A DNA stretch of 64,000 bases from Mobula hypostoma (taxonomy: Eukaryota), in NCBI RefSeq assembly GCF_963921235.1, contig NC_086097.1, forward strand, positions 76,944,001-77,008,000, in the 5' to 3' direction. The notes under the pieces are model-generated. The model was not told the origin of the DNA and searched no databases. It saw only the letters and a list, made by a program, of their open reading frames with translations. Below, one piece after another: positions 1 through 64,000 of this stretch (position 1 is the stretch's first letter; the number at the start of each line of letters is the position of its first letter). The position numbers and the translations under genes are program-made.

Positions 1-872
1 GGGATGCAATATATGATGTGGTGATGTGATGACGTACACCACTCACGTACTTCTTACATAAAACCCACAATGAATTATGTTATCAGCAAGGAATGCTTAA
101 TCAAACAATATACAATATTTACAATATTACTCAAATTTTACTGAAATATTAAATACACTTTGTTATCTAGTTCATTAGCTTGTATCTTCATTGAGAGTAC
201 CAGGAAGAAGTGCTTGTAAAGCTTTAAAGTGACAAGAACCTCTTGCATGTGAACCAATATTAACCTCAGTGTAATATAAATAGAGGTAACATTTAAAAGA
301 ACCATCCTGCTCTGCACCAACAGAATGACATTGATCACTCCTTTCATTGGCAGTTGCTTGCCGTGTTTTTGAGGGTTCCATGGGGTACCTGTGAATGCTG
401 TGAGCACCATTGAGCTTCTTAAATAAAATTCAACAGTCATTAGATAGCAGAGAACATAAATAAAATTCAAACAAGCTTCAGAAATCAAAATGTGGACTTT
501 AAAGCAGTAATTATCATTAATGTATCTTTTAAAATTCAATTTGCTCTCGAATGCAGTAGTCATACGTTCTGAGTTCTTTTAGTGGAAGACTTGAGATGAA
601 ATATCCCAAGCACCTTCCTTAACACAATGCATTCTTGTAGAAGAGCAAGGTTTTTCTGAGAACCCTTGAAATTCCCACATGGGGCTGTATATATGTATAA
701 GCCAAGGATTGCTGTCAGACTCCATTGCAATGAGCACATTCTGAAAGCTTGTACATTAGGATGTGTTCCTTTATCCCAGAATTTTCTAGTCAATCCACAT
801 TTTATTAATGGCATGCATTGTTTTTCCAGTAAATCGGAACCAATATTAAGGAAGTAAATATGTTTTTTTAAG

Positions 873-985
873 GTGGAGCAGCCATTGCGGTCAAAGAAGA
901 CAGGGTGGCATAAACTTATGTCCAAACAACGCAAACGAGCTGTGGTTGCCTGCTTCCGGATGGCACCACTTTATAACCTTCCCAG
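873..985 (+). CDS. RYR3: RYR3 exon, calmodulin-binding segment ([38 protein letters not shown])
   Basis: ttttttaag acceptor, gtaga donor, 113 nt, phase 0 to 2; matches the RyR CaM-binding motif [19 protein letters not shown]. Confidence 0.96.
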
Positions 986-1650
986 GTAGAAGTAATGCTG
1001 TGTTTTGCATGTAAAGAAGAAAATTATATTTAAACAATCATTTCTATTTATTCTTTATCTCACTTAGCTACTTTCTTGAATTTTATTTTCCAGTTCAAAG
1101 TTGTTTTTTGATAAAGCTGTTGATATATTAACAATCACTCCCAAACTTCATTTCCAAGCTTCAGCTTCCAAGCTGCATGCACTGTTCCAGAAGAATACTG
1201 GAACTCTCTACCATTTGGACTAGAACATCTACAGTAATTTTCCCTGTTAGCATTTCTTCTTCCTTTCTTGTAAGAGAGTACCTCATTTCAATTTGGAGCC
1301 CCAGTTCTGCTTAGGGTTGGGGCAAGAATGTCAAGTCAGAAATCACAGTGCAAACCTATACCTTTTAAGTTCCCTAACTTCACTTGACAAGCTACATTTA
1401 TATTTAATTAACGAAGTTTATGAAGCCAGTCAAAAATCATGTCTGTTGATCACGCTTTACAGAATATATATGCAGTTTTGTCTTTGGCAATCAATAATGT
1501 ACATGCTTAAGAAAAACCATTTTAATGCAATGAACTAGTTGCAGAAACCATGCTTTAATTCACACTACATGGAGAATTATCCCACAGATAATTTAGAAAA
1601 ATCTGTGCTTTTAAATTGATCAATGCAAAACATGTATCCCTTTTCTTTAG

Positions 1651-1750
1651 ACACAAAATTAACATTTACTTCCTGAACGCCTATCAACATCTGTGGCTGG
1701 AAAAACTATATAAGAAAACTGACTTTGAGAATCTTATCGTCTGTTTGGCG
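1651..1750 (+). CDS. RYR3: RYR3 alternative exon A (R-HKINIYFLNAYQHLWLEKLYKKTDFENLIVCLA), mutually exclusive with 3171-3267
   Basis: ccttttctttag acceptor, gtaaag donor, 100 nt, open frame, same phase 2 to 0 as exon B, and aligns to it (H..N..FL..Y...W.E......E.LI..LA). Confidence 0.85.
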
Positions 1751-1906
1751 GTAAAGTAACATTTGATTGATAGACACTGCTTCCTACCCTGTGCAATCAT
1801 TTCTCTTGCCACACCAACCATCTTCAATTTGTACAGTAAACCTTACAGAATCTGATTGGTCAATCCATCAACCAAAACTTTCAGCAATCTTGCATGAAGA
1901 AAGATA

Positions 1907-2469
1907 CACACAGTGGCTATTTTATTAGGTACACCTGTACACCTTGTTAATGCAAATATCCAATCAGACAATCAAATGGCAGCAATGCAATGCACAAAAG
2001 CATGCAGACATGGTCAAGACGGTTTAGCTATTGTTCAGAACAAACATCAGAACAGGGAAGTAAAGTGACCTAAGTGACTTTGACTGTGGAATGAATGTTG
2101 GTACCAGACAGGGTGGTTTGAGTATCTCAGAGACTAGCTGTCTCCTGGGATTTTCACGTACAACAGTCTCTAGAGTTTACAGAGAACAGTGTGGAAAAAC
2201 AAAAGTCATCCAGTGAGCGGCTGTCCTATGGGTGAAAATGCCTTATTAATCAGAGAGGTTGGAGGAGAATGGCTAGTTTCATTCAGGATGATAGGAAGGC
2301 AATGGTAACTCAAATAACCTTGCGTTGCAACAGTCAAGTGCAGCAGAGCGTCTCTGAACGAACATCACATCAAACCTGGAAATGGGGGGACTGAAGATCA
2401 CACTGAGTTCCACTTCGGTGACCACTTTAATAGGTACATTTGTGTACCTACTAAAATGGCCACTGAACA
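1907..2469 (+). mobile_element. Non-autonomous Tc1/mariner element
   Basis: About 28-bp imperfect TIRs (CAGTGGCTATTTTATTAGGTACAC / GTGTACCTACTAAAATGGCCACTG) with flanking TA. Interior encodes a decayed Tc1 transposase N-terminus (DLSDFD.G..VG.R..GLSISET..LLGFSRTTVSRVYRE). Confidence 0.85.
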
Positions 2470-3170
2470 TATAAAAAATAGCATATTAATCTTTAAAGGC
2501 ATCATAAATGCACATTATGTTTTTCTCTTGTAAAGTTAATACACTTCAAGAGGCGCTGCATTTCTGTGTTACAGCACATGAGGACAAAGGATTCTAACCA
2601 ATTATAACCAGTGGAGTGTTAACTTCCATTGTCATCTGAAATTTTATGCTATTACTTTCACAGAGAAGTTGAGGATGCATCAGCAATATTTCTTGTGAGA
2701 TACTGGAAGAAGGATGGAGGGTGGGGAGGAACAAATTTAAGCAGACCTTCAAGATTCAAGAATCCTTTTGCTAGCTGTTACCAATACTTGGGCTAACTAC
2801 AGTGTAGTCCAAAATTGTACTTAAAACAAGTGAACCCGATGACATGTGTAACTAACCATAACAGCGAATGCCTGTTACGATGAAACAGCGTTCATCCTAT
2901 TTCTGTCTCCTTGTTTTTTTCTTTCATTTCAGTTGCACACGAACATTAAAACTCTTGAGAACCATTTTATACGCCATTCATACTTTAGTTAGCACTGTCA
3001 TGATATATAATCTTGGTACACCATTGACCAATCAGAGAGCTGAAGTTGTACAAATCTCTACTAATAGACTTATACTGTTATTTCAATTAATAAGAGTCTC
3101 CCTTAATCTACTAAAAGATGTCTCTCACCTCCCACTCCTCCCAATCTTACTATACCCTCCCGCTTCCTAG

Positions 3171-3267
3171 GCATCGTGCTGTTAATCTCTTCCTTCAGAG
3201 TTATCTGAAATCATGGATAGAGACAGAGGAGTACTCTTTTGAGGAGAAACTAATTGAGGATTTAGCT
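3171..3267 (+). CDS. RYR3: RYR3 alternative exon B (R-HRAVNLFLQSYLKSWIETEEYSFEEKLIEDLA), canonical RyR-like version
   Basis: Long C/T tract ending cttcctag, gtaagt donor, 97 nt, phase 2 to 0. Confidence 0.95.
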
Positions 3268-4139
3268 GTAAGTACTGGCCCCTGTGCAACTGGTTTCTAC
3301 CTTTAGCACAAGTGGCCATGCTGCATTCTGCAAGTAGTGCTGTTGCCAAGCTGTCTACAACCTGTGCACCTTTCTCTGTCAATTCTAAAAGGTTGGTTTG
3401 GGGGTAGTTGTTTTCCCTTGATGCTTTGCATTGGAAATTGGAATGAAAACTTGGCTACTGTGAATGGTAGGTACTTTTTGAGCTGAGTAAGATGGACTGG
3501 CTTTTGCATTCATCAGCTTGAACTTGGCACTGAATCTGAAATAACACATTGTGGAAGTAATAATTTGGTGATAGTTGTCTGCAAGAATTGATTATTCTGG
3601 AGTAACAATACTTTAAATAAATTGAAAGGATTTTTTTTTTGTGAGTGAGATTTGATCTGTATTCCTAAACTAGAAACTGAATGCTATTTATAATTTAGTT
3701 TCTACTCAGAATATTTTTTTTATATTTTAAGTATTACTTTCACCTCTTTCTCCATTAAAAATGATCTAGCCCAGCAGATGGCAACTGACCTACTTCTATA
3801 CCAAGGCCAATGTTCACTGCAACTGGTTCCCATTACATACTGAAGAGTTGCAGACAGTAATTGTGAACAAGTCTTCTGCCCTTCCCAGGGTAGAAGTATG
3901 TCAGTTTCCTTTTGAAAGAATGGACAATTGACAGAGCTCCAAACCCTCAATGTCTGGGTGGTGGAGCAGTGTCATTAGCCACTAACCTTTGTTTCTCATT
4001 GGATGAGAGAGGATCCATGGCTACAATGTTGATATGCACTGGAGAGCTATTGCTGCATGCTTAATTATGAAATGATACATTGCTGAGTGTGTTACAAGGC
4101 TTCAAAGTAACCCAGAACATGAAGACGGCGGGGGGGGGG

Positions 4140-4670
4140 GGGGCAGGAGTTAACCTATTTGGCCCCTTGCTTCACCTCCATTGTGCAATAATGTGATGGC
4201 TAATATTCCACCTCAAGGACATTTTCCTGCCCCATCCTCTTATCTCCTGCCTTCCCAACTGTCCAACAATCTATCCCTCATAGTTTTGTGAAGTTATTTT
4301 TTGAGCTACGTATCCCCACAGTGTAGAGAATTCCAAAGATTCACCATTCAGTCAGTGAAAACTTCACCTTATTTCAAATGTAGTGTAATTGGTTTACCTT
4401 GAATCTTGAAAGAATTCTGGATTCCATACCCAGGAGAAAGATCCTCCCTGCATCTAATCTTGATCCCTTGAGGTATTTTGTGTGTTCCAATGAGGTCATG
4501 CCTCGTTCTTCTAATAGTCTGAGCCTATTTAATCATTCTTCTTATGATACACTCACCATATCAGCAACCAGCCTAGTGTTTTTTTTTGCTGTACTCCTTA
4601 TTTAGCACATACTTTCTTATGATAAGGAGACCAAAATTGTCCAGATGCAGTTTCCTTAAGGTCCTGTGTA
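4140..4670 (-). mobile_element. Old, degenerate CR1 LINE 3' fragment
   Basis: Resembles the 3' ends of better-preserved minus-strand CR1 copies at 8604 and 26330 (by eye). Confidence 0.6.
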
Positions 4671-5659
4671 GAACGAGTTAAACATCTTGTCCCTATCACC
4701 TATCGTAAAACCTGGCAGTGCAGTATAGAATTTATAAAATCATCATTAACAGAGGTTATATAAGAGCCTTGTAACAAACTAATGGATACTAATTTTATTT
4801 TATATATAACTATGAAAACGTTAAATTGCATTGAATGTGAATGTGTTACTAGGTTATGCTTGCCTACGAACTTTAGTATGCTGATTATGAAAGGTATTAG
4901 GACACCGCTTTTGATAGCTAAAATTTTCAGTGTTGCATTTATTAAGTCCTACCATTATAATATATCTGACATTGATCAGTGTTTTTGATGCCTGGAATAC
5001 GAAATAACGCAAGAAAGATAGAACACTGACATACACTAAAATGAAAGATAAATTGAAACAGAAACAAAAAATGTTAAGGTAGTGACAGTTTATCCATAGT
5101 AGAGATATTACAGTATTCCCCTGTAGTGATGGTCTTCAGTGATAATTTAAGCCTTCTCTGCATTTCTGTGGTGAAAATAAGTGAACTTTTTATGGATGGA
5201 GTTGCATTATTAATATTGCTGATTTAAGTTGGTTTTATTGTCTTTTATGGCTTAGTTTCACTTCATCTGCTATTTGTATTTCAGCAGATAAGTAGTTCAA
5301 AGCCATGGTTCCTGGACAATGCTTAGTCTTTTATTAATACATGGCAGGATTGTTACTTGCCACTTAATGGCCAAATATTGACCATTCTAACTACTTCCTC
5401 TTGAAATACAATGACACCATTTTCACAGATCTTCATCCACATGTAGAAAGGCATCTTGATCAGCCACATAAATGCTATGGCTGCCAAAGGTATCTAATTA
5501 TTCATTAATGAGTTTTTCACTTCCTGACTCTCAATAGCGTTGACAGCACCAGCTAACTAAAAGCTGTTCATCAGTTTAGCATCTCGTACTCTGGTGCTTG
5601 CCACCAAACCTGCAGTATATGCCTCTACTTAATGCAGATGGAGTTTTAACAGAATCTGG

Positions 5660-6170
5660 ACAGACAGCATGAGTGTACAGGGAGTAGAGGAAGGGGGCTG
5701 AGGAAGTGACCGTGTGGAGTACCAATCTTTCGAATAATCATGATGGAGCTGTTGCTGCCTATCCTAATTGTGGTCTGTTGGTCAAAAAGTCAAGGATCTA
5801 GTTGCAGAGTGAGGCATTGACCCCCCCCCCCCAGGGACTGGAGTTTGGTGATAAGTTTCCTTTGAATAATAGTATTGAAGGCAGAACTAGAGAAAAATAA
5901 ACAGTAGTCTGATGTAGCTGTCTTTACTGTCCAGATGCTCCAGAGTTGAGTGTAAGGAAATTGCAGTGGGTATAGTTGTCTGGAAAGTTGGAACTGGTGC
6001 TTGTCATGGCCACTAAAAAAACTTCATAATGGTAGGTGTTAGAGCCACTGGGCATCAGTCATTAAAGCACCTTATCTTATTTTTCTTTGCTACCAATAGT
6101 AAAGTAGACGTCTTAAAATAGAGGGGACCACAGTCTGAAGCAGGGAGAAGTTAAAAATGTTTGTAATTGG
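5660..6170 (-). mobile_element. Degenerate Rex1/Babar-like LINE RT fragment
   Basis: Minus strand resembles the Rex1 RT region (FNTI...L..KL..LG....LCN.ILDFLTNRPQ). Confidence 0.6.
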
Positions 6171-6179
6171 CTACCCAGT

Positions 6180-7090
6180 TTGATAAGTCAGTTAAGAAGT
6201 CTTATGGCATGCTCGTCTCTATTAGTTGAGGCACCGAGTTCAAAAGTCAGAAAGTTATGTTGCAGTTTTATAAAACTCTAGTTAAGCCTCATCTGGAGTA
6301 TCGTATACGGTTCTTGTTGCCCCATTAAAGGGAGGATGTCGAGGTTTTGGAGAGGGTGCAGAACAGGTTTACCAGGATGCTGCCTGGATTAGAGGGCATG
6401 TGCTGTCATGAGAGGCTGGACAAACTTGGATTTTTTTTCTCTGGAGCAACGGAGGCTGAGGGGAGATCTGATAGAGATTGAGAAGATTATGAGAGGCATA
6501 GATAGAGTAAACAGACAGTTTTTTTTTCCCAGGAGCCTCGGGACCCACACCTATCAGGCTCTTGATTCAGAGAGGATACTTCACTCTCCCAACATGTCTA
6601 GGGACTCTTTATCTCATGTTCTTGATTTTTTTTTGGTTTTTTTTCTTTTTGTATTTGCGCAGTTTATTGTCTTTTGTACATTGGTTATTCATCTGTGTGC
6701 AGTTATTCATTGATTCTATTGTGGTTCTTTGAATTTACTGTGAATGTCTACAAGAAAACGAATCTTAGAGTAGTGTATAGTGACATACATATACTTTGAT
6801 AAAAAAATCTGCTCTGAACTTTGAAATGTCTAATAGTAGAGGGAATGCATTTAAGGTGAGAGGGGGTCATTTCAAATAAGATATGAGGAACAAGCTTTTT
6901 ACAGAGTGGTGTGTATCTGGAATGCAGAGTCTGGGTAGTGGTAGGGGCAGATACATTAGAAACTTTCAGGAGACTTTCAGATAGGCACATAAGTGTGAGA
7001 AAAATGAAAGTATATGGGCATTCTGTAGACGGAAGGGACTAGGTTACTAATTTAATTGGTTTGACACAATATTGTGGGCCCTTTGGCTAG
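6180..7090 (+). mobile_element. CR1 LINE 3' fragment interrupted at about 6531-6824 by a Rex1/Babar-like 3' end
   Basis: LYKTLVKPHLEY-like and FSLEQRRLRGDLIE segments of the CR1 ORF2 C-terminus. The CR1 sequence resumes at about 6825 after a TGAACTT-type tail. Confidence 0.8.
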
Positions 7091-7594
7091 GACCCACTGC
7101 TTTCCATGGGTTCACCCTCTGGAAAATGGATCTGACCCCCATGACAGTGTCTATAACTTCAGGTGTACTGGAAACTGTTGCCTCTGACCCTTCTCTGCCC
7201 ATATCTATAACTGATCTATACCCTGCTGTATTTTTGATAGTCCTTTACACTGTTCACAATTCTACCTATCTTGGTGTCATCTAGAAGCTTGCTAAACCAC
7301 CCATCTACATTTTCATAAGAATGTAGGGTTGCATATTTGGGAGAAATGCATATAATTCACAATGTACAAACCTCATCTGAGGACTGGCTGACAGGGTTTC
7401 CAATCCCACCATGGCAGTAAGTTAAATTCAAATGAATAAATAAATCTAGAATTAATAAGTTAGTTTTAAAAATGGTAATTAGAAATTTTTCGGATTGTTT
7501 AAGAACATTGTTAGTTCAAAATGGCCTTTAGGGAAGGAGATTTGCCATTGTAACTCCTCTGATCTTTCTCTCATCTGTGACACACATTTATATT

Positions 7595-8115
7595 AACAGC
7601 ACACACAAAAAACGCTGGTGAACGCAACAGGCCAGGCAGTATCTATAGGAAGAGGTACAGTCAACGTTTCGGGCCAAGACCCTTCGTCAGGATTAACTGA
7701 AAGAAGAGATAGTAAGAGATTTGAAAGTGGGAGGAGGAGGGGGAGATCCAAAATGATAGGAGAAGACAGGAGGGGGAAGTATGGAGCTAAGAGAGGATCA
7801 TCGGACAGGAGGCTTAGGGAGAACGATGATCCTCTCCCTTCTCCAGCCTTGTATCCCTTTTGCCAATCAACTTTCCTGCTCTTAGCTCCATCCCTCCTGC
7901 TCCTGTCTTCTCCTATCATTTCGGATCTCCCCCTCCCCCTCCCACTTTCAAATCTCTTGCTATCTCTTCTTTCAGTTAGTCCTGACGAAGGGTCTTGGCC
8001 CAAAACGTCGACTGTACCTCTTCCTATAGATGCTGCTTGGCCTGCTGCGTTCACCAGCGTTTTTTGCATGCATTGCTTGAATTTCCAGCATCTGCAGATT
8101 TCCTCGTGCTTGCGC
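7595..8115. mobile_element. Penelope-derived fold-back (palindromic) non-autonomous element
   Basis: The first about 200 nt are the reverse complement of about 7875-8070. The arms match the termini of the 40810-44000 Penelope, and each arm carries a hammerhead-like motif. Confidence 0.88.
7659..7694 (-). ncRNA. Minimal hammerhead ribozyme motif of the Penelope pLTR (core intact)
   Basis: Minus strand AATC-CTGACGA-AGGGTCTTGGCCC-GAAAC-GTT-GACT: CUGANGA and GAAA core, GGG/CCC stem II, NUH triplet. Confidence 0.65.
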
Positions 8116-8349
8116 ACAGTTTATATCGCTTGTTTCTCAACTGAAATGATAGACCTAACCATTCACTTCAAAGGCATGGACAAATGACCATTAGTACTGA
8201 GTTGTCAACAATATCCTGATCTCAAAAATGAATTTAAAACAAACATTCAAGACAGAGTAATTCATATGATGACAATAGAAAATTGAATGAACACTGGTCC
8301 ACATTTGTTTACATCAGTATTAATAATCTGGATAACAGTGTTCTTAACA

Positions 8350-11340
8350 TAGTTAGTGAGCCTGTGGATGATGCCAAACTTGGTGGTGTAGTATTCAGTT
8401 AAGAAGGTTAGCTAAGCTTACAACAGTATAGGTAGAAAAATCCCTGAAAATGGCAACACATGGTAGATGGAGAGTAAGGCGCTTGGCACACTTACCTTCA
8501 TCAGTCAGGGCTTGAGTACAGGGGTTAGGATGGATTGATCCAACTGTACATGTCGTTCATGATTCACATTGTGTTAGCCAACTATAGGAAGGATGTAATT
8601 AAGACCAGAAGACAGGAGCAGAATTAGGCCTCTCAGTCCATCAAGTTTGCTCTGCCATTCTATTATGGTTTGATTTATTATCCCTCTTAATCCTGTTCTC
8701 CTGCCTTCTCCCCATAACCTTTGATGCTCTGCTTAACTAAGAACCTATCTGCCTCACTTTACCTTGCCATTCACAACCAAATGTGGCAATGAACTCACCA
8801 CCGTCTGGCTAAATAAATTCCTTCTCATCTCTGTTCTAAATGTATATCCCTCTATTCCGCGACTATGCTCTTTAGTTCTAGTCTCGCCCACAGTACGGAA
8901 CATTCTGTCCACTCCCACTCTATCTAGGCTTTTCAATATCTGATAGGTTTCATAAGATCCTCCCTCATTCGTCTAAACTCTAGAGAGTACAGGCCGAGAG
9001 CCTCATATGTTAACCCTTTCATTCCCAGAATCCTTCAAATGAATCTGCTCTGGACCCTCCAGTGCCAGTGCACCTTTTCTTAGATAAGGGGTGCAAATTT
9101 GCTTTCAATACTCCAAGTGCAGTCTGAACAATGCATTATAAAGCATCACATCACTTATATTCTAGTCCTCTCGAAATGAATAATAATATTGCATTTGCCT
9201 TCCTCACCATTGACTTAACCTGCAAGTTAACCTTTTGGGAATCCTGTGCAAAGACTCCCAAGTCCCCTTGCACCTCTGATTTCTGAATTTTCCTACCATT
9301 TACAAAATAGTCTATACCTTTATTCCTTCTACTAAAGTGTATGACCATACACTTTGCTACACTTTATTCCATCTGCTACTTCTTTGACCATTCTCCTAAT
9401 CTGTCCAAGTTCTTCTGCAGACTCCCTGCTTCCTCAAAGCTACCTGCCACTCTACCTATCTTCATATCATCTGCAAACTTGGAAACAAAGCCATCAATTC
9501 TGTCATTCAAATCGTTGGCATATAAGGTGAAAAGAAACGGTCCCAATACTGATCCTTGTGGAACACCACATCTCACTGGCAGCCAACCGGAAAAGATCAC
9601 CTTCTTTCCATCTCTCTGCCTCCTGCCAATCAGCTAAGCTATCTATGCTAGTACCTTTCCTGTAATACCATGGGCTCTCATCTTGTTAAGTAGTTTCACG
9701 TGCAGCACCTTGTCAAATGCCTTCTGAAAATCCAAGTAAACAACATCCACTGACTCTCCTTTGTCTATCCTGCCAGTTTTTCTTACCCTTAAAGAACTCC
9801 AACAGGCTTGTCAGGCAAGATTTCCCCTGAAACCATGATAACTTTGGCCTACTTTATCATTCGCCTCCAATTATCCCAAAACCTTATCCTTAGTAATGTA
9901 CTCCAACATCTTCCCAGCCACTGAAGTCAGGCTTACTGGCCTGTAAGTTCTTTTTTTCCTGTTCCCTCCTTTCTTGAAGAGTGGAGTGACATTTGCAATT
10001 TTCCAGTCCTCTGGAACCATTCCAGAATCTAGGGTTTCTTGAAAGATCATTACTAGTGCCTCCACAATCTCTTCAGCAACCTCTTTCAGAACCGGAGGAA
10101 TAGTTCATCTGGTCCAAGTTATTTATCTGCCTTCAGACCTTCCAGCTTCCCAGGCACTGTCTTTGTAACAACAGCTACACTCAGTTCTGCTTTCTGACAG
10201 TCTTGAATTTCTCGCATACTGCTAGTGAAGACTGATGCAAAATACTTATTAAGTTTGTCCAGCCATTTATTTGTCCCCCATTACTACCTCTCCAGCGTCA
10301 TTTTCCAGCAGCCCAATATCCACTCTTGCCTCTCTTTTACTCTTTATATATCTGAAAAATCTTTTGATATCCTCTTTGATATTATTGGCTAGCTTACCTT
10401 TATACTTTTCTTATGTTTTTTTTAGTTGCCTCCTGTTGGTTTTTGAAGGTTCCCAATCTAACTTCCTACTAATTTTTGCTATATTATATGCCCTCTCTGT
10501 TGCTTTTATTTTGGCTTTGACTTCCCTTTGTCAGCCACAGTTGCATCATCTTACCTTTAGCACATTACTACTTCTTTGGGATGTTTCTATCCAGCACCTT
10601 CTGAATTACTCCCAGAAACTCTGGCCATTGCTGTTCTGACATCATATCCCTGCTAGTGTTCCCTTTCAATTAACTTCAGCCAGCTCCTCTCTCATGCCTC
10701 TGTAATTCCCTTTACTCCACTGACTTTATCTCCTCCCTCAAACTGCAGGGTGAATTCAATCTTATTATGATCACTGCCTCCCAAGGGTTCCTTTACCGTA
10801 AGCTTGCCAATTAAATCTGATTCATTGCACAACATCCAATCCAGAATTAAGTTGAAAAGGGTGCAGAAATCTCCAATTGACCAAAAAAACAGGTGCGGAA
10901 AAGATTCATGGGAATGTTAGCAGGACTGGAGACTTAAATTATAAGAAGAGGCTGTATAGGCTGGGAGTTTTGTCCCTGAAGTATTGGGGCTTGACCTTAT
11001 AGAGGCATCATAGGGCATAGATAAGGCTAGTGGTCACAGTCTGTTCCCCAGGTAAGGGAGTCTAAAATTACCTGTGAGAAGGGAGAAATTTAAAAGGATC
11101 TGAGATGCAACTTTTTCACAGAGAGTGCTTGGTATGTGGAATGAGCTATCTGAAGAAGCTATGGAGCCAGGTGCAATTACAATGTTTAACAGACTTTCGG
11201 GCAGGTACAAGGATAGAAAAGGGTAAGCAGGATATGTGCCATACCCAAGCAAATGATACTAGCTCAGATAAACCTCTTGATCAGTATGAACACGTTGGGC
11301 CAAAGGGCCTTTTTCCCTGTTGTATGATTCTATGATTCGA
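8350..11340 (+). mobile_element. CR1 LINE 3' fragment (plus strand), split by the minus-strand CR1 at 8604-10844
   Basis: DDAKLGG and YRKDVIK-like sequence stops at about 8603 and resumes at about 10852 (LKRVQ). Ends in the ATTCTATGATTC CR1 tail. Confidence 0.7.
8604..10844 (-). mobile_element. CR1 LINE, 5'-truncated and decayed
   Basis: Minus ORFs give GVPQGSVLGP, FADD and VPEDWKIANVTPLFKKG. AATTAAG is duplicated at 8597-8603 and 10845-10851 (candidate TSD). Confidence 0.9.
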
Positions 11341-12561
11341 TTACATTCAATGTTTTATCATAAGGAGAGAAGGGTACTCGGCAAAAAAGTTAATGAATAT
11401 ATATTGAGCATATAAAGGAGAAGATAATGAGGCAAAGTCCAATTTATCAATGCATATCAATAATTGGGCCTCTTGCATCAACGTGACTTAAATGTCAAGT
11501 AGAAATGCAGCATAGTTGGTTCGATTGCTGAACATAATTGCAAGACAGCATGACACTACTGCAGGAAGCCACACACAACAGACCCGAACATGTCACGTTA
11601 CTCATGGCAATAGTAGGGTGACGAAACTGGGGGGTGGGGGAGGTGAGAATAGAATCTGTCACAGGAATTAAAGGGAGAAAAACGTGAGAGCAAAAGAATC
11701 CTCGGCTTCCTTGGAGAACCCAGATTCCTGTGACTCAAGGGAAGGTTAAAGAGAAGATACGATTGATTATGAAGTTGGAGCCTGATCTGTCTGTTTAAAA
11801 CGGAATGCTCCTGATGGAGTCTGGTGTCCCATTACTGAGATAAATATGCAGTCATGCAGAGTGGTGTGAGAAGCCAGTGTGCTGAGCTGTTCCTAATAAC
11901 CCAAGCCTGATTCCCAGCAGGGGGAAAAATTAAATATCTGACCTGAATAATATAAATACATTTCACCCCAGTGTTAGAGGGCTTGGCAACTACACACACA
12001 AGGATTTATTTCACGCCTTTTCCTGGCCTTTTGCCACAGGTCCAATGTTGACTGGACTCTGTAGGTGAAAATTTCTCAAGTTTTATCATAAACTATATGC
12101 AATAATGTTCTTTCCGCAACACTTCTCTGTTTCGTCAGCACTGTCAAAGTAATCTGTTTTTACTTTAACTAAACTACATTCATACCGTCTAATATACTGT
12201 ATGAGCATGCATTGTAGGTGACCTTTTCAAAATACCTTTCAAACTATTGAGATTTTATTTTACTCACTTTGAACCTCATGATAATCCTCTAATGTGCTTA
12301 ATGTATACACTAAAACACAGTAGATAGAAAGCCTATGATTGAAATCCTTTCTCTTTGTTTTTAGATGAAAAGCTAATACAAAACATTATGCTGTTTTGGC
12401 TTTCTTTTACTTACTTTGTTTTCATATTTCAAGTTAACACCATTGCTTAATAATTTTAAATAGATGCCAAACATGAGTGTTCTTGTAACAATATACACTA
12501 GCTTTAGTTTTTGAAGTTGTTGCAACGACTTAGACAAAAACAAACCTTTAAATGTGCTTAG

Positions 12562-12668
12562 AAATCCACAACTGCATCAGAAGAGGAGGAGGAAGAGTCC
12601 GAGAAGACACCTGACCCACTTCATCAGCTTATACTACACTTCAGTCGTACTGCCCTCACTGAACGAAG
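12562..12668 (+). CDS. RYR3: RYR3 exon ([36 protein letters not shown])
   Basis: ttag acceptor, gtac donor, 107 nt, phase 0 to 2; [15 protein letters not shown] motif. Confidence 0.92.
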
Positions 12669-12859
12669 GTACAATAAGGAACTTGCTCTACTTTTGTAAA
12701 GTAATCTATATTGATGTTATAAAAGGTAGCTGAATTGGAAATTAGGGGGAAATACTTCTGTGTTCAGGGAATTTATAAATGTGTCTTCTGTTATGTTGCC
12801 CACTGTTCTTTGAGCTTGTAATAAGATAATCTCTCATGCAGTGTATTCAGCAATGTAAG

Positions 12860-14360
12860 AAATAAGAAATAGAAGCATAAATAGATGATTAGTTCCATTG
12901 AACCTGCCTCATCTTCCAAAACGTTATGCTGGATCCTTTGCCTCAATTCAAATTTCTTATTCGTTCCCATTTTCCTAATTCATCAAAATATTGATCTCAA
13001 CAGCTGAGGTAAAAAAATATATATGGTGCACTACCTATTTAGTAAAGAGATTTCTCCTAGTATGATCCTAAGTGATCGATAGTTTGTCCTGATAATGTGG
13101 TCAATAAATTCTGGACCTTACAGTTGGAGGGCACAGCTGCTTAGCATTCAGTCTTGCCACTCCCTCTCAGCATCGTTTGTGCTTCAGTGAGGTTACGGCT
13201 TATTCCTCTAAAACTGCCAAGAGGGTGGGTACATTCTGTACTATCTCTCTCCACTGGACCGGCCTTTCTTCCCTGCAATCAAAATATCAGGAACTCAATG
13301 ACCAGACCTATACTTGCTGATCCAGGTGTGGCCCTGGAGACTTCTTCACTCTTCTCCTACAACCTTGTCACCATGAAGCCCAACATAGTAGGTCAACTGA
13401 TGTAGCTGCCTGTTAATTTTGTGTTCATCCATCCTATTGTTTTAAAATATTCCACTTTTTTACTCCTGCCAAAGTGACTAACCTTGTGCTTCCCCTACAT
13501 TGTACTCCTCCTGCAACCTCAGCCCACGTACTTTATCATTCTGTGTTTCTCTGCATCTCCACTGCAAACTCACTTTCTCACTCTCCTGTTTTACAATATC
13601 TTGTGATGCTAGCAAACCGGAATACATTTCAACCGTTACTAATAAATAGTTGAGGGTTCAGTACTCATCTTTGAAGCATTCCATTGCCATTATGCTCATA
13701 TGCAGCCCATAAACTCCTGAGTTATTATTTTATACAATAAGCTTTTGTCTGTTACTAGATCAAATGTCTTTAACAAATCTATGTATACCACAGCTACTAG
13801 TTTTTCCCTTTGTATCTTAGCTCATTACAAACACAAAGATCCAGGTTATATTTGCCAAACATTAGTTCCATTTATACAATCACGTTAACCCCATTTTAAT
13901 GTATTATGATTTTCAAAGTGTCCAGTTTTCAAATATTTGAATATGTCTAGCAAGATGTTCCATGTTATACTTCTCCTTTGTAGAAGAGATATCCCATTGG
14001 CATCCTTCAAGTCAATTGGCACAGTTTCCAAGTCTAAATAACTTTGGAAAATTGCACAAATGAATCCATTGTCTTTGCAGCCACTTCTGTTAGAACCATA
14101 GGATGTAAGCAATTTGGGTCTGGGGAGCTGTGGTCTTTTTACCCTAATAATGTAACCAGTGCTTTCTCAGATTACAGAAAATTCTTCACACTCATTGAAG
14201 CCTAATTCTTCTCAATATTGTTGTATATTGTTTATATAATGTTCTATGAAGACAAGCTAAGTATGTTCAGTAGTCATCCACTTTATTTCTGCAGTTTAAT
14301 TTAGTCTTGCCTTTGCTTCAAGTGACTCCAGGTTGCATTTTTCATTGGCTTTTTCTGGGA
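12860..14360 (-). mobile_element. Old degenerate CR1 LINE
   Basis: Patchy similarity to CR1 3' UTR and RT; ORF 13885..14112 has IFQSYLDLETVPIDLKDAN. Confidence 0.65.
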
Positions 14361-14365
14361 TATTA

Positions 14366-17300
14366 ACCATATAGCCATATAACAATTACAGCACAGAAAC
14401 AGACCATCTCGGCCCTTCTAGTCCATGCCAAACTCTTACCCTATCCTAGTCCCACCAACCTGCACTCAGCCCATAACCCTCCATTCCTTTCCTGCCCATA
14501 TATCTATCCAATTTAACCTTAAACGACAACATAGAATCTGCCTCAACCACTTCTGCTGGAAGCTCATTCCACACAGCTACCACTCTCTGAATAAAGAAGT
14601 TCCCCCTCATGTTACCCCTAAAATTTTGTCCTCTATTTCTCAACCCATGTCCTCTTGTTTGAATCTTCCCCACTCTCAATGGAAAAAGTCTAACCACGTC
14701 AACTCTATCAAACCCCCTCATAATTTTAAACACCTCTATCAAGTCCCCCCTCAACCTTCTACAATCCAAAGAATAAAGACCTAACTTGTTCAACCTTTCT
14801 CTGTAACTTAGGAGATGAAACCCAGGCAACATTTTAGTAAACCTCCTCTGTACTCCCTCAATTTTATCGACATCTTTCCTATAATTCGGTGACCAGAACT
14901 GTACACAATACTCCCGAATTGGCCTTACCAATGCCTTATACAAATTCAACATTACATCCCAATTCCTATACTCAATGCTCTGATTAATAAAGGCCAGCAA
15001 AGCAAAAGCTTTCTTCACCACCCTATCCACATGAGATTCCATCTTCAGGGAACTATGCACCATCATTCCTAGATCCCTCTGTTCTAAAGCATTCTTTAAT
15101 GCCCTACCATTTACCATGTATGTCCTATTTTGATTAGTCCTACCGAAATGTAGCACCTCACATTTATCAGCATTAAACTCCATCTGCCATCTTTCAGCCC
15201 ACTCTTCTAACTGGCCTAAATCTCTCTGCAAGTTTTGAAAACCTACCTCATCATCCACAACACCACCTATCTTAGTGTCATCTGCATACTTTCTAATCCA
15301 ATTTACCACCCCATCATCCAGATCATTAATATGTATTACAAACAACATTGGACCCAATACAGATCCCTGAGGCACGCCACTACACACCATCCTCTAATCT
15401 GACACACAGTTGTCCACCACTACTCTCTAGCATCTCCCATCCAGCCACTGCTGAATCCATTTTAATACTTCCATATTAATGCCTTATGATTGAACCTTCC
15501 TAACTAACCTTCCGTGTGGAACCTTGTTAAAGGCCTTACTGAAGTCCATATAGACAACATCCACCGTTTTACCCTCATCAACTTTCTTAGTAACCTCTTC
15601 AAAAAATTCAATAAGATTTGTCAAACATGACCTTCTACGCACAAATCCATGTTGACTGTTCCTAATCAGACCCTGTCTATCCAGAAAATTATATATACCA
15701 TCTCTAAGAATACTTTCCATCAATTTACCCACCACTGACGTCAAACTCACAGGCCAATAATTGTGAGGTTTACTCTTAGAACCCTTTTTAAACAATGGAA
15801 CCACATGAGCAATACGCCAATCCTCCGGCACCATTTCCGTTTCTAATGACATTTGAAATATTTCTGTCAGAGCCCCTGCTATTTCTACGCTAACTTCCCT
15901 CAAAGTGCTAGGGAATATCTTGTCTGGACCCAGAGACTTATCCACTTTTATATTCCTTAAAAGTGCCAGTAATTCCTCTTCTTTAATTGTCATACTTTCC
16001 GTAACTATCCTAATTGCTTCCTTTACCTTATACAATTCAATATCTTTCTCCTTAGTGAATACTGAAGAAAAGAAATTGTTCAAAATCTGCCCCATCTCTT
16101 TTGGCTCCGCACATAGCCGTCCACTCTGATTCTCCAAGGGACCAATTTTATTCCTCACTATCCTTTTGCCACTAACATAACTGTAGAAACCCTTTGGATT
16201 TATTTTCACCTTACTTGCCAAAGCAGCCTTGTATCTTCTTTTAGCTCTTCTAATTTCTTTCTCAAGATTCTTTTTACATTCTTTATATTCCTCGAGTACT
16301 TCATTAACTCCAAGCTGCCTATATTTATTGAAGATCCCTCTCTTTTTCTGAACCAAGTTTCTAATATCTCTTGAACCCATGGCTCTCTCAAACTTTTAAC
16401 CTTTCCTTTCAACCTAACAGGAACATAAAGATTCTGAACCCTCAAAATTTCACCTTTAAATGACCTCCATTTCTCTGTTACATCCTTCCCATAAAACAAA
16501 CTTTCCCAATCCACTCCTAAGTCCTTTCGCATCTCCTCAAAGTTAGCCTTTCTACAATCAAAGATCTCCATCATAGGTCCAGTCCTATCCCTCTCCATAA
16601 TTACACTGAAACTAATTGTATTGTGATCACTGGACCCGAAGTGCTCCCCAACAAATACCTCCATCACCTGCCCTGTCTCATTCCCTAACAGGAGATCCAA
16701 CATTGCCCCTTCTCTAGTTGGTACCTCTATGTATTGCTTCAAAAAACTATCCTGCGCACATTTTACAAACTCCAAACTATCCAGCCCTTTTACAGAATGG
16801 GCTTTCCAGTCTATGTGTGGAAAATTAAAATCTCCCACAATCACAACCTTGTGCTTACTACAAATATCTGCTGTCTCCTTACAAATTTGCTCCTCCAGTT
16901 CTCGGTCCCCATTAGGTGGTCTATAATACACCCCTATAAGCGTCACAACACCTTTCCTATTCCTCAATTCCACCCAAATAGCCTCCCTAGATGAGTCCAC
17001 TAATCTATCCTGCCAGAGCACCGCTGTTATATAATCTCTGACAAGCAATGCAACACCTCCCCCTCTTGCCCCTCCTATTCTATCACACCTGAAGCAACGA
17101 AATCCTGGAATATTTAGTTGCCAGTCACACCCCTCCTGCAACCATGTTTCACTAATAGCTACAACGTCATATTTCCATGTATCAATCTATGCTCAAGTTC
17201 ATCCACCTTTCTTACAATGCTCCTGGCATTAAAACTGATGCATTTAAGAAACTCTCCACCTCCCACTCTCTGTTTATCCTTAATTGAGCAAACAACTTTG

Positions 17301-17630
17301 TTATCTTCTTCGTCTTTTTCCCCTACATCAACCTCCCTTCTCCTAGTCTCCTTAATTTGATTCCCTCCCCCTAACCATTCTAGTCTAAAGTCACCTCAGT
17401 AGCCCTCGCAAATCTCCCCACCAGGATATTGGTCCCCCTATGATTCAAGTGTAACCCGTCCCCTTTGTACAGGTCATGCCTGCGCCAATAGTGGTCCCAA
17501 TGATCCAAAAACCTGAATCTCTGCCCCTTGCTCCAATCTCTCAGCCACGCATTTATCCTACATCTCATTGCATTCCTACTCTCACTGTCGCGTAGCACAG
17601 GCAGTAATCCCAAGATTACTACCTTTGTTG
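14366..17630 (-). mobile_element. Relatively young CR1 LINE: 3' end of ORF1 (SGNH esterase) and near-complete but disabled ORF2 (APE endonuclease + RT)
   Basis: ORF1 DGLHLNHRG (17380..17613). APE: GVYYRPP, VGDFN, SDH. RT: QHGF, DFSKAF, GVPQGSVLGP, YADD. One frameshift near 16380 and three in-frame stops in 15391-15486. Confidence 0.95.
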
Positions 17631-17987
17631 TCAGAACAACTAAATTCCTTTGATAATATTTGATTTGAGACTGAGAGCCTACCTCAACATTATACTGAAA
17701 TTTTCAAATTATAGTCATTTTCTTCCCCAATTATTTGTGCTGCTCAGTCATGAACCCAAACTGTGGTTCAATAAGCTGTTCCAAGGTGAGGAAGGAAGTG
17801 ATGCCAATAGCCAACAAGTATGAACTCAATTTCAGAAAAGAGGCTTGTAACTGCCATTCCCATTTCTTCTCGTTTCATGAGATTGTGCTGAAAGTGATGA
17901 ATACTTTGTTCTTCACATCGTAAACTTTTGCTTCTTTTCCTGACCTAAAATCTGAGATATCAGTGTCGCTGAATGTTTGCAAAATGT

Positions 17988-18145
17988 CATCACAAAGTGC
18001 TGGAGGAACTCAGCAGGCCGGGCAGGTTCTGATCAAGGGACTCAGACTCTTTTTCCATAAGTTCGACCTGGACTGCTGAGTTCCTCCAGCACTTTGTGTG
18101 TGTTTCTTGGGCTTCCAGCATCAGCAGATTTTCTCTTGTTTGTGA
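17988..18145. mobile_element. Miniature Penelope-derived fold-back
   Basis: CACAAAGTGCTGGAGGAACTCAGCAG ... CTGCTGAGTTCCTCCAGCACTTTGTG inverted arms plus a one-sided CCAGCATC.GCAGATTT tail. Confidence 0.8.
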
Positions 18146-18278
18146 ATCTTCTACTGTTTATAAGATTCTATTTATATGATTATGTTAACCAAAAGTATCC
18201 AGTTTTTATCAGAAGTTGTATGCAATAAAATATGACTACAATGCAGAATTAATTAATCCCTATTTCACCTGTTTGCAG

Positions 18279-18330
18279 TGCAATTGGAGAGGACCCTTTA
18301 TACCTTGCATATGCTGACATGATGGCAAAG
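18279..18330 (+). CDS. RYR3: RYR3 exon (S-AIGEDPLYLAYADMMAK)
   Basis: tttgcag acceptor, gtaagc donor, 52 nt, phase 2 to 0. Confidence 0.93.
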
Positions 18331-18891
18331 GTAAGCTCTCTGGAGTGTTGGAGAAGTAAAGTGTTTCTTTGGCTAAAGCCATACTGTTCAAACTATTCCT
18401 ACGTCCCGTTTTGTTCACCATTATACAGATGACAGGGTGCAAAGGAAAGTCACCAATAGTCATCCTCTAGCTTCTATTAGATGAAGAAAAGGGGCGGAAA
18501 TGAACAGACACTTGGATTATGGTGGAAACAAAATTAAATATCAATTGTGAAAAGGTGCACACTATCCTAATGATGACAATTTAGAGCCAAGCCACAACAA
18601 GGAGACTAACAAAGGCTTTACTCAGCTTTAGTCAATGGAGCTGAGTGTAATGATTAAAATATGAATAGCAAAAGCCCTGAATAGGAATGAATTCTGAAGG
18701 GAAATGTAAATAAAATGATTTGTTTTTTGTAAATCTACTAAGTATTTTGGAATCTACTAAGGTTAGAAATGATAATGCTAATGAAACCAATGCTTTTTTT
18801 TTTGCAAACTTTCTTTAACAAAGACATCACAATGCTTGACTGGTTTGCTGAGCAAAAATACCTAATTTTAATCTTTTGGTTCAATGCTTAG

Positions 18892-18942
18892 AGCTGCCAT
18901 GTTACTGAGGAAGAAGATGAAGAAAAAGAAAAAAGTTTTGAA
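18892..18942 (+). CDS. RYR3: RYR3 exon (SCHVTEEEDEEKEKSFE)
   Basis: ttag acceptor, gtaagt donor, 51 nt, phase 0 to 0; SCH...SFE as in RyRs. Confidence 0.92.
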
Positions 18943-19170
18943 GTAAGTTGATAAAAGCAAGTTGTCAAAAATTGAGCTTGTTCATTCTGCAAAATTGCCT
19001 AATTCTTTAAAATAATATGCTTTTGTTGTGCTAAAAATAGACAATAATGTCAGTGATATTGGAGTATGAAAAGGTTTGTAGTAATGTACAATGGACTCTG
19101 CTATTGTGGGCATCAAAATCCTGAGTCTTTGAGTTCCCAAGACATTTCTCCACGACGTGTTAATCAACAG

Positions 19171-20274
19171 TAGTGGTTGCCAACCGGTTAAAAGTGATCG
19201 ACCGGTCGATCTTTGAGACTTTCCCAGTAGATCCCAAAAAAAATGAAAAATAAATAAATACACAAATACCGTTGTAATGTGAACATTATAAAAATAAGTA
19301 ATACTAATTAGGATAAAGGTAATATAACAATACTCCAGCTACGGAAAGCTGTTTGTAAAGAGAGGTTATTTCCGGGTTGCGGGGTTTTAGTTCCGTTCTT
19401 TCTGCCCTGTGCGCTTGTGTGTATAGCTCCCCCACCATGCACCATGGTAGAAAAGACCGGAAGTAAAACCCTGCAACCCGGAAGCAACCTCTCTTTACAA
19501 ACAGCTTTCCATAGCCGCGTAGCAGGAGTATTGCTATATTACCATTATCCTAATTTGTATTAACTTATCTTTATAATGTTCACATTACAACACTTCTCTC
19601 CCTTTAAATTCCAACATTCCCCAAATGTAAGTAACTAGGAAACAAAAAAACAGTGGTGTCATTATCTTGCGTACCTCTGAAACTTATACTAGTGTCTCAA
19701 TAACAGCTTACCTATTCAAAACACCCGAAAAACATGGCAGATTCAACATTCAGTCTAACAAAGGAAACTGTCCATTCAAATATTAGTCTGTCAGGAGGTT
19801 TGCGAGGGCGCTGTGCTGCAGCAGATGAAAATTATGAAATCTAAGTACAGGAGCTGCCTTACTGACAGACACCTCACAGACTGTCTCAGACTGGCTGCCT
19901 GTAGTTATGAGCCAAATTTCAGGGAACTAGCAGAAAGTATTCGGCTCCAGTCATCACACTGAGTACAACAGTCCATTTTTATTCATTTATTTTTTGTGTT
20001 GAAATAAAATTAAATAATGAAACACAGAACTAAAGGTGTTGTAATGTGAGCATTATAAAAATCAGTAATACTAATTAAGATAATGGTAATATAGCAATAC
20101 TCCCGCTATGGAAAGCCGTTTGTAAAGAGAGGTTGTTTCCGGGTTGCGGGGTTTTACTTCCAGTCTTTTCTGCCCAGTATGCATGCGTGTGACTAATTGA
20201 TTTAATAGGTCGATCTTGCCTTTCAATAAGGTCGAGGTAGGGAATCTTAGGCTTAAAATGGTTGGAGACCACTA
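19171..20274 (+). mobile_element. Non-autonomous hAT (Charlie/GTF2IRD2-like) DNA transposon containing Gypsy-like LTR pieces
   Basis: 15-bp TIRs TAGTGGTTGCCAACC / GGTTGGAGACCACTA; 8-bp flanks ATCAACAG / ATATACAG. Transposase C-terminal remnant at 19825-19962: MKIMKSKYRSCLTDRHLTDCLRLAACSYEPNFRELAESIRLQSSH*. Confidence 0.85.
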
Positions 20275-21349
20275 ATATACAGTTTATGCAAAACAAAACT
20301 GAAGCAATTATCCCAGTGTAGTGACAGAAAACCAACCCATTCAATTAAATGCTGTGATGAATATCACTCAATTGTTTAGAAAATGCATTGCACCTTTATA
20401 ATTCTAAACAGATGCTACAGTTGGCGCTATTAACTAGTCAGATGTCCTGCAAAAAAAAATACTCATGAACGTGGTATTTCAAAAAAATTTTAGATTGGTT
20501 TTCAGCAAAAATGGTGCCGATGTGGACCCCACTAACAGTTGCAAGAGGGTTCCGGACTGATTGAAAATCACTGATTTGCTGAACCCTGGGGAGAGCAATT
20601 CATTGTGATGGCCACTGTAGAACAGGAAAACATGGGAGAGCATAAAACAGCAACCTGCACTGTGTGGCCACCCTTAGCATGATAGTCTGGCTGAAATATC
20701 TGAAGGCATGTTTGGCCTCATGACACTTACGGATGTGTGTGTATTGGTCTACTTAAATCATCAGTAATATGGTAGTTAAAGCCCACACTTCTTTACATTT
20801 GGTCTGTGTACCTCACAGTCAAAATGGGAGAAGGCTTTAATGGAATACCAAATGTTATCATTTTATTTACATTACATTGATCACAGTAAGTTCTTTATGA
20901 GAAAATAAGGTTTATGTCACAGGTTTGTTAAACTATAGTCCATTAGTTTGATTGCCCAAGGGAAGCTAATCAAACAGGATATATTAGGGGTGATTATGCA
21001 AAGTGACGATAGCATTGTACATCTGCCCCTTACTGTCAAATCAGTTCATGGAACACAACCTCAACAGTTCTCTCCAATTCATTTTGTTCTGGAAGCTTTG
21101 GGGATTGAGAGCTGACATTTTGAGAACACATTTTGAAGCCCCTTGTGAAAATTTAGAAGTTATTTTAAAATGAGTAAGTTTTAAAAATATATCCTGAATT
21201 TTGTTTGCAATGGTACAGATAAAAATATTTTGTGTTATATTTCCCTTTCATTAGGAATTATTACAAACTGTATTCTCAAATATCCCCTTTAAAAGCTGCA
21301 TATTTCCTGGCAATGTACATTAAAATTGATTGTATTTGTGTTCCACAAG

Positions 21350-21449
21350 GAAAAGGAATTGGAGAAACAAATGACACTTTACCAGCAAGCAAGGCTTCAC
21401 CAACGTGCCGCAGCCGAGATGGTTCTGCAGATGATTAGTGCAAGCAAAG
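21350..21449 (+). CDS. RYR3: RYR3 exon ([34 protein letters not shown])
   Basis: aag acceptor, gtaga donor, 100 nt, phase 0 to 1. Confidence 0.95.
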
Positions 21450-21653
21450 GTAGAATATAACCATGGTAACATGACACCAAGCCAGATTATTTACCAACTG
21501 GCTGTACTTTTCCATATTGCTAAAGCACTTATGAATATAGATTGTGTTTTGTGGTTGAAGTACAAGGAATGGATGGACACAATTTTGTATTAATTTAACT
21601 ATTCTATCTTTGTCTTTGCCATTGTCCTTCATAACTTTATATTATTTTAACAG

Positions 21654-21733
21654 GTGTATTAAGCCCCATGGTGACCACAAGCTTGAAGCTAGGTATTGCC
21701 ATTCTCAATGGTGGTAACCCTGATGTCCAGCGG
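21654..21733 (+). CDS. RYR3: RYR3 exon (G-VLSPMVTTSLKLGIAILNGGNPDVQR)
   Basis: aacag acceptor, gtaaat donor, 80 nt, phase 1 to 0; LKLGIAILNGGN motif. Confidence 0.95.
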
Positions 21734-22049
21734 GTAAATCAATATTTGCAATTAAAGCCTCTGTGCTAGTTTGAATAAAATTTGGGAAAAAAAACTATCT
21801 TGTTTATAAGTAGGCTGACTTATTTATCTGTGCACAAAAACTATTATTTTTAAGACATTAATTAAGGTATAAAATATAAAGCAAATTAGCTGTGAAGTTG
21901 GCTCTAACCCTATCACTGCACTGGTAGGAATGATAAAATACGGAAGGAAACTACTAATTGCATTTATTTAGCATAGGCTATGGAGATGAATAAAAAAACA
22001 CACCATATTTGCGAATTACTTAACACATAGCCAAATACTTTTTCTTTAG

Positions 22050-22126
22050 AAAATGTTGGACTATTTGAAAGAGAAGAAGGAAAGTGGCTTTTTCAGGAGT
22101 CTGTCTGGATTAATGCGATCCTGCAG
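22050..22126 (+). CDS. RYR3: RYR3 exon (KMLDYLKEKKESGFFRSLSGLMRSC-S)
   Basis: tttctttag acceptor, gtaaac donor, 77 nt, phase 0 to 2. Confidence 0.95.
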
Positions 22127-22929
22127 GTAAACGAACAAAGTTAGCTAAATATTCATGGGGTTGTGTTGAATTTGCAATCACCTTTCTGTAGGTTTATTAG
22201 TTTGTATATATTCCTGCTTATTCACGCAATTCTGAAGATTTTGTTCTCTGAGTAAAGGTAGGATTGCACCTGGATGGTTTTAGCATATCTATTATTCATT
22301 GTCTATTTTTTTCCTGAAAATATTGCTGTGGAACTTTTAGTACCACAGTGCAGTAATTTGACACATTTTAAGTGTTCTGTAGAACCTTACAGGGTATTAA
22401 AAGTCATTTATATTGGTGAAGTGTGTAGCACGCCTTTGGACCACTCGCCCATTTGTTATCAGTTCTGGTGGTACTTTGCAGTAGTAGTTTAAAACATTCC
22501 AAACTGCTGAGATTTGTAATTATATGCTGTAGATTAATGGTGCCAGAGCATGAAAGCGACATTGTAATTCATAATCATGACAGTTTCACAATAGATAGAG
22601 TATCAACAGATGTGCAACCATGTTCAGAATTTCCCTGAAATGCAGAGGTTCTGAAAGTGATGTTTCATAATTTAAAAATACTCCACAGATTAATATTTCC
22701 TTGGAATTTACATATCATCACATCACAAATTGTAGCATTTGTTTTGCATAACCAGGCCAAAAATCACAAGGTATTCTATTTGAGTAACAATATCAATCAC
22801 CATCAATATAGCTCCTTTAAAATATAAAATTTTGTGCTGGCTGATAATCTATACAAGCCCCCTGTTTAAGAATGTGAATGTGATTTATTTGCATAAGGAA
22901 ACATGATAAAAATGTTTCTAAAGTAAAAG

Positions 22930-23780
22930 TGTTTAAAAGCAGTTGGCATGCTGGTTTTAGTAACAAGCGGGTTTATTAATTTTCAGCTGGTGTGTGAGAC
23001 AGAGTTAATATTTTAGGTCAGAACCAGGTAATGTTAGAAAATAGAAGATACTTTAAATTGCATAGAAAGGGGAAGAGTGAAAAGAACAAATGGAATGACT
23101 TTGATACAGTAGCAACATAGAGACAGCAGGTAACTTAATTCTATGTCAGTTCTGAAAAGGTGAACAAGGCTTGATAATGGCAGCTAATCTATCTGGAAAA
23201 GATGTAAATAGAGTGAGCTGAACAGGAAGAGTGGACAGGAGAAACATATGCAGGAAATGCCAAGTACTGGATGCAGAAGTTGTCAGAAACCTGGAGTAAA
23301 TGGGAATGTCAGAAAAGACCAGGAGATTAGTTGGTAGGTGTGGAGGGAAAATAAAGCTGAGCTGATGTTACCTCTAAGCTGACCTGCTCTGATGCAAGAA
23401 AGGCTGATGATCCGAAATTGTCCCATTCAATGCTGAATTCCAACAGAAGGCCTAGTTGGAAAATGAACCACTACAATTCCTTGAGCCTAGATTGGAGTTT
23501 ATTGAAAAACTATCACAGGCCAATCACAAAAGACCCAGAATGGTAGTAATAGAGCAATAAAGTGACAGGCAACTGCAAGCTTAGGGTCAGGCTTCTATAT
23601 TTAATAGCAAAGATATCCTGCAAACCTGTCACTCAATCCACATTTGTTTTTTCCAATGCAGAGCAGAGATGACCTCTGTTTCTTTCTCCACAGATGCTTC
23701 CTGGCCTGCAGAGTATTTTAAAAAAATCTTATCTTTCTATCTCATATTCTTAGCATATGTAGTTTTACTTTTCAGTTTAT
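22930..23780. mobile_element. Ancient, heavily decayed Penelope-like remnant
   Basis: Purine-rich arm, minus-strand resemblance to the GIY-YIG C-terminus, and terminal TCTCCACAGATGCTTCCTGGCCTGCAGAGTATTT like the other fold-backs. Confidence 0.5.
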
Positions 23781-24201
23781 TAATATCCTTTGGTTTTGAG
23801 GGAAGACAGCGTGCCTACAGAAAATAATGTATGTGTTACCATCTTGATATGTTTGTGTGACCAAATTTCTCCCATAGTGACCATTTAGCTTCAGCAGATG
23901 AAGAGGGCATCCCAACACAATTTCAGGCTAATGAGAGATGTGCAATAAAATTGTTGTGACCTTCAAAAACTAAATAATACAAATATCTCAGCCAACCAAG
24001 TATAATCTTGGACAAAGAAGACCTATGAAATATGAATTGGGATGAAGCAGATACACTAGAGGGTTTTTTTGAAAATCCCATCTCTGTGCTATCTACTGTT
24101 AACTTAGTTATATTTTATTTCAATGTGATCTTTAATGTGGTGATATATTGAATATCATTTAACGAACAGTCCAGTCTAATAATTACTCAATCTCCCCATA
24201 A

Positions 24202-24402
<201 letters not shown>

Positions 24403-24587
24403 TAAGTTTTGTAATTGTACCTTCATTATTTTATAACTATGACATTCTCATTGTTGAATGTAACTTGTCTTTCAAGTTCATATTGTTATGACTAATGTTT
24501 TGTTATTTTATTTGGGATAATTTAATAATAAATCATTTACTCAGATTCTTTTCTCCTCCCTCGAACCTTTAAACCATTGATCCACAG

Positions 24588-24605
24588 TCGTTGTTCGTGA
24601 ACATG
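24588..24605 (+). CDS. RYR3: RYR3 18-nt microexon (LVVREH)
   Basis: Pyrimidine tract then ccacag acceptor, gtaaat donor, symmetric phase 1 to 1; resembles mammalian RYR3 LIVRER (recalled). Confidence 0.85.
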
Positions 24606-25260
24606 GTAAATACATGGTTTGGATATTTTTGAATGCAAACTGACTAAATGTGCACCAGAAAAAGTACTAATACAATATTAATATTTTTTAAAATTTGGAA
24701 TTATCACCCTTTAATAGCCAATGGATGTTAATAGAGAGTTTTTTTCTGGTCTATTGAAAATGCTTATTTTGTGACTTGCATTGAATATAATTTGAAAATG
24801 CTTGTTTGTTAGAATTCTTACAGACAACAACTGATGTTTGTCAATGAGGAATGCATTTTAAAATAAATCAAATAGAAAGGTTATGATTTTCTTAACATGG
24901 TTTGATTTAATTTTAAATCCTTGTGGATGCTGTTCGGATGCACTTTAGAACTTTGTGTGTGTGTGTTTTTAACAGCATCAATTTTCAAAGTGTGTATTTG
25001 CATTAGATTTGCACTTGTTTTTATTGTTGTTTATTGATACACATAAGAAAGTCAATAATTTAAGTCTGTGTGGGAATATACATGAAAATGTTTAAAATTG
25101 ACTATATAATCTAAGATGTGCTCGTTCACCCAATGTTCTAACACAAAAAAAAGCTTGAAAATAAAAATGAGAACACAACTTAAAATAATGTGATGTATAG
25201 TAATTTTATCTTTATTTTTATTAATTTTATCATGTGAGGTTGTGAATATTCAACATTTAT

Positions 25261-25533
25261 TAAGCCCTGATTACAAATGGGTTCTATACTGGTGTGCTAA
25301 GCGTAAATATATGTTTAACAGTACGCTTCTCATTTTTCTTCAACCTTGCCAGCTGACAAGGTGTTGCAGAATGATGAATTTACTCGGGATTTGTTTCGGT
25401 TTTTGCAACTGCTGTGTGAGGGACATAATGATGGTAAGTTCAGTTCATCTGTGAGCTGGCATGCATCAAAATGAGCTCAAGTACTTGAAAGTAGTGGAGA
25501 TACAAAAGTAAGCCGTGATTACAAATGGGTTCT
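25261..25533. repeat. 25-nt direct repeat pair flanking an RYR3 exon
   Basis: TAAGCCCTGATTACAAATGGGTTCT (25261-25285) and TAAGCCGTGATTACAAATGGGTTCT (25509-25533), 24/25 identical. Confidence 0.9.
25353..25433 (+). CDS. RYR3: RYR3 exon ([27 protein letters not shown])
   Basis: gccag acceptor, gtaagt donor, 81 nt, phase 1 to 1; LCEGHN carries the Ca2+-site Glu and His (RyR1 E3893/H3895 equivalents). Confidence 0.96.
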
Positions 25534-27235
25534 TATAGGAAAGAAACTTATTAAGAACAAACTTATTTGTAATATTCTCAGAACTGTGTTGCTTTCAAAA
25601 AGTTAATTTTTTTTGCATCGTTTGATTAAGTAAAAGTAATAATGTATGTACACCAATTATTCATGCAATGATGTGGTTTTAAATGCTTCATTCAGTTTTA
25701 TAATTCTGCATTAGTTGGTTTCATCTGATTTCCCCTCTGTGAAGCACTGAGTGGGATCTGTTTTGCCTCACTGACTATATTAATTAGCAACTTGAAGAAA
25801 GGTAATGCTTGGTGCGTTTTGAAGTTTGTAAATGATAGTTCTCCTTGTGACAAGGTGATAAATGTAGAAAAGAGCTCATTAAGTAAATTTGCACCTGATT
25901 TTAATATGCATAATAAACAAGAGGTTGGTTTCTCTGTTGATTTAGTGAGTTTAATTGTCCAGTGTCTGAATCACTTTGATCAAAGGTTTATTCCAAATTC
26001 TGAAAGCACAACCTTATGTCAGGATCGTATTATTGCCTCAGAGGGCTGGCAGCTTGCCAGTACTCCCAGTTGATGCATATGCATGAACAACTTGTATTTG
26101 GGCAAAATACCAATAGCATCTTGAGAAATGTACTCAACAACAAAAAATAAAATCAATGTCCAATAGCAAATATAGAAGGAGAAAACCTTTAAAGTCCTTA
26201 CCTGAAATAGGAAATGTGTAAACATAAAAAAGTATTTATTTTGGGGAAAAAGAAATAATTGGGCTTAATTGATAACTCACCAAAGGCTTCTATGCGGAGC
26301 TGTTACCAAAATGGCTACCTAAATATTACCATAATACCATAAGACAGAAGAGCAGAATTAGGCCACTTGGCCCATCAGGTCTACTCCGCCATTTGAGCAT
26401 AGCTGATTTATTTTCCCTCTCAGCTCCATTCTCCTGCCTTCTCCTCATAATCTTTGATGCCCTCATTAATCAAGATCGTATCAATCTCCATTTTAAATAT
26501 ACCCAATGACTTGGTGTCCAGAACCATTTGTGGCAAAGAACTTCACAGATTCCTCCTAATCTCTTTTTTTAAAGGGATATCCTTGTATTCCGAGGCTGTC
26601 CCCTCTGGTCCTTGGGTCTCGAACTATGGGAAACATCCTTGCCATATCCACCATATCTAGGACTTCCAATATTTGATAATTTTCAATAAGATTCCCCTTT
26701 TTCAGATTAGAATCCATCAAATGCTTCTCATATGTTAACCCTTTCATTCCCAGGATCATTCTCATGAATCTCCTTTGGAACCTCTACAATGCCAGCACAT
26801 CCTTTCTTAGATAAGGGGCCCAAAGCCACTCACAATGCTCCCAATGTGGTTGAACCAATTCTTTAGAACCCCTCAGCCTTACATCATTGCTTCTATATTC
26901 TAGTCATCTTGAAATTAATCCTAATGTTGCATTTGCTGCCTTTCTACTGACTCAAACTGCAAGTTAACCGTTAGAGAATTCTGCTTTCGGGCTTCCAAAT
27001 GCCTCTGTATCTCTGATTTCTGAATGTGCTCTCTGTTTAGAAAATAGTCTATGCATTTATACCTTTAACCAAAGTGCATGAGCATACACTTTGTTATACT
27101 GTTAACCATTCCTCCTCTTTGCCCGTCTCTTAATCTGTCCAAGTCCTTCTGCAGAATCCCTGCTTCCTCAACACTATCTGCTCCTCTGCCTAACTTTGTA
27201 TCATCTACAAACTTGGCCACAAAGCCACCAATTCC

Positions 27236-28415
27236 AGAATCAGAATCAAAATCAGGTTTAGTATAACTGGCATATGTTGTGAAATATGTTGTTTTGTGGC
27301 AGGAGTACATTGTAATAAATAATAAAAAAAAGTTGTAAATTACAATAAGAAATATACATATGTAGCCCACCTGGCCAGCCTCAGGGTCGCTCAGCTCACT
27401 GTTGTCTAGGGAAACAGCCCTTGGCCCCGCCAAACTGGGTAATTAGTTTGTGTGGATGCTGTGTGATGTACCCCACCCTGCCCAAATAACAGACAATACA
27501 CCAGATACGATTAAATGAATTACAGTTTATAGATATTACTGGAACTATATAATTAATAGAGAATAAAATATAAAAGGAAAATAAGAGGTGCCACACTTAT
27601 CAAAGTTCAATCTCTTCATGCACAAACAGTTGAAGCTCAGGAGCCTCCTTCTTCACTCTGCGATCCCCTCGGACCACCTCGACCAGCCGCCTGGGACCAA
27701 CAACGGTGGTCGACCAGACGCTCCACACGAGTCCATCTCCATCTCCTCTCCTCGCCTCGGCCAACACCCTGGACCTTGGACTCCTGCTCGGGGTCCAACC
27801 CTGTTAGCAGACTCACAGCACCCTGTCCATCCTCTGTCTCTCTCTCCTGCCTTCTGCCCAAAAACCCGCGCATCACAATATCTTCCAGACACACAGAAAG
27901 CGTAACATCTATCCCAATTGGTTCGTAACACCCTCTTATCAGTAACATAAAAGAAGAAACCCCTTACACATATATTAAGTTAAATTAAATTAGTGCAAAA
28001 AGAGAGCAAGAAATAAAACAAAATAGTGAGGTTGTGTTCATGGGTTCATTACCATTCAGAAATCTGATGGCAGTGGGGAAGAAGCTGTTCCTAAAACCTT
28101 GAGTGTGAGTCTTCAGCCTCTTGTACTTCCTCCTTAATGGTAGCAATGAGAAATGGGCATGTCCTGGGTAAATGGGGTCCTTAATGATGGATGCCACCTT
28201 TATGAGGCATTGCCTTTTGAAGATGTCCTCGATGCTCGGGGGGTTTGTGCCCATGATTAACCCAGCTGAGTTTGCCAATTTCTGCAGCTTTTTCCTATTC
28301 TGTTCAGTGTCCCCTCCGTACCAGATGAGGAAACAACCAGTTCGAATGCTTCTCACAGTATCCCTATAGAGATTTTCAAGAGTCTTTAGTGACATGCCAT
28401 GTATCCTCAAACTCG
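27236..28415 (-). mobile_element. Rex1/Babar-like LINE 3' fragment nested in CR1
   Basis: ORF 27985..28410 (WYG...RKKLQK...IIKDP..PGH..FSLLP..R...FRNSFFPTAIRFLN) and a (GATTCT)n tail at 27236-27260. Confidence 0.85.
27361..27968. mobile_element. Solo LTR nested in the Rex1/Babar 3' UTR
   Basis: 608-bp GC-richer block with TGTA...TACA ends and a perfect 4-bp TSD, CATA (27357-27360 and 27969-27972). Confidence 0.85.
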
Positions 28416-30559
28416 GTCATCCAGATCATTAACATACAATATGAAAAGTAGCGGACCCAGCACCAATAACTACAAAACACCACTAGCCTCTGGCAGCTAA
28501 CCAGAAAAGGTCCCCTTTATTCCCACTCCTTGCCTTCTACCAGTCAGCCAATTTTCTGTCCATGCTGGTATCTTTTCTGAAATACCACGGGCTCTTGTTT
28601 TGTTAAGCAGCCTCATTTGTGCACTTTGTCAAAGGCCTTCTGAGAATGTAAGTAAGCAACATTCACTGAGTCTCCTTTGTCTATTCTGCCTGTTATTTCC
28701 TCAAAGATTTCCAACAGATTTGTCAGGCAAGATTTTCCCTTAAGGAAGCCTTACAGACTTCAACCTATTTTATGTGTGCTTCCAAATGCCCCAAAACTAC
28801 ATCCTTAGTAATGGACTCTAATATCTTCCCAACAACTCAAGGCAGTCTAATGGACATATAATTTATCTTTTGCCTCCCTCCCTTCTCAAAGAATGGATTG
28901 ACTTTTGCAATTTTACAGTCCTCGAGAACCATTCTAGAATCTAGTAATCCTTGAAATATCACTGCTAATGCCTTCACATTGTCTTCAGCTACCTCTTTCA
29001 GAACCCAAGGGTGTAGTCCCTCTGGTACAGGTGGCTTCACTATGTTCCCAGGTTTCAGCTTCCCAAGCACCTCTTGTTAGTAACAGTGACTACACTCAAC
29101 TCTGCCCCCTGACACTCTTAAATGTCTGGCATGCTGCTGCTGCCTTCACTATGAAGGCTGATGCAAAATATTTATTGAGTTCATTTGCCATTTCTTTGTC
29201 CCCCATTACTACTGCTCTAGCATCATTCTCAAGTGCTCTTGCTCCTACTTTACACTTTATATATCTGTAAAAACATTTGGAATACTCGTTTATGTTATTG
29301 GCTCGCCAAATGTCATCTTTCCTTTTTTACTGATTTTCCATTGCCTACCTTTGCTTTTTAAATGTTTCTCAATCCTCTAGTTACCAACTAGTTTTTGCTA
29401 TATTGTATGACCTCTGTTTTGCTTTTATGCTGTCTTTGACTTCCTTATCCATCCAAAATTTGCACCCCATCCAAAATTGTCTTTTCCCTAGTGGGCTTGA
29501 CCACAAGCTACTCTAAAATGTCACTTCATAGGCATCCTACAAATTCCTTCCTTTGGTACTCAGCACCAACCGGATTTTCCCAATTTACCAGGGTATTGAA
29601 ATTCCACATGATCTTCATAATACTGCGCTATTCCTTTTCTTTCTCCCATTCTAATGTATTCCTTACATCCTGGTCACTGTTCGGAGGCTTGTATGTGACT
29701 TCCATCAGGGTCTTTTTACCCTTGTAATTTCTTAACTCTACCCAAAAAGATTCTATATCTACATGGCACTTCTTTCTGAGGATTTGATTTCATTTTTTAT
29801 GAACAAAGCAACCCCATCCCTTCTGTCCACCTGCCTATCCTTTCAATAAGATGTGTACCCTTGGATGTTAAGCTCCCAGCTGTGATCTTTTTTGAACCAT
29901 TATTCTATGATTCCCATATCATCATATCTAACTGAAATCAATTTTCAAAAGCTTTAAGTTGGTTAAGCAAATCCAACAATGTATCATTATTCAATTATTA
30001 ATCAAAATACTATAATCAGTAGTGTTATTGGCAATTTTTGAAACTGAATTTTCAGGGTGACATTGTTTTATTAGAGACAGAAGACCATAATGAAACTGAA
30101 ACATTTAATGTATTGTTCAAAAGAAGGATTTATGGCACTGAGCTTATTTTAATTAACAACAAAAGATAGAAGGGAACATGATACAAATCTAGAAAATGTA
30201 GTTGCATATAAATGTTTTAGCTGTAAGCAGTTTGCCTAATGTCAGAAGGATATGTGCTTGTCAGTAATAAGCAAAAAATAAGAACAAATTGCTTAAATTT
30301 CTCACCCCATGACCTTTTTTTTAATGTATAAAACACTTTTCCTATTAAAATTATTAAACAATTCGTTGATTATCTTTCTGTAAAGGAAGTTATTTTAATG
30401 TTCATAAAGTTATAAGTTTAAGAATGCACTCTTTGTGAGCACATTGCAATGTGCTGGTTTCTTATCGCGTACCGCTGGGCCGGGGTACGAAATCAACTTA
30501 AGAAGCCTGATTTACTGGACCCCTTTAGTCTATGATTTTACTTGATCCAAGTTAACCCT

Positions 30560-31545
30560 GCATGCTATTTCCTCATGTTCACAACAGTGACTTCTGCTCT
30601 ATCATAAGTGACTCAGCTATCAGCCATGAAGTCCTTTCACTGCACTTCAGTTCTCAGCCACTCTCAGCCAGAAAAGAGATTGGGTTCCCTTTCTCCTTAC
30701 TCTCTACCAAACCAACCTACACACCGAGTAGACCAAGCTCCAGAGCCACCTTCAATGAATTCCACCACCCAATACGTATTCCTCTTCCCTTCTCCTTACC
30801 ACTCTGAGCAAGCTGTTCCCTCTGTGGTACCTTGGATTCTTCCTGAGTGTCTACTAACCACTCCCTTTCTCATAATGCTCCTCCATGCAGCCAACACTTG
30901 CTTTTTTACTTCTTACCCCTTTCCAACCACCTCCGCTGACGGAGCAGTCATTAACTTGCATTTGTATCAGTTTAGTCTGATGCTTTTGTAGTTCTGAATG
31001 TATTGACTTCTATGTTATAGAAATCAAATGAAGACTGAGCAGTTGCTTTCAGAACACCTATGTTCAGTCTGCCAGGGCAGCCCTAAGATGCCAAGTCATT
31101 AATGCTCAGTCCCATTCCTGCTTCGACCCTTGCCTTTGACTTCCTACACTGTTCCAGAGATGTCTAACTAAAAGCAGCATCTCTCTTTTCCTACATGGAT
31201 ATGTTACAGGGCCTGGGATATTGAACTTAAATATTTCTGAAAACTATCCTTTTTTTTCTTCTCCCTGTTGATTTACTTATCCCTTGTTTGAATTGGTTTA
31301 TTTCTTTGTCTTCTGCCTCTGACAGCTAGGTTTTAAAGTCAAAAGCCAATCACATACAGCCCTTCTGTTTCCATCACTTCTTTTCTTCTACAACTTAAAA
31401 CCTTTTTTCACTTTTCCCATTCTGATGAAGGGTCCTTGATCTAAAATATTAACTCTGTTTCTTTCCCCATTGATGCAGCCTTACCTGCTGAGTATTTTTA
31501 GCACTTCTGCTACCGATTTGAATTTCCAAGATCTGCAATTTGTTG
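30560..31545 (+). mobile_element. Old degenerate Penelope 3' fragment
   Basis: Decayed version of the GIY-YIG/pLTR sequence of 42780-44000, ending CTGATGAAGGGTC...GATGCAGCCTTACCTGCTGAGT...TTTCCAAGATCTGCA. Confidence 0.6.
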
Positions 31546-31614
31546 TTCCAATTTATACTTATGAAATCCTTCTTTAAAAAAAATTAAAAAGAAGTTGTAG
31601 CAAGATTGCTCAAG

Positions 31615-32580
31615 TCAACACGATAACATCTGCAGATGCTGTAAATCCAAAACAGTACAGAAAAAATGCTGGAGGAACTCAGCAGGTCAGGCAGCATCTA
31701 TGGAAAAGAGTAAACAGTTGAAGTTTCAGGCTGAGACCTTTCTTCAGGAATGGAAAAAAAAGGTAAGGAGTCAGAGTAAGGAAAAAAAAGATGAGAAGTC
31801 ATAGTGAGAAAAAACTTGCCCCTACCCTTCTCCCTCACTACTATTCAGAGCCCCTAAAAGTCCTTCCAGCCGAGGCAACACTTCACCTGTGAGTCTGTTG
31901 GGATCATTTGCTATATCCAGTGCTTCCAATGTGGCCTCCTATATATCAGTGAGACCCGACATAGATTGGGAGACCGCTATGCCAAGCACCTCTGCTCCAT
32001 CCACCAGAAACAGTGGGATCTCCCTATAGCTACCCATTTCAGTTCTACTTCCCCTTCCTATTCCAACATGTCAGTCCATGGCTTCCTCTACTGATGCAAT
32101 GAGGCCACACTCAGGTTGGAGGAGCAACACTTTATATTCCATCTGGGTAGCCTCCAACATGATAGCATAACATCAATTTCTTGAACTTCTGGGAATTGCT
32201 GCCCCTTCAACATTACCCATTCCCATTTCACTCTTTCACCTTATCTCCTTACCTGCCCATCACTTCCTTCTGGTTCTCCTCCCCCTTCCCTTTCTCCATG
32301 ATCTTCTTCCTTCTCCTATCAGATTCCCCTTCATCCAGCCCTTTATCTCTTTCACCAATCAACTTCCCAGCTCTTTACTTCAACACCTCTCATTCTCCAG
32401 GTTTCACCTATCACCTTCCACCTTGTACTTCTTCCTCCCCTCCCCCACCTTCTTACTCTGACTTCTCATCTTTTTTCCCCAGTCCTGATGAAGGGTTTCA
32501 GTCCGAAATGTCAACTGCTCATTTTCCCCATAGATGCTGGCTGGCCTGCTGAGTTCCTCCAGCATTTTGTGTGCATTGCT
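31615..32580. mobile_element. Penelope fold-back with GIY-YIG endonuclease remnant
   Basis: Inverted terminal arms. Plus strand 31815-32190 encodes a disrupted FTCESVGIICYIQCFQCGLLYISETRHRLGDR...LRLEEQH.IFHLGSLQ. Confidence 0.85.
32481..32516 (+). ncRNA. Minimal hammerhead ribozyme motif of the Penelope pLTR (core intact, stems imperfect)
   Basis: AGTC-CTGATGA-AGGGTTTCAGTCC-GAAAT-GTC-AACT. Confidence 0.55.
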
Positions 32581-33481
32581 TTGCTTCCATCAATATATTT
32601 TTTTCTAGTATGTATCATATCCTGTGGTGTTAATATTGTTTAAAGGGTAGTTTTATACAGAATTCCTTCATTTATTCTAGAGATGAAAACATATGCAATA
32701 TGTATATTACTGTATTTGGCATAGGCCCAGAAAGAATATGTGGAATAAAAGTTCAACAGATTAATTTTAAGAGTATCAACTGCAAGAGAGTCTCATTAAG
32801 AATGGTTCAAAGTATTGATAAGAAACAATGCAGAAGATTATAATGATTATTATAAAGATTATTCTCCCATCTCAAAATCCCTTGTTAATTCTGCAATAAC
32901 ACTGAACATAGCCCAAAACAAACATGCAGAATTCCTTCATGGGAATCAGGGATAAGTGCAGTGATGAATGGGTAGGGGTTGGTGTGGTGGACAGCTTTGC
33001 ATTGTGGAAGTTTACCTCAGGGATTGCTGAAGGAAAGCCAAGAAACTTGTCTGGTTGCAGAAAGGTAAGTATATGCAAGGAAAGTATTAGAGAGGCGAGG
33101 ACTGGATTATTCAGAAATGGATAAAGCTGAAAGAGTTGTGACAATCTGAGCACCCGTGGAGGTCATTACAAGATGGCGATGAGGGTTAAATGCACTCTGA
33201 GGGACACCAGATTCAGCACAGGTCATGGAAAGATCCAATCCTTAATCAGGTTGAGTAGAACTGTTCTAGTTCTTCCTGGCTCATGGGCAATCATGAAAAG
33301 GAACTCCTTGTTCCTTGCAGCATAATATTTTTTGTTTTGGCAGGCTGAGGTACAAGAAACATGGAAGGCCAATGCTAATGTTGAAATAGAAATAAGAACT
33401 TTGAGTACACAGATGAGTGTGTTGCTCCTGCCACCCCTCTAGAACTGGAAGAGTTTCAGTTTCAGTTTGGAGATTTTAGTA

Positions 33482-34294
33482 CAGTGCATTCCGGTTAATT
33501 GGAACACATCGGGACCAGTACATCTTGGCACTATTAAGCGATGGCCCCAATTGGCCGAAGTTTCATGGAAATACCGAAAAGATATTAAAAAGCTACCATT
33601 TATCTGAGTAACAATTTATGTACTAAATGAAATACATAAATTAGGGCACTACCAATGTCTCTACAGTACTGGTATCAGTTCTGATTAGTTATCAACAGAG
33701 GAATTCATCTCCCGTGTCCTTTTGACTGACTGTAAGTGAACAAAATCAGTGCAGCCACCTAGTGCTGATATTGGACTACCTTCATACAATACTTTAGACG
33801 ATTGCATCCTCCAAATTTTCATTTTCCTTGTAACATTCAAGATGATTGTCAATACCTTCAAATTTTGGCATTATTATTAACTTGTTGAAGTAGTGAAATA
33901 GTTTCATTTTCACTCCTGGCCATTTCCGGCATCTCCAAGCCTGAATGCTTGAAACCACAGTGAGGAAAACAGTTCTGAATTGGCTTGCTGCTCATTTCTC
34001 TCCAACTATCAGTGACAAAGATCAGAATGTTTTGAACACAAACACACACAACTAACACTATTTAAATATTGGTCACTCTAAGCACAGTGTAGTGTCTAAC
34101 GGTTGCACAAGTGCATGTGACTGATGCCAGTTAGAAACTGGCAACAGGCTCCTGCCCTATTTAAGCAGCATAGTGACCCAAATAAATGAAGGAAATCCTG
34201 GTTATTGTCTCAATTTAGCTTTTTTTCTTCAAGAGTTGTTCCAAATAAACAGCTGTCCCGATTAAATGATGGCCCAATTAACCAGAATCCACTG
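33482..34294 (-). mobile_element. Tigger/pogo-like non-autonomous DNA transposon, copy 1
   Basis: TIRs CAGTGCATTCCGGTTAATTGG / CCAATTAACCAGAATCCACTG with TA flanks. Minus ORF has DSWREMSSKPIQNCFPHCGF (Tigger DDE C-terminus-like). Confidence 0.85.
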
Positions 34295-35252
34295 TATTTT
34301 ATTTTCCCATTTAACATCAGACTTGTTTGTTTCAATGCACTGAACCAATCTCTTATCAACTCTAAAGCTTTCAACTCAAGGCCTGACAGGGCCATCCAAT
34401 ATGTTTTTGCTCACATTTTCTGACACATCAACAACAATTTGCTTTTGTAAAGTCCGAGAAATCTATCACTCCCACTAAGAGACAAAACCAAAGAGACTCT
34501 AAGGATTATACTCTGACGTGTCTATAGTTCCCACTGGTAACTAACATTTTGAACCAATTGGACTTGATAGTGTGTGCAAAAAATACTGAAACAGCAAGTT
34601 TTTAAATGATTTTTCAAAGGGAAATGTGAAACTATACTGGACTGTTACATTATCGTAACGAACAATGAAGAAATTAATTCATGTAAGAAGTTTAACTTGG
34701 TTGGTTGCAGCCAAATTCTAGTTTCTCCTTAGGCAATCCCTTAGGATAACCTACTTGTTTTGTTGGTTCTGAGGAGACAGATATGGAAAATGTAGGAATC
34801 ACTGATTCTCCCATATTCAGGTATTAGGTGCCTGATCAGGTGATTTGTGAGGTGGTGCCCCCCTTCCATCATTAACACTTCTCTTTCATGGTTCTTGCTG
34901 CATGGATTTGAAGTTCTCATTGAAATCTCTTTCTCCACCTTGAACAGTCCAGACCAGGGAACCCCAAGGGTCATGGAGAAGGTTACATTTCTTTAGGGGG
35001 TCTTTGAATCTTTTCCTCTATCCGCCTGGTAATCTCTTAGAGCTTGGAACAGTGTTTCTGCTTCAGGACTTTAGTGCTGGACAAATTCCTACCATTTTGC
35101 CAAAGAACATGTTGTATCTTCTTTTAAGCCTCAATTATTAGTAACCATCCTGTTGTTAGATTTTGATGCTGATTGTGATTCAAAATTTATATTGAATATA
35201 AACTCTGAAGTTATACACATAACATCTAATTGTATAATCTCCAATATTTTAA

Positions 35253-35411
<159 letters not shown>

Positions 35412-36011
35412 TGACCAGTGCAGGTAGAAAAAAATTAAAGCTTCTGCTGCAATTCTTCAGTCTCTGCATGCAAAGATCTTTTAGAATGGCTGCTATAGAC
35501 TGGGAGTCTTGATTGTATTTCTAGTCAAGGCCACTCTCCATAGAACAATATTGTTGATCCCTACTGTATGTAATGCCAATAATTTCTCAAGGATGGGCTT
35601 GAAAGAAAACATAGAACTCATTCTAAATGCTTTTTAAAATATGTCTCAGTAATTTATTGAGTAGCATATTGTTACAACTTGGTACCATAAATACTAAAAC
35701 TTTCTATAAAATGTTCTCCTGTTTTCCTGACTTGTAGAGAAAGCATTTGTGCAAAACTCTTAACTTTGGGATATAATTTTATTTTGCAATAAAAAAGGGA
35801 AGCTTGATTACTTTCAGGGTAAATTGTGTTAATCTAATACCACAGGTATTGGAATTTTATGACAAATGAAGAGAGGGACAGAAGAGGAATGCACACAAAG
35901 CAGAGTATGCCAACTTCCTCAAATCCAGATTTAGTGAAGGCAGAAGTGTCAGATATAATCTTCTGTTAACCAAAATAAATCATTAATATAATTTGTCTCA
36001 TTAAATTCCAG

Positions 36012-36140
36012 GAGTCTATCAGTGACTTCTATTGGTATTACTCAGGAAAAGATGTTATGGATGGACAAGGTCAGCGCAAGTTCTCTAAAGCATTATCAGT
36101 GGCCAAACAAATCTTCAACTCGCTGACTGAGTATATCCAG
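36012..36140 (+). CDS. RYR3: RYR3 exon ([43 protein letters not shown])
   Basis: ttccag acceptor, gtaaca donor, 129 nt, phase 0 to 0; TEYIQ carries Ca2+-site residues (RyR1 E3967/Q3970 equivalents). Confidence 0.96.
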
Positions 36141-37364
36141 GTAACATGGCTCCTCTATAGAAATGTAGATTCAGTATATATCAGATCAGTTCTGTACTTT
36201 AAATTAAAGGATTGTAAAGTACCTTAACTTTTAATATGTTACAATTCATGACTTCATGTCATGGCGAATCCCTTTAAGAAATATAGATTAACTAGAATTT
36301 TGGTGAATTTTACATTTTAGACCTTGGCTGTATTTCAGTCCATTATAGATTTCACATGTTGAAGCACAATGTCCACTCTTGTTGAGAAAAATTTGAGAAT
36401 AGCCTGAACATGTGATTTGAATTAGCATTTCTCTTTCTTTAACTCAAGTACAAGAATTACATCTAAATGTATTTATTCTCCAGAAATTAAAGTTTATTTC
36501 TGTGTCAGGGGTGAAGGAGTAAACAGGGGGAGTCAAATGACAGGAGTATTTGTACTCTAATAGGAACAGATTCTGTTTTGCAGTACAGCAAAGAGATCTG
36601 GTGGAAAAGATTAACGGAACATTAAAAGGGATATGCATACCGTGTATGTAGGGGAGGGGAAGTTAATGCTCTTCCATACGTATCATAAGGAACACAATTA
36701 AAAGGGACGAATGAAGCCAAAACCTTAATGTAGCCATCATTAGAATACACAGTTCTGCATTACCCTCTATATAAAAGAAGAAATTTAGCTGAGTATTTGA
36801 AGGCAGCAGCAAAGCAACCATGCTCAGGACTGACCTTGAAGAAAGCTCCCTGCAACAATTTGTCTCTGCAGTGTGAAATTCTCCTTGTTTGACATTTGGT
36901 ACTGTTCGTCATCAGTTCATAAGGATCCCTGGTGTCTAGCATTACTGAACTAATTAAGCAGGCAATCACATTAAAGAATTAATCGCAAACAGCAAAGAAG
37001 GACAAAAATTGTTTTCCTAATCAATTGTTTGGTGCGCTAAATAAAGGTAGAACAATATATAATTAAGCTAGCACCTGAAAATTCATTATTCATAATAATA
37101 TTAAAATTCTGCAAATTTTAATATATTATGAAACATTTATCTGAGGAAAAACATACACAAAATTAATTATTTTCAGGACAGATTGCTGAGGAGTCATTAT
37201 GGTTCTGTACAACTGATAACAGTTATGCATCACACAACTTTTCATGAGATTTTACTAATACTTAGAAATAAGATTAGTTCATGCATCACTTTAGTTCCAT
37301 CAGTTCACTTATTTCCTTTCATTGTTTCAAAAAAAGGTCAAAAATGAACCCGCGTATGGGGAAG

Positions 37365-37650
37365 AATTGATAGCAACTTCAGGATTTCCTATGGAAATGA
37401 ATAAACAGTCAACATTTTGGGCAAAGACCCTTCTTCAGGACTGGAAAGGAAGGGGGAAGATGCCAGAATCAAAAGGCGGGGGAAGGGAAAGGGCAATAGT
37501 ATGAAGGTGATAGGTGAAGCCAGGTGGTTGGGAAAGGTAAGGGGCTGGAGAAGAAGTAACCTGATGGGAAAAGGACGGAGGAGGGGCGGCAGGTGAGGAA
37601 AAGAGGTCCACTCTAGATTTCCAGCATCTACAGAATCTCTTGTGTTCAGG
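37365..37650 (-). mobile_element. Penelope pLTR fragment
   Basis: Matches the fold-back arms (AAACAGTCAACATTTTGGGCAAAGACCCTTCTTCAGGACTGG) and the TTTCCAGCATCT.CAGAATCT tail. Confidence 0.75.
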
Positions 37651-38994
37651 ATTTCCTTGTAAAATCACATGCGGAAACCTCACAACTGCTGCCTAATGCT
37701 GATGGTAAACACTAGTATTAGCAACATAATTATGTAGAGCAGACAACAGTATGGCACAGGAATGGGTTCTGTGGCCCATAATATTGTGACAAACTTCATA
37801 TGACTATAAAATTCAATCTACTGAAGTTTTGGAGAATGTAGAAGGCAAAAACAAGACTTATTTATATAGCCCCTCTGATATACTTCTCAGAGCAGATATA
37901 GGGATATTTGTTTACAAGATCACCAGGTAGCACTCTCTTACCTACTAATAAAATACTGCAATAAAATCTTTTATATCCTCAGAGGCCAGGTAGATCACAA
38001 TTTAAATCTTCATCCAAAATTCGATACCAGTGGCAGTACTGCACTAAAGTCATGCAGTGAATGTATTGCCTTTTTCTTTTGGTGTGAGGCTGCATCTTTA
38101 ATGATCTGATTCCCAGGCAAATTTTCAACTATTGAGGCCGGTACAACTTAGAGTACACAACCGAACTTTGATTTCTGAAGAAGGGTTATGATAAGATTCA
38201 TTCCCTATGTTTGAATCATAATTTAACAAAAAATTAAAAAGAATAGATATAAAGTGCTTATCATATCTTCAGGGGACCTTGTTATATTTTGCAGTCAATA
38301 CTTTACATTTGAAGTCTAACAATGTGAGAGTATTGTGTTTGGGAGGAACAGATGGACTTGAACCTATTGTTCACAAAACGTTTCACCACTGAGGTTTTCT
38401 TCAGCAATATGGATCTAGGTCTGTTGTTGTCTAAAAGATAGAAAATGATTAGTCAATACCTTCATTACTGTTCTATCATGCAGAGACCAGAAAGGGAGAA
38501 AGTGAGCTGGTTTTAGATCCTTAGTTTCTGTGAAAAGCATGAAACTATATTGGGGGTTAAGGAAAAGATATTGATTAAATTGAATAGAGTATTTGTTGAC
38601 AATAGTGTAATAGTCTGTGAGTTGGAATCAAAGCAGTATATACACCTTGTCCAGAGAGATCTTGCAATGGTACAACAAAGAAAGGCAGTTTCATCAGAAT
38701 ACGGGGTGGTGGAAACAAAATTCACGATAGAAATTGCAGCACAATCTTTCAACAGGAAGGAGACTTTTGTCAAAATATTCTGGGAGTCAAGGACAGTTAT
38801 ATAGAAATCATATAATTGAATTTAAGCTCAGTCGCTTGCAGCGTCACAGCTGATAGGAATGACTGACAGTGAGATCAGCTATCCACCCACATAATGTCTC
38901 TGAATAACACCATCATTAAAGGCAGCATTGCGTGAATAGACAGGTGATGAAGAGATTGGAAAAGACGATGGTCAGATATAATTAAAACTAACTA

Positions 38995-39824
38995 CTGTAG
39001 ATTCCGTTTAATTGGGCCATTGGTTAATCAGGGCAGTGGCTTATTTGGGACAACTCTTACAGAACAAAAACTAATTGAGAAAGTAGCTGGGATTTCCTTT
39101 GTTTATTTAAGGCACTATGCTGCTTAATTCGGACAGGAGACTGTTGCCAAACAGTTTCTAACTAGCATCAGTCGCAGGCACTTCTGTGGCCATCAGACAC
39201 TACATCGTGCTTTAAGCGAACAGTTTTTAAATAGACTCAGTTGCTTGTGCTTGTGTTCAAAAATCAGTGATTTCTGTCACTGATGGTTGGCAAAAAGTAA
39301 GCACTAAGGCAATTCAGAACTCTTTTGCTCACTGCAGTTTCAAGCATTCAGGTCTAGAGATGACAGAAACAGCCAGGAGTGAAAACAAAGTGATTTCACT
39401 ACTTCAACAAGCTAGGAACTACAAAGAATTTTAAGGTATTCACAATCATCTTGAATGTTACAAAGAAAATAAAGATTTGGAGGATCCAGTTGCTGATAGC
39501 ATTATATGAAGGCAGTCCAATATCTCTACTTGGTGACTGCGCTGATGTTGTTTACTTACAGTCAATTAAAAGAGCTAATACACTGGATGAATTCTTCTGC
39601 CCATATCTATTAGAAACTATTCCACAGTGTTATTGTACTGTAGTGATATCGTTAGTTCTCTGATTTGTTCTGTGTTTCATTTAAATACATAATTTGTTAC
39701 TCAGTTAAACAGTAGTTTGTCTTTTTTTTATACCTTTTTAAACTATTTTCAAGAAACATCAGCTAATTGGGGCAGCCAGTTAATGTACTGGTCCCGATGT
39801 GTCCCAATTAACTGGAAACCACTG
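38995..39824 (+). mobile_element. Tigger/pogo-like element, copy 2 (opposite orientation to copy 1)
   Basis: Same TIRs with TA flanks; interior is the reverse complement of 33482-34294 along its length. Confidence 0.85.
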
Positions 39825-40082
39825 TACTCTGAAGAATTATTTATGGTCAGCAGTAACTTATTGGGAAGAATATCCTTGCTGTTACAGTGTAACTACAGTG
39901 CATTCAATAACTTTGAAAAATTGGATGTTTACTATGCTATCAACAGAAATCTAAATTCACACTATGAGAACTGTACTGAATGATCAATTATCCAATCCAA
40001 TTAACTAACACATAAGAATCCTTCAGTGTTTGTCAGTGGCATACTGTTCTAAACGAGATCTCATCTGCTTTTATTCCTGCAG

Positions 40083-40187
40083 GGCCCTTGCATTGGTAAC
40101 CAGCAGAGTCTTGCCCACAGCAGGCTCTGGGATGCAGTGATTGGTTTCCTGCATGTCTTTGCGAATATGCAAATGAAACTTTCACAG
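40083..40187 (+). CDS. RYR3: RYR3 exon ([35 protein letters not shown])
   Basis: cctgcag acceptor, gtatta donor, 105 nt, phase 0 to 0. Confidence 0.96.
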
Positions 40188-40809
40188 GTATTATCTACCA
40201 CTCGAGTACAGGTTTTTGCATCCATAATACTGTTTGAGGAAATAAATTTCACAGAGGCTCTAAATATCCTAGATTTGCTACTGAATGGCCTACTTTGTCC
40301 AGGACCATCTATCTGCCATTTTAAATATGAAACTGAGAGGTCCAGAATTGAACTGCATGTCCTACATTTAAAAGAAAAGGATATTGAAAAATACAACAAA
40401 GAGTGATGAAAATTGTTCTATGGTAAATGGCTTTGACATCAATATAAATTAAGGTATGCAGCTTGATGAAGAGGAATATATTCCACTTGTTGGAATTATA
40501 CTGAGCATTAAGTTGTTGGAGGTCAAACATTCCTGCAGCAATTACAGGAGAATCTTGTCTGTCCAACCATTTTCAGCAACTTATTAATGACTTTCTTTCC
40601 AACACAAAGAACATAGAGTTAAATAAAGGTATATTTGATGATGATTGCTCAGTGTTCATTTCCATAAACTGCTTTGAAAAGCAACTGGAATAATGGAAAT
40701 CGAGGACATGCAGGCATGGGTTCCTAAGTGGAAAGAAAGACTTGTGCCATACAAACCACAGAAAACAGCCTCCTCTTGTTCAGTATCAGAATCAGATTTA
40801 TTATCACTA

Positions 40810-43800
40810 CAACAACACACATCAAAGTTGCTGGTGAACGCAGCAGGCCAAGCAGCATCTGTAGGAAGAGGTGCAGTCGACGTTTCAGGCCGAGACCCTT
40901 TGTCAGGACTAACTGAAGGAAGAGTGAGTAAGGGACTTGAAAGTTGGAGGGGGAGGGGGAGATCCAAAATGATAGGAGAAGACAGGAGGGGGAGGGATAG
41001 AGCCGAGAGCTGGACAGGTGATAGGCAAAAGGGGATACGAGAGGATCATGGGACAGGAGGTCCGGGAAGAAAGACAAGGGGGGGGGGACCCAGAGGATGG
41101 GCAAGAGGTATATTCAGAGGGACAGAGGGAGAAAAGGGAGAGTGAGAGAAAGAATGTGTGCATAAAAATAAGTAACAGATGGGGTACGAGGGGGAGGTGG
41201 GGCCTAGCGGAAGTTAGAGAAGTCGATGTTCATGCCATCAGGTTGGAGGCTACCCAGACGGAATATAAGGTGTTGTTCCTCCAACCTGAGTGTGGCTTCA
41301 TCTTTACAGTAGAGGAGGCCGTGGATAGACATGTCAGAATGGGAATGGGATGTGGAATTAAAATGTGTGGCCACTGGGAGATCCTGCTTTCTCTGGCGGA
41401 CAGAGCGTAGATGTTCAGCAAAGCGGTCTCCCAGTCTGCGTCGGGTCTCGCCAATATATAAAAGGCCACATCGGGAGCACCGGACGCAGTATATCACCCC
41501 AGTCGACTCACAGGTGAAGTGTTGCCTCACCCGGAAGGACTGTTTGGGGCCCTGAATGGTGGTAAGGGAGGAAGTGTAAGGGCATGTGTAGCACTTGTTC
41601 CGCTTACACGGATAAGTGCCAGGAGGGAGATCAGTGGGGAGGGATGGGGGGGGATGAATGGACAAGGGATGCGTAGGGAGCGATCCCTGCGGAATGCAGA
41701 GAGAGGGGGGAGGGAAAGATGTGCTTAGTGGTGGGATCCCGTTGGAGGTGGCGGAAGTTACGGAGAATAATACGTTGGACCCGGAGGCTGGTGGGGTGGT
41801 AGGTGAGGACCAGGGGAACCCTATTCCTAGTGGGGTGGCGGGAGGATGGAGTGACAGCAGATGTACATGAAATGGGGGAGATGCGTTTAAGAACAGAGTT
41901 GATAGTGGAGGAAGGGAAGCCCCTTTCTTTAAAAAAGGAAGACATCTTCCTCGTCCTAGAATGAAAAGCCTCATCCTGAGAGCAGATGCGGCGGAGACGG
42001 AGGAATTGCGAGAAGGGGATGGCGTTTTTGCAAGAGACAGGGTGAGAAGAGGAATAGTCCAGATAGCTGTGAGAGTCAGTAGGCTTATAGTAGACATCAG
42101 TGGATAAGCTGTCTCCAGAGACAGAGACAGAAAGATCTAGAAAGGGGAGGGAGATGTCGGAAATGGACCAGGTAAACTTGAGGGCAGGGTGAAAGTTGGA
42201 GGCAAAGTTAATAAAGTGAACGAGTTCTGCATGCGTGCAGGAAGCAGCGCCAATGCAGTCGTCGATGGAGTTTGGAGGAAGTGGGAGGAGCCAAAGGAGA
42301 AATTACTAAGAGTAAGGACTAATTCCGCTAGACGGAGCAGAGTGGTGGTAGAGGGGAACTGATTAGGTCTGTATTCCACTTCCTCCAAACTCAAGGTGTA
42401 GCTATGGGCACCCGTATGGGTCCTAGCTATGCCTGCCTTTTTGTTGGGTTTGTGGAACAATCTATGTTCTGTGCCTATTCTGGTATCTGTCCCCCACTTT
42501 TCCTTCGCTACATCGACGGTTGCATTGGCGCTGCTTCCTGCATGCATGCAGAACTCGTTGACTTTATTAACTTTGCCTCCAACTTTCACCCTGCCCTCAA
42601 GTTTACCTAGTCCATTTCCGACATCTTCCTCCCCTTTCCAGATCTTTCTGTCTCTGTCTCTGGAGACAGCTTATCCACTGATGTCTACTATAAGCCTACT
42701 GACTCTCACAGCTATCTGGAATATTCCTCTTCTCACCCTGTCTCTTGCAAAAACGCCATCCCCTTCTCGCAATTCCTCCGTCTCCGCCGCATCTGCTCTC
42801 AGGATGAGGCTTTTCATTCTAGGACGAGGGAGATGTCTTCCTTTTTTAAAGAAAGGGGCTTCCCTTTCTCCACTATCAACTCTGCTCTTAAACGCATCTC
42901 CCCCATTTCACGTACATCTGCTCTCACTGCATCCTCCCGCCACCCCACTAGGAATAGGGTTCCCCTGGTCCTCACCTACCACCCCACCAGCCTCCAGGTC
43001 CAACATATTATTCTCCGTAACTTCCGCCACCTCCAACGGGATCCCACCACTAAGCACATCTTTCCCTCCCCCCCTCTCTCTGCATTCCGCAGGGATCACT
43101 CCCTACACAAAACCCTTGTCCATTCGTCCCCCCCATCCCTCCCCACTGATCTCCCTCCTGGCACTTATCCGTGTAAGCGGAACAAGTGCCACACATGCCC
43201 TTACACTTCCTCCCCTACCACCATTCAGGGTCCCAAACAGTCCTTCCAGCTGAGGCATCACTTCACCTGTGAGTCGACTGGGGTGATATACTGCGTCCGG
43301 TGCTCCCGATGTGTCCTTTTATATATTGGCGAGACCCGACGCAGACTGGGAGACCACTTTGCTGAACATCTATGCTCTGTCCGCCAGAGAAAGCAGGATC
43401 TCCCAGTGGCCACACATTTTAATTCCACATCCCATTCCCATTCTGACATGTCTAACCACGGCCTCCTCTACTGTAAAGGTGAAGCCACACTCAGGTTGGA
43501 GGAACAACACCTTATATTCCGTCTGGGTAGCCTCCAACCTGATGGCATGAACATCGACTTCTCTAACTTCCGCTAGGCTCCACCTCCCCCCATACCCCAT
43601 CTGTTACTTATTTTTATGCACACATTCTTCCTCTCACTCTCCTTTTTCTCCCTCTGTCCCTCTGAATATACCTCTTGCCCATCCTCTGGGTCCCCCCCCA
43701 CCTTGTCTTTCTTCTCGGACCTCCTGTCCCATGATCCTCTCGTATCCCCTTTTGCCTATCACCTGTCCAGCTCTTGGCTCCATCCCTCCCCCTCCTGTCT

Positions 43801-44000
43801 TCTCCTATCATTTTGGATCTCCCCCTCCCCCTCCATCTTTCAAATCCCTTACTCACTCTTCCTTCAGTTAGTCCTGACAAAGGGTCTCGGCCTGAAACGT
43901 CGACTGCACCTCTTCCTACAGATGCTGCTTGGCCTGCTGCGTTCACCAGCAACTTTGATGTGTGTTGCTTGAATTTCCAGCATCTGCAGAATTCCTGTTG
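40810..44000. mobile_element. 3.2-kb head-to-head inverted Penelope (Poseidon-type) insertion; both arms carry RT C-terminal half, GIY-YIG endonuclease and pLTR
   Basis: Minus arm 42373 to 40810, plus arm about 42375 to 44000. RT motifs QGVAMGTRMGPSYA, YIDD/YIDG and VYYKPTD; GIY-YIG GVIYCVRCSRC.LLYIGETRRRL..RF.EH. TSD TTATTATCACTA at 40798-40809 and 44001-44012. Confidence 0.93.
43870..43905 (+). ncRNA. Minimal hammerhead motif with G8A core change (mirror copy at 40875-40910, minus strand)
   Basis: AGTC-CTGACAA-AGGGTCTCGGCCT-GAAAC-GTC-GACT; perfect stem I, but CTGACAA instead of CTGANGA. Confidence 0.55.
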
Positions 44001-45127
44001 TTATTATCACTAATTTACGTGATGTGAAATTCTGTTGTTCTGCAGCAGCAATACAGTTCAGAGACATAAAAAATAGTGTAACAAAAGGAGTAACAACCTA
44101 ATGTTCATAGATTCATAGATCATTCAAAAATCTGATGTTAGAGGGGAAGAGTTTGTTTCTAGATCATTGATGTGGGTCACCAGGATTCTGATGGTGGTAG
44201 TAAGAATAAGGCATGTCCTTGATGGAGAGGGTCTTTAGTGACAGATGCAGCCTTTTTAGGGCACCATGACTGGACAATGTCCTTGTGATGGACGTTGGGT
44301 AAGCACTGCTCTATACTTTAAACCATATAGCTCTTTACATAGCTTGGCATTATATTTTATTTGATATTTCTCCTGTGAAAGACCCTCAGGTGTATTGCTA
44401 TAATAAATGTGCCATTACAGTATAAGTTTTTATAAATGCAGCTCCGCAAGTTGCACTAGTCCACAATCACTTCTGTAAAAATTCCAGTCTCATTTCCTAC
44501 CTCTTAAATGTACTTAATATGCATCTTTAGTAACTACAAACTAAACTCACAGGAGTAAAATGTCTTTTTTCTTTCTAGATCTGCTTGCTCAGATCCAAGA
44601 TACTCCATTTTTCTCAGTTAAAATATCATCATCATCACCACACGATTTTAGTAACTTGCTTTGCAAAATTTTAAAAAACCCAATCATGCAAAGATATATC
44701 TAATAAATGGCAAATGCCCTAAATGAAGTCAGTTATTCTAACCATAATGCTATACAGTATTTAGATATTCTAATTTCATAAATGCAAACAATGTAGAGGT
44801 GCAGTTGTTGAATGAAACACAATATAATTTGAGCTTAAACTTGTTTTTATTTTTGGAACATTTCAGAGGTATGTCACCAGTTCTTATTTGCACTTATCAA
44901 AATAGGTTTTTTTAATTAACACAGGTTAAGAGATACATCTACTTCTGATCTCTGAACCCAAGTCAATAATAAAAATGAAGTCTGCATATCCAAAAATGTA
45001 CTGACATTTGTTACTAACTTTTTACTCACCACTATCTTACTGTGGACCAGTGAACAGAAGGGCTTGGTTAGTAGTTTTTGTAGTTTCAATCAGTTAAAAC
45101 CAAAATATTCAAGCTCCAGGAAAGTAG

Positions 45128-47160
45128 ACCATAACACCATAAGACATAGGAGCGGAATTTGGCTAGGTGTCTTATCTACCTTCAGACCTTTCCACTCCCA
45201 AGCTCCTTTTCCTAGTAACAGCAACTGCACATCAGTCCCTCGTCAGTCTTGACTTCAGGCATACTGCTAGCATCTTCCAGAGTGAACAATGATGCAAATT
45301 ACTTATTCAGTTCATCCACCATTTCCATGTCCGCCATTACTACCTCTGCAGCATTATTTTCTGGTGGTCCGAAATCCATTCTCGCCTCTCTTTTACTCAT
45401 TATCCTCTTTGATATTATTGGCCAGCTTATCTTCATATTTCATCTTCTTCCTTCATTATGGCTTTATTTGTTGATTTTTGAACGCTTCCCAATCCTTTAA
45501 TTTCTCACCAATTTTTTTGCTCTATTATATGTCCTCTCTTTTGCTTTTATGTTGGCTTTGACTTGCCTTGCCAGCCACAGTTGTGTCATCCAGTCTTTAG
45601 AATACTACTTTTTTCTTTGGGATGTATCTATCCTGTGCCCTCCAAATTGCTCCCACAAATTCCAGCAGTTGTTGCTCTGCTGGTGTCCCCTTCCAATTAA
45701 CTTTGGCCAGCTTCTCTCTCATACCTCTGTAATTCCCTAATTCATTATGCTTTAGTTTCTCCATCTCAAATTGCAGGGTGAATTCTATCATATTATGATC
45801 ACTAACTCCTAAGGGTTCTCCTACCTTAAGTTCCCTAATCAAATCCAGTTCATTACACAACAGCCAATCTAGAATAATAGCTAACCCCCCCAGTGGGCTC
45901 ATCCACAAACTGCTCTAGAAGTCCATTTTGTTGGCATTGTATAAATTTTCTCTTTTGGAATCTAAAATCAGGACTAACCTGATTTTCCTAATTTACCTGC
46001 AAATTTAAATTCCCATGACTATTATATCATTGCCCCTTTGACAAGTATTTTCAATCTCTCATTGTAATTTGTACCCCATATCCTGGCTGCTGTCTGGAGG
46101 CCAATGTATAATTCCAATCTGAGTCTTTTTACCCTTGAAATTCCAGAACTCTGCCCACAATGACTCTGCATCTTCTGATCCTATGTCACCTCTTTCTAAG
46201 GATTTGATTTCATCTTTTACCAATAGAGCCATGCCATCCCCCCCCCCCCACCCCCACCAACCTGCCTATCCTTTCAACACAATGTTTATTCTTGGTTGTT
46301 AAGCTCCTGACTATAATTTTCTTTCACAATGATAATGCCCACAGTGTCATACCTGTAAATCTCTAACTGTGCTACAAGATCATCTACCTTTTTCCATCTA
46401 CTGCGGGCATTCAGATGTAACATCTTCATCACCCTTTTCAAATTTGTCCCCCTGCTACACTGCAACTCATCCAATTGACCGCAATTTTGCCCTATCATCT
46501 ACCTGTCCTTCCTGGCAGTCTCACTACACACTGTCTCTGCTTGTAAACCGACAGCTCTATTCACAGCCCTATCACTCCAGTTCCCACCCCTCTGCCAAAG
46601 TAGTTTAAACCCTCCCCAAAAGTTCTATCAAACCTGCCCACAAGGATATTGATCTCCCTCAGGTTCAGCTGTAACATATCCATTTTGTATAAGTGATACT
46701 TTCCATGTAAGAGAGTTCAATGATCTAGAAATCTGAAATGCTGCCTCCTGCACCAGTTCTTCAGCCATGCATTCTTCAGCCAAATCATCCTATTCTTGCC
46801 CTCACTGGTGCACAGCACAGGCAGCAGTCTAGAGAATACTATCCTGGAGGTCCTGATTTTCAACTTTCTACCTAACTCCTGAACTTCTCTCTGCAGAACC
46901 TCCTCCCATTCTCTATCTATGTCATTAGTGCTAATATGAACCCAAGACTTCTGGCTGGTCCTCACCTCCTTTAGAATGTTGTGGACCCAGTTGGAGATAT
47001 CCCTGACACTTAGGTGTCTCTTCCACATCCACAGAGTCTGCTTTCTGCTCCTCTGATTATGGGGTCCCCTGTCACTACTACTCTTCTCTCCCTTCCCTTC
47101 TGAGCCACAGCATCAGACCCAGTGCCAGCGACGTGGTCACTGTGGCTTCCCCTTGCTAGT
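45128..47160 (-). mobile_element. CR1 LINE with large internal deletions, including ORF1 esterase remnant
   Basis: 3' end ACCATAAGACATAGGAGC; APE remnants (LDWLLCNE, SDHNMIEF, NARS); ORF1 remnant 46717..47028 (VHISTND...LLPV...NAWLKNWC...FRFLDH). Confidence 0.85.
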
Positions 47161-47661
47161 ACTCTAGAAACAGTTTATCATTTCTGATTGAAAAAGGCAG
47201 AGTGGTTGAGACTGGTAAGTCTGTCCTTTGGGGAAACGGGAATTTTAAGTCTTCCTCTCATCTCTTCTCTCCATTTAATCTTTGAAGCCCTTGGGTTGAC
47301 AGAGCCATGGATTTGAACAAAATTCAATTACTTAAGAATAGCAAGTTAAGAGAAGCTTCCAGTTTAGCACCGAGATTAATTCCTACTTAAAATGGTAGTT
47401 TAAAAGGAGAAGTTTACACATCTATATATATTTCTTTTCCAAAATAGCAACTGTCAAGATTGGTTTGACTTCTCTTGCTGAAAATATTTACAATGACAGT
47501 TTTTAACATAATCTTCATCAAGGGCTTCAGTATTTGTATATGTTAAATTACAATAATACTGAAATACTTTGATAGATTTTGGATCCCAAGCTATTCTTGG
47601 GATCCCTCACTTGGCCTCTATAAGTGACAATTCAAATTACTAAATATAACAAAATAGCTGA

Positions 47662-47814
<153 letters not shown>

Positions 47815-48329
47815 TAATATTTTTTACATGCTGAGAAGCTTTAGAAGATTAATCGGAATCTGGTCTAAAAATGGCAACATGTTTAGCTAATGATGTAAAC
47901 ATTTCCATCTATCAAAGTAAATTTTTTCAGACATTTTTATCAGATTTTTTTTACCAGTAATAAAAGTTTTGTTCCATTAGTAAAGAACTGTTCTGCAAGA
48001 TTTCAAATGCTACATTGGATTTAATGGTTAATAATATTGCTTTGATGGTTTATCCTGATTGCATCTTACTTCCTGCTCACTCACTTTAAGTGAGTGTCAT
48101 CTTTGCTTTTGCAACATAAGCTGAGGCAAATTGTTTACTACTTTTTTGTCATTGTTTGAAGATATCAAACATCTTTTGTTAAGTAAATCAGTTAGGAAAA
48201 TTGGATTGTTTTTGTTGAAATAAGTTGCATCATTATTATGGAAATTATTTTATATCATTGCTTAGGAAATTGTATTTTTGAATACATTCTTTGTGTTTAA
48301 TTAGAATTAATATTCTCTTTTAATCTTAG

Positions 48330-49633
48330 GGAATGTCGTAAATGGAACTATAGGTAAACAAATGGTAGACACATTGGTTGAGTCTTCCAGCAATGTGGAG
48401 ATGATACTCAAGTTCTTCGATATGTTTCTTAAATTAAAGGATATAACCACTTCTGATACCTTCAAAGATTTTGATCCAGATGGTAAAGGAATGATTTCAA
48501 AGAAAGAATTCCAAAAGGCTTTGGAAAGTCAGAAGAAATATGCACAGTCAGAAATAGAATTCTTACTATCTTGTGTTGAAGCAGATGAAAATGATTTGTT
48601 TAATTATATGGAATTTATTGACCGCTTTCATGAACCAGCCAAGGATATCGGGTTCAATGTTGCTGTATTACTGACCAATCTATCGGAACACATGCCTAAT
48701 GATATCCGTCTGAAGACATTCTTGCTACCAGCACAAAGTGTCCTCACATACTTTGAGCCCTATTTAGGACGCATTGAAATCATGGGTGCAGCAAAACGCA
48801 TAGAAAGAGTCTACTTTGAAATCAGCGAATCAAGTCGGACACAGTGGGAGAAACCTCAGGTCAAGGAATCCAAAAGGCAGTTCATCTTTGATGTTGTGAA
48901 TGAAGGCGGAGAATCTGAAAAAATGGAACTCTTTGTGAATTTTTGTGAGGACACCATATTTGAAATGCAGTTAGCATCTGAAATCTCTGAGCCAGATGCA
49001 GCTGAAAGAGCTGATGATGATGAAGAAGAGCCTCCTCCAATTGAAGAGGAGGAGGAAGTGGCTCAGCCCTCAAATGCATTTGCGTCAGCTTGTCATGATT
49101 TCAAAGGTGCTCTCCTGAAGTTTTTTGGGATATTCACATTTAGAAATATCAGAAGGCAGTTTAAGAAAATTAAGAGGATGACAACCAAGGAGTTATTGAT
49201 GGCATTTTTCTCCTTCTTCTGGATGTTGTTTATTGGCCTTGTTTTCTTCATCTTCAACATAGTACAAGGATTTTTCCAGATCGTGTGGAATGCCATGTTT
49301 GGGGGTGGACTAGTAGAAGGTGCTAAGAGCATCACGGTCACAGACCTTTTAGCTAGCATGCCGGATCCAACACAACTTGAAATTCATGGAGATGTGAGTG
49401 AGTCAAAAAGGGCAGAAACTCCAGAGACGGGAGTTGTTACAGAGCTTCAGTCTACAGCGCAAGATGAAAAAAGTGAAACTGAGATGATGCCTGATATATT
49501 TGGCATAAATGTGAAAAAAGTAGGCAAGGCAGGAGGTGACACACATGGAGGTCTTGGTGATGTCTCAGAAATTATGGGAACAGAAAGCCCCCCTAGTTTT
49601 GAAAAGGCAGTATCTCAAAAAAAGAAAGCAGAG
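48330..49633 (+). CDS. RYR3: RYR3 large exon (1304 nt): EF-hand pair, U-motif/thumb-forefinger region and start of divergent region 1
   Basis: cttag acceptor, gttagt donor, phase 1 to 0. Contains ORF 48362..49663 minus its intronic tail. EF1 [17 protein letters not shown]2 [13 protein letters not shown], also [17 protein letters not shown] and [10 protein letters not shown]. Confidence 0.96.
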
Positions 49634-49739
49634 GTTAGTTTTAAGCACATATTCTGTTTTTAAAAACATCACTTTAATGTTTTGATTTTCATGAAGCTCA
49701 TGGTCTTTTTTTTAATTGTCCATTGAACCAAATCTCAAG

Positions 49740-49789
49740 ATTGAACAGAAGAATAAAGCTGAGAGTAAAACTGAGTCTGAGAAGGCCGA
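49740..49789 (+). CDS. RYR3: RYR3 exon (IEQKNKAESKTESEKA-D); acceptor may instead be 49749
   Basis: gtaagt donor at 49790, phase 0 to 2; completes ESEKAD with the next exon. Two in-frame AGs, 9 nt apart. Confidence 0.85.
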
Positions 49790-49894
49790 GTAAGTATTTT
49801 TACCCACCATGTTGTTGAGAAGAACTTACATTAAAATTGTGAGTCAGTGCTCTGTAAATAATTTCTGTTTTCTGGCGTGTTGCTGCCTTGGTAG

Positions 49895-50063
49895 CGTGGA
49901 GGATGGCGAGAAGAAGGACAAAGCCAAAGAAGAACAACTAGTTGAAAGTGAAGAAAAAGAACAGAAGATAAAGAAGAGGCGACGTGGGCAGGCTAAGAAA
50001 GAACCAGAGGCATTCTTGGCTAACTTCTGGGAGGGACTGGAAATTTACCAAACCAAGATTCTG
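49895..50063 (+). CDS. RYR3: RYR3 exon (D-VEDGEKKDKAKEEQ...EPEAFLANFWEGLEIYQTKIL)
   Basis: gtag acceptor, gtaagt donor, 169 nt, phase 2 to 0. Confidence 0.93.
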
Positions 50064-50869
50064 GTAAGTGGCTTGGTTTCCAAGTTACATTTTGCATTTG
50101 GTGTTCAAATTATAAATTGCATTAAGTTTGTTTTGGGGTTCATTCTTAACCTCCTCTCTACTTCAGTTACAAAGCCATGATATGAAAGGATTGGATGGTC
50201 TGATATTCCTCAAATTATTTTGGTATGTGTTGATTTGTAGTTTAATGTCTTGTAGGATGAAGAAGTCTGTAATATCATCGTAATGACCCAAACACCACTA
50301 TACCAATTACCTCTTCATCTCCCATCATAAACTTGACCTCGTTCCCAGTCTCTGCTATCTATATAGCAGGACTTGTAAAGTCCCATTGATCCATCAGACT
50401 GTGCTTTCTGTATTACATCCGCGTCCAGTTTCTTAACACCTTCAATGGCAATTTGCTTATTCATGTAATTAAATTTCTTCATGATCTTACCTTTTTACCC
50501 TCTCTTTTTGGAGTCCTACAACCTTTGGACATCCAGATCTTTGTTTAGCTCCAATGGTCTTTTATCCATTATACAGGGTATTTGTTCCACTGTCAGCAAG
50601 CTAATCCTTATCTCTTTGAGCTCTGCACTCTGAAATTCCCTTCCCCAACTGCTGTTTTTCATATTCTTTCTCCCTGGGGTACTCCCAACTAAGCATTTTC
50701 CTCACTCCTCAAAATATTTCCTCTTTTGTCTCAGAATGTGGAACATGGACCAAAAACTGCTGGAAAAAACTCAACATATCAGGCTGGATCAGTGGAGGGA
50801 GAAACACAGTTAGTTTCTTGGTCTGTGATTTTTGTCAGAGTGGTGTCGCAATAATATGCTACAACATGG

Positions 50870-53815
50870 AGTCACAGAGTCATAGAGCGATAGAGCATAG
50901 ATGTAGGCTACTCACCCCAGCGAATCCATGCCAGTGATGGTACCCACCCATTTCCCTTTGTTTGACCCAAATCTCTCTAAGCCCCTCCCCTCCAAGTACC
51001 TATCCAAGTGTTTCTTAAACAATACTGTTGTACTGTCACAAACACTTCTTCTGGCAATCTCTTCCATATATTCACCATCCTCTGTATGTAAAAGATGTCT
51101 CTCAGGTCCTTTTTATATCTGTCCTCTTTCACTCTAAATTTATGCCCCCAGCTTTGATCTCCCCTATCATGAGGGAAAGACTATTACCATCCACCTTAAC
51201 TGTGCCTCTCATAATTTTAAACATTCCTCTAGGTCATCCCTCATTCCTACACTGGATTGACTTTCAGAAATGCATCACTTCACACTTGTCTATATTGAAA
51301 TCTATTTGCCATTCTTTGATCCATCTTTTTAATTGAATGAGATCCCTCTGTAATCTACAATAACCCTACTCATTATCAACAATACCTCCTAATTTCATGT
51401 CATCCACAAACCTACAGATCAAACCTTGTGCATTCACATCCAGATTATTTACATACTGTATGGCACTAGTTTCAGGCCTTCGTTCCAAGAAACAATCTTA
51501 ACCACCATCTTTTCTTCTTACCTCTGAACCAATTTTGAATCCACCTAACTAGATGTCCCTGGTTTCTGTGGAACATAGCCTTCCAGACCAGCTACCATGC
51601 AGGACCTTGTCAAAGGCCTTGCTAAAGTCCATATAGTCAACACCCACTGTCCTACTCTCATCTATCTTTCTTGGTCATCTCTTTTAAAAACTCTGAAAGG
51701 CTCAACAAGCATGACTTTCCACACATAAAGCTTTGCTGCCTCCTAATCAGACCATCTATCCAAATTGTTGCTAGATCCTGTCCTTCAGAATTTCCTGCAG
51801 TAACTTCCTCACTAATGATGTCAGGCTGACTGGCCTATAGTTCGATGTTTGTCCTTGATATATTTCTTAAACAACAGAACACCATTACCACCTTCCAGTC
51901 TTTGGGAACCTCATCAGTAGGCTTAGTGATGAAACGCGTATCTCCACATGGGTCTCTGTAAATTCCTCTTTGACCTCCCATCAATTCCAAGGACACACAC
52001 AGTCATGCTCTTGAGGTTTATTCACCTTAATGTGCTGTAAGGCTGCAAATAACTCCTCACTGATAATATGAATGCCCTTCATAATATATCTACTTCTTTC
52101 CAAATCTTTTGAACAACAATATGTATCCTCAGAAAACACCAAGGAGATACATTCATTAAAGGTTCCATCCATCTCCTGTGCTCAAGACATGAGCGGTTCT
52201 GCTAATCTCCAAGGGGACCTATTCTCTCCATAGCCACCCTTTTGCTTTAATATAGCTGTAGGACCTCTTGAGATGGTCTTTAACTTTATCTGCTAGATCC
52301 ATCTCATACCATCTCTCTGCCCTCCTGATTTCCCTCTTAAGAGTACTTGTAATCTTTTTATAGACATCAGGAGGTTCACTTGGTCCAACCTTATAGAACA
52401 TAGAACATAGAAATCTACAGCACATTACAGGCCCTTTGGCCCACAATGTTATACTGACCATGTAACCTATTCTGGAAGCTGCCTAGGATTACCCTACTGC
52501 ATAGCCCTCTATTTTTCTAAGCTCCATGTACCTATCTAAGAGTCTCTTAAAAGACACAATTGTATCCGCTTCCACCACTGTCGCCGGCAGTGCATTCCAC
52601 ACACCCACTACTGTTTGGTGAAAAACTTACCTCTAACATCCTTCTGTACCTACTTTCAAGCACTTTAAAACAATGCCCCCTCATGTTAGTTATTTCAACC
52701 CGGGAGAAAGCCTCTGGCTATCCACATGATCAATGCCTCTCATCATTTTATACACCTATAAACCCATCATCTTATAAACCCAATATATGCTTCACAAACA
52801 AAAGAAAATCTGCAGATGCTGGAAATCAAAGTAGTACACACAAAATGCTGAAGGAACTCAGCAGGCCAGGCAGCATCTATGGAAAACAGTACTGTCAATG
52901 TTTCAGGGCAAGATGCTTCATCAGAACTGCAGTCTCGGGCCAAAACATTGACTGTTTACTCTTTTCCATAAATGCCGCCTGGCCTGCTGAGTTCCTCCAG
53001 CATTTTGCGTGTACTACAATATATGATTCCTCCTTTTACTTGACCAGAGCCGCAATATCTCTCATCAGTCTGTGTTCCTTAAAGTTGCCAGTTTTATCGT
53101 TCACCCTAACAGGATCATGCTGCTCCTGTAAACTTGCTATCACACTCTTAAAAGCCTCCTGCTTACCATTCATTCCTTTCCCTTCAAAGAGGTTCACTTT
53201 CTAATTGCCCCAAATTAGCCCTGGTTCACTTTAGGATGCCATCCTCTGGAACTGTCCCATCCTTTCCATCACTATCTTAAAACTAATGGAATTATGATCA
53301 TGAGAGCCCAAGTGTTTCAAGACTTCCAGTTCAGTTATTCTCCCTGCTCTGTTCCCTAGGTGACGGCCCAAGCAGGACCCTTTATATATTGACTCAGCAA
53401 ACTTTCCTGGATGTATTTCTCAAATTCCACTTCATCCAGGCCCTTAACAATCTGGGTGACCCAGTCAGTACTGGGGAAATTAAAATCTCGCAAAAACAAT
53501 TCTATTATTTTTACAACTATGAGCAATTTCTCTGCACACTTGAAGTTCCTGCTGTCTATTAGGGGATCTATAATGCAGTCACACTAGAGTGTCCCTCTGC
53601 TTTTTTGTTTCTAAGTTCTACCCATATCACCTCATGGACGATCCCCCAAGAATGTCACCTCTGGGTACTACTGTTATGTCCTCCCTATTCAAAAAGGCAA
53701 CTGCTACTCCTCATTCATCCGTACCTCCATCACATCTGCAACATCGGTATCCTGGGATATTGAGCTGCCAGTCCTGCCCTTCTCTCAACTAAATTTTTGC
53801 ATAGCACAGCTGAGA
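50870..53815 (-). mobile_element. Decayed CR1 LINE with a nested CR1 3' end (about 52392-52760) and a nested fold-back
   Basis: Collinear with 14366-17160 by eye. The nested piece starts with an ATAGAACATAGAACATAG tail. Confidence 0.8.
52794..53016. mobile_element. Miniature Penelope-derived fold-back
   Basis: Inverted arms CAAAATGCTGAAGGAACTCAGCAGGCCAGGC / GCCTGGCCTGCTGAGTTCCTCCAGCATTTTG. Flanks CAATATATGCTTC / CAATATATGATTC (candidate 13-bp TSD). Confidence 0.85.
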
Positions 53816-55769
53816 CACAGTATTCCAGATGCTTAATTGTTGAAGAATACACATGATGTTTAAAAGTACTTCCCTTCCAACATTCCATCTTTGAGTTAAA
53901 GTACAAAATTAGGTCAAGCTTGACCAGGCTGGAAAATCTCAGTCTCTTACTCAACAGAGATGGCTCAGTTACTGTAATGTGAATTGGAGTGAAAGAATAA
54001 CACAATGTCACTCCAGATCTCAAACAAAGGCAGGGGTTTCTAAAACCTGTGAAGATCATGTAGGTAAGGTGGTATCAGAAGCCAACCATCACATCTTCTC
54101 ATCTTGGCTTGGTCAAGGAATGATAACTGAACACTGGTGAAAATGCTATAGCTTATTTCAGTAGTTGTTGAAGTTCTGTGCCTTGTGCAGGAGAGAGGGC
54201 ATATAGACCACACTATTAAGTTACACAAGACTTTCCTTTCATGAGGTGAAAGATTGATTGAATCAATACATTTCTGCATGAGCAATTCTCTTGCTTGCCA
54301 TCAAATAGACTGTTTAAAAACTACTGAAGTGACTTCATCATGGAACATTATGTAATGCAGTAGATAAGGCAACCAAAACTTGCTGGTATATTCATTCTTC
54401 ATGCTCTGCTGATTACAATATATCCTGGTTCTGTGAATGTTGAATATTCAACAGATCACCAGATGGCTTTGATGTCTTCAAAGCCAACATTACTCATGCT
54501 ATGAAAGATGGAAGATGGGCTTGTGTAAATTTGCATATTGTTCTTCATCCATTGATTAATAAATTGAAAAATTTGTATTAAAATAACCTTGTCCTGTTTG
54601 ACTTGTGGAAAAATTGTGAAGTGAGCAAAAAGATGCTGATATGTTAACTTCACAAATTATTACATATACGTAAATGCAAAACTACCATTATTTTAACTCC
54701 CACTACCTAAAACCCCACAATGTCTGTACATCTGCTTGATGCATTCACTGAAATATTCATTCTTCCCAATATCTGCAGGGCACATATAATTATAACTACA
54801 TATCAGGATACTGAACAGAATTTTGAACTTATTGACAGAAATAAAAATACACATTTAAGTGTGCAAAGTTGACACCATTTGTGCGCTCTACATTGCACAA
54901 CATCAGAACAATCAATGGTGTAAAATCCTCCAGCAATCATAATTTGTCATTTTCTAATGCCTCATTTGTCGACATGAGTGATCATTTAATCAGATCCAAG
55001 TGACGAGAAGAAATACAATGAACATCCAGCAAAGCCCAAGGTTACTCGACCACCCTTTTAACGTGAATATTTATAACGGATTGTTGCCTCAATGAATATG
55101 AACCAACCAAGGGTTGAAATTAAACTTTGATGTTATTGCTACACAACTATCTTGCTAGGTGATTATTAGGCTTGGACGCGCTTGCAATTCTTTTGTCACT
55201 TGCCAGCCTGTCCATGCATGGTTAAGTGGAAGGATATTAAAATAGTGGCATTTATTTGAAAGTTATTTTGTATAAGTATTACATAGGTTCACTATTAGCT
55301 GTCACATTTCAATTTAATGTAATTCAACAATTCTTAACTTATTTCCTGAGTCAATGGAAGATGAACCAAGTTCCAACTTTAGCTGAAATTTCCACTGAGC
55401 CCATCTGTTTAAAGCCATATCGATCAAAGCCGTATTTCCCTTTGAAAATCAAATTGTCTGTTCTTTTTCCATCAGTTATTTTATATTTTCACAGCAATAG
55501 GCATTTTGGATGTGAGTTTATCCACCTTTAACTGCTCTTCATTCTGCAAACGTGAATTCAGAGGCAGTATGTGTCATGATTTTAAATCAGAATAGTTGCT
55601 ATAGTAGCTCTCTTCAATAGAAATGTCTCTGTGGTAGCGGGGAGAAATTATTCAATGTAAACATTCAGATGTGGCAAGACAAAAATTGTCTGTAAGTGAT
55701 CAAATTAAAAGTTACCTGTGGCTCTGATTAACTGTTATTATATCACAAAATCATTACTTTTTGTTGCAG

Positions 55770-55856
55770 AATTATCTAGCCAGGAATTTCTACAATCTGA
55801 GGCTACTTGCTCTATTTGTGGCATTTGCGATCAATTTCATTCTGCTTTTCTACAAG
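55770..55856 (+). CDS. RYR3: RYR3 exon, S1 helix ([29 protein letters not shown])
   Basis: ttgcag acceptor, gtattg donor, 87 nt, phase 0 to 0. Confidence 0.97.
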
Positions 55857-56247
55857 GTATTGAAAATAGTGTTAGCTCTTGTTATAATGTTACTGCTGCT
55901 TTGCATTATATTTCTCGAGCAACATTGCAAAAATAAGACAAAGTCTATTTCAATAGAACAGCAAGGTTGCGATATTAATATGTTCCTAACCATCAAACAC
56001 CAGTGAAGATTAAATGAATCAGATCATACAGAGTAATCTAAATGGTAATTTTGCTGTGAGTATCCAATGAAAATTAAAGCAGAGGGTGCCATTTGGGCCT
56101 CAGTGATACCAAGATGATTGGGACAGGTCTAGAGAGAGTTCATGCTGGGAAAGATTTTTATGTCATAAGCTTTATGCTTGCAAAAAATCAGCTAAAAAAA
56201 ACAGGAGATCAGTAGTTGGAATTCCCACAGAATTAGGCAGCTAACAT

Positions 56248-56575
56248 GCTGGATGGAGAGCGAGGTGTCTCCCAGTGGAGGTTGGTTGTAGGGGATTCAT
56301 AGCCTGTTCTTTAGTTAGAGCCTTCAGCATTTTGGGCATCAAGGGAGAGAGGAAGAGGAGAGCCATCCGCAGTACCACCGATGCAGCAGAGAGGTCAAGA
56401 TGGCTGTTGCTCAAAAGAGGGGAGCCATGGAGTCATAAGTAGCTAGCCATCTGGACACAAGCTGGGGTCTGATCAGCCCCGGCTGGGTCACCTGGAGGAG
56501 GTTGTATGATGTTGAAAGACCCGAAACACCCGATGATTCCAGGAACATCACTGAAGGTGTGTCCAGAAGCATCAA
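56248..56575 (+). mobile_element. 3' end of a HERO-like (R2-group, restriction-like endonuclease) non-LTR retrotransposon
   Basis: Open frame AGWRARCLPVEVGCRGFIACSLVRAFSILGIKGERKRRAIRSTTDAAERSRWLLLKRGEPWSHK* (stop 56440-56442). The P.EVGCRGF and RWL.LKR motifs are recalled from RLE-type elements. Confidence 0.75.
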
Positions 56576-57861
56576 TAGCTGTATGTACACAGGACTAAAA
56601 GGGAATGGACCTTATTGTGATATTAGAGGTAAAGCTACAGCTGAACTGCAAATATTAACTGCATTCAATGACTGTCAATGCTTTAAACAAAGATGGCATT
56701 AGTGTATGCCTTGTATTTCCAGACATTTGAAGAGAATACAAATTATTCTTAAATATCACCAGTGTCACTTTATATTTTATACATACTCAAATATCTTACT
56801 GCAGAAATTACTAATTAGTAGTTTTTGTTTGTCAAAGCAATATATTCTCTGACATAGAAGAAAGAATTTTTAAAAGAGCATGTTGTAATTAATTACATTT
56901 TGTTATGCATCTGAATAATCTGAGAACTGGCATGTTAAGCCTTGCCACATTGGAAACAACAGGTGGTTTTGGACCCAGGTTTCACATCACATCCAGATTT
57001 GTTGACAGATCAATTGAGATTGATTGCTTTAATTAGTGATTACCACCATTATTATATTTTGAGATTGGAAGAGGCTTGCTAGGAAAACTTTTTTTTTTAC
57101 AAATAGCATTTATTTTCCTTATGGATCAAGTAGGGGGTAGATCTTACATCTGACATTTCTGCTGTTCATGAATTTTATTAATGATTTTAAAATTCAATCT
57201 AATGGGGAAAAAAATCCAAGTTGCCTAATGATATTGTTGGCAGTGTAGGTTCAAGACAGAGTAGCTTCAGGAGAAAATGGACAGCCTATGTGAAGGTAAG
57301 TATATGGCAAGTAAAATATGGTGTAGAAAAATGCAGGGGTGTCCAGTTTTAACCAGCTGGACTGAGGTATTTTGGTTTCTATTTCTCATGTTGTTATGCT
57401 GCTCATCTGGATGGTAGTCAGTAGAAACATTAGTAAGTTATATTCCATAATTGGACTTCAAATTGATCTTAATCAATATGCAGAATCTTTGATTCCATCT
57501 CTGCAACAACGGTATAATATTTTATCCTGAAAATCATAGTTCTAAATCCATGTTCGATATTAAAATCAGAAGGCAGTAAATATGAAAAGTTATACTAAAT
57601 ATATTTATATACACGGAAATGAATTTCAGTAGTAGTGAAAAAAGCTTTATATTTTAAATTTAAAACATTTCAGTTCATAGAAAATCTGCTTTTTTATTAT
57701 TTTCAGAATACAGACAAAACTTATGTTCATTTATTATATTCTGAGCCAGGCACTATCTGGAATAACTTATTTTGATTAGAAACAGAAATTTTGCTCAGGT
57801 TTCATACAATAAGTGTTTGGCCATGAAATCTTTACATTTCAAATCGTTTGCCTATTTCAAG

Positions 57862-58038
57862 GTGACTGAGCCTCCAGATGATGAAGATGTAGAGGATTTC
57901 AGTTTCTGGAATGACGATAATGTGGATTACTACGTGTTACAGGAGACTACAGGATACATGGCCCCAATGCTGACATTTCTTGCAATTATTCACACTATCA
58001 TCTCAATGCTTTGTATCATTGGCTACTACATATTGAAG
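57862..58038 (+). CDS. RYR3: RYR3 exon, luminal loop and S2 helix (VTEPPDDEDV...IIHTIISMLCIIGYYILK)
   Basis: ttcaag acceptor, gtatag donor, 177 nt, phase 0 to 0. Confidence 0.94.
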
Positions 58039-58379
58039 GTATAGTGCAACAATTTCAAGCTCTCTCACTTTCAAAAACATTGTACAGAGATTTATCTCTA
58101 TTAGACTATTTCAGAAAGAAGTTCCAGAAGCCAAACTTTAACCTTTTTTGTCACAAACTGATTCTCAAGATTTGAAAAGCCTAATGGATGCTGGAAAATA
58201 GTATCTGCATGATTCATAATAAAAAAAATCCTGACAAACATAAACACAACAGGAACAAAGAGTTTAATCATATGCAACAAATAAATTGGTAGAGTCCCAC
58301 CTCCATAGCTTCTAACCTGACAGTGCCTCAATTCTTCTTTTATTTTGTCTTGGTGGGCCCATTGTTTCTGCCTTTGCTT

Positions 58380-58745
58380 CCATAACGTCAACTGCCTTGA
58401 TTTCTTTACTCCCCCAGTCAGCCCCAATGTCATCTCCCCCAGTTATTCACTTCACACTAATCGCAACGTAGTCATCAATCCCACAAACAAGGGCAGTGCC
58501 ATTTTAGTCTGGCAGATAGACCTCTATCTTGCAGGTACCAGACAGCAGCTCTCAATACTTCCTCATGCCAATCCCTGGACCATGGCACCACCAATGAACT
58601 CATCAAATCACTAGAGTTCCCCTCCATTAGGTCAGCCTCTAACCTGATAAGTGTTTCAACCATGTACTGCCCGTTGCCCAAAATCCACAGATTGGACTGT
58701 CCTAGCTCCCCCACTGTTTGTGACACTCTGGCCTCATCTATCCTA
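58380..58745 (+). mobile_element. Decayed Penelope RT N-terminal fragment
   Basis: NVVINPTNKGSAILVWQIDLYLAGTRQQLS resembles the PLE I.PADKG..VV......Y..E..RQL motif. Confidence 0.65.
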
Positions 58746-59679
58746 TTTCTTTATTATGCTGCAATGCGCAAGTTTCAACTTTCAGAATATTAGCACCACC
58801 AGTTCCTGCAATTTTGTGGTTCACTCGTTTTGTATATTATTATTCTCATCACTTTGTATATATCCTTTAAGGTTGTCAGAGAAATTTTTGGTTGTAAACC
58901 ATAATTTCAACTGCATGTTACAGAGGTTATCTAATAAAAATACACTTTAGGCAGAGTGTTGTATTAAATTCCTAGTCATAGCCAAAAATTGATGGCTTCT
59001 CCTTTCGATTGTCCATTGTTATCTCTGGACCCCCCCCCACCCCAAAATTCTATTCTTGACCCCCCAATCTGCTTCTTTTGACATCCTATCACATGGCAAT
59101 ATAATCTTAAAACCACAGTGACAGGATTACCTGAAAGCTAACTACACAACATTCTTCTACCTCTAACCAGTTCATTGTCTTTCATCTAATTCCACATTTG
59201 ACCGAGATGGGAGAATATTTCCTCCAGTTAAAAATTGGGTAGACTGAAGCTTCTGCCTTTCATCGCTGTCATAACACGCCAGTCCCTAACCATCAGTTCA
59301 ATAACCCTCACTTGCTATTTTTTCAGTCAGTTTGCAACCATGGCAACCCACTTGAACTGAGCTTCTGACCCTTTATTCTCTTCAGTGAAACGATAGCAAT
59401 TTCAGCCCAAGTAATATTACTTGTCTCCATACCTGCCTCATTCCTCCTGCTCCTGAAACCCTCACTTGCATTTTGTTACCACATGCTTTCTTGGTTCTGT
59501 TTTCATTTCTCAATTCGCGAAAACTTGATGTGATGCAAAACGTGCACTATTGTGCACCATTGCTTCACATCTCAGTCTTGCTTGAGGTTGGTTACATCTG
59601 TTTCCAGTAGGGAAATACATCTCGATTTTAATACTCCTTTCATCATGTTCAAATCTCTCAATGGCTTTCGGATGTGTCA

Positions 59680-60030
59680 GGGGTGCCAATCAAACCCGTG
59701 TACTACTTGTATAGTGAATGGTCGGTTCCTGGGGAGGGTTGTGGGGCAGAGGATCTCAGAGTACAAGTACATAGTTTGCTGAAAGTGGCATCACAGGTAG
59801 AGTGGTGGCCTTGCTGGATCCTCATCAGTCAGGGCACTGAGTACAGATGTTGTGACGTTATGTTGCAGCTGTACATGCCATAATTGAGATTGTGTTTTGC
59901 TTTGTGTAGATAAATACATAGATAGGAGGGGTTTAGAGGGACATTGGCCAAAAGCGAGCAGCTGGGACTACCTTGGTGGGCACCATACACAAGCTGGGCC
60001 CCTTTCCATGCAATAATACTCTATGACTCT
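59680..60030 (+). mobile_element. CR1 3' fragment with deletions
   Basis: EDLRVQVHSLLKVASQV and ISQGTEYR..DVMLQLY segments; ACTCTATGACTCT tail. Confidence 0.7.
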
Positions 60031-60473
60031 TATTGCTATAATCCTCATCAACCCTCTGAGTTCCCCCAGTTTGGCTGGTTTATGCATCTTTTTTCACTGT
60101 CACAATACTGTCTGGCCCATGTCTCACACTTCTGGACCTTACATTCAAAAACAAATTTGCCTTTCCATCACTCTGCTGACCTTCAGGCTGCACCATAAAA
60201 TTTACTTTCCTTTATGTTCTTTATTTTGTCTGGACCAATTCTGTTTTTAGTTTACAGTAGTATGGTTACAAAGAGGGCATTTTTAAATGGAAGTTGTTAT
60301 TGCAATAACATCAATTCTAAATGAAAGCTAATAATGCCTTCCACTATCTCAAGGGTTGAAAGCAAAGGTTATTTGGTCAGTAAGTAATACCTGAAGCATA
60401 CACTGAAACATTCATTTTTCTTGATGACAATAATCTTTGTGCAACTGAATATGGAAACCGGTTTTATTAGTTT

Positions 60474-60699
60474 AACACACACAAAATGCAGGAAGAACTC
60501 AGCAAGTCAAGCAGCATCCATGAAAATGAACAAGCCGTTGACATTTCAGGCTGAGACTCTTCTTCGGTTCTGTCCTAAAGAAAAGTCTCAGCCTCAAACA
60601 TGGACTGTTTATATGTTTCCATAGATGCTGCCTGACTTGCTGAGTTCTTCCAACATGTGTATGTTGCTTTGGATTTCCAGAATCTGCAAAATTTCTCAT
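60474..60699. mobile_element. Miniature Penelope-derived fold-back abutting an RYR3 splice acceptor
   Basis: Inverted arms GGAAGAACTCAGCAAGTCAAGCAGCATC / GATGCTGCCTGACTTGCTGAGTTCTTCC plus a one-sided tail. Flanks TTTTATTAGTTT / TTTTATTAACTT. Confidence 0.85.
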
Positions 60700-60724
60700 T
60701 TTTATTAACTTAATATCTTCAAAG

Positions 60725-60855
60725 GTTCCTCTTGTAGTTTTCAAGCGTGAAAAGGAGATTGCCAGAAAGCTGGAATTTGATGGGCTGTACATAACAGAGC
60801 AACCATCTGATGATGATATTAAAGGACAGTGGGATCGCCTTGTCATCAACACACC
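60725..60855 (+). CDS. RYR3: RYR3 exon ([44 protein letters not shown])
   Basis: caaag acceptor, gtatgt donor, 131 nt, phase 0 to 2. Confidence 0.96.
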
Positions 60856-61765
60856 GTATGTAAAGAGCTCCATTCAAGTTATGCAGTTTGCAGGTCCACA
60901 CAAAACCAGGAGCCATGTCCATTTTGATTAATCGGTATTATGGAAAAACAAGCTGTGCTTCTTAAGAGCTTGTTTTGTTGTCAAATGCTGCCTTACTTTG
61001 GATTCCTTAGTTTGTACAATGACTTGTGGATTGGTAGCTCACTGTTGTCCATTAAGACCACAATGAACAGATGTAAAAGAGCAGAGACTGATGTTCTTTT
61101 TCCTTTTTGTCATCTCCCCACAGCAGTACAGACCAGAAAGAACCATTCACATCCCATAACTTCATTTCTGGTTGAAAATGCTTTTGCATTCAATTAAAAT
61201 GAACTTGCCTTCCCTGTGCAATGCCAATTACACTCAGCCCTTATTATTCACTCATTTACTATTCTCATGGCTACATACTAGTGAGACCCTATCACAATTT
61301 TTCAAATAACAACATCTATGTACATATTGAGGAAATGATTATTTTCTGTATTAATTCAGTGCTGAGGTTCTAGACTATTTGTGTCAGTTGGTTCCCCACT
61401 GTGCTCTACTATAATATAGCATAGTCTTTGTTTTGCACAGTTGCTTCTTCTGATTTCAAAACCCATCACTGCTTGTAAGTTTTAATGAAAGTTGTTTGTT
61501 ATTTAATATCAATTTACACTTAAGTATTTAAATGTTTGAATGTGTTTATTGATCTAATTCTGACAAACTTCATGCACATTATTGACTTCAGTGGGTATAA
61601 AAGAGATCAATCTGAAGACACTTCTCTTTTTGCCATCACCTAAAGAGAAAATTACTTTTGATGGATAGAAAAGGGTGTGCATTGAACTTAAATAGCCAAG
61701 AGGAACTAGCCTTCAATTGAATTACACACCCCACAATTTCTTAAACATTTCTTATACTGTTGCAG

Positions 61766-61808
61766 ATCCTTCCCCAACAATTATTGGGACAAGTTCGTCA
61801 AAAGAAAG
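61766..61808 (+). CDS. RYR3: RYR3 exon (P-SFPNNYWDKFVKRK)
   Basis: ttgcag acceptor, gtaagc donor, 43 nt, phase 2 to 0. Confidence 0.96.
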
Positions 61809-62839
61809 GTAAGCAACATTGACTAGGGTCACTAATAATAGCAAACTATTGGTGTAGTATTAATCATAGCTTCAAATATGCTAAAGTACTTAGAGTGAGT
61901 TAGGTTGTACTATCATCCTTATTATCAGAAAAAATATTTGTAACTCATTTTGCATGCTGTTTCATAAACAGCAAGAACAGAAACTGAAGTTACTCTACTT
62001 TTGATGGTGTTTGTTGAGGGAGCATTGATGGTCAGGATACTGCAGAAACATCTTGCACCTCCAGACAGTTTCAAAATACCCTGATGTGTCCGAGAAAAAT
62101 GTCTCAATTTCACACCTCATATGAAGCAGCATTCACTTTGTATCACAGTAAAATGTAAATTAAGAACATAACAACCAATTTCTCTGACCCTCCACTCCCT
62201 CTGTACCACCACCTTCTTGTATCTGAGCAGTGAATGGACACTAAGTTTAAAGTTTAGTTTCAAAGGAATGTTCATTTTCCTTAGCATAAGTGCTCCCACC
62301 CACCCTCCAGCAGAGAGAAACGTGATAATGACCAGGAGACAAGTCTATAAAAACTGGCCAAAGATCTCTCATCAGTCGGTATTGCAACATGTCTAAAAGC
62401 AGAAATGAGGCTTAGCTCTAAATGAGTGCATCTCAGTCAAAGAAAAACAAAATGAGAAATGCACGACTGATGCCATACTATAAATGACTAAACACACCAT
62501 TTTGCTCCTACGGCAGGCAGAAATATGAACTTTGTTTAAATGCCTGGAAATCTCAAGACATCATGAAGTTGTTGGGAACCCATTCTTATAGTGCCTTAAG
62601 CTATTCTTCTGGTTAATATGCTTTCATACGTTGACCAACTCCATCTCTGTTATCCCATGGCTGTACATGCTATTCAGTAACATTATGCATCTCCTGTTTT
62701 GCATTGTAGTCAAAAATAATTGCTCTTTCCCCATTATGAAGTCTCATGGACCATTTTGACATCATATTAATTCATTTGTGTTTGTTGAAATTACCTACGT
62801 TTGTTTACATACAATTCTGTGACCATTGATGTCTCTCAG

Positions 62840-62967
62840 GTTATTAATAAGTATGGAGACCTTTATGGAGTTGAACGGATTGCAGAGCTCCTGGGTGTGG
62901 ACAGAAGTTCTTTAGATTTTAGTCCCATTGAAAAAGCCCCAGATCAAGAAGCAACACTGTTATCCTG
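62840..62967 (+). CDS. RYR3: RYR3 exon (VINKYGDLYGVERIAELLGVDRSSLDFSPIEKAPDQEATLLS-W)
   Basis: ctctcag acceptor, gtgagt donor, 128 nt, phase 0 to 2. Confidence 0.95.
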
Positions 62968-64000
62968 GTGAGTGAACTTTGAATCCATATTCTTTAACAT
63001 CTTATAGAGAAGAAATCAAAATATAGCTTTAAAATATTTTGATCAAGCTTACAAATTTATGCTGAATTTGATTAGAGCAATATAACTGACTTTCAGCTGA
63101 GCATATTAGTTTCTCATGTGTTCAAACATATTTGTGCAAAGGGGAACTTTGTCTAGAACTATTCAATAATTCGATTTTAAATTAATGTTGGCACTGCCTA
63201 CCCTCTGTTAGTATTTGCTGAAGACTTTAAGTTGATCTTCTATATAGCCTTTGAAAAATTAATTTTATAAGCAGGACATCTGATCAGGTCAAGCCATTGT
63301 GTGTCTGACTAACTGTAAGAATGAAGGAAGAACTATTTATGGACTCTTATTTTGAGGCAGTGACACCCTGTTCTAGACAACCCAGCAGGGTAAACATCAC
63401 TTCATATCCACCCTTCTGGGGAATTTTAACTCATGAACCTTTTTTTGTGCTCCCTTTATTGAAGTTACATCCTCCCCTCATTAGGGAGGCATGACCTGTA
63501 CATAATATTTCCAGATCCAGTTTCACTAGAGTCTGATATAACTAATGTCTTCTTTTAGACTCAAACTGTTAGTAATTAACACCTCCCCAGTTGTTTGTTG
63601 AATTTATATAACTTTCAATGTTTCAGGTTCTTCTGAACATCAAAACCTTTTAATCAATGATTTAATCAGTTTTCCACCTTATTTTTCTTTTCCACTCAAA
63701 GAGGTTGACTTCATGTTTTTCCATATACATTCCACCATCTACATCTTTGCCATTCACTCAGACAGTTCATTTACCAAAAACCACTATATCCCCCTAACAG
63801 CCCATGTGGCCTCTTTAGTATCAACAGCAAAGTTGGATATGCTTCAATTAATCTTATCACTCAACTCATCATTGTGGACTGAATCAGAATAAGTATACTG
63901 TATTTTCACTGACATGTTGTGAGATTTGTTAATTTATGGCAGCAGTACTGTGCAAGGCATAAAATATTACAAAGTCAAAAAATAAATAAATAGTGTGAAA

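Follow-up and report, generated by a model that had tools for sequence, protein, structure and literature searches.

The RYR3 locus and its alternative exons

Judged by its sequence, the gene carried by the window (the whole stretch of Mobula hypostoma DNA analysed here, 64,000 nucleotides long) is RYR3. The large exon at 48311-49660 scored 649 bits on RyR3, compared with 534 on RyR2 and 451 on RyR1, and it grouped with the RyR3 rows, falling outside the groups formed by mammals and by teleosts (support 80, with a loose placement). With three RyR fragments as queries, tblastn placed approximately 20 exons in sequential order across the window. The exons discussed below are:

873..985, + strand: exon U, a constitutive RYR3 exon that codes for the calmodulin-binding segment and ends in phase 2 (AG/GTAGAA), placed by tblastn and by the splice joints leaving 985
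1651..1750, + strand: alternative exon A, 100 nt, 33 aa, preceded by TTTAG and followed by GTAAAG
3171..3267, + strand: alternative exon B, 97 nt, 32 aa, preceded by CCTAG and followed by GTAAGT
12562..12668, + strand: exon D, the next constitutive RYR3 exon, starting in phase 0, placed by tblastn

The first-pass annotation had described two homologous phase 2-0 exons at 1651-1750 and 3171-3267, directly after the calmodulin-binding segment; the coordinates, splice sites and frame all hold, and the swapped segment does begin immediately after the one coded by exon U. Either exon alone preserves the reading frame, and both U-A-D and U-B-D give stop-free translations with the peptides given in that annotation. 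Inclusion of A and B together brings in a stop at codon 76 of the joined sequence, four codons into B, and skipping of both shifts the frame of D, which itself has no internal stop. The claim that exactly one of the two must be used is correct for the protein, since both and neither shift the frame, but it does not prove that the spliceosome acts this way. Exon A had also been singled out as invisible in the ORF track, which is true but does not distinguish it, as B is equally invisible at the 70-aa cut-off.

Global alignment of A against B gave a score of 31, equalled by 1 of 10,000 shuffles, and a profile-profile comparison of the two gave an E value of 1e-5. Among 48 open stretches of 91-106 nt bounded by AG and GT between 986 and 12561, scores above 2 were confined to B itself (164) and to A (31), and no third copy of the exon was found in the 64-kb window. 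The two exons are adjacent, homologous, of like length and of the same phase, and their reading as a tandem duplicated, mutually exclusive pair in RYR3 is supported.

Splice joints in related organisms

For related organisms, we compared four runs (X1, X2, X3 and X6) of 13 listed over positions 820-3400, with exon D lying beyond this stretch. The runs consist of assembled contigs, presumed to be RNA (the run search found six such and none recorded as RNA) and unlabelled for tissue, and pieces at least 85% alike were aligned. The joint 985>1651 (GT..AG) was present in two of the four runs (X3 and X6) and the joint 985>3171 (GT..AG) in three (X1, X3 and X6), while run X2 had no coverage of either alternative exon. 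Of the four junctions for which the first-pass annotation had proposed a check, the two leaving 985 exist in contigs of related organisms. The joint 1750>3171, which would connect A to B, was absent among the 15 joints listed for the four runs over 820-3400 (a further 30 fell outside the listing). In X6, the alignments of one 160-nt and one 157-nt contig stop precisely at 1750 and 3267, leaving 30 letters of each unaligned; this pair resembles a bubble closing on one common downstream exon, from which we infer the joints to D.

By organism, the 985>1651 joint was found in B and C, and exon A in organism C had 0 differences from the window. For organism A, which had 0 differences over exon U, only the joint from U to B was seen, in X1, and exon A was seen in neither X1 nor X2. 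In organism B, exon U had 8 differences over 115 nt, with the six listed all at third positions, and the U-A intron (1010-1669) was mostly tiled by contigs with approximately 4-8% differences, among pieces at least 85% alike. Set against the 8 of 115 in exon U, this level of difference makes the U-A intron look constrained.

Several repeats were observed in the introns of the window. Positions 1864-2560 of the A-B intron hold a high-copy short element with very high depth in all four runs, the B-D intron contains an inverted repeat at 7606-8066 (188-nt arms, 93% complementary and 85 nt apart, likely two head-to-head repeat copies), and reverse-transcriptase-like ORF pieces were found in later introns at 14446-17186 and 41204-43576.

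Conservation and age of the two exon types

Upon comparison with proteins of known structure, the only PDB match of exon A was mink RyR3 (9c1e, residues 3494-3525), whereas exon B had 38 matches, in RyR2 and RyR1 entries, with 9c1e absent from them; no B-form RyR3 structure was found in that search. The peptide of exon U occurs in 94 proteins, five of which continue into an A-type segment: seal (A then D), plaice, grenadier, Lucifuga and one further record. B-type segments follow U in the two lamprey records and in those RyR1/2-type records that extend into the next exon. A single-sequence search with exon A returned no matches; a five-row profile of the exon found 20 proteins among 298 candidates, and later 28 representatives, of which seven were dropped as repeat-like or unrelated. 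Three teleost gene models (P0040, P0050 and P0070) wrongly combine A with all or part of B, patched with filler residues.

Two contigs that are fish-like by their peptides (L001 and L002) carry A (100 nt) followed by B (97 nt), with AG and GT ends and the same phase and donors; a further locus (L003) had neither exon. The B donor GTAAGTAC is identical at window positions 3268-3275, L001:1507-1514 and L002:1314-1321, and the A donor is identical up to +6 in the window and L002. Exon B of L002 (1217-1313) codes for Arg at a position occupied by Trp in L001 and the window as well as in the 30 B-type peptides, which may be an allele or an assembly error.

In an unrooted tree of 43 rows and 32 columns, built with no outgroup, the A and B peptides split across one branch (100/100) of approximately 2.4 changes per column. 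Exon A resembles its counterparts in other species more than it does the B exon beside it, shares the splice sites and phase of those counterparts, and has 16 of 33 residues in common with the mammalian A type. Rough estimates over 33 codons, with low dS, gave dN and dS for exon A of 0.32 and 0.52 against one fish locus and 0.49 and 1.0 against the other; dN is below dS in both comparisons, which is the outcome of the dN/dS check proposed in the first-pass annotation. Amino-acid change was about two times faster in A than in B (dN 0.32-0.49 vs 0.18-0.19 against L001 and L002). Mammals and fishes alike retain the length, phase and splice sites of A and its place in the exon order, and the orthologues of the two exons are:

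Exon A: hsapMXE24779601 / ENST00000634418 (human RYR3) and mink RyR3 residues 3495-3527
Exon B: the human ENST00000634891 exon, of a type common to RyR1, RyR2 and lamprey RyR

Site, lengths, phase and peptide types all agree with the mammalian RYR3 A/B pair, supporting the orthology that the first-pass annotation had raised. Among the alternatively spliced RyR3 transcripts of mink that Marziali described in 1996, a mutually exclusive A/B exon is reportedly found. The human pair is cluster 1006 in the tables of Hatje 2017 (PMC5740500), with frame 2-0 and lengths of 100 and 97 nt. The same tables give differential inclusion of the pair across a tissue atlas (adjusted P 8e-5 and 7e-7) and also in the embryonic set; the ENCODE set shows no differential inclusion of B (adjusted P 0.86) and gives NA for A. 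As we read the columns, B is more restricted in human and highest in brain. In Martinez Gomez 2021 (PMC8373072), RYR3 is event 180 with Gnathostomata as its last common ancestor, and 84.3% of such human events are dated to jawed vertebrates; rows 390-391 of the supplement give overlapping human RYR3 exon coordinates (33815834-33815933 and 33815862-33815958), an apparent table slip. Event 180 and cluster 1006 share with the pair described here the gene, site, lengths, frame 2-0 and peptide types, and differ in species only. The switch had been suggested to predate the split from bony fish, and it does, with A-type exons in seal, teleosts and the fish-like contigs, but both the exon switch and its jawed-vertebrate age are already known. 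We are highly confident that the two exons form a tandem duplicated RYR3 pair, each joined to U in related organisms, and likely the same either-or switch as in human RYR3.

A related system is the insect RyR, in which exons in SPRY2 and close to the calmodulin site are alternatively used (Troczka 2018, PMC6026295). The channel family and the occurrence of alternative splicing near that site are alike, whereas the exon position (SPRY2 or calmodulin site) is different, and Martinez-Gomez 2022 (PMC9741552) filed RYR3 against fly RyR as "different region, convergent" in its listing.

Two other accounts of exon A need to be weighed. It is extremely improbable that the A copy is dead, or seldom used, in this lineage, even though it went unseen in the two organism A runs, its window copy sits on a long end branch (0.45), and the organism B change 1705 A>T replaces a lysine by codon reading. 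The exon has an open frame and canonical splice sites, it is joined to U in organisms B and C with no differences over A in C, its dN is below dS against both fish loci, and 12-17 of its 33 residues are identical to homologues. The first-pass annotation had named missing junction reads, with stops or lost splice sites in relatives, as the signs of a dead duplicate; instead, joints into 1651 exist and relatives retain the frame and splice sites, and the splice joints have already largely refuted the idea. For the origin of the pair, we think it quite likely that B would be the older type and that A would be a duplicate that formed in RYR3 ahead of the split of jawed vertebrates and was kept after diverging. 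A duplication predating RYR3 and then lost from RYR1, RYR2 and lamprey is improbable: the A-B branch is long and unrooted, as this history would allow, and unannotated intronic exons cannot show in protein records, but the A-type peptides that could be placed are all among RyR3 rows (P0040, P0050 and P0070) or named RyR3 (P0004 and 9c1e), and the two lamprey records and the continuing RyR1/2-type records are B-type. Lamprey was also among the species searched in Martinez Gomez 2021 (PMC8373072), which dates the event to Gnathostomata.

Complementary arms in the A-B intron

Inside the intron separating A from B lie two complementary arms:

1851..1864, + strand: arm X, at +101 from the A donor, a perfect complement of Y, with 12 nt identical in L002
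3023..3036, + strand: arm Y, at -148 from the B acceptor (spanning 135-148 nt), with 13 nt (3022-3034) identical in L002

The arms form 14 of 14 Watson-Crick pairs, a result that 0 of 100 shuffles reached in a test covering six region pairs per locus, and they are the longest complementary pair of 20 introns, the next being 10. They are also the only exact matches of at least 12 nt between the A-B introns of the window and L002, at like distances from the exons, and two such matches arose in 1 of 500 shuffles. Arm X is translated at the same place in four L002-type read-through proteins (P0096, P0097, P0104 and P0106, two identified by pattern match and two by eye) among the 13 records with enough downstream sequence. 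The gapped duplex of L002 was reached by 19 of 300 shuffles. In L001, there was no match of at least 12 nt to the window intron and the gapped duplex was not significant (30 of 300 shuffles); both arms there are changed at matching places with a 7-base stem retained, where the homology of the sites comes from our own alignment and three introns were compared. Conserved complementary intronic elements are accordingly found in the window and L002, and are weak in L001.

Pairing of X with other partners was within background: values of -11.0 for the region upstream of A and -11.8 for the region from B on to 4300 compare with -9.5 to -16.5 for 40 random stretches. We rejected the idea that arm X competes with the branch-point-like site of A (1615-1624), where pairing was also at background. 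Two rival partners flanking different exons, the mark of competing structures, were not found. Such structures control splicing of the ATE1 and Dscam type (PMC7797038 and PMC6071210), with ATE1 exons 7a/7b governed by the competing pairings R1R3 and R3R4 (Kalinina 2021, PMC7797038). Like ATE1, RYR3 has mutually exclusive exons in tandem and complementary elements conserved in the intron; however, the ATE1 pairings compete and hide 3' splice sites, whereas RYR3 has one predicted duplex, with Y 135-148 nt from the acceptor. In the portions of PMC8373072 and PMC5740500 consulted, neither names an RYR3 intronic duplex, and one of the X:Y type was not found in print in the sources covered, including the supplements of Kalmykova 2021 (0 occurrences of "RYR3") and Hatje 2017, although catalogue tables may list it. 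The X:Y arms are one addition to the published exon switch, not found in print.

Three TGCATG motifs lie near exon A, at 1006 and 1174 in the U-A intron (2 vs 0.2 expected at the window rate) and at 1891 after A; we take TGCATG to be an RBFOX-type motif. A TGCATG at 1519 in L002 adjoins a site that pairs with the L002 arm X (-18.8 kcal/mol), and its counterpart was not found in the window. We also rejected a hairpin after the B donor (3268-3330), which had a z of -3.15 in one window and -0.73 in a wider one, folded in one of six windows and left no sign in the fish alignment.

Exclusivity and exon choice

The A-B intron is 1,420 nt long, the AG-free zone before B is only 53 nt, and such zones were short in three loci (26-80 nt). 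Steric exclusion is unlikely because of this long intron and these short zones, leaving exclusion by a distant branch point unsupported. Transcripts with both or neither exon would likely be frameshifted and removed by nonsense-mediated decay, and exclusivity would be most simply backed by frameshift together with decay. By analogy with human, where B is more brain-restricted, exon choice is quite probably tissue-dependent. For the arms, it is fairly likely that an X:Y duplex would form in the pre-mRNA, and we tentatively propose that it could help set the choice between A and B. That the duplex, kept since the jawed-vertebrate ancestor and looping out approximately 1.16 kb, is the cis-element setting RYR3 A/B choice is somewhat less likely than not.

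Two explanations would do without such a role. A and B could be independent cassettes, exclusive only through decay of frameshifted products and uncoupled at the splicing step, and the frame shift caused by both and by neither, as well as the unlikelihood of steric exclusion with a 1,420-nt intron and a 53-nt AG-free zone, are in line with this; for 377 human clusters (60%), moreover, Hatje 2017 (PMC5740500) gives lengths that are not multiples of three. Yet reads joining the exons appear in only 83 of these 377 clusters (Hatje 2017, PMC5740500), and the A-B intron holds the conserved complementary pair; this account is rather unlikely. It is similarly unlikely that X and Y are conserved DNA- or protein-binding elements that are complementary as the same motif in opposite directions. 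Both arms presumably read as a CCAAT / Y box. CCAAT stands on one strand of both, the window and L002 arms are identical and hence show no covariation, and the gapped duplexes were reached by the numbers of L001 and L002 shuffles given above; but a shared motif fits less well with 14 perfect pairs that no shuffle reached and that no other intron approached in length, with a second partner in L002, which pairs over 13 bases although CCAAT is broken in it (3 of 100 shuffles), or with the alteration of both L001 arms at matching places, the 7-base stem being kept, in our alignment.

Position in the channel and significance

The swapped 32-33 residues correspond to mink RyR3 3495-3527, the opening of Csol directly after the calmodulin-binding linker, and the calmodulin helix itself is coded in exon U, outside the swapped segment. 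According to the supplement of Chen 2024 (PMC11452665), Csol of mink RyR3 spans 3487-4014 and Bsol ends at 3462; the linker between Bsol and Csol binds calmodulin and S100A1 in RyR1 (PMC11228480 and PMC9168041). Exon A has a net charge of +1 and exon B of -4, so the acidic stretch that the first-pass annotation saw swapped for a basic one is present in the window. It does not stand as a conserved trait: the 24 A-type homologue peptides comprise 12 positive, 3 neutral and 9 negative, and the basic charge of A is not retained in one fish paralogue type, whereas all 30 distinct B-type peptides range from -2 to -6. Given these 9 negative peptides among 24, we rejected "basic" as a conserved property of A, for which "less acidic" is the safer description.

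The chances are evenly balanced that the swap would retune the coupling of the calmodulin/S100A1 linker to the core, and hence gating. The literature searched contained no report that A and B channels differ in function. The mink structures 9C1E/9C1F (Chen 2024, PMC11452665) carry the A-type segment at 3495-3527, and the main text of that article has 0 occurrences of "splic" or "exon"; the high open probability of the 9c1e RyR3 may be specific to the A form. With the only RyR3 sequence in the PDB set searched being the A form, in a paper whose main text leaves splicing aside, gating of A versus B is a directly testable question.

On its own, the exon pair adds one more species to a published event. 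What could matter to RyR and splicing specialists is the gating of A versus B and the X:Y pair, a specific candidate for a control element. If its proposed role is true, the X:Y pair would be an antisense handle for switching RyR3 between two forms, only A of which is structurally solved.
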